The notes beneath the pieces were generated by a model. It made no database searches. It saw only the letters and a program-made list of their open reading frames with translations, and had not been told where the DNA came from. From positions 1 to 33,402 of the IMG/VR virus record IMGVR_UViG_3300038318_000158: a DNA stretch of 33,402 nucleotides; one strand, given 5' to 3'. The translations under genes were made by a program, and so were the position numbers. The first letter of the stretch is position 1. Each line of letters begins with the position of its first letter. Of the stretch, positions 1 to 33,402 are shown piece by piece. Origin of the DNA: a virus. Its lineage: Duplodnaviria > Caudoviricetes.

Positions 1-4
1 CCTC

Positions 5-175
5 CTACCAATCTTCATCTAGCCAATTAGGGTCATCTTCTAGTATTCCTTTTACAGTCTCTACTGCATCTTGCTTTAATTGTTCTTCTGATATATTCAC
101 AATGTTTCCGTTTATAGTTGCCATTCCTCTTGGATGTTCCTTAACTTCTTCTACTCTTTTCTCGAACTTATTCAC
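5..175 (-). CDS. small acidic phage early protein (56 aa, MNKFEKRVEEVKEHPRG...DEDW), not in ORF track
   Basis: Manual translation; GTG start with GGAGGTG RBS at 181-187; packed in the early operon. Confidence 0.7.
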   Translation of the reverse strand: MNKFEKRVEEVKEHPRGMATINGNIVNISEEQLKQDAVETVKGILEDDPNWLDEDW

Positions 176-186
176 TTGTCCACCTC

Positions 187-591
187 CTAATCTTCTCTAT
201 ACCAATCGCTGTTTAACAAAATACGTGCAATAGACTCATCTGAATAATTTTCTCCCAAGTTGGCTAATATTTCGCCTAGTGTACAGTTCATCATTCCCAT
301 AGCATATCTTTCATCTTCAACAGTCCATCTTGATTCTTCTCTACTTTCTTCTAATGTTTCTAGTACTCCTATAAAACCTATTGGCTCTTTAACTTCTTCC
401 CATGTCCAGTCGATTTTTGGTTTAAACTCTGTTTTAATGCCTTTTACATTAGTGTTTATAAATTCGAGTGAATCTGTTAGCGGATTCACTTTAGCTATCA
501 AGTTTTTAAACAAACTTACATAAAACTTTTTACGTGGATTTTCTTTCAATCTTTTAGTCATTTCATCTATCTCTAATCTATCTTTACTCAT
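187..591 (-). CDS. hypothetical phage early protein
   Basis: ORF track 187..597; ATG at 591 fits the GGGAGG RBS better. Confidence 0.75.
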   Translation of the reverse strand: MSKDRLEIDEMTKRLKENPRKKFYVSLFKNLIAKVNPLTDSLEFINTNVKGIKTEFKPKIDWTWEEVKEPIGFIGVLETLEESREESRWTVEDERYAMGMMNCTLGEILANLGENYSDESIARILLNSDWYRED

Positions 592-709
592 CTTCACATT
601 CCTCCCAATTATTTTCTCTTTTTAAATCTATAGCTAAACATACCAAGTAAGTTATACCTAATATAAAGGCTATTGCAGGACTTAAAGGACTAGCTATAAA
701 GTTAGCCAT
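584..709 (-). CDS. small membrane protein (41 aa, MANFIASPLSPAIAFILGITYLVCLAIDLKRENNWEECEDE)
   Basis: Manual translation; ATG abuts the stop of the upstream ORF, RBS GGAGGGTG, one hydrophobic segment. Confidence 0.65.
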   Translation of the reverse strand: MANFIASPLSPAIAFILGITYLVCLAIDLKRENNWEECEDE

Positions 710-907
710 CTATTTCACCCTCCTACCTAACTCCTCTGTAATTTGTGTAAGAGCGTCTATAACTATATTTTCATCTTCAAGCTCTTGCTCTCTAAAGGCT
801 TGTTGTATTGTTTGTGCTAAATCTACAAGTCTCTTACTATCTAAACCTGTCAATTCTATTTCTCTTAATATCTTTTCATCAAAACTATAGCAATTATAAA
901 GTTCCAT
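710..907 (-). CDS. hypothetical phage protein (65 aa)
   Basis: ORF track; GGAGGTGG RBS; coupled to neighbours. Confidence 0.75.
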   Translation of the reverse strand: MELYNCYSFDEKILREIELTGLDSKRLVDLAQTIQQAFREQELEDENIVIDALTQITEELGRRVK

Positions 908-994
908 CTATTCCACCTCCCTACTATTCAACAAAATTGATACCGCTAAGCTTACAATTGCTATAGTTGTAAAAGTAAATAGTAAAATTAACAT
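908..994 (-). CDS. hydrophobic mini-protein (28 aa, MLILLFTFTTIAIVSLAVSILLNSREVE)
   Basis: Manual translation; AAGGAGG RBS; fills the gap exactly, and its TAG abuts the next ATG. Confidence 0.6.
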   Translation of the reverse strand: MLILLFTFTTIAIVSLAVSILLNSREVE

Positions 995-996
995 TG

Positions 997-1311
997 TTAT
1001 GCCTCCTTAATAAATTTCATTCCATTTCCAAATATCAATCTTACATAATCTTTTAATTCCTCATTTTCTTTTTTAAGCTCCTTATTTCTTTCTTCTAAGC
1101 CCTTTACTTCTTTTAACAACCTTTTCCTTTCTAGAGGGGATAACTTTCCTATTTCAGTCCCCTCTAGCTTTAAAACATCTTCTAGCCTAAATCTCTTGCT
1201 AGGTAATCCTTTGACGGGAGGTATGACACCATCATCTACCCATCTGTTTACTGTTGTAGTAGATACTCGCCAACGTTCTGCAAGGTCTTTTGTAGTAAGC
1301 AGTTTATACAT
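997..1311 (-). CDS. excisionase-like HTH (MerR/HTH_17 type) protein with C-terminal coiled coil
   Basis: LLTTKDLAERWRVSTTTVNRWVDDG winged-HTH pattern; ATG at 1311 with GGGAGG RBS; early-operon position. Confidence 0.7.
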   Translation of the reverse strand: MYKLLTTKDLAERWRVSTTTVNRWVDDGVIPPVKGLPSKRFRLEDVLKLEGTEIGKLSPLERKRLLKEVKGLEERNKELKKENEELKDYVRLIFGNGMKFIKEA

Positions 1312-1324
1312 TTTTAAACCTCCC

Positions 1325-1954
1325 TTACTTAATAACCTTAAAATGTTTAGGTCGCCTAGGTTTAGGCTTTTCAACCTTTATGGTCCTACCTGTTTCGCCA
1401 TCTAATAAAAATTGATTGCCTTTGTCATCTGTATGCATGTTATAAGTCTTTATATTGTTTTCTGCTGCCCATTCTTCTGCTAAAGAGGGTAATCCTTGAA
1501 ATCTTTGTAATCCACTAATACACATCATAGTAGCAACTGTAAATTCTTTAGTTTCCCAATTATGATATTCCCAAAGGAATTTCATTACATTTTCTTCACT
1601 TCCTATAGGCTCATTTCTATTTAAGGTATTAATGTATTTTTTAGTATAAAAGTAATCCTTGCTTCCCCATTTATGCCCGTCATAATCCTTTTCTATCGGG
1701 AATATGTTCATAAATTCATTAGGAGTTAATAACCCAATAATCAAATTAACTAATTCTATAAAGTGAAATTGTGCTTCATAATCTTCTTTAAAATTTAATG
1801 TTTGCCTACGTTGAGATACAACTGACTTTACCCCATAAAAGGCTGATTTTTTTATATAATCTCTTTTTAATTTTATATTTGACGTTTTGTGATATTTTTG
1901 TATAGCATCTGCAAAGCTTCTTTTGTATAAAAAATATTTTTTCAATTCTCTCAC
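1325..1954 (-). CDS. hypothetical phage protein (209 aa)
   Basis: ORF track; long, uninterrupted, coupled to the upstream antirepressor gene. Confidence 0.8.
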   Translation of the reverse strand: MRELKKYFLYKRSFADAIQKYHKTSNIKLKRDYIKKSAFYGVKSVVSQRRQTLNFKEDYEAQFHFIELVNLIIGLLTPNEFMNIFPIEKDYDGHKWGSKDYFYTKKYINTLNRNEPIGSEENVMKFLWEYHNWETKEFTVATMMCISGLQRFQGLPSLAEEWAAENNIKTYNMHTDDKGNQFLLDGETGRTIKVEKPKPRRPKHFKVIK

Positions 1955-1957
1955 CCC

Positions 1958-2758
1958 TTATGCTATCTTCTGTAAGTGTTTTAAAATTTCATTAATATCA
2001 GTTTCATAAAGTTTTAAAGCTATTTTGTATAAATCATCTATATATCCACATTTTTCAGCATATTTAATGACTGATAACTTGTCCTTCTTTTTCTTTTGCT
2101 TTAAGTTATAACCATGACATCTAGCTTTTAAATCTATAGAATGTACTTCTCTAAATCTGTCGTATAACTCATTCCATCTATCAGCAAAATTAGCTCCTTT
2201 ATACCTAACTACTTTATTTATAATATTTCTCTTAGTGTAAACATCTATATCATCTGTAACGCCTTTTATTACCTCTGTTTTATGCTCTATTTCCTTCTTT
2301 TGCTCTGCTATCCGTTTTTCTTTTTCCTCTAGTTGCTCTGCTATTTGATACATAAATTTACTGTCAATTTTTAATGGTTGCTTTTTCTCTATAAAAACTT
2401 GCTCTAAAACATCTTTAGCTTCTAATTGATACTTAACTAATCTTTCTACTGTTCTCGGATTTTCTTTTTGCATATTAGGTGTAATTGAAATCTTCGCCAA
2501 CCATAACGGAATGAATCCTATTTCAATACATAAAACATGTCTGACCTGTCCTTCAAATTTAAGGGGGAGCTTTTTACACCCTTGTTTTAAAACTACATCC
2601 CTTTGAATTTTAGCCACTTCATTGTCTTTCTGACTTTCAGTAAGTCCTATATCGTAACAAGCCTTAGACACTCCCATATAAATTTTTCCCTCTACAGTTT
2701 TAACCCCTAATATTTCTCCACCATAAAAGTCAATGTTTTTTATTTGTAAATCATTCAT
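1958..2758 (-). CDS. phage antirepressor, P22 AR N-terminal domain family
   Basis: IDFYGGEILGV...IPLWLAKI...LVKYQLEAKDVL pattern; directly after cro; ATG 2758 with AAGGAGG RBS. Confidence 0.8.
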   Translation of the reverse strand: MNDLQIKNIDFYGGEILGVKTVEGKIYMGVSKACYDIGLTESQKDNEVAKIQRDVVLKQGCKKLPLKFEGQVRHVLCIEIGFIPLWLAKISITPNMQKENPRTVERLVKYQLEAKDVLEQVFIEKKQPLKIDSKFMYQIAEQLEEKEKRIAEQKKEIEHKTEVIKGVTDDIDVYTKRNIINKVVRYKGANFADRWNELYDRFREVHSIDLKARCHGYNLKQKKKKDKLSVIKYAEKCGYIDDLYKIALKLYETDINEILKHLQKIA

Positions 2759-2780
2759 CTTCTTAACCTCCTTTTTATTT

Positions 2781-2799
2781 ACATGAAAAATATTCATGT
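2781..2799. promoter_or_regulatory. repressor operator ACATGAA-N5-TTCATGT upstream of the antirepressor
   Basis: Palindrome; exact reverse complement of the 19-mer at 3039-3057. Confidence 0.8.
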
Positions 2800-2813
2800 A
2801 TTAACCAAAAAAA

Positions 2814-3011
2814 TCAAGCAATTCTAGTAAGTACAATCTGGTCTATAGTAACTCCGTAATATTCTGCAACAGCATAAACTTTACTTACTGCAACGTTAGA
2901 AATATCTTGTTCCCATGAATTATAGGTTTGTAATGATATTCCTAACTCATCTGCTACTTCTCTTTGTGTTTTATCTTTTCGTGCCCTTAACTCTTTTAGT
3001 GTAAACTTCAT
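2814..3011 (-). CDS. cro: Cro-like XRE HTH protein (65 aa)
   Basis: LKELRARKDKTQREVADELGISLQTYNSWE HTH_3 pattern; divergent from cI; ATG 3011 with GGAGGTG RBS. Confidence 0.85.
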   Translation of the reverse strand: MKFTLKELRARKDKTQREVADELGISLQTYNSWEQDISNVAVSKVYAVAEYYGVTIDQIVLTRIA

Positions 3012-3033
3012 TTCCTCACCTCCTGTACTTTTA

Positions 3034-3062
3034 ATTATACATGAATATTTTTCATGTGTCAA
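3034..3062 (-). promoter_or_regulatory. lytic early sigma-A promoter TTGACA-17-TATAAT with the operator (3039-3057) filling the spacer
   Basis: Perfect consensus hexamers at 3057-3062 and 3034-3039. Confidence 0.9.
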
Positions 3063-3110
3063 GCGTTTTAGAAAAAAAATCATGTCTTTTTTATATTTTT
3101 TCTCTTTTTA

Positions 3111-3139
3111 TTGAATATTATTCTTATATATTGTATAAT
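3111..3139 (+). promoter_or_regulatory. cI promoter TTGAAT-17-TATAAT
   Basis: Near-consensus hexamers upstream of the AAGGAGGTG RBS of cI. Confidence 0.75.
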
Positions 3140-3162
3140 ATATAATGTAAGGAGGTGAAGAA

Positions 3163-3756
3163 ATGTATCTATCAAAAAATTTAAAATACCTAAGATTAAA
3201 ACATAATTTTTCACAAGATTATATAGCTGATATGTTTGGTTATAAGTCTTATACTACAATTCAAAAATGGGAAATGGGGACATCTGAACCCTCTTTAGAA
3301 AAATTAAGTAAGTTGTCTGAATTATATAATGTAGACATGAATACGCTCTATACTGTAGATTTAGAAAACAGCGAAAAAGAAAGTCGTACAAACAAAGTTC
3401 CTATAGTAGGTACAATCGCAGCTGGGATTCCTACTTTAGCTGTTGAAAACATAGAAGATTATTTCGTAATAGATAATAGCGTCAAAACAGATTTTGCATT
3501 AAAGGTAAAAGGCGATTCTATGATTAATGTAGGCATTTACGAAGGAGATATTGCATTTATAAAAAGACAGCCAGATTTAGAAAATGGAGAAATAGGGGCA
3601 GTATTAATTGAAAATGAAGCAACTTTAAAAAGAGTCTATAAACAAAATGGGAGTATAACTTTAGTTGCTGAAAATTCTAAATATCCTCCAAAAACATTTA
3701 CAAATGGAGATATTAGGATTTTAGGTAAACTATCAGCAGTACTACACCAAATATAA
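3163..3756 (+). CDS. cI: CI-like repressor, XRE HTH plus S24 (LexA-type) autoprotease
   Basis: N-terminal HTH; IAAG cleavage site, GDSM catalytic Ser and TLKR catalytic Lys. Confidence 0.92.
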   Translation: MYLSKNLKYLRLKHNFSQDYIADMFGYKSYTTIQKWEMGTSEPSLEKLSKLSELYNVDMNTLYTVDLENSEKESRTNKVPIVGTIAAGIPTLAVENIEDYFVIDNSVKTDFALKVKGDSMINVGIYEGDIAFIKRQPDLENGEIGAVLIENEATLKRVYKQNGSITLVAENSKYPPKTFTNGDIRILGKLSAVLHQI

Positions 3757-3761
3757 TCAAT

Positions 3762-3797
3762 AGAGAGGTATAACTGCAGAATACCTCTCTTATTCTT
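3762..3797 (+). terminator. hairpin/attenuator between cI and integrase
   Basis: AGAGAGGTAT (3762-3771) / ATACCTCTCT (3781-3790) 10-bp stem followed by TATTCTTT. Confidence 0.6.
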
Positions 3798-3815
3798 TAT
3801 AAAGGAGGAATAAAA

Positions 3816-4889
3816 ATGGAATACAACATCACTTATCGTGAAAAAGATAAGGGTTGGCAATATATAATCACCGTAAAAGAAAACAAGAAATGGAAATATA
3901 AGGCTAGTAAGCAAGGCTTTAGGACTAGAGGGTTAGCAAAGGTGGCGGCAGATAAAAGGCTTGATGAGCTAAAAGAAAAATCTAAAGTGAAACTAACAGA
4001 AGGACATGAAAAGATAACTTTAGCCCAATTTGAAGATATGTTTTTATCAGATTTAAAGTTGCATAGAGAAGAAAACACTATAATAAACTATAGTATAGTG
4101 TTTAAAAAATTTAATGAACTTAATGAAATGAAAATAGAGGATATAAAATTTGCTCACATACAAAAAAGTGTGAATAAAATGATAGAAAACGGGCTACACC
4201 CAAATACAATAAATCAATATGTCGGCAAAATGAAAGTCTTATTCAAGGCAGCGGTTAGCCCTTATAAAGTAATAACAGAAAACCCTATCACAAGCGATAT
4301 AATGTTACCTAAGACAAAAAAAGACAGAAAAGTAAAAGCTTTAACTAAGTCAGAATTAAACAACTTGTTAAATAAAATGTATCCTGAAAAAGATTACATG
4401 ATTTGTCTTTTGGCTTCACATTGTGGAATGAGGGTAGGAGAAATAATAGGGTTATGCGAAACTGACATAGATTTGAATAAGCAAGAAATAGATATAAATA
4501 AGCAATGGAAAAGACTTAAAAATGGTAGCTATGGCTTTGGTACTGTTAAGTCCCAAGAAAGGGTTGTGCCGATTCCCAAAGCCGCAATAGCACCATTAAG
4601 AAAATATTTAAGCTCTAACATAAAAAATATAGATGGAAGAGTATTTCCAGATAGGAATACCAACACTGTTTGTACAAGATTTTACGATAAGATGAAAAAA
4701 ATAGGTTTTGATAACTCGATACATGACTTAAGACATACCTATGCCACCACCTTAATAGCCAATGGAGTAGATTTTCAAACTGTGGCTGAATTGATGGGAG
4801 ATACTGTAGAGGTAGTCATAAAAACATACTCTCATTTTACAGACGATATGGCTAACACTGCCGCAAGAAAAGTGAATCAAATTTTTTAA
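3816..4889 (+). CDS. int: tyrosine integrase
   Basis: GMRVGEI (R), HDLRH, KTYSH (Y); N-terminal arm-binding-type SKQGFRTRGLAK. Confidence 0.95.
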   Translation: MEYNITYREKDKGWQYIITVKENKKWKYKASKQGFRTRGLAKVAADKRLDELKEKSKVKLTEGHEKITLAQFEDMFLSDLKLHREENTIINYSIVFKKFNELNEMKIEDIKFAHIQKSVNKMIENGLHPNTINQYVGKMKVLFKAAVSPYKVITENPITSDIMLPKTKKDRKVKALTKSELNNLLNKMYPEKDYMICLLASHCGMRVGEIIGLCETDIDLNKQEIDINKQWKRLKNGSYGFGTVKSQERVVPIPKAAIAPLRKYLSSNIKNIDGRVFPDRNTNTVCTRFYDKMKKIGFDNSIHDLRHTYATTLIANGVDFQTVAELMGDTVEVVIKTYSHFTDDMANTAARKVNQIF

Positions 4890-4890
4890 C

Positions 4891-5126
4891 AATTTATTTT
4901 TGACGTTTTTTTGACGTTGACTACACAAGTATCAGTAAATAGCCAAGTTATATATGTAATTAATATATCTGTGTCATATATTATTTATGTTTATTTTAAA
5001 AAACATTTTCAAACATTCTAATCCAAATATAGTAAAATGCACAATCCAATTAAAGCAACTTTAAAACTATTGAACATTTTAAGTCATATTTATAAATTTA
5101 TTTTTGACGAATTTTTGACGTCAAAA
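4891..5126. other. attP-like region with paired arm-type sites TTTTTGACG
   Basis: AATTTATTTTTGACG at 4891-4905 and 5095-5109, each followed 11 nt later by a second TTTTTGACG; AT-rich interior; directly downstream of int. Confidence 0.75.
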
Positions 5127-5158
5127 AAGACTAGCTAATATAAAGCTAGTCTTTTTTT
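5123..5158. terminator. bidirectional intrinsic terminator
   Basis: AAAAAAGACTAGCT-loop-AGCTAGTCTTTTTT. Confidence 0.85.
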
Positions 5159-5379
5159 AATTAATTACATTTGGACATCCTAATTTAATAACATTATCTA
5201 ATGAAGAAATAGATGATGTTATACTCTCTACTGATTTTCTTCCAAATGCTTTATATAACAAATATATTTTTTATTAATCTTTCTTCTATATTAAGATATT
5301 TAGAAATTTCATCTATCTCTAGTGAAATTTTATTTTTTATTTTATTTTCAATAATTTGTAATTCTTTTTCTTCTAACAT
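5157..5379 (-). pseudogene. small SOS-regulated gene, apparently frameshifted (42 aa to TAA at 5251-5253; continues in another frame as YKAFGRKSVESITSS...CPNVIN)
   Basis: Manual translation MLEEKELQIIENKIKNKISLEIDEISKYLNIEERLIKNIFVI*; G-rich RBS; alternative frame stays open to the terminator. Confidence 0.55.
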
Positions 5380-5407
5380 ACAAATCCCCCCTTATTTTTC
5401 TATAACA

Positions 5408-5436
5408 ATTATATCAGAACATGAGTTCAACGTAAA
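5408..5436 (-). promoter_or_regulatory. sigma-A promoter (TTTACG-17-TATAAT, extended -10) with a Gram-positive LexA box GAAC-ATGA-GTTC at 5417-5428
   Basis: Perfect GAAC-N4-GTTC lies inside the -35/-10 spacer. Confidence 0.8.
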
Positions 5437-5587
5437 GATAAGCACAAAATGATATAAACCTATTGTAACGCTTGTATTCAGCCTATATTGAGTTTTAATG
5501 TGATTAGAATATAATTGCATTACTATAGTTAAAATGAATCGTATATAAGGAGAATAGAAGGTTAGTTTTGTACGAGTTTAGTAAAAT

Positions 5588-5617
5588 AAAAAGACTAGCT
5601 ATTAAACTAGTCTTTTT
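5588..5617. terminator. intrinsic terminator, near copy of 5123-5158, overlapping the stop of the upstream gene
   Basis: AAAAAGACTAG-CTATTAAA-CTAGTCTTTTT. Confidence 0.8.
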
Positions 5618-5901
5618 AAATATTCATTTCTCTTTTTATATAAATACTTCTTTCTTTCAAGAATCTTAACACTTTTATCTTCAGTCAAAACTAATTTTAT
5701 TCTATCTTTACCCGCAAAGATTTTATAATTTTTATCACCTATAGATACAATTTCTACATCAGCTAACCAACCCGCAAATTTAATATCACTTTCTTTAAAT
5801 TCTTTTACTATTTCGTCTAGTATATTATTAAAATTAAAATAATCTATTTCATTATCTAACTTCAGTATTATCCATCTTCCTCCATTTTCATAATATCTCA
5901 T
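5602..5901 (-). CDS. orphan protein (99 aa, MRYYENGGRWIILKLD...) divergent from the CRISPR mini-array
   Basis: ORF track 5602..5925; ATG 5901 with AAGGAGGG RBS; own extended -10 (TG-T-TACAAT, 5933-5941) and terminator. Confidence 0.75.
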   Translation of the reverse strand: MRYYENGGRWIILKLDNEIDYFNFNNILDEIVKEFKESDIKFAGWLADVEIVSIGDKNYKIFAGKDRIKLVLTEDKSVKILERKKYLYKKRNEYLKRLV

Positions 5902-5913
5902 TTGAATCCCTCC

Positions 5914-5942
5914 TTGACAGAACATTTATTTTATTGTAACAT
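5914..5942 (+). promoter_or_regulatory. promoter for the mini-array, TTGACA-17-TAACAT
   Basis: Consensus -35 at 5914-5919, -10 at 5937-5942; no plus-strand ORF downstream. Confidence 0.65.
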
Positions 5943-5980
5943 ATAAGTAATTAATAGAAACAAAGTGTTGATGTAACAAA

Positions 5981-6067
5981 ATTTTAATAGAACTATATTA
6001 GAATGTAAATTTATATTTATGATCTATCAGCACTTTAGTTTCTAAACTTTAATAGAACCATAGTGGA
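5981..6067 (+). CRISPR. single-spacer CRISPR mini-array (type I-B-like 30-nt repeat, 35-nt spacer, truncated second repeat)
   Basis: R1 ATTTTAATAGAACTATATTAGAATGTAAAT (5981-6010); spacer 6011-6045; R2 ACTTTAATAGAACCATAGTGGA (6046-6067), 18/22 identical to R1. The GAATGTAAAT end resembles clostridial I-B repeats. Confidence 0.8.
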
Positions 6068-6068
6068 G

Positions 6069-6095
6069 ATACCCGCCTAGTTTGGCGGGTATTTT
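6069..6095 (+). terminator. intrinsic terminator closing the mini-array, possibly also ending the convergent operon
   Basis: ATACCCGCC / GGCGGGTAT stem with a T-run on plus. Confidence 0.75.
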
Positions 6096-6096
6096 G

Positions 6097-6681
6097 CTAT
6101 TTATATAAATCCTGAACATCTACTTTAAGATATTCAGCTACTTCTAGCAACTTCTTTAATGTAACATTTTCTAAGCTATCTTTATTTACTAGTCTGTGTA
6201 GTCCTGCGTAATCTAAATTCATATCTATAGACATCTCCCTAATACTTATATACCTTTCTTCTAATATAGCTAAAATATTGTTACCTATTTGATTATTCAT
6301 TTCTTCCATACTTCTAGAAAGGTCTACTTTTATTAAGTTAAGCCCAAAATAGTGCATACGTCCAATTTCTCTCCAAGCCTTTCTACATTCTCTTTCAGTT
6401 ATCTCCTTCTTTTCTAAAGCCTTGCAGTATTCTTTTAATTGCTTAGCCATGCTTTCATAGCTTATAGCCATGCTCAATCCGTCAGAATAAAATATATGCT
6501 TTCCTTTTACTTCGTCAGAATATAATAAAATTCTAAATCTATCTACTATTTCTCTATTATCGTTCATTCTACATTTATAATCTAAGAATACTCTACCTAT
6601 ACCATCTAAATAATCATTAAAAAATCTTTCTTTTTCAAATACATCTTTTCTTATAACTCTACCTAACTTTAGTTTTTCCAT
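6097..6681 (-). CDS. protein with unknown N-terminal domain and C-terminal Cro/C1-type HTH (Aca-like candidate)
   Basis: NNILAILEERYISIREMSIDMNLDYAGLHRLV...LLEVAEYLKVDVQDLY HTH pattern. Confidence 0.75.
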   Translation of the reverse strand: MEKLKLGRVIRKDVFEKERFFNDYLDGIGRVFLDYKCRMNDNREIVDRFRILLYSDEVKGKHIFYSDGLSMAISYESMAKQLKEYCKALEKKEITERECRKAWREIGRMHYFGLNLIKVDLSRSMEEMNNQIGNNILAILEERYISIREMSIDMNLDYAGLHRLVNKDSLENVTLKKLLEVAEYLKVDVQDLYK

Positions 6682-6733
6682 TTTATTTAATTCCTCCTTG
6701 TTTTTTAGTTAGAGGGGGATTTCACCCCTCTTT

Positions 6734-7405
6734 TTATTTGTTCATTTCTATAGCTTCTTTTACTAAACTATCTAATGAATATCTAGTGTCTATAAAAGTT
6801 TTAGCACTTATTATTTCAGTTGCTATGACTTTTATAATTTCCTCTTTTGAATAATCGTAATAATATTCGTTCCATCTCCAATCTTCAATTTCTGCTAATC
6901 TTTTTAATTTTTCATCTCTTATTTTATTAGCCCATTTTACTTGTTTTTCTGAACCTTTTAACTCCGCAAGTTTTAACTTTTTTATTTTTTCTAATGCTTT
7001 TTCTGCCTTTTTTATGTTTTGTAGTAAAACTAATACACCTGTGCCTTTTTCAGCACTGTTGTCTATAAAGAATTTTGCACTTTCTATTTGTTTAACTTCT
7101 TCTATAGTTTCTTTTAATTCTTTAACTTCATCTTTGTTTCTTTCTATTGCTTTTTTATCAATCAAGCTAGTTATTATACTTTCTACTACTTCTATTTCTC
7201 TTTCAATACTAGCTATCATTTCTTTTCTTATGTCTTCAGCCCATTTTATTTGTTTTTCTGAACCTTTTAACTCTACCATTTTCTTCTCCTCCTTTGCTTC
7301 AAAGAGGAATGATAAACATAAACCGAATTGTGCTTGATAATCAACTTTGTATTCCTTTACAAACTTCCTTGTCATTTCATGAGCCTTTTTAAATAAATTT
7401 TTCAT
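6734..7405 (-). CDS. phage accessory protein with two ELKGSEKQxKWA repeats (anti-defence candidate)
   Basis: ORF track; strong RBS; first gene after a consensus promoter. Confidence 0.8.
   Translation of the reverse strand: MKNLFKKAHEMTRKFVKEYKVDYQAQFGLCLSFLFEAKEEKKMVELKGSEKQIKWAEDIRKEMIASIEREIEVVESIITSLIDKKAIERNKDEVKELKETIEEVKQIESAKFFIDNSAEKGTGVLVLLQNIKKAEKALEKIKKLKLAELKGSEKQVKWANKIRDEKLKRLAEIEDWRWNEYYYDYSKEEIIKVIATEIISAKTFIDTRYSLDSLVKEAIEMNK
6929..7273. repeat. 36-nt direct repeat pair (6929-6964, 7238-7273), 35/36 identical, 309 nt apart
   Basis: AGCCCATTTTA(C/T)TTGTTTTTCTGAACCTTTTAACTC. Confidence 0.9.
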
Positions 7406-7453
7406 CTTTACATTCCTCCTTGAATTTGTTTTATTTCCTAACCTCTTAACTAT

Positions 7454-7489
7454 ATTATAGACTACAGTACATATGTTGTCAAGTCTATA
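7454..7489 (-). promoter_or_regulatory. consensus promoter TTGACA-17-TATAAT overlapped by inverted repeat TATAGACT-N18-AGTCTATA
   Basis: -35 at 7477-7482, -10 at 7454-7459; IR arms at 7456-7463 and 7482-7489. Confidence 0.85.
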
Positions 7490-7581
7490 GCTAAATTATT
7501 TTAATCTTATGTAAGCCTTGATACTACTATCCTATAGCTATTTATGCAAAATTATTTTAAAAATTCTTTTATTTTGGGCAT

Positions 7582-7609
7582 AAAAAAAGACCTGGCATTA
7601 AACCAGGTC
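7582..7609 (-). terminator. intrinsic terminator after the ORF6N gene
   Basis: GACCTGG / CCAGGTC stem plus T7 on minus. Confidence 0.8.
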
Positions 7610-7633
7610 GTAATAATATATGTATTGAATTCC

Positions 7634-8539
7634 TTAATTCAACATTAATTGTCTTATTAAATTTATATCTTTTCCCGCTAACTTAGGATTTCTTGGTTCT
7701 GGATATAATTCCTTTACTCTTTTTTTAATATCTTGATAACTATAGCCATCTTCTTTCATATAGCCTATCCTTCCTTCAATATTCATTATATCATCTATAT
7801 CTTCTATGCAAAGATAATTTCTAACAGTATCGTATTTTTTTAAATCAAGTCCCAAAAATCTTTCAATATCTTTTGCAGACATACCAAATAAAGTTCTATA
7901 TATGAAATTAGTTTCAATTGCATATGCATTTTTTCTCCAATCTCTATCATCATGCTCTAAATCGCCCTTCTCTATGAAAAACTTTATAGTATCAGTTGTT
8001 TTCTTTCTCTCTTTTTTTCCAAGAAGTCTTAACATATATTGTTCTGTATCTTCATGAGTTAAAGACTCTTGCCTTAATCTAAAATAATCTCTAATCACAT
8101 TTTTATAAATTAATTTAGATTTTGTGTCTTGCATAAGATTTATTAATAATGAATATCCCTGTTCAGAAAGTATAAATATATTTTTTGAATTTCCAATCTG
8201 TGCCTGAGTATATACACCTGCTTTTTTGAGTTTACTGAATATCTCAGTATTTCCATCTTTCTTTAAGTCTATTATATCTATTCCAAACTCAAAATACTTA
8301 TCTCCACTATCAAGAATTATGTTATTTTTTATTAATTCATTTATTCTTCTAACTCTGATTCTTATTTCTTTTTTGTCATCAGGATTTTCTGAATGTAAAG
8401 CGGCTATTTGAGGAACAGTTAAAATCCTTTGATCTCTTCCAAATCCCCCGTAAATTTCTCTAATTTTTGTTTCAGTGTTTTCTACTGGCACTTCAATATC
8501 GGTACATGTGATATCCCACTTTAACTGTGTAGCTTCCAT
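7634..8539 (-). CDS. ORF6N (KilA-N-like) domain DNA-binding / antirepressor-family protein
   Basis: IAALH...INELIKNNI...GIDIIDLK...NIFILSEQGYSLLINLM pattern. Confidence 0.75.
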   Translation of the reverse strand: MEATQLKWDITCTDIEVPVENTETKIREIYGGFGRDQRILTVPQIAALHSENPDDKKEIRIRVRRINELIKNNIILDSGDKYFEFGIDIIDLKKDGNTEIFSKLKKAGVYTQAQIGNSKNIFILSEQGYSLLINLMQDTKSKLIYKNVIRDYFRLRQESLTHEDTEQYMLRLLGKKERKKTTDTIKFFIEKGDLEHDDRDWRKNAYAIETNFIYRTLFGMSAKDIERFLGLDLKKYDTVRNYLCIEDIDDIMNIEGRIGYMKEDGYSYQDIKKRVKELYPEPRNPKLAGKDINLIRQLMLN

Positions 8540-8647
8540 AATATTGCCCCCCTAAATTTTATAATTGTATAATATTATCTTATATTATATACCATTTATA
8601 AGATAACTCTTATAAAAAAATAGTTATTTTACAACGAATATTTGTAT

Positions 8648-8684
8648 TTATAAAACAGGTCGTTCTAAACGACCTGTTTTATAA
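8648..8684. repeat. perfect 17-bp inverted repeat with 3-nt loop downstream of the lysin
   Basis: TTATAAAACAGGTCGTT-CTA-AACGACCTGTTTTATAA. Confidence 0.85.
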
Positions 8685-8780
8685 CCTTATTATAGACATT
8701 GATATATACGCATTTGAAAGCTTTTCAATATACCTTACTAGACATATATCAAAAACAAAGCATTATCTCTGAGCATAATT

Positions 8781-9893
8781 TTATACAATAAAAGCTTCAA
8801 ATCCATCTTTCTTCAATTGTGCAACTAACTTGTCCGCATTTTCTCTCTTACTAAATGCACCAGTTTGAACTTTATAAAGCCCTCCATCTTGCACTATTAT
8901 AGCATCATAACCTTTACATCTTAATTCATCAACTAACTTTTGGGCATTGTCTCTTACACCAAATGCCCCTACTTGAACTCTGTATAATCTGTTTTTATCT
9001 GAATCTTTATTTTTTATAACTTCTTCTATCTTAGCAAAAGTATTCTTCCCTGGTATTCCATCTGCTGTAAGTCCATTATCTCTTTGAAAAGCTATTACTG
9101 CATTTTTAGTACTATTACCAAAGACTCCATCAATACTTCCTACATTGTAGCCTAGTTTATTTAAATTGCTTTGTAATCCTCTTATTATAGAATCCATTTT
9201 ATTTAGTGTATTAGGCCCTGCTATTCCATCAGCAGATAGTCCATAAGCTGTTTGAAATCTTCTTACTGCATCTGCTGTGCCTGTACCATAAATTCCATCT
9301 ATAGATACCCCTTTGTATCCTAAACCGTTAAGGTTCATTTGAAGATATTTTACTTCTGTTCCTCTACTGCCTACTTTTAATATTGTAGATGTATTTTGTC
9401 CAGAACTATTTGATGTATTAAGTTCAGATTGGATCATATTTAAAAATCTTTGCCATCCCATATCCAGTGTTCTATGTGGACAATATTTATTAGCAAAATC
9501 CTGATGTTTCTTTACTTTATCTATCCCCCAGCCTTTTTCTTTCAATTTAAAAGCAATGAACTTAGCTGCTAACTTCTCAGCTTCAATAAATTTAGTACCA
9601 CCTGACTTGGAGTAACAAATTTCAATTGCTATACCATTTCTATTTCCTTTGCCACTTCCTCCATCCCCTGCATGCCAAGCATTACGATTTTCAGGAATAC
9701 CTTGCACTATCTGCTTATCATCAACTGCAAAATGAAAAGATACTTGATTGTTATTTCTAATCATATAAGCAATTTCATTTGCAGCACTTGCATCATTAGC
9801 AGTATTATGAACTACTATGAATTGAGCATTCATAGTATAAGGACATTTTACATTATATTTTGATGCAGGTACTAGATTTTTAGTTATATTCAT
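8781..9893 (-). CDS. endolysin: Amidase_2 plus two PG_binding_1 and two SPOR-like repeats
   Basis: HNTANDASA, SFHFAVDD, AWHAGDG, IEIC, KYCP; DGIYG..T..AV..FQ...L..DG repeats; YRVQVGAF and YKVQTGAF. Confidence 0.95.
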   Translation of the reverse strand: MNITKNLVPASKYNVKCPYTMNAQFIVVHNTANDASAANEIAYMIRNNNQVSFHFAVDDKQIVQGIPENRNAWHAGDGGSGKGNRNGIAIEICYSKSGGTKFIEAEKLAAKFIAFKLKEKGWGIDKVKKHQDFANKYCPHRTLDMGWQRFLNMIQSELNTSNSSGQNTSTILKVGSRGTEVKYLQMNLNGLGYKGVSIDGIYGTGTADAVRRFQTAYGLSADGIAGPNTLNKMDSIIRGLQSNLNKLGYNVGSIDGVFGNSTKNAVIAFQRDNGLTADGIPGKNTFAKIEEVIKNKDSDKNRLYRVQVGAFGVRDNAQKLVDELRCKGYDAIIVQDGGLYKVQTGAFSKRENADKLVAQLKKDGFEAFIV

Positions 9894-9917
9894 TATAAAT
9901 CCTCTCCTTTGTTATTT

Positions 9918-10217
9918 TTATATATCTAATCTTTCTTTTTCTGCCTTTGGATCTGCAATCAATTCATATCCTCCCATGGATGCCAGAGTTATAAGAATTG
10001 AATTTATTATTGTAACTATAATCCCTTGCAGATTACTAAAATCTCCTACAAAAGCAAAGTTTAAAATTAAAGATATAGCAAAAGCATATAATCTCACAGC
10101 TCTATCTCCATAACTCTTTTTTACTAGTCCTTTTGTAAATTGGACTATTAAACCTACTGCCATGACTAGGCCTGTAAATGTAGTTAATGTATCTACAGTC
10201 ATAAAATCATCTAGCAT
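9918..10217 (-). CDS. holin-like membrane protein
   Basis: Three hydrophobic segments; immediately upstream of the lysin. Confidence 0.75.
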   Translation of the reverse strand: MLDDFMTVDTLTTFTGLVMAVGLIVQFTKGLVKKSYGDRAVRLYAFAISLILNFAFVGDFSNLQGIIVTIINSILITLASMGGYELIADPKAEKERLDI

Positions 10218-10231
10218 AATGTCACCTCCTC

Positions 10232-10465
10232 CTATTTAAGCAATCCTTGTTGGACTGCATAAAAAAAGAAGCTAACAAAAGCTCCTACTAGCAGTCCTAT
10301 AAACCACTTCATTGTTGTTGTAAGCCCTTGAATAGTTTCACAAAGGTTCTTAATCTGTATCTTAAATTCAGCGTTCTCTCTATCATTTTTATCCATCCTT
10401 TTATCTAGTTCTGAAATCTTTTCATCATGTTCAGTAATTTTCATTTCTATAACTTCATGATTCAT
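10232..10465 (-). CDS. xhlA: XhlA-family lysis protein
   Basis: Coiled coil plus C-terminal TM (IKNLCETI...KWFIGLLVGAFVSFFFYAVQ); lysis cassette position. Confidence 0.85.
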   Translation of the reverse strand: MNHEVIEMKITEHDEKISELDKRMDKNDRENAEFKIQIKNLCETIQGLTTTMKWFIGLLVGAFVSFFFYAVQQGLLK

Positions 10466-10496
10466 TTTTTACCTCCAAAATATTTAATTTTAAGTA

Positions 10497-10520
10497 TAAA
10501 AATAAGCCCTTTAAGGCTTA
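10497..10520 (-). terminator. terminator between tail and lysis genes
   Basis: TAAGCC / GGCTTA stem plus TTTTT on minus. Confidence 0.6.
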
Positions 10521-10718
10521 ATCTTCTTCATTCATTCTCTTTTCAATAAGTTGCTCTAAATTTGCTACTGCATCTTTAAACTCTTGCTCTACTACTAAAA
10601 AACTTTCTTTTATGTTTGTGTCTTTTATATTCCCTTTTTCATCACATATGTCATAAGTATACGTGATTCTACTACCATTTCGTGTTTTTAAATAAGTAAT
10701 ACTAGTTAATATTTTCAA
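10518..10718 (-). CDS. small tail-associated hypothetical protein
   Basis: ORF track 10518..10727; TTG at 10718 fits the GGAGGTG RBS. Confidence 0.7.
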   Translation of the reverse strand: MKILTSITYLKTRNGSRITYTYDICDEKGNIKDTNIKESFLVVEQEFKDAVANLEQLIEKRMNEED

Positions 10719-13700
10719 ATTCTTCACCTCCTAGTACGTAATCAACTAAATCAAAGGTGGTTTCTTCATTTATAATTTCCTCTAATCTTGTATCATTTTC
10801 GTCATGTATATCTGTAGCAAGTTCTTCTAGCCTATCATATTCATATCCATCACGCTTAGCCTTCAATTCCCAACTAAATCGCAAATTTGGAGTACCTTTA
10901 ACTACAAAATACAAAGCATTTCTTTCTTCTATCCATAAATCACCTTGCCCTAGTTTTTGTAAGAAAACGTGGTATTGTACATCTGTATTTATTGTTTCGC
11001 CAAAAATATCATCAATGTAGATGTAACACTCTCCATTTTTATCAAGTTTTCCACTACCTAGGTCTCCACTGTAATACTCTGCCATTTCATAACTGTTTAT
11101 AAGCCTGTCTCCATAATTTTTAGTAGTGTGTAAAGCGTTTTTCTTGCCCGACACTGTAAAATCTTTATTTACATGCATATTAGTAAAAAATACTGATTTT
11201 CCGCTACTCGCTTGATACTGAAAGCGAGGACTTCCCGCTCCACTAGGACCATTTAAAGCATAATTGTAAGCATTAATATTCAGCCAATCCCCATTGTCAC
11301 CGCCTGCAAAAATATAAGGTTTATTACTAGAGCCTGTTTCAAAACTTATTGTGTCTTGTACTTCCATTCTTCCTAAAAACTTAGTCCTATAATAAAATCC
11401 AACGTTTGTCAAAAATATAGCAGGAAATTGTGGTAAAAATCCTAGCCTATTTTCTTTATCTAAAATCAAATAATGATGAGGAACGCCTGTATTGCTCCAT
11501 CCTCCCAGGGCTATATGTCTACCATAGTTGTGCGTTATACTTATTCCTTCCTCAAGTTCCGAATTTGCTCCAAAGGGATTTAACCCTGCCGCTATAGCAC
11601 CAACTTGATGCCTTCCTTCGTTAGCTTTTGCATATTCGAAAGTTATGGAATTCCCGATAATAGATAGATTGTATCCAATTTGGTATCCCGTCGTAATTTG
11701 AGCCATAATTTTTAACATGCCGTCGGTTGTACCTTCAAAGACTGGATAATTGTTTTCATTTATAATTTTTAGACTTGTATTTTTAAATGTTGCTGTATCT
11801 CCTGTTAAGAGGTATCCAGGACCTTCCCCCTCCCCCGGATATGGCTTCCAAGCTGTAACATAGTCCCCTTCCTCAAATTGTAGTTCTGTAATTTCAATTT
11901 TCACATATATTCCGTCTTGGCTTCGATTTGGTTGTAGATAAAATAAATCATTAGGGCTTACTGTATTGCCTGTCTTAAACTTAACTACTACTTCATGAAT
12001 TTCTGCATCATCTGCAACAAAAATTGAGCTTGAATCTGATAAAGGCTTATTCCCTTTACCGTCTACTGTAGCAATATTATTTGAATATGTGCTATCTGTA
12101 TGACCTCCAAAAGCCCTTAAACTACCATCTAGTTTTTTATACTTAAAAGATAAAGTATACTCTGTATTAGATTTTACTTGAGGTATTTTAATGCTTATAC
12201 CTTCATGTAACCCTTCAGTTTCTACTATTACAGTACCATCATAGACATATTTATCTTTAATTATTTTACCTCTTCCACCTATATTGCTAAATTGTATTAA
12301 GTTAATAGCTCCAATTTTTCCTACTGCAATTCTTACAGAGTTAGCATTTTGGATTATTTCTGACCCTAGACCATCTATAGTTACTCTTTTTGCTATTTCA
12401 TCAGTATGTTGCTCTATAATTGATTCAGCTACTTTTAAATCAGACTCGTTAGCTTTGCTGTCTAAATCTCCTTTATATGCTGTAGAACTTCTTACTGTAT
12501 TAATTATAGAATCATCTGTAATTTTCTGTTCTGCTATTGATACGCGTGATTCTATTGCAGATACTTCATCGTTTACTTTTATTATCTTTGATTCTGTAGA
12601 GCTTACTCTTTCTGTTATACTATCTAGAGTAATATCTATACCTGCCATTTTTGTATTTATAGCTGTTATTTCATTTTCTACATCCTCAGGAGCTAGTGTC
12701 CAGTCGGTGGCTTTATTGCCGCGTTCTAGTTTTATTCCATTTATCCATATCTCTGCACCAGAAATACGGGTTATAAAATGCAAATCCATTTCTAGCGAAC
12801 CCTCGTAGGTTTCAAAAGTTTTTTTATAATATTGCCACTCATCTGTTGCATTATTTGGGTAATAAGAGTATGTTCCTACTCTTCCAGTATCATCATACAT
12901 AATAGGATGAACTGTAAAACTTGTACTAGTATCTGTTTTTAATTTATACCAAAATGATACAGTTATTTTTTCTTTTTCTCCAACGGGTATTCTTTCACAA
13001 TATCCTCCCCAAGAATCAGTTATATAAAAACTTGTAGGGGCTATTTTAACTACTTCACTGCTTGTTCTATTTTGTGCCCGTTCGTTAGGCCTGAACAAAT
13101 TCCTTCCACCAATTTCAATATCGTTAATCAGTTTTTCCACATCAGTCTGGCTAACTTTGAAGGCTATTTCTTCCTGTAATATATCTATGCTAGCTGTATT
13201 TTTACTAAGTTGAGTATTAATAGTAGTTATATTTTCATCTGTAACACTTTTATATTGATTAAAGGTTTGATTGTCTACTTTTAGCTTTATTGCATTGTCT
13301 AAAGCATTTATTTCGCTTCTTTGATTACTTATTTCTTCTTTATTTTCATCTATAGCTAACTTTTGAGTAGATAATTCAACGTCAAGCGTTCTATCTCCTA
13401 CTTGTATTTTAGTACCATCAATTTGTGTTTCAGCACCATTTATATTTATAATCACATCATTTATATCTAATTTACTTCCTGCTATATTAGCACCTTCTGC
13501 CACTTTAGAATTATCTATAGCACCTTCTGCAATCCTTTGGCCGTTTATAGTACCTACTGTAATGTTATCTGCATTAAGGTTTTTAACTGTAATTATAGCT
13601 GCATCTATTATTCCGGCACTTAATTTGCTAGCTGATAAACTACTAATTTGAGCATCACCTATAGCTCCATCTGCTATAATTCCACTTCCTGCTGTTATAG

Positions 13701-15012
13701 CTCCTACTGCAATATTTTCTGCTGTGATATTCCCGGCCAGTAAGTGGTCTATCTCTCCAACTTTTACTTTCAAGAATGTTATGTCTGCATTTATTGCTTC
13801 TAAATCTTCAACATCAAGATTATCTATTCTTGCATTTATAGCATCTAAATCTGTTATATTTGCTTTTGTTGCTTCAAGCTCTCCTACACGTATTAACGCC
13901 GCATTTAAGTCAACTATATCCGCTTTTTCTGCTATTATAGTAACAAATTCTTGCCTTATAGGATTGAAGTCAATTTTACTTTCATCTACCATACCATCGG
14001 ATGTTGTTATGCTATCTACAGTATCAGCTGTATCTTCTAAATCGCTTTGTATATCCTCAAACTTTGTAACTGCATTGGCAATTTCAACTTCGTTTTTCTC
14101 GGGTTCATAAATCCATTCAACTATTTTAACTATTCTTTGTTTTTCTTTAACCTTAAATCTTTTATCAATAAGTGTTATAGTGTCACCTAGTGAGTAGTCT
14201 AAAATATTATATTTATCATTCATATTAGCTAAATCTATTACATCAGCTTTATAACTAATGTAAGGTTTTGACAAGTCCTCTAATTTAGCTATAGCATCAT
14301 CACGTAAATTTTCAGGTACTGTATACCTATTATCTTCCCAGTATTTAGTTATTACTTTGTCAGAATACTGATGATTTTCTACATATTCTTTTCCGTTGTT
14401 TACTGCTTTTATATCCATTCCATCCTTGCCAACTGGAATTATTCTAGTACAAAAATTATAACTATCTCTTTGAATTTCTAACCTTCTTAAATTCAGTTCA
14501 TCAGTAAAATACACACCCTTGTCACTGCCTAATTGGCTGTATATATTTACTTTTTTGTTTAAAGTATCAAGTTGAATATCGCACCTGTAAACTTTTCTGG
14601 CTTCCTGGATAATATCCCAAGAACTACATTTTGATTTTCTTACAGTTCTTCTTTTTGTCACATCACAGCATCCTACAGACCACCCAGTTCCAGTCAAAGC
14701 GGTATTTAATGTATTTTCTATTTGACTGTTTACCATTTCAAAATGCTCAAAAGGCTTACCTTCCAAATCTTCTACATTCAAGAAGCATTTAAACTCTGTC
14801 CACTCATCTAATTCATGTATTTCTTTTACTACATATTCATCCTTCTTGGTTCTTATATAACATTCTTCAACTATTTCATCATAATATTTTTCATTAATTG
14901 GATATGAAAAAAGGAGAGTGGAATCTCCGTTGAGTTCCCTCTCCACCCTCACATCCTTACACTTTGTTAAAGGTGCTATTTTATTTTTGTCTACATTATA
15001 TAAATGCAACAC
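10702..15012 (-). CDS. tail spike / host-recognition protein (prophage tail endopeptidase-like N-terminus, coiled coils, two carbohydrate-binding-like inserts)
   Basis: TRIIPVGKDG, YVENHQYS, DYSLGDTITLID; GGRNL...KLERGNKATDWTLAPED module; position after Dit. Confidence 0.9.
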   Translation of the reverse strand: MLHLYNVDKNKIAPLTKCKDVRVERELNGDSTLLFSYPINEKYYDEIVEECYIRTKKDEYVVKEIHELDEWTEFKCFLNVEDLEGKPFEHFEMVNSQIENTLNTALTGTGWSVGCCDVTKRRTVRKSKCSSWDIIQEARKVYRCDIQLDTLNKKVNIYSQLGSDKGVYFTDELNLRRLEIQRDSYNFCTRIIPVGKDGMDIKAVNNGKEYVENHQYSDKVITKYWEDNRYTVPENLRDDAIAKLEDLSKPYISYKADVIDLANMNDKYNILDYSLGDTITLIDKRFKVKEKQRIVKIVEWIYEPEKNEVEIANAVTKFEDIQSDLEDTADTVDSITTSDGMVDESKIDFNPIRQEFVTIIAEKADIVDLNAALIRVGELEATKANITDLDAINARIDNLDVEDLEAINADITFLKVKVGEIDHLLAGNITAENIAVGAITAGSGIIADGAIGDAQISSLSASKLSAGIIDAAIITVKNLNADNITVGTINGQRIAEGAIDNSKVAEGANIAGSKLDINDVIININGAETQIDGTKIQVGDRTLDVELSTQKLAIDENKEEISNQRSEINALDNAIKLKVDNQTFNQYKSVTDENITTINTQLSKNTASIDILQEEIAFKVSQTDVEKLINDIEIGGRNLFRPNERAQNRTSSEVVKIAPTSFYITDSWGGYCERIPVGEKEKITVSFWYKLKTDTSTSFTVHPIMYDDTGRVGTYSYYPNNATDEWQYYKKTFETYEGSLEMDLHFITRISGAEIWINGIKLERGNKATDWTLAPEDVENEITAINTKMAGIDITLDSITERVSSTESKIIKVNDEVSAIESRVSIAEQKITDDSIINTVRSSTAYKGDLDSKANESDLKVAESIIEQHTDEIAKRVTIDGLGSEIIQNANSVRIAVGKIGAINLIQFSNIGGRGKIIKDKYVYDGTVIVETEGLHEGISIKIPQVKSNTEYTLSFKYKKLDGSLRAFGGHTDSTYSNNIATVDGKGNKPLSDSSSIFVADDAEIHEVVVKFKTGNTVSPNDLFYLQPNRSQDGIYVKIEITELQFEEGDYVTAWKPYPGEGEGPGYLLTGDTATFKNTSLKIINENNYPVFEGTTDGMLKIMAQITTGYQIGYNLSIIGNSITFEYAKANEGRHQVGAIAAGLNPFGANSELEEGISITHNYGRHIALGGWSNTGVPHHYLILDKENRLGFLPQFPAIFLTNVGFYYRTKFLGRMEVQDTISFETGSSNKPYIFAGGDNGDWLNINAYNYALNGPSGAGSPRFQYQASSGKSVFFTNMHVNKDFTVSGKKNALHTTKNYGDRLINSYEMAEYYSGDLGSGKLDKNGECYIYIDDIFGETINTDVQYHVFLQKLGQGDLWIEERNALYFVVKGTPNLRFSWELKAKRDGYEYDRLEELATDIHDENDTRLEEIINEETTFDLVDYVLGGEEFENIN

Positions 15013-15026
15013 CTAATCACCTACTT

Positions 15027-15407
15027 TTATTCCTTTATCATAAAATTTATGGAAGTCAGTTCTAGAGGGCTTATTTTTAGCCCTTCTAAGGCGTTTAAAT
15101 CTATCTTAGATATATTTACATCTGTTTCTATGCCTAACAGCTCTAAGACCCCTTTGTTGAACTCTAATTGATTTTCAGGTTTTATAACATAGTGTCCTTT
15201 GTCATTTACCTTAGGTTTTCCTTCTTTATCCAATTCAGCATATTGTTTTAATAGTTTTTGCCTTTCTTCTTCATAGACTACTAATTCCTCTTCTATATTT
15301 TTAATATTTTTAGAAATAACATAAGAAATTTTAATAGGTAATTGCTCTTGAGATAATTTCTTCAAAGTCGGTATAGAATTTAATAAGTCTTGATTAGTTA
15401 GCTTCAT
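15027..15407 (-). CDS. DUF1617-like tail-associated protein
   Basis: LPIKISYVISKNIKNIEEEL...ERQKLLKQYAELDKEG pattern. Confidence 0.65.
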   Translation of the reverse strand: MKLTNQDLLNSIPTLKKLSQEQLPIKISYVISKNIKNIEEELVVYEEERQKLLKQYAELDKEGKPKVNDKGHYVIKPENQLEFNKGVLELLGIETDVNISKIDLNALEGLKISPLELTSINFMIKE

Positions 15408-15609
15408 TTTTATCGCTCCTTAATATTCCTGTTAAAGTTGTAACTTCACATTCTAATACTGCTATTCTGTTCTCAAGATTGATTATTATCTCTTCAAGTG
15501 ATACATCTTCATTAAACTTTAGAATTCCGCATTTTATATTTACCCCGCCGTCTTTCTTTGTTTGTACGACAGGCTCACCATCTATATTAAAAAATATTTT
15601 TCTACTCAT
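15394..15609 (-). CDS. hypothetical tail-region protein with C-terminal coiled coil
   Basis: ORF track; ATG overlaps the Dit stop (TAATG). Confidence 0.65.
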   Translation of the reverse strand: MSRKIFFNIDGEPVVQTKKDGGVNIKCGILKFNEDVSLEEIIINLENRIAVLECEVTTLTGILRSDKNEAN

Positions 15610-16295
15610 TAAATCCACCTCGATTTATATTTTATTCTTACCTCTACATTATCCTTATCTATAGATATTGTATTTTTGCCAGGAGAGAGATAAGGAAACT
15701 CCCACATATCAGTTTCATTAAATTTGTTTAAGCCATTTTCTGTAATTAAACCATCTTCACTATTTATTATTATTTTTTTATCTTTCTTAAGATTTTTTAT
15801 TTTGATATCCTCTCCTAGACCTTTTATATTTAAGTCTATCAGCTCAATCAAAGGGGTTATCTCTAATATAACAGGCGTTATATAATTGCTCGTTAGGACT
15901 ATTATTACCTCTTTAGCACCATCAAAATTAAATACCTTTTCTTCTTCATGTTCTATTACATTCATATATATAGTTAAAATCTCAAATCCTCGTACAGTAT
16001 TTTTAATTTCAAAAGATTGCATAAATCCTGTATAAAAATTTTCTATGGCTTTAAATTTTATTGTTGCTTTTTCTATTTCTTTTAATAGAGACTTTTTATT
16101 ATTTTCAATCTCATTAGGAGTTCCTTTAAACTCTATATCTATAGCTAACATTTTGTATCCATATTCAGTGTTACCAATGTAAGGATTAGATACCTTGCCT
16201 TTCCAAAAATCAAAGATATCCCTACTAGAGGGAATTATTTGTCTATCTAAAAGATTAGCATTATATGATTTTATGTCTTTACCGTTTATATACAT
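15609..16295 (-). CDS. distal tail protein (Dit)
   Basis: Follows the tape measure; FPYLSPGKNTI...Y..RWI C-terminal motif. Confidence 0.85.
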   Translation of the reverse strand: MYINGKDIKSYNANLLDRQIIPSSRDIFDFWKGKVSNPYIGNTEYGYKMLAIDIEFKGTPNEIENNKKSLLKEIEKATIKFKAIENFYTGFMQSFEIKNTVRGFEILTIYMNVIEHEEEKVFNFDGAKEVIIVLTSNYITPVILEITPLIELIDLNIKGLGEDIKIKNLKKDKKIIINSEDGLITENGLNKFNETDMWEFPYLSPGKNTISIDKDNVEVRIKYKSRWI

Positions 16296-19063
16296 TATCT
16301 ACGCCCCTTTGTTAACCTTGCTAATTCCTTAGATGTATAAGGTGTAATAGTTCTTGCTACTTCTCTACCATCTATTTCTATTACTGTATAGACATTGCCT
16401 TGCATTTGATTAGATTTAGAATTTGCATCGTCTTCAACGGTACGCCTAGATACCCTATCTACATTACTGCTCGCACTTATTTGCACACCTAGTTTTGCAG
16501 TTTCAAGGTCTACAGTTGCCTTCATTTGTTTAGTTAATGATGACATTTCTTTGTCTACAGTATTGTTTAACTCTGGTGTCTCATCTTCTATGCCTACGCC
16601 TATACCTAATATTAAGTTACGCCCTATAACATCCTCCATTAGCTTGGATGGTGAATGTATCTTGAAAAAGTCTTTAAACTTCTTAACAAGCCCTTTAGCA
16701 AATCCTGCTATCTGCTTACCTATCCAACCTGTCAAACTTGCTATACCCGACCATAAACCTTTTACAAATTGTTTTCCTATTCCAGGCATTCCTGTAAATA
16801 TATTCTTCACTGCCCTCATAGCTGCAATACTTATCTGTCTAGCTGTACCACTTAAATTGCCTGTCATACTACTTATTCCGTTTCTAAGCCAACTTATAAA
16901 ATTTTTACCCATGCTAGGGGCATTTTTAAAAATTCCTAAGATAGCATTCCATGCCGCCTTAGCTAAACTTCCTGCCGAGCTTGCTAGGCTCCCTAACATG
17001 CTCATAATTCCATTAATCAACCATCTTATAAACCCTTTACCTAGGCTTGGAGCATCTTTGAATATTCCTTTTATTGCTTCCCATCCTGCTTTAGCTACTT
17101 CCTTACCCGCCTCAGCTATTTTGCCAGGCATTTTTTTAATTCCATCTTTTAGCCAAGTCATTATATTGCTGCCTAGTTTTGCCCAATTGTACATAGTAAT
17201 TACGTTTACAATAGCCCTAACTATAGCAGGTATATTAGCTATTAAAGTTGGTATTGATTGAATGATTCCCATAATTAACATCCCTATAAGCTGTATACCT
17301 GCTTGTATTATTTGCGGCAGATTTTCTATAATAGCATCAAAAAATGCATTTATAATCCTAGGCACGTGTTCAATTAAAGTAGGTAAATTTTCAATTAACC
17401 CTTGTACTATTGCAAGTATAATTTGCAATCCTGCTTCTATTAACATAGGTAAATTTTCAATAATTGTATCAGATAACATTATTACTAAGTCTATGAATTG
17501 AGTGATTAGTTCAGGTAACATTTCTGCAATACCTTGTGCTAGCATAACTATGATTTGAATACCACTCTCTAGCATAATAGGTAGATTTTGAACTATAGAA
17601 TTAACTATGGTCATAATCACATTTTGAGATTGAGCTATTAATTCAGGTAACATTTTTACAAAACCTTGCATAAATCCTGTCAACATTTCAATCCCTAATA
17701 CTATCATTTCAGGAAGCACTGTTAAAAAAGCATTCACAAAGCTTTGTAGTATATCTAAAGTAGCTTGAATCAATTGTTCTTTATTGTTTTTTATCCCATT
17801 GATAAAAGATAACATTAAATCTGTACCTGTATCTAACATTTTAGGAATAAATTCTGCAACCTTAGTTAGCATATCAGCCAACATGCTACCTATTTCTTCA
17901 ACAAATCCTTCTATGCCACCTTGTTCAAATGCATCAGCTAGTTGTTGTACCATCTCTATAGCTGTTCCGATTCCACCTCTAAATGATTCTTTTAGTCCAT
18001 CACCTACAGATTTAGCTAAATCGTCTATATTATTTTTTAGAATCTGAATCATGGACTCGGTTGTCTCGTATCTTTGACTTGCTTCATCTGCTAGAGCTGT
18101 ATTCTCTTCCCATGCCTTTGCACTCATTCCAAGAGCATCTGTTAAAACATCACTTGCTCCCGATAGCCTTAAAAGTGTATCAATTTCTTGAACAGAGTTT
18201 ATCCCTAATTCCTTAAGCATAGTGGTAACATCTCCACCGCTTGCATTTACTTCATCTAGACCATTTATAAATGCTGTTATCGCTTCGGCTGGCTTATCCT
18301 TCCACGCTTTGCTAAATTCATCTGAACTCATTCCTGATATTTCTGCAAATTTAGAAAGATTCTTTCCGCCTGATAAAACTTCTGTATTTATCTTCTGCAT
18401 GACCCTAGACATACTAGAGCCACCCGCCTCTGCGTTTATTCCAACAGATGACATTGCGCCTGCTAAGGCTAACATTTCATGTTCAGTTAATCCGACTTGC
18501 GAAGCTGTACCAGCAAGCCTTAGTCCCATTTCTACAATTTCAGCTTCTGTTGTAGCTAGGTTATTGCCTAATTCAACAATAGTGCTACCAAGCCTATCAA
18601 AGTCGTTTTGGCTCATCCCTGTTATATTAGCTAGTCTTGCAAGAGCAGTAGCAGCTTGGTCGCTGCTCATATTAGTTGCATCACCAAGCATAACCATGGT
18701 CTCAGTAAATCCTAAAATATTTTCAGTTCTAATTCCTAATTGTCCTGCTGCCTCTGCTACCTCTGCTATAGCACTGGCCGACTGTGGCATTTTTTTTGAC
18801 ATATCCCTTATGCCTTTTTCAAGCATTGCAAATTCAGCTTCAGTTGCATCAATCGTTTTACGAACTCCAGCAAACGCAGATTCAAAATCAATACTGGCTT
18901 TAAGAGTATATCCTCCCATTGCAGTTAAAGCAGCACCAGTAGCAACTATACCTTTTGCAACTACTTTCATAGCCGTTGTACCAGTAGATTTAAGCTTGCT
19001 CATTCCTTTTTTAAACCCTTTATCGTCAACCTTAGTATCAAAAATTAAAGAGCCATCTGCCAT
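16295..19063 (-). CDS. tape measure protein, TP901-family core
   Basis: SIDFESAFAGVRKT, EAGGSSMSRV, amphipathic repeats, KIHSPSK, IDGREVA. Confidence 0.95.
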   Translation of the reverse strand: MADGSLIFDTKVDDKGFKKGMSKLKSTGTTAMKVVAKGIVATGAALTAMGGYTLKASIDFESAFAGVRKTIDATEAEFAMLEKGIRDMSKKMPQSASAIAEVAEAAGQLGIRTENILGFTETMVMLGDATNMSSDQAATALARLANITGMSQNDFDRLGSTIVELGNNLATTEAEIVEMGLRLAGTASQVGLTEHEMLALAGAMSSVGINAEAGGSSMSRVMQKINTEVLSGGKNLSKFAEISGMSSDEFSKAWKDKPAEAITAFINGLDEVNASGGDVTTMLKELGINSVQEIDTLLRLSGASDVLTDALGMSAKAWEENTALADEASQRYETTESMIQILKNNIDDLAKSVGDGLKESFRGGIGTAIEMVQQLADAFEQGGIEGFVEEIGSMLADMLTKVAEFIPKMLDTGTDLMLSFINGIKNNKEQLIQATLDILQSFVNAFLTVLPEMIVLGIEMLTGFMQGFVKMLPELIAQSQNVIMTIVNSIVQNLPIMLESGIQIIVMLAQGIAEMLPELITQFIDLVIMLSDTIIENLPMLIEAGLQIILAIVQGLIENLPTLIEHVPRIINAFFDAIIENLPQIIQAGIQLIGMLIMGIIQSIPTLIANIPAIVRAIVNVITMYNWAKLGSNIMTWLKDGIKKMPGKIAEAGKEVAKAGWEAIKGIFKDAPSLGKGFIRWLINGIMSMLGSLASSAGSLAKAAWNAILGIFKNAPSMGKNFISWLRNGISSMTGNLSGTARQISIAAMRAVKNIFTGMPGIGKQFVKGLWSGIASLTGWIGKQIAGFAKGLVKKFKDFFKIHSPSKLMEDVIGRNLILGIGVGIEDETPELNNTVDKEMSSLTKQMKATVDLETAKLGVQISASSNVDRVSRRTVEDDANSKSNQMQGNVYTVIEIDGREVARTITPYTSKELARLTKGRR

Positions 19064-19107
19064 ATTCTCACCTACCTTTCAGGCTCGAATAGCGGCTCAA
19101 TGGCTCA
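19050..19107 (-). promoter_or_regulatory. three GAGCC repeats upstream of the tape-measure RBS, with complementary GGCTC in codons 4-5
   Basis: GGCTC on plus at 19082-86, 19094-98 and 19102-06; GAGCC on plus at 19050-54. Confidence 0.7.
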
Positions 19108-19111
19108 CAAA

Positions 19112-19243
19112 CTATTCAATATTTATTTCAATTTCTTTTTTGCAATTTTTACACTTTATATAAAGTCTCTCGCTTTTACCTTTTACTTCATCATATTTTA
19201 ATAATTTTTGCTTGCAATTAGGACATCTAAACCACGTTTTCAC
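19112..19243 (-). CDS. Mu Com-like zinc-finger protein (43 aa, MKTWFRCPNCKQKLLKYDEVKGKSERLYIKCKNCKKEIEINIE), not in ORF track
   Basis: Manual translation; RCxxCxxxL...IKCxxC pattern; GTG start with GAGGTG RBS. Confidence 0.8.
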   Translation of the reverse strand: MKTWFRCPNCKQKLLKYDEVKGKSERLYIKCKNCKKEIEINIE

Positions 19244-19271
19244 ACCGTTTTATCACCTCGTTTTAAACATG

Positions 19272-19297
19272 AAAAAAGCAACCCATTTAAGGTTGCT
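19272..19297 (-). terminator. terminator after the PH-domain moron
   Basis: AGCAACC / GGTTGCT stem plus T-run on minus. Confidence 0.8.
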
Positions 19298-19727
19298 ATA
19301 TATTATCTGCTAATACTTTACAGAATTCTTTTATCCCGCTGTCAAAGTTAGCATCTATTGTTATGCTAGGCTCATCTCCACCGGTAAATATTTTTAATTT
19401 CGTCTTAGTTGAAAATCCTGTCGGCATTGTTAATGCATATGAAGTTATTCGATTGTAAGGTATCATAGCATAAGTCGTATTCTTTGCTATTTTCAAATCT
19501 ACATATATTAATTTCTTGTTAGTTGCTACCATTTTATCATTCCAAAATTTATGAACAAATAAGACTTTTTCATCCCTGCCTAGCAACATTTCAACTTCTT
19601 TAGCTGCTGATTCTATATTATCATTTTCTTTCTTATCTTTTTTAGCTGCAAACTCTTCCGCCCATTCATCAGGTGTTTTGTTTGCTAATTTTTCTGTACT
19701 TTCCTTTAAACCTTCAAAGAATCCCAT
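19296..19727 (-). CDS. bacterial PH-domain (bPH_1-like) moron protein
   Basis: LL..DEKV......DKMVATNKKLIYVD......IPY..I pattern; own extended -10 near 19750-19758 and own terminator. Confidence 0.75.
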   Translation of the reverse strand: MGFFEGLKESTEKLANKTPDEWAEEFAAKKDKKENDNIESAAKEVEMLLGRDEKVLFVHKFWNDKMVATNKKLIYVDLKIAKNTTYAMIPYNRITSYALTMPTGFSTKTKLKIFTGGDEPSITIDANFDSGIKEFCKVLADNI

Positions 19728-19776
19728 TTTCATTCCTCCCTTTTTATATAGTATATCATAAAATTGCACCAATATA

Positions 19777-20361
19777 CTAAAAAAGGCTAAGAGTTTGTTG
19801 AAATTCTAGTTCTTTTTCTTCCTCTGTCCTGTTATCAGGTAGTTTGTAGAGTTCTTTTAATTTTCTGTAATATCTTTTCTGCTCCTTGCTCATGTTACTA
19901 TCAATTTCCATGCTTCTTATGTTCATTATCTCAACAATCCTATTAGACGCTTCTAAACCCTTAAATAGAGCTTTAAATTCCCACCAATGTAAATAGTCGA
20001 TACGTTGTAAATTAATGCCGTATTGGCTCAAATAAGCGGCGAATATAAGTTCGTCATCATATTTAAAAGAATAAATCTGCTCTTTTTTACTGTAAGATTG
20101 ATTTTCTTCTTCTGCATCTGTATTTTCTATATCTTTCCCACATCTATAGAACCATAGCATTTTTTCTATAGCTCTTGGGATATTAGGAGGAATGTCGGGA
20201 TAATAAAGGTTTAAAGCTGTTTCTATTTTTTCTCTTTCCGTTAGAGTATTGTCTTGCATTAATAATTCAAACATTATACTTATCCTAAAATCTGTATTTA
20301 TTTCATAGTTTACACCGTCTATTTCTACAAATTCTGGTACTTCATCTATTAAGATATTCAT
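19777..20361 (-). CDS. Gp15-family tail assembly protein (A118 gp15-like)
   Basis: INTDFR, YSFKYDDELIFAAYLSQYGINL, LHWWEFKALF. Confidence 0.9.
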   Translation of the reverse strand: MNILIDEVPEFVEIDGVNYEINTDFRISIMFELLMQDNTLTEREKIETALNLYYPDIPPNIPRAIEKMLWFYRCGKDIENTDAEEENQSYSKKEQIYSFKYDDELIFAAYLSQYGINLQRIDYLHWWEFKALFKGLEASNRIVEIMNIRSMEIDSNMSKEQKRYYRKLKELYKLPDNRTEEEKELEFQQTLSLF

Positions 20362-20363
20362 TG

Positions 20364-20750
20364 TTACTTTTTAGCTCTTCTTTCAGCTCTATTAGGAGAG
20401 TATTGCTGCAATTTACTATTCCTAGCTTGTTGTATTTCTGCTGTTACAAAGTTTATTATGTCTATACAATCAAAAAAGTTTATTTTTCTGTCTTTAAATA
20501 TTTTTTTAGTTGCCCCTTCTCCTAGTATAATGTCTATAGAGTTCACGCATATTTGTATCATCTCTTCCATAGCTTTAGCATTGCCAATTTCTTTAGCTCT
20601 TTCCTCTGCTTTATTGGCATATTCTTGCATATTCTTTCCGCATTCTTCAGCGCTTTCAATCAATTCAGGGCTTGTAGTATCTATTTTAAATATTTCCCCT
20701 GCTATATCTAATTCTAATAAATTTTTACCAAATTCAAACTTTTTAACCAT
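20364..20750 (-). CDS. tail assembly chaperone
   Basis: Between tail tube and gp15; IDIILGEGATKKIF, NRAERRA. Confidence 0.8.
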   Translation of the reverse strand: MVKKFEFGKNLLELDIAGEIFKIDTTSPELIESAEECGKNMQEYANKAEERAKEIGNAKAMEEMIQICVNSIDIILGEGATKKIFKDRKINFFDCIDIINFVTAEIQQARNSKLQQYSPNRAERRAKK

Positions 20751-20763
20751 GTATTATTCCCCC

Positions 20764-21267
20764 TTATATAGTTGTCCCATCTTCGACAAATGTACAAGTT
20801 TGCCATTCATCTGTAGAAGTTGCTTCACCTTCTATAATATCGCCTTTAGACTTAAAAGTGCCAGTATGTTTATATGCTTCGTTCCCATCACCTTCACCTT
20901 CTGGCACTACTGCATATTCTCTTATTCTAGCTTTAAAGCTTCCTTCAGTTGTTCCTGGTTCTGTAAAATTCACAGTACATAAAGTTACATTTGCATCATC
21001 GCCTAATAATTCTTTATCAAATATTTCGACTATTCTTTGATGTACTTCGTCATTTGTATGTCTATCCATTTCAAATTCTATAGACTCACTCATTGAAACT
21101 ACATCAGTTCTTTTAGATTTTTCATCATAATATTGTCTTTCGTATTCCTCGGGTTCTTTTGATTTACTCATAGTTGGAAAATACTTCATTCTATTGAAAG
21201 TTTCCATAGTTCCAACTTTCATAAAATTAACTATATCTGAACGTTTAACTAATTTAACTTTATCCAT
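20764..21267 (-). CDS. major tail (tube) protein
   Basis: Synteny; EEYERQYYDEKS..TDV pattern. Confidence 0.8.
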   Translation of the reverse strand: MDKVKLVKRSDIVNFMKVGTMETFNRMKYFPTMSKSKEPEEYERQYYDEKSKRTDVVSMSESIEFEMDRHTNDEVHQRIVEIFDKELLGDDANVTLCTVNFTEPGTTEGSFKARIREYAVVPEGEGDGNEAYKHTGTFKSKGDIIEGEATSTDEWQTCTFVEDGTTI

Positions 21268-21282
21268 TCTATCTACCTCCTA

Positions 21283-21699
21283 TTAATCTTCATAGTAAAC
21301 TAACCTACATTGTATTTGATACCTAGCTGAATCCTCTGTAGCTGTAAAAAGATAGCCGGATGTTAGACTTTCAATCTTGATAGGTCTCTTGCCATCTTCT
21401 AGAATAGGTAAATTGCCTTTTTCTGTTTGCTCTTCAAACCATCTAGATATTTTTTCATAGAATCCACTATTTTCTATGTTTTGTAGTTTATCTGCTCCAT
21501 AGTATTCCCTACTACCAAATACAAATACAAACTGCTTTATCTTCCCACCATCTGCATACACTTCTAAAACCTCTGTAGTCGGTTGACTGTCTATTGTGTA
21601 CTCGGTAGGATTAACTCCTAGATAATCTACTCCTACCCGCCCATATTCATCTAGAAATGGACAAGTAAGCATATAATTTCTTATACTATCTATTATCAT
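21283..21699 (-). CDS. tail terminator / Minor_capsid_3-like protein
   Basis: Synteny; ARYQIQCRLVY C-terminus. Confidence 0.75.
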   Translation of the reverse strand: MIIDSIRNYMLTCPFLDEYGRVGVDYLGVNPTEYTIDSQPTTEVLEVYADGGKIKQFVFVFGSREYYGADKLQNIENSGFYEKISRWFEEQTEKGNLPILEDGKRPIKIESLTSGYLFTATEDSARYQIQCRLVYYED

Positions 21700-22055
21700 T
21701 TTCCTTTTGCACCTGCCATCTTAGCAGCCCCTTTCAGTATTTCGCCCCTATGACTCCCTTTCATTCTTTCAAACCACTTGCCACCACGCATTGGAGCGCC
21801 TTGAAAATTGTATTGTGGATTATAATAGAGTCTACGTGCATAAGGGGTTCTATATCTTACATTGCCGCTTCCTATTTTAGTATGCCTTGTACCGCTTTGT
21901 TTGAGTTGTCCAGAATCCATAGGGACATAAGGGTCGCATTTTCTTAGTACTTCACTGTCTATATATTTTTGTACCTTGCCTTGAGCTTCTAGCCCTCTCT
22001 TAGCCATTAGGACCTGCAATTCTTTTATCTCCATTCTAGCCTTAAAATCCATCAT
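21696..22055 (-). CDS. Minor_capsid_2-family neck/tail completion protein
   Basis: DPYVPMDSGQL, TPYARRLYY, GGKWFERMK. Confidence 0.85.
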   Translation of the reverse strand: MMDFKARMEIKELQVLMAKRGLEAQGKVQKYIDSEVLRKCDPYVPMDSGQLKQSGTRHTKIGSGNVRYRTPYARRLYYNPQYNFQGAPMRGGKWFERMKGSHRGEILKGAAKMAGAKGK

Positions 22056-22462
22056 CTAGCACCTACTTCCCAATGTCTCATATGCGGACTGCCAAAATCC
22101 TTAGTATCTACAGATGTAATTGTAAAGGCCTCATATTGTTTGTCTAAATCTGATACTTTTCCTGTTATTTCAAAATCTATCTCGCCTTGTACTATTCTAT
22201 CCTCTTCCTTTAATGTGAAATGATTAGATTTATCGTCTAATCTTTCAAACTCTTTAGGAGCTATATATTGCCTGTTTGAGCTAACTGTAAAAGGTATTGC
22301 TATTAATACTTCATCTGCATTTTCTAGTCCACTTTGTAACCTATTCATAGCCTTTTTACAGTCCCAAAACACACCATACAAAACTGTTCTCTGATATTTA
22401 TTTGTTCTAGTAGCCTTGTCGAAGTAGCTGTTGTAAATTGTTATATTCGAATTAGTATACAT
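22052..22462 (-). CDS. head-closure / Minor_capsid_1-like protein
   Basis: Synteny; ITSVDTKDFGS..HWEV. Confidence 0.75.
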   Translation of the reverse strand: MYTNSNITIYNSYFDKATRTNKYQRTVLYGVFWDCKKAMNRLQSGLENADEVLIAIPFTVSSNRQYIAPKEFERLDDKSNHFTLKEEDRIVQGEIDFEITGKVSDLDKQYEAFTITSVDTKDFGSPHMRHWEVGAR

Positions 22463-22463
22463 A

Positions 22464-22814
22464 TTAAACACCCCTATAAAGCAGCCCTGTATGCCCTAGC
22501 CACTTCTTTACTATATCTTTTTGTCTATTTTGTATAGACTTTTCACTATCGTTTCCGACTGCATAAGTTACAGAATATGTTGCTACGCTTTCACTTGCAA
22601 TTTCTTTTCCATCTGTAGTCTGCAATCTATGCATTTCATCTATTAGTTCACATGCTGCATATTTTACATTATTATCTATAGTTTCAAGGTTTTTTAATCT
22701 GTTGAATGTGTAATAATCAATTATTTGAGTAGCTTTTATATTTAACTGTGTAAAGTCTTCCTCGAGAACTTTGCCACCCCAATTTGTTTTATAAAAATCA
22801 TAATCTAAATACAT
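22464..22814 (-). CDS. head-tail connector/adaptor
   Basis: YLDYDFY, IDYYTFNR, SESV..YSVTY, TGLLYRGV. Confidence 0.85.
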   Translation of the reverse strand: MYLDYDFYKTNWGGKVLEEDFTQLNIKATQIIDYYTFNRLKNLETIDNNVKYAACELIDEMHRLQTTDGKEIASESVATYSVTYAVGNDSEKSIQNRQKDIVKKWLGHTGLLYRGV

Positions 22815-23075
22815 CTAATCACCTCTTAGGGTTTCAATTAGTTCAGATTTAACCATATCGGAATACCCTACTATGCCTTTGTTTTTTGCCATCTCCCTTA
22901 GCTCTTTAACTGTACAATCTTCAAGATTTATTTCTTTTTCTGTTTCAACTTCATATCCTTTATTTTCAAACCATTGTATTAGCCATTTATTGCTTGTTTC
23001 GCCCTTACCATTTTTAAAGGATACACCAGCTATCTTGCCAGTGTACCCTTTATTTGGTGCATATATCTTAGCCAT
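22815..23075 (-). CDS. small head-associated protein with Rho_N/HeH-like C-terminal domain
   Basis: TVKELREMAKNKGI.GYS.M.KSELIE. Confidence 0.75.
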   Translation of the reverse strand: MAKIYAPNKGYTGKIAGVSFKNGKGETSNKWLIQWFENKGYEVETEKEINLEDCTVKELREMAKNKGIVGYSDMVKSELIETLRGD

Positions 23076-23077
23076 TA

Positions 23078-24064
23078 CTACATCACCTTAATATTTCTCA
23101 ATACTCCCGCTGCTCTAGTAGCTTTTAAAGCAACCGCTGCAACCATCTCAACCTCACCAGTTTTAACTGCTCCCGGTGCTTGTAGGTCAGGTAAATACGT
23201 GTTTATAACATTATTTCCAGTTATTGTTGCGCCGTGAAATCCGTCTAATCCAAGCCTAACTGCATATAGGTCAGTCAATCCAGTTGTTGGAGCTTCTCCT
23301 ACTGTTCTTTCTTCTATAGCAACGGTAGGCACTGTTATACCACTTTCATTCACATAGTAGTCTAAATCTAATAAAGGTATTCCGTCATAGGCTGATACCT
23401 TTCTACCAAATGCATCTTCACTTGCTGTCAAATATCCCGCTCTTCTTGCAACTGCTTTAATCTTAGTCATTAGCTTAGAGTTACCCATCAAGAACGTTGG
23501 CTTTCCGTCTAACTCTGCTAGGAAGTTATCTAGTTCATCTAAAAATCCAACATAGTTTTCATCTAAAGCCGCTGTAGTAGATAGGTCTAAAACTCTATCT
23601 GTTCCTATTTCAGTAGAAGTTCCTACAAGAGCCTTATCTAATCCATCAAAAGCTAGCTCGTCTACTGCACTATCTCCGTTTATTACTGTGTAGTGAAATA
23701 AGTTTGTAGCAGCCTTAATTTTTTGTTGTAATTGAAATTGTAATTCATCTACTGCACCACTTGTATTAATAATTACTCTATCTAGGTTAAAAGTACCTCC
23801 AAAGATTTTAAGAAATACTGTATGTGCTTCTCTAACTGCTTCGTTGTTCTCGTACTCTGCATTTATAGCTCTAAATCCTGCTCTAGATGGCGTTTTCAAT
23901 CTTTGATAGCCATATGCTAATGTACTTCCGCCTGTCCCCGGGGATACTGAATTATCGAATATCATCCTATCTAACAATAAACTCCCTCTTCTAAATTCAT
24001 CAATAACTTGTTGGTCTACCTTATCGGCCATACCTACTTTTGCTTGCTCTAATGTAATTGCCAT
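23078..24064 (-). CDS. major capsid protein
   Basis: After scaffold; MAITLEQAK, FRAINAEY, INGDSA...FDGL. Confidence 0.9.
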   Translation of the reverse strand: MAITLEQAKVGMADKVDQQVIDEFRRGSLLLDRMIFDNSVSPGTGGSTLAYGYQRLKTPSRAGFRAINAEYENNEAVREAHTVFLKIFGGTFNLDRVIINTSGAVDELQFQLQQKIKAATNLFHYTVINGDSAVDELAFDGLDKALVGTSTEIGTDRVLDLSTTAALDENYVGFLDELDNFLAELDGKPTFLMGNSKLMTKIKAVARRAGYLTASEDAFGRKVSAYDGIPLLDLDYYVNESGITVPTVAIEERTVGEAPTTGLTDLYAVRLGLDGFHGATITGNNVINTYLPDLQAPGAVKTGEVEMVAAVALKATRAAGVLRNIKVM

Positions 24065-24078
24065 TTAACATCTCTCCT

Positions 24079-24654
24079 TTACTCATTTTGATTATAATGT
24101 TGTGCTAATGCACTTCCTAAATCTGTTATTTCTGGTGTAGGGTCGTTTCCACCCGGTCTAACTATGTTTGGAGCTTTTTCTTTTTCCTCTACCTCGAATA
24201 AAAATTCATTATCTTCTTTAATCTTTTCTAGCTGTTCATCTAACCCTAATATTTTTTCATCTGTTAACTTTAAGTTTTCTAAATCTAACAAAGCCTTAAC
24301 TGCTTTAGTATTCTTTGCCTTAGCCCCATTTAAAGCTTTATCAACTTCATAGTCAAACTTAATTCTTTCTAGTTCTTTTTCTGCTTCCGTTTTAGCTGTT
24401 TCGTACTTTTCTTTATAGTCATCTGCTTTTTTCTTTACATCTTCTATGTCCATACCCTTAAATTCTTCTATTTGTTCATTTGCCTTCTCTAACTGCCCTT
24501 GCAAGGTTTCTAATTCTGTTTCTTTAGTTTTAAGTTCTGCTTCCTTCGCTTCTAAATCTCCTTTAGCCTTCTCTATATCCTTTCCATTTTCAGCCATTAT
24601 CTTGTCTATTACTTCATCTGTTAAATCTAATCCTTTTAAAAAATCTCTTTTCAT
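24079..24654 (-). CDS. scaffolding protein, Phage_GP20 family
   Basis: MKRDFLKGL...IMAENGKDIE, AKAKNTKAVKALLD, GLDEQL. Confidence 0.9.
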   Translation of the reverse strand: MKRDFLKGLDLTDEVIDKIMAENGKDIEKAKGDLEAKEAELKTKETELETLQGQLEKANEQIEEFKGMDIEDVKKKADDYKEKYETAKTEAEKELERIKFDYEVDKALNGAKAKNTKAVKALLDLENLKLTDEKILGLDEQLEKIKEDNEFLFEVEEKEKAPNIVRPGGNDPTPEITDLGSALAQHYNQNE

Positions 24655-24660
24655 TCTTAT

Positions 24661-24784
24661 ATTCTCCTTTCATCTACGCTGTTTTACGTGAGTTGCCTTC
24701 ACTTGATTAGTCAATGTATCGTCTTGACTTACGAATCTTAAACATAAAAAATAGACCTGTTTAATGACTGTTGTCTAAAGTCAA
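24661..24784 (-). ncRNA. candidate structured cis-regulatory leader upstream of the scaffold gene
   Basis: Several short stems, two sets interleaved like pseudoknots (see findings). Confidence 0.4.
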
Positions 24785-24982
24785 TCATTGGAACTGATTA
24801 ATATTTAATTCATCTATATCTATTTCTAATTTTACATACGTTCTTTCAGTCTTATCTATTACCTTTAGATCTGTTATTTTCTTTATTTCTTGGCCATTTA
24901 AAAACAATTCATAAAATGGTCTTTCTCCACCTTTTTTCCTGTTTACAACTAATTTATTCGTATTAGTACTCAATAGACTCAC
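24785..24982 (-). CDS. hypothetical protein (65 aa)
   Basis: ORF track; GTGA overlap with the minor capsid stop. Confidence 0.6.
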   Translation of the reverse strand: MSLLSTNTNKLVVNRKKGGERPFYELFLNGQEIKKITDLKVIDKTERTYVKLEIDIDELNINQFQ

Positions 24983-26157
24983 CTCCTAGCCCAAACGCTT
25001 TTCATGCTCATACCTCTTCCATAATTATAGGTATGGTGTCTTTCATGTTTAGCTCTTAATCCTGCTATTTCACTAAACTTTTTATATTCTTCTCTTTGCC
25101 TTCTTAATTTAATACTTGCAGCTGTGAAATCATCTTTTAATCCTGCTGCATCATAAGCTATAATATTTCTTTTAGTTTGCCTAATCTGTCTTTCATAGTA
25201 TCTTTGTTTCTGTGTAGCATCATAAGCTGTATATGTTTTACCTTCATATTCAAAGTCAGGTGGATCTATATTTTCTAGTTCCTCATCTGTATAGACCCGT
25301 TCTGAAATGCCCTCAAAGAAAGGAAACCAATCATGCCTGCAATTAGCCCCTTTAAAACCTTCTACATCTCCATACCCTATATCTTCAAGGCTTAGGTAAC
25401 CTCTTCTGCCCTCTCTACTAACTATTTGCCCTTGCCACTCTGCATGTGAAGGTCTAGCTCCCATATGAGCTGTTATCTCCATTAAATCTTGACCCATCAT
25501 ATCAGCATTAGCTAAACTCATATATCCTGTAATTTGACTCATAGCTGTTAGTACATTCATTCTTACAGCTGATTCTATATGATACCTTCTACCGCTGCTA
25601 TAATCAACTGTCCTTAGCCCACTATTGCCTAACTTATTAACTGCTTGTCTTAAAACTGTAGTATAATCAAATGCCCCTGTACTGACTTGTAGTATAGCAG
25701 AATCAATTGTATTTCTGTAAAAGTTAGGTATTCTCATAAATTGCCTATTAGATACAAACCCCATTGTGTTGCTTAGATTTCTCATAGTGCTTTGTGTCTG
25801 CTTAATAGTTGCCTCTATGAAATCTATCATCTTTATATTCTTATAAAGTGGTTTTAAGTCCTTTCCTGCCTTCTTATACAATTCTCTTTCATGGTTATAG
25901 CTTAGTTCAGCGCTATTTTCAAATAACTCCCTTACTTTCTTTTGTGATATGTCAGTTGTTCTTGATATTTCTTTTTCTATATCTGCTAAATTATATCCCA
26001 TTTCTACTAAAACTTTTGTTTGATATTCTGCTGTTTCTGTTAACTCTATATTTTCTTTTATTCTTCTAGATATGTCAGCTATTACCTTATCCTCTAGGTC
26101 TAAGTAGATATTAACTATATACTGTGGCTGTTCTTTAAGATATTGAGGTGTTAGCAT
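24979..26157 (-). CDS. phage minor capsid protein (Phage_min_cap2)
   Basis: HMGARPSHAEWQG, GANCRH, YDATQKQRYYERQIR. Confidence 0.9.
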   Translation of the reverse strand: MLTPQYLKEQPQYIVNIYLDLEDKVIADISRRIKENIELTETAEYQTKVLVEMGYNLADIEKEISRTTDISQKKVRELFENSAELSYNHERELYKKAGKDLKPLYKNIKMIDFIEATIKQTQSTMRNLSNTMGFVSNRQFMRIPNFYRNTIDSAILQVSTGAFDYTTVLRQAVNKLGNSGLRTVDYSSGRRYHIESAVRMNVLTAMSQITGYMSLANADMMGQDLMEITAHMGARPSHAEWQGQIVSREGRRGYLSLEDIGYGDVEGFKGANCRHDWFPFFEGISERVYTDEELENIDPPDFEYEGKTYTAYDATQKQRYYERQIRQTKRNIIAYDAAGLKDDFTAASIKLRRQREEYKKFSEIAGLRAKHERHHTYNYGRGMSMKSVWARR

Positions 26158-26201
26158 TTAATCACCTACTCCAAGCCATCATAGTTTTTTTAATTAAAGA
26201 T

Positions 26202-26465
26202 TTATTCATTGTATCTAACCCCATGCTTCAAGGCTAACTCCGATAGTTGTTCTGCTACTTTATTAATTTCTATGCCATCTTCTTCGTCATCTTCTGTTTT
26301 GTTGTTCAAGTCTACTGAAATCACTTGTAATATGTTTACCGCAAATATTTCTTCTCCTTCTTCATCTTGTAAGTATAGCAAACTACCCTTTTCAAATAAA
26401 TTGATTTTCCTTTCTGTTTTTATGTCATATGCATCATTTTCACATTCTATTGTAGTTACATACAT
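26202..26465 (-). CDS. acidic hypothetical protein between portal and minor capsid
   Basis: ORF track; GGAGGGG RBS. Confidence 0.7.
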   Translation of the reverse strand: MYVTTIECENDAYDIKTERKINLFEKGSLLYLQDEEGEEIFAVNILQVISVDLNNKTEDDEEDGIEINKVAEQLSELALKHGVRYNE

Positions 26466-26476
26466 ATTATCCCCTC

Positions 26477-27862
26477 CTACTCCATATCGTCATAATCTTC
26501 TTTCTTAACATCTTCATTCATGCTAGGCAACATCTTTCTAGCCTGTTCCTCTGTTACTCCATACCTCTCCATGAGATATTTTTCTGGTTTGATTAATCCT
26601 GCTGATACTTCCTGCAACATTATTGTTTGTTCTGTCTTGCTATCGACTACAAGTGAATCGTCAAAATCAAAACTTACCTCGTATTCCCCTTTAGCAACTC
26701 CCATTATAGTAGCCCATATATCCATAGCATATATAAGGTCCTCCAAGGCGTGTTGAAGTCCTTTCTGCATATCAACCACCATTGAATAAGTACGTTGCTT
26801 ACTTGACCTTATCTCTTCCGCTGTCTTATCTACCATTTGTACATCACTTAATGTGCCATATGCTAAACCACAGTTAAACTCTATACGCTGCAATATCTTA
26901 TTAAGGCCATTGAATAAGTTCTCGTCTCTTATAGGAGGTGAATATACTTTATAAAATCCATCTTCTCCAGCATCTAACATTCTAAATATTCTTTCCTTAC
27001 CCTCTGGAATTTCTTCACCATCTTTTAGCATTGATAAATCGACATCTATAGCCAACTCTGAACCTTCGTATTCCCATATAGTTCTCGAATATTGCCTATC
27101 TGCTTCTTTAATCAAGTTTACTGCTCGAGCATATGCCGATACCCCCAAAGGACTTCTTGTATCTATGGTATTAGCTATAGGTATCTTGTAATAAGCAAAT
27201 AAAGGTTTTTTTATATTTTGCAATAATATTTCTGGCTCTAAATCTGCCCACTCTTGCACTGTGTCAAGAGATACCTGTTTACCTAACGTATCATCATTAT
27301 TTTCATTGACATAAGCTGTGTTTGATATATAATAGCCTTTTTCTAGCAAGTCATGATATTCCAGTCTTGTGTAGATTTTACTGCCTTTTCTTAATCTTTC
27401 TGTAAATATTACTGCTGTTATATTGCCGCTTGAGTCGAATTTAACTGGCAGAAATTCATCTGCTTGAACATAGTCAACTGCAATGCTTTCTCCATCTATA
27501 TAAGGTTTAAATATTAATCCACCTTTAGCTGCTGCATATTCAGTTACTCTTCTTATATCCTCTATTACTTTCCTGTATTGCTCGTTTAGATAGTCGGCTC
27601 TTTTACTTCCTGTAATTTCAGACTGCATTTCTAGTGTTGTCAATCTAGATAATTCACTTGCAATAGCCGCTGCCAAGTTCAAGCTCTTAGTATTCTTATC
27701 TAGCCAAGGGGATTCATCTCTATACATTTTACCCCACAAGTCAATAGCTTCTCCCATTTCATCTGATATAGCAACGTCAACATTCATAGCTTCTTTTATA
27801 TTCTTCTTAGGAAACAACTTGTTTATCACCTGCCTTATATAATCAATCATTTTCTTAAACAA
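26477..27862 (-). CDS. portal protein, A118-like
   Basis: SPLGVS, IEFNCGLAYGTLS, KTAEEI, FDDS; follows TerL. Confidence 0.9.
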   Translation of the reverse strand: MFKKMIDYIRQVINKLFPKKNIKEAMNVDVAISDEMGEAIDLWGKMYRDESPWLDKNTKSLNLAAAIASELSRLTTLEMQSEITGSKRADYLNEQYRKVIEDIRRVTEYAAAKGGLIFKPYIDGESIAVDYVQADEFLPVKFDSSGNITAVIFTERLRKGSKIYTRLEYHDLLEKGYYISNTAYVNENNDDTLGKQVSLDTVQEWADLEPEILLQNIKKPLFAYYKIPIANTIDTRSPLGVSAYARAVNLIKEADRQYSRTIWEYEGSELAIDVDLSMLKDGEEIPEGKERIFRMLDAGEDGFYKVYSPPIRDENLFNGLNKILQRIEFNCGLAYGTLSDVQMVDKTAEEIRSSKQRTYSMVVDMQKGLQHALEDLIYAMDIWATIMGVAKGEYEVSFDFDDSLVVDSKTEQTIMLQEVSAGLIKPEKYLMERYGVTEEQARKMLPSMNEDVKKEDYDDME

Positions 27863-27870
27863 CTTATCAC

Positions 27871-29193
27871 CTACTTTCTCATCAACTGCCTAATATAACG
27901 TTCAAATGAGTATTCAAAGGCGTCTAATGTATCTATATCGCTTGTACCGTCATCTAGCCTTACTATTTCCTGTTCGTTTGACTCGTCCCACACTGCTTCA
28001 TTTAAAGCTTCTCTAACCGTTTCAGCCTGTTCAGTATAATAAAACCTATCTTGTGCTATTAAAGACTGTACAAGCCTTATTCTGTCATTTATAGGGTTTT
28101 TAATTGAGTTTCTTATTGTCACATTCAAGCCTTCTTTTCTGCTCTTTGCTTTTAACCCTCTTATTAGGACTTGTTCTGCTGAATCTGCATAAGCTCTATC
28201 AACTCTTTTAAATGTTCTTAACACTCTATATACAAAGTCGACATATCTGCTTGCTAACTCATCAGGGTCTATATTAGCATCATGTTTTTCGCTCATCAAA
28301 GCTATTAGTTTTTCATACCCTGCTGTGATTCCAGTCGCTACAAAGGTATGCTTAGACTCATTCCCTCCAAAATCCACTCCTATTTGTATATGCTCGTATA
28401 ACAACTTCTTAGCTTCATCTAAACACATGAAGTATTTCTTGTTATTTTCAGCGAATGTACTGTATATCAAGCCTTCAGCTATCATACGTTTACCTTCAAT
28501 GTCTCTCATATACCAAATAGATGAAGGATCATATTGTGATATTATTTCTTTTATTCTTTGTTCAGTAAGATTTATGTTATCAAATATAGTAAAGTGTTCA
28601 TAGTTATAGCCACCAACTAGCTCGCCTCTATTTTGTTTTTCTTGATATAAGTCTATATAATCTGTATAAATCCAATGTCTAGGTTTGCTAGGGTTTAAGT
28701 CCCAGAATATCTTTCTATTTTCAGCCATCAATTGCCTGTTAAATGCTTCTTTAATCGTATTATCATGATGTAGGTTGATTTCCGTTGCTATCCATAGGCC
28801 GTATGAGTTCCCTCTTATCTTTTTATAGCTGTCTGCCTTAGCTCCACCCGCAAATATTACTACCTTTTCACCTGTAATCGACTTGATGAACAAACATTCA
28901 TTTCCCTTAAATTTTCCCCATCTGCTTCTACCTCTAAATATGTGTTCTAGTCCAAAACCATTAGCTTCTCCTATGTTTAATTTAGCATTAGCAGCGGTAC
29001 TCCCAGTTGCTAGGTGTATCTTATCTGCTGTAACTTCTAGCTCCATAGCAAAGGAGAATACATTGTCTATAGTCTTACCTGCTCTTACTGCTCCCTCTGC
29101 AACGTTTATTGTATTATGTTTGCATCTACGTATATAGTCTTTATGTTTATCTCCAAATCCCCATTCTATTGTTTGCTTCTTCTTAATTGCCAT
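27871..29193 (-). CDS. terL: terminase large subunit, PBSX family
   Basis: Walker A EGAVRAGKT, DLNP, GVDFG, D..DAFEY nuclease motif. Confidence 0.93.
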   Translation of the reverse strand: MAIKKKQTIEWGFGDKHKDYIRRCKHNTINVAEGAVRAGKTIDNVFSFAMELEVTADKIHLATGSTAANAKLNIGEANGFGLEHIFRGRSRWGKFKGNECLFIKSITGEKVVIFAGGAKADSYKKIRGNSYGLWIATEINLHHDNTIKEAFNRQLMAENRKIFWDLNPSKPRHWIYTDYIDLYQEKQNRGELVGGYNYEHFTIFDNINLTEQRIKEIISQYDPSSIWYMRDIEGKRMIAEGLIYSTFAENNKKYFMCLDEAKKLLYEHIQIGVDFGGNESKHTFVATGITAGYEKLIALMSEKHDANIDPDELASRYVDFVYRVLRTFKRVDRAYADSAEQVLIRGLKAKSRKEGLNVTIRNSIKNPINDRIRLVQSLIAQDRFYYTEQAETVREALNEAVWDESNEQEIVRLDDGTSDIDTLDAFEYSFERYIRQLMRK

Positions 29194-29803
29194 CTGAATC
29201 ACCGTATATCTCTTTGTATATGCTTGATAGATCTTCTATTTCATCATGTGTACCGGTTATTTTATTTGTATCTGCTTTAATCTTTTCTATTTTAGCTTTC
29301 CTTTCTTCTTCAACTATTCCTGCATCTAGTTCTAGTTTGTGTTTAGTCTCTATTAATTTTATTTTATTGTTTTGTACTCTGGTTAGAGCTTCTTCTATAG
29401 ATTGTATTCTAGATAACACTTCTTCTTTTTCAATTAGTTTAGTTTCTTGCCCTCTGTCTATACCTGCTTTTGCAATCGTCGTTATCAATTCTCCATCTTT
29501 TAACTTTTGTATTCTTTGTAACATACGCCTTTCCCTTATTTCAGTTAATTTTATTTCATTGTCAATTTGTTTTATCTTGTCTAGTGTTACTTTATCTATT
29601 AATTCTTTTTCTTCTTCTTCCAAAGTATCTATCCATATAGCCTCATGCTCTCCTGTTTTAAGTCCATTTTTATTGTTTTTGGGTGCTCCACCCCTAGCAC
29701 CATGGTAGTAACATACATCGTAACCTTTAACTGCCCAGTTTCCACATCTTTCGCCTTTTCTGTTTGTTGCTTTACAGCGTTTTTTATCTGGATTTCTTGC
29801 CAT
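29183..29803 (-). CDS. terS: terminase small subunit with N-terminal Cys/His (HGGxSTG-like) motif
   Basis: RCKA....GERC.......VCYYHG, GAPKNNKN.LKTG; IEEALTRVQ; overlaps the terL start. Confidence 0.85.
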   Translation of the reverse strand: MARNPDKKRCKATNRKGERCGNWAVKGYDVCYYHGARGGAPKNNKNGLKTGEHEAIWIDTLEEEEKELIDKVTLDKIKQIDNEIKLTEIRERRMLQRIQKLKDGELITTIAKAGIDRGQETKLIEKEEVLSRIQSIEEALTRVQNNKIKLIETKHKLELDAGIVEEERKAKIEKIKADTNKITGTHDEIEDLSSIYKEIYGDSDGN

Positions 29804-29956
29804 CTACATCTTCACCACCTCGCAATTTTCACTCCAATCCATGGGGTTAATTTATTATTAGTCACAAAACTAAGGTTTTGTACCATTAAAGTTTAGTCTT
29901 TTTAAGAACGTGTATTTTTACACATTAAATGCTATTGCCCAACGGTGGGATAAACA

Positions 29957-30109
29957 TTATCTGAATAAGTTTAATGCTATATAAAATACAATCGGTATTG
30001 TTGTTATTACAGTTCCTAGCCTAACAGTGCTACTTGATTTATCATTAGCTATATTAGCCATGATTGAAAAGGTTAAAACTACTAAACTATACCATCCTAA
30101 TATCTTCAT
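29957..30109 (-). CDS. small two-TM membrane protein (50 aa, MKILGWYSLVVLTFSIMANI...LNLFR), not in ORF track
   Basis: Manual translation; AAGGAGGG RBS. Confidence 0.65.
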   Translation of the reverse strand: MKILGWYSLVVLTFSIMANIANDKSSSTVRLGTVITTIPIVFYIALNLFR

Positions 30110-30122
30110 ACTTGTCCCTCCT

Positions 30123-30812
30123 TTATGCTGTTTGTTTCAAATATCTTTGATTTAACATTCCTTTTATCTCTTTATAGCCCATGCCTAAATTAATAAGTCC
30201 CGTTACAGTGTTTTCTAAGGCTTGTATCTCTTTTAATTCATCAGCATTAAAATGTTCTCTTAGATTATCTTTCTTTGATAGCCCTCTTTCCGCTCTTAGT
30301 TCTGATACTGTTTTATTAAATAGAATTTTATATATTAATCTAGTATAGTTAGGATACATAAAATGTTTATTAGGACTGTCTGGTATTCTTTCTTTTATAG
30401 TATCTGTTAGCATATTTCTTACAACCTTTCCTGCTTCACGTTGTACGATTCTTTTTTGTTCTTGAGTTTTCATTTCTCTATATCTTTTTTCTACTTCTAT
30501 AAAATATCTTCTTACTTGCTTACCTCTTTCGTTATTTTCTACCATTGCTACCTCTTTAGCCATGTCCATTTGTAAAATATAATCTGTTCTAGGTCTACCT
30601 CCTAATGGGTTTTCCCCCGATTTGGTGAATACTACTGCATAGTCATAATTCTCGATAAAATCATATTTATTAATTTTATCCTTTATCCATGTAGTAAAGT
30701 CTCGTCCTACTTCTAAGAATTCATGTAGTTCTCTAGCATCAACTAATCTTTCTTGTTTCTCATTTTGATATACAGGTATTAATTCATTTTCAAATATAGT
30801 TAAATCTTTCAT
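30123..30812 (-). CDS. AntA/AntB-family antirepressor
   Basis: VDARELHEFLEV..DF..WI, GGRP..DY.L..DMAKE.AMVE..ERGKQVRRYFI. Confidence 0.9.
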   Translation of the reverse strand: MKDLTIFENELIPVYQNEKQERLVDARELHEFLEVGRDFTTWIKDKINKYDFIENYDYAVVFTKSGENPLGGRPRTDYILQMDMAKEVAMVENNERGKQVRRYFIEVEKRYREMKTQEQKRIVQREAGKVVRNMLTDTIKERIPDSPNKHFMYPNYTRLIYKILFNKTVSELRAERGLSKKDNLREHFNADELKEIQALENTVTGLINLGMGYKEIKGMLNQRYLKQTA

Positions 30813-30901
30813 CTTGTTACCTCCTTAGGTTTGTTTTTTAACACTTAGGAGCTACAGGAGCATACCCTGTAATGAGTTCCTCCTAAGGAGTTTTTTGTAT
30901 T

Positions 30902-30929
30902 AAAAAAAAGACCTTATTTTATGGTCTTT
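30902..30929 (-). terminator. terminator upstream of the antA leader
   Basis: AAAGACC / GGTCTTT stem plus T-run on minus. Confidence 0.7.
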
Positions 30930-30952
30930 GATTATTATCACGAAACTTTTAT

Positions 30953-31159
30953 TTAATTCATCCCTCTTTTGAGTGTTTTCGCTGCTGCTATATTATCCCT
31001 GCATTGCATTATCTCAAGTTGATTGTTTAATTCATCTTCTAGTAATTCATTCAATTTCTTTTCTTCATCCTCTACAATTCTCTCTAAGAAGCACCTAGGT
31101 AGCATACAAAACCTTTTAGTTCCTGTATCTTTTCCCCACACACACTTTTCACAATTCAT
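30953..31159 (-). CDS. small Cys-rich protein (CxxC...CxxxxC)
   Basis: ORF track; AAGGAG RBS. Confidence 0.65.
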   Translation of the reverse strand: MNCEKCVWGKDTGTKRFCMLPRCFLERIVEDEEKKLNELLEDELNNQLEIMQCRDNIAAAKTLKRGMN

Positions 31160-31313
31160 TTTTATTCTCCTTCATATAGTCTTTTTTAGCTCTATATATT
31201 AATCTATTTATTTTCCTTCCTCTTTCCTTTCTAGCTTCACATTTCTTTTTATCTTTATCACAGAACATGCAATTTTCTGTACAATATATTTTTCCTTCTT
31301 TTTCATATATCAT
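31149..31313 (-). CDS. small basic Cys-rich protein (54 aa, MIYEKEGKIYCTENCMFCDKDKKKC...), not in ORF track
   Basis: Manual translation; GAGGTG RBS; overlaps the next gene start. Confidence 0.6.
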   Translation of the reverse strand: MIYEKEGKIYCTENCMFCDKDKKKCEARKERGRKINRLIYRAKKDYMKENKNEL

Positions 31314-31352
31314 TGTTTCACCTCATTATCAAATATGAGTAACTCTAATATG

Positions 31353-31392
31353 TAAAAGGACAGACTCAACTTTCGTTAAATCTGCCCTTTTA
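31353..31392 (-). terminator. 18-bp hairpin with GAAA tetraloop in the late leader
   Basis: UAAAAGGGCAGAUUUAAC-GAAA-GUUGAGUCUGUCCUUUUA; three G-U pairs that work only on the minus-sense RNA. Confidence 0.7.
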
Positions 31393-31471
31393 GGAGGAAC
31401 ATTTGAGATAATTTCAATTATTTACTTGCTATTTTTATCAGCACCTTCTTTTATATTTTCTCTATACTATC

Positions 31472-31517
31472 ATATTATCATGTTTAAAATAGCTTGTCAG
31501 TGGGTTCTTAGTGGGTT
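31472..31517 (-). promoter_or_regulatory. probable late promoter (CTGACA-17-TAATAT, extended -10) with tandem AACCCACT repeats just upstream of -35
   Basis: AGTGGGTT on plus at 31499-31506 and 31510-31517, at the 3' end of the activator gene, as in Ltr (RinA/ArpU) systems. Confidence 0.6.
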
Positions 31518-31933
31518 TTATGTTTTGCACTGACTTCTTTTATCCAGTCATATGAATATCCTAATTCGTCAGCTATTTCTACCAAGCTCTTGCCTTGTAT
31601 ATCCCTCATATATGCAACTTTCTTATCTAATCCCTCTAAATTGTTTATATGCTTTTCTATTTTCGCTTTTGACTCGTTAAGCCTTTTTATTGTTTCTTGA
31701 TGTAAGTGTATATGATTATTTATCTTATTTATCGTTTCTATAGCTGTAAAAAAGTCTATTTGGCTTGTATTTTGTACGTTTGGTTGGCTATAATCTATTC
31801 CTGTAATCGGCTGTGGACCATCTAGTTTTGCTAGTTTTCTTATTGCTTCTTTTTGTACTTCATATGCTTTCATCCGTTCTTCCCATATTTCTATTTCCTC
31901 ACATAGGTCTCTATATGATTTTATAGTGTCCAA
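31508..31933 (-). CDS. late transcriptional activator (RinA/ArpU-like, sigma region-4-like HTH)
   Basis: GKSLVEIADELGYSYDWIK; last gene before the packaging region. Confidence 0.8.
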   Translation of the reverse strand: MDTIKSYRDLCEEIEIWEERMKAYEVQKEAIRKLAKLDGPQPITGIDYSQPNVQNTSQIDFFTAIETINKINNHIHLHQETIKRLNESKAKIEKHINNLEGLDKKVAYMRDIQGKSLVEIADELGYSYDWIKEVSAKHKTH

Positions 31934-31934
31934 G

Positions 31935-32264
31935 CTATTCCCCTCTCCTTTCTGCTTCTATCTGATTCTCTATTATCCTCATTTCCAACTTAGTAGCTTG
32001 TATCCGTTCATTCGCCGATTTATATAGCACTTCTGCTGTATCTCTATCAAATTTTAATTTTGCTATATTCTCTTTTCCTCGGCATATATCTGAAATTATC
32101 GTTACTGGTACTTTATTATCTCTTTGTATTAACATTTCTTTTGCTAGAGCTATTCTATATTTTCTTTCAGCCTCTGCCATCCCTTCGCCCCGTTCCCTAG
32201 CTTCTTTTATAGCTCTATTTAACTCTTTTCTTTTATTTTGCATCTCTATATATAAGTCTTGCAT
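31935..32264 (-). CDS. helical hypothetical phage protein
   Basis: ORF track; coupled to neighbours. Confidence 0.75.
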   Translation of the reverse strand: MQDLYIEMQNKRKELNRAIKEARERGEGMAEAERKYRIALAKEMLIQRDNKVPVTIISDICRGKENIAKLKFDRDTAEVLYKSANERIQATKLEMRIIENQIEAERRGE

Positions 32265-32270
32265 TATTTA

Positions 32271-32606
32271 TCACCTATCCAGTTTTCTTTTTAACCTTTT
32301 TATTTCTTCCTCTAACTTATTTATTCTTTTCATAATTTCTTTATCTGTATTAATTTTTTTAAATATCTCACCATCTTCTGCAAACCTGTAATGTAAAAAT
32401 ATTGTATTTGCACACAATCCGCTATAAGTGTTTCCGTCTGGTGTCCAACATAATTTTAAACATCCTTCTGCAATACTTCCATATAAATCATCATCTGGGT
32501 CATGTACAAATATCGCTCCCTTTTTAAGAGACCCAAAATCTCTTTTTAATTCGTAATAATCATAAGATATATCCGACAATGCTCTTATCCCATTTTCTTT
32601 AATCAT
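32271..32606 (-). CDS. hypothetical phage protein
   Basis: ORF track; GGAGGG RBS. Confidence 0.75.
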   Translation of the reverse strand: MIKENGIRALSDISYDYYELKRDFGSLKKGAIFVHDPDDDLYGSIAEGCLKLCWTPDGNTYSGLCANTIFLHYRFAEDGEIFKKINTDKEIMKRINKLEEEIKRLKRKLDR

Positions 32607-32617
32607 ATTTAACCCTC

Positions 32618-32794
32618 CTAATTACTTTCATCTCTTTCAATTATTTCCGCTATAAAATCATATCTTTCATGTTCAACAGGCTCTATTTGTACAACTTTAT
32701 ATTTAGTATTATTTTCTTCATCTAATAATCTTTTTGCACAACCTGAATTGTGATGAAATTGTATTATTATACCTTTTGGATGTGTTAGCTTCAT
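32618..32794 (-). CDS. hypothetical protein (58 aa, MKLTHPKGIIIQFHHNSGCAKRLLDE...), not in ORF track
   Basis: Manual translation; GGAGGG RBS; fills the gap. Confidence 0.7.
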   Translation of the reverse strand: MKLTHPKGIIIQFHHNSGCAKRLLDEENNTKYKVVQIEPVEHERYDFIAEIIERDESN

Positions 32795-32805
32795 ATTTAT
32801 CCCTC

Positions 32806-33105
32806 CTAATACAGTTTACCGCCCATCATTTCTCTAACTTCATTTTCCGTATATCCCATTTCAAAATATTTCTCCTGTAATTGTTTTTTTAAATATAAAT
32901 CTAATTTCCTGCCGTCTCTTCCATGAACACCTTTTGTTCCTCTGTGATGGTAAGGACATAAAGGTACTACAGAATACTTATTTTCATGTTCCTTACGCTT
33001 CCCTCTACCTTTTACTATGTGATGTAGCTCTATATCACTAGAGCCACATATCACACAATTTAGACCGTATTCTTCTAATACTGCTTGTACTATTATCTTA
33101 TTCAT
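32806..33105 (-). CDS. HNH-like Zn-binding nuclease
   Basis: CVICG....ELHH.....VPLCPYHH..GVH. Confidence 0.75.
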   Translation of the reverse strand: MNKIIVQAVLEEYGLNCVICGSSDIELHHIVKGRGKRKEHENKYSVVPLCPYHHRGTKGVHGRDGRKLDLYLKKQLQEKYFEMGYTENEVREMMGGKLY

Positions 33106-33199
33106 TTGATGATTCCTCACATATTTTTATTACTTTAAAGGTTGTTATTAATGTTCCCATCGCTATTCCGGCTATAAAATATATTAGATGTTTTAACAT
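33098..33199 (-). CDS. small membrane peptide (33 aa, MLKHLIYFIAGIAMGTLITTFKVIKICEESSNE)
   Basis: Manual translation; ATG abuts the dUTPase stop. Confidence 0.55.
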   Translation of the reverse strand: MLKHLIYFIAGIAMGTLITTFKVIKICEESSNE

Positions 33200-33402
33200 T
33201 TAATATCCTTCCTCCTGTCTTCTATAGTTTTCTTTATGTTTCTTTAGATAGGCTTGTTCGATTTCTTCTGTAGTAAATTTAAGATACGCTCCTAGTTCTT
33301 CTATATCTCGCAATATACTAGAATGTAATGATATTGTGTTAGGTTTTCTTATCAATATTGCAGTTGTTTCTGTATATAAATCATTTATGTGATAGCTTAA
33401 AA
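33200..33402 (-). CDS. dut: dimeric dUTPase (dUTPase_2), 3' fragment cut by the window edge
   Basis: LG..L.FTTEEIEQAYLKKHKENYRRQEEGY* C-terminal motif. Confidence 0.75.
   Translation of the reverse strand, partial: LSYHINDLYTETTAILIRKPNTISLHSSILRDIEELGAYLKFTTEEIEQAYLKKHKENYRRQEEGY

Follow-up and report, generated by a model that had tools for sequence, protein, structure and literature searches.

The closest described relatives of the locus studied here are Cracr RNAs and arrays, a class described in 2023-2026 with 219 candidates, including type I-B ones, and with experiments in types V-A, I-E and I-F, according to the available part of the respective report (10.1101/2024.10.29.618823). As described there, Cracrs are viral, cas-less repeat-spacer units with a terminator that share at least 9 PAM-proximal nucleotides with a host CreR/CreA guide. 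They have a PAM-flanked partial target in a cas or creT promoter, and multi-guide versions are directed against variants of one subtype. Our locus and its relatives resemble them in these traits, with a target upstream of cas6 that is a putative promoter. Furthermore, type I-B mini-arrays are carried by the Clostridium phages c-st, phiSM101 and phiCp-D (Shmakov et al., PMC10120712, accessible sections). Here, the likeness covers a host mini-array upstream of cas6, a target with I-B PAM between the two and a common start of the host and phage spacers (first 15 nt). It extends to the order of full repeat, half repeat and terminator and to a neighbourhood with a gp25-family gene and an endolysin.

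In the following, we investigate a viral DNA stretch of 33,402 nt (henceforth the window) that carries a small CRISPR-like cassette at positions 5914-6095 (+). Comparison with host genomes establishes cognate repeats, a host copy of the guide, a PAM-flanked target and host contact. From these we consider it quite likely that the cassette is a type I-B Cracr, which would silence the host cas promoter via a CreR/CreA-like guide.

The phage and its cassette

The window is a 33.4-kb virus record that encodes an integrase, a CI-like repressor, antirepressors, siphophage head and tail genes and an amidase endolysin (34/92 ORFs scanned, PHROGs). That is, judged by its genes, the phage is a temperate siphophage. 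The cassette is located in an accessory stretch with lysis genes on one side and the integrase on the other. No cas family was matched in the window (34/92 ORFs vs. PHROGs, 7 vs. Pfam), as had been claimed from the sequence alone. As with Cracrs, its carrier is a mobile element, and judged by the ORFs scanned the cassette does not belong to a CRISPR-cas locus. Elsewhere in the window, we observe an inverted repeat with perfect 21-nt arms close to the repressor region (2781-2801/3037-3057) and, downstream of the integrase, two direct copies of a 33-nt sequence (4885-4917/5089-5121), the latter being likely attP arm sites.

The original prediction proposed a unit of promoter, repeat, spacer, half repeat and terminator, and every part is found at the position given for it. 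A predicted sigma-70-type promoter (TTGACA at 5914-5919, 17 nt, TAACAT at 5937-5942) is followed by a leader, whose segment 5955-5973 is predicted by fold and duplex calculations to pair with spacer nt 15-34. The first repeat (R1; 5981-6010) is, by comparison with host arrays, a full 30-nt type I-B repeat with a small CTA-NNN-TAG stem. Within R1, Cas6 is predicted to cut at 6002/6003, which would leave an 8-nt 5' handle. The 35-nt spacer (6011-6045) consists of a targeting part (nt 1-17; 6011-6027), defined by its match to a host CreR/CreA spacer and a site upstream of cas6, and of nt 15-35 (6025-6045), where the host target match is absent beyond nt 17-19 and nt 15-34 are predicted to be leader-paired. 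The second repeat (R2; 6046-6067) is a 22-nt half repeat with the stem CCA-TAG-TGG and the predicted 3' handle. It agrees with R1 in 18/22 positions, with 17/22 at the next best position of the window. A terminator scan places an intrinsic terminator-like hairpin with T-rich tail at 6066-6095. A cut after repeat nt 22 yields handles of 8 and 22 nt, i.e., the sizes reported for CreA (Cheng 2021, PMC8501985, available part), and R2 retains exactly these 22 nt, in agreement with the proposed minimal layout for one crRNA.

Both promoter hexamers are kept in a sister phage (provirus L002), and the -10 element is altered in one contig (X2). Taken alone, the promoter match is not above chance (18 sites in the window vs. 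17.9 expected in shuffles), while terminators are (8 vs. 0.5 in shuffles). Rfam yields no match near a gathering score. Three features had escaped the original prediction: the complementarity of the leader to the spacer, the excess length of the spacer over its host counterpart and a divergent ORF that starts at 5901. The latter (5602-5901, -; henceforth P0001) encodes 99 aa, has an AGGAGG ribosome site and is a candidate anti-CRISPR.

By its resemblance to host arrays, R1 is a true CRISPR repeat. A degenerate R1 pattern occurs at 83 loci in species genomes, mostly in multi-copy arrays of Tissierellales (Tissierella, Anaerosalibacter, Sedimentibacter and relatives), with commonest repeat copies that agree with R1 in 24-29 of 30 positions. 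The genes adjoining matched arrays score as Cas6, Cas8b1, Cas7/Cst2, Cas5b and Cas3, and I-B cas genes are confirmed in three loci (L068, L066, L001). The predicted type I-B assignment is thereby supported by up to 29/30 identical positions to Tissierellales arrays beside cas6/cas8b1/cas7/cas5/cas3, and so is the suggested link of R1 to repeats of a Cas6 system. Of the matched copies, 4530 have T-A and 231 have C-G as repeat stem pair, and the two are never mixed, given a pattern that permitted mixed pairs and counts in which overlapping loci enter more than once. R1 and R2 each carry one of these two alternative forms. Among viral contigs, exact R1 is found in none and the degenerate repeat only in the record of L002.

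Host spacers provide evidence on both PAM and contact. Matches with at most 8 mismatches to the window or to two sister phages are found for 32 of 2155 distinct host spacers, compared to 1/2155 for reversed controls. The 5' flanks for the 8 best spacers (at most 4 mismatches) are CCA (4), CCT, CCG, TCA and TGT (1 each), i.e., 6/8 are CCN. This PAM is seen in cassette orientation and bears out the orientation assumed at the outset. Both genomes that bear the target described below hold spacers with 3 to 5 mismatches to this phage group.

In addition, Anaerosalibacter massiliensis has a separate four-repeat orphan array from a different repeat family (L138; G001:C8:154886-155115, -). Its first spacer matches window positions 6049-6085 in 37/37 nt with a 5' CCG flank, i.e., the half repeat and terminator of the cassette, and of the 3 spacers in this array, one more has a match in the window, with 7 mismatches. 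The lineage of this strain has thus met a phage with this cassette and, as read from the spacer match, A. massiliensis targets the putative anti-CRISPR RNA gene itself. The repeat family of the array is not found in 4 other genomes checked, and no cas genes are recognised among the ORFs within 17.6 kb. We also considered this spacer as a type III (RNA-targeting) guide and rejected this. Given the CCG flank and that no RAMP family is found in either host, a DNA-targeting type I reading is to be preferred.

The host guide copy and its target upstream of cas6

In type I Cascade pairing, every sixth position is flipped out, and the native guide-target pairs found here are consistent with this rule. 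Host loci were scanned with the seed of the phage spacer while ignoring every sixth position. The four top matches are all found in two loci, namely L068 (A. massiliensis) and L066, a MAG from the same six-genome family, within which no terminase was found. In each locus, one match is the 26-nt spacer between the degenerate repeat and the half repeat of a mini-array that is transcribed away from cas6. The other match is a CCA-flanked site, 115-130 nt from the mini-array and 267 or 234 nt before cas6. Both mini-array and target are located upstream of cas6-cas8b1-cas7-cas5-cas3.

Spacer nt 1-17 agree with the host CreR/CreA guide in 16/17 positions for the window (11 of them consecutive) and in 17/17 for L002. 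At least 9 PAM-proximal nucleotides are thus common to phage and host spacer, as in Cracrs. Compared to the CCA-flanked target, 15/17 positions match with mismatches only at 6 and 12, and pairing stops at nt 17 or 19, which gives the PAM-flanked partial target in the cas6 upstream region that Cracrs have. Variation of the seed across copies falls on position 12. Regarding the spacer search suggested originally, the host side is therefore positive with the two matches given, while phage and plasmid records are negative.

The seed runs are 19 and 17 among 453 CCA/CCT sites of 27 distinct cas6-upstream regions. On these sites, a run of 17 is reached by 0/100,000 spacer shuffles and by 4 of 66,734 phage 35-mers, i.e., the spacer itself and three AT-rich stretches without handle. 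Among 401 genomes of the order, the pair of copy and target is confined to two (L068, L066). In the order-wide seed search, 18/22 matches are singles without handle or CCA/CCT, not above the reversed control (about 39), and the target is missing from the remaining four cas6 loci of both target hosts. A metagenome scan for handle plus seed gives 5 loci, 4 of them without repeat context. The remaining one is a host element, L131:43-65 (-), i.e., a host-type mini-array with the first 12 spacer nt in common that lies upstream of a cas6-like and a larger ORF in a different-looking cas locus. No CCA target is identified at this locus.

Candidate promoters overlap the target in both hosts but differ between L068 and L066, and the consensus-scan sites are not above shuffles. 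From its position, we take the target site to be the putative working promoter of the cas operon. The two loci show some further peculiarities. In L068 (8786-8805 and 8884-8918), the host target is an inverted, degenerate copy of the first repeat of the host element, and on the opposite strand this first repeat contains another 8-nt seed match with CCA flank. Guide and target may thus derive from a single repeat in L068, or there may be weak autoregulation. A gene of roughly 317 aa that looks by eye like an HTH-WYL regulator (L068:9000-9953, L066:9758-10708) is found upstream of the I-B operon in many loci, and a long palindrome is located just before cas6 in these I-B loci.

CreR/CreA-like mini-arrays are found in 9/27 cas6-upstream regions with spacers of 18-30 nt, and 8/9 have a CCA target. 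The family comprises L001, L023 (by eye only), L041, L047, L056, L066, L068, L071, L088 and L093. In host CreR elements as well as in the mini-arrays of phiSM101 and phiCp-D, the second repeat ends at about the same point as R2. L066, L068, L047, L088 and L071 have long leaders in which we observe hairpins, a ribosome site and a short frame with ATA codons, and the ATA-containing mini-ORFs of these five are candidate bacterial CreT toxins. Such CreT-like features are least pronounced in L068 and L066 themselves, where they amount to 11 codons with one ATA or lack an ATG, and the host element in L068 and L066 may be either CreR or CreA. We found no characterisation of Tissierellales CreR/CreA elements in the literature searched.

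Taken as a Cracr, the cassette would be expressed in the lysogen or on entry, and host Cas6 would process one crRNA-like RNA. The type I-B Cascade of the host would load this guide in competition with immune crRNAs. The guide would then steer Cascade to the CCA-flanked site before the cas6 operon, where the promoter is likely repressed without DNA cleavage. That is, by the published CreR/Cracr rule, a pairing stop at nt 17-19 would allow for binding but not for Cas3 cutting. The target promoter probably drives the cas operon and possibly also a CreT-like mini-ORF within the 234-267-nt leader.

Of the three functions that had been offered for the cassette, the CreR/CreA-like regulatory guide is the one favoured by the host copy and the PAM-flanked target before cas6. 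This does not hold for the other two. A weapon, for which no target in another phage is found, would use the full 35-nt guide to send host Cascade-Cas3 to a competing phage or plasmid for cutting. Its length fits, since most of the 2155 host immune spacers have 35-38 nt, and viral mini-arrays often target other viruses (PMC10120712, accessible sections). Still, no protospacer is present in phage or plasmid records, which are incomplete collections for this host group, and BLAST of the cassette against phages and plasmids yields repeat-level or chance matches only. Nine other viral matches to the 3' half of the spacer lack a seed match and fall in unrelated coding or intergenic sequence. Moreover, the phages hardly differ in this spacer, whose 5' half equals the host regulatory guide. 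We give the weapon next to no credence.

Predicted leader-spacer pairing, sister cassettes and neighbouring genes

The predicted fold of the cassette transcript has a z-score of -7.4 and 0/200 shuffles are as good. It is governed by 19 base pairs (17 Watson-Crick, 2 G-U; one bulged A) between leader 5955-5973 and spacer nt 15-34, i.e., a clamp on almost exactly the part of the spacer without targeting match. For the pieces left after the cut at 6002/6003, the predicted duplex energy is -23.1 kcal/mol, equalled by 0/1000 leader shuffles. The same clamp is predicted for L002 (z-score -7.5), and host elements show patchy upstream pairing only, which reaches -19.2 and -11.0 when longer windows are used and in part involves the repeat. 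No compensatory change is observed within the clamp because leader and spacer tail are nearly identical among the copies; there is a single U-A to U-G change. The leader segment also resembles a degenerate or decayed repeat, and the complementarity might thus be a by-product of such an origin. Beside the clamp, spacer nt 5-14 are complementary (including G-U) to the 3' end of R1 (window 5993-6024). The position-12 change weakens the respective hairpin in the window, and L002 and L066 have a stronger one.

The predicted clamp overlaps the target-pairing nt 15-17, and the 5' handle can, by prediction, fold onto seed nt 5-10; both could hinder loading. Speculatively, the most likely effect of the clamp would be to shorten the working guide to about 14-17 nt via limited Cas7 loading or trimming. 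A more specific variant states that the leader masks the PAM-distal half, such that a short Cascade would silence the cas/CreT promoter, be unable to recruit Cas3 and escape P0001, which would disable full-length Cascades. We regard this combination as rather doubtful. If true, it would be a type I-B counterpart of the AcrIF24-Cracr pair that is reached by RNA structure and not by spacer deletion.

The provirus L002 shares promoter, leader, half repeat and terminator with the window, and its spacer agrees in 34/35 positions. It carries, in addition, another repeat with a 19-nt guide, and the same form is found in run X3. This second guide agrees in 16/19 positions with the CreR of another host locus (L056), whose arrays hold spacers with 0 mismatches to this phage group. 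With the L056 target, it matches through nt 8 only and mismatches at 9. The module is absent from the contigs of a run labelled metatranscriptomic.

These relatives bear on a pure Racr-like decoy, for which the RNA would titrate Cas6/Cas7, the clamp would lead to an aberrant, non-targeting complex and the seed match would be a relic of its capture from host CreR. The cassette's own promoter and terminator and the absence of cas genes fit such a decoy, and clamp and handle-seed hairpin would leave few free seed bases. Competition, in turn, is part of Cracr action too. Racrs are, however, solitary repeats, while here two repeats of the processed type flank a guide, the seed is kept at all non-flipped positions in four independent copies (a decoy does not need a seed match) and the second guide of L002 copies a different host CreR. 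We therefore judge the pure decoy to be unlikely and retain silencing of the cas promoter by a Cracr.

Cassette and P0001 are exchanged as a block, i.e., record G403 and an X4 contig have the same neighbour gene with the block replaced, and an X11 contig shows the block joined to an L002-type neighbour. In G403, the alternative module at this site (L124:8889-10470) comprises a 244-aa and a 281-aa ORF, the latter being presumably serine recombinase-like. The promoters of cassette and P0001 are divergent and overlap (by eye). This joint mobility and the overlap would suit a self-switch, where guide-loaded Cascade would bind to the inverted copy at 5955-5987, in the leader DNA of the phage itself, and thereby control cassette and P0001 as in CreTA, with P0001 as a Cascade sensor. 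The leader agrees with the reverse complement of the whole spacer in 26/34 columns. Nevertheless, this self-match breaks down in the seed, with positions 4, 9, 14 and 15 mismatched besides 6 and 12, and has CTA instead of CCN as flank. Furthermore, none of the best self-matches in the window and two sister phages has a CCA/CCT-flanked seed run of at least 9, i.e., the PAM-flanked seed match in the adjacent gene's promoter that is typical for CreTA is missing. Finally, a P0001 homolog with 46% identity occurs without upstream mini-array, and the link between cassette and P0001 is thus not obligate. Altogether, a self-switch appears very improbable.

The P0001 family is small (14 representatives), and in 401 genomes it yields 2 weak matches inside 696-aa frames. 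P0001 has no Pfam, PHROG, PDB-sequence or Atlas match. Its first structure model (pLDDT 40) was unusable and the second reaches pLDDT 95; for this we find no fold match (none by Foldseek at E<=0.001; best VIA Z 3.8), which is no proof of a new fold. A neighbourhood of P0011 was looked for and not found. As a candidate anti-CRISPR, P0001 has a speculative role.

On its minus strand, the window also encodes a 223-aa ORF (6734-7405) with a perfect consensus promoter (7482-7454). It opens the operon near the cassette and is a homolog of phiCD38-2 gp25, i.e., the first gene of the acrIB2 operon. In phiSM101 and phiCp-D, too, a gp25-family gene adjoins the mini-array. By this guilt by association, gp25-family ORFs are possible markers of anti-defence operons. 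They show a conserved N-terminus of about 42 aa, then an internal ribosome site with ATG and then phage-variable sequence; the window homolog has an internal duplication. An assignment of the ORF to AcrIB2 itself was rejected, since it matches gp25, while the published AcrIB2 residues D92, E94 and E95 and the gene order fit gp27. No gp27-like gene is found among the neighbours.

Comparison with known systems

With host CreR/CreA elements, the cassette shares two divergent repeats that would yield 8-nt and 22-nt handles as well as the partial match to a, here putative, promoter (10.1101/2023.03.10.532045 and PMC8501985, available parts). Those elements are chromosomal parts of a CRISPR locus, whereas ours is a phage copy. 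Racrs are likewise phage RNA mimics that are processed by Cas6 and compete for Cas proteins (Camara-Wilpert et al., PMC10651486, as far as accessible), which is predicted here. Yet Racrs are single repeats that form aberrant Cas6-Cas7 subcomplexes and have no DNA target, whereas our cassette has a PAM-flanked target in the host and contains two repeats, or three in the case of L002. That is, neither the single repeat nor the absence of a targeting spacer that define Racrs applies to the cassette.

The phage mini-arrays of Shmakov et al. differ in their spacers, which have about 21-22 nt and are, in the accessible sections, 3 nt shorter than those of the host, while ours is longer. They furthermore show no long leader-spacer complement by eye and belong to another repeat family and host order, with Tissierell* and Anaerosalibacter occurring 0 times in the main text.

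Type I-B Cracrs have been predicted previously, and we found no tests of them in the literature covered, including the available part of the Cracr report (10.1101/2024.10.29.618823). Our phage may already be listed among its 219 candidates. What the locus provides is a complete, testable case of a probable type I-B Cracr, in which a phage guide is joined by its regulatory counterpart in the host, by a PAM-flanked target and by a spacer that proves contact of the host with the cassette. Contrary to the reported Cracr trend, where viral I-F spacers are shorter than those of the host (median 19 vs. 25 nt), our spacer is longer (35 vs. 26 nt). Further differences are that no known Acr is adjacent and that a leader clamp is predicted. 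Descriptions of leader-spacer pairing in such RNAs were not found in the literature searched, and the word 'leader' occurs 0 times in the main text of the Cracr report. If functional, the clamp would set the guide length of a type I Cascade by RNA structure in cis, which would be a new natural CRISPRi guide design. P0001 and the gp25-family neighbourhood, in turn, are a place to seek new I-B anti-CRISPR proteins. In summary, the cassette is of a known kind, and the clamp and the orphan P0001 set it apart as a variant.
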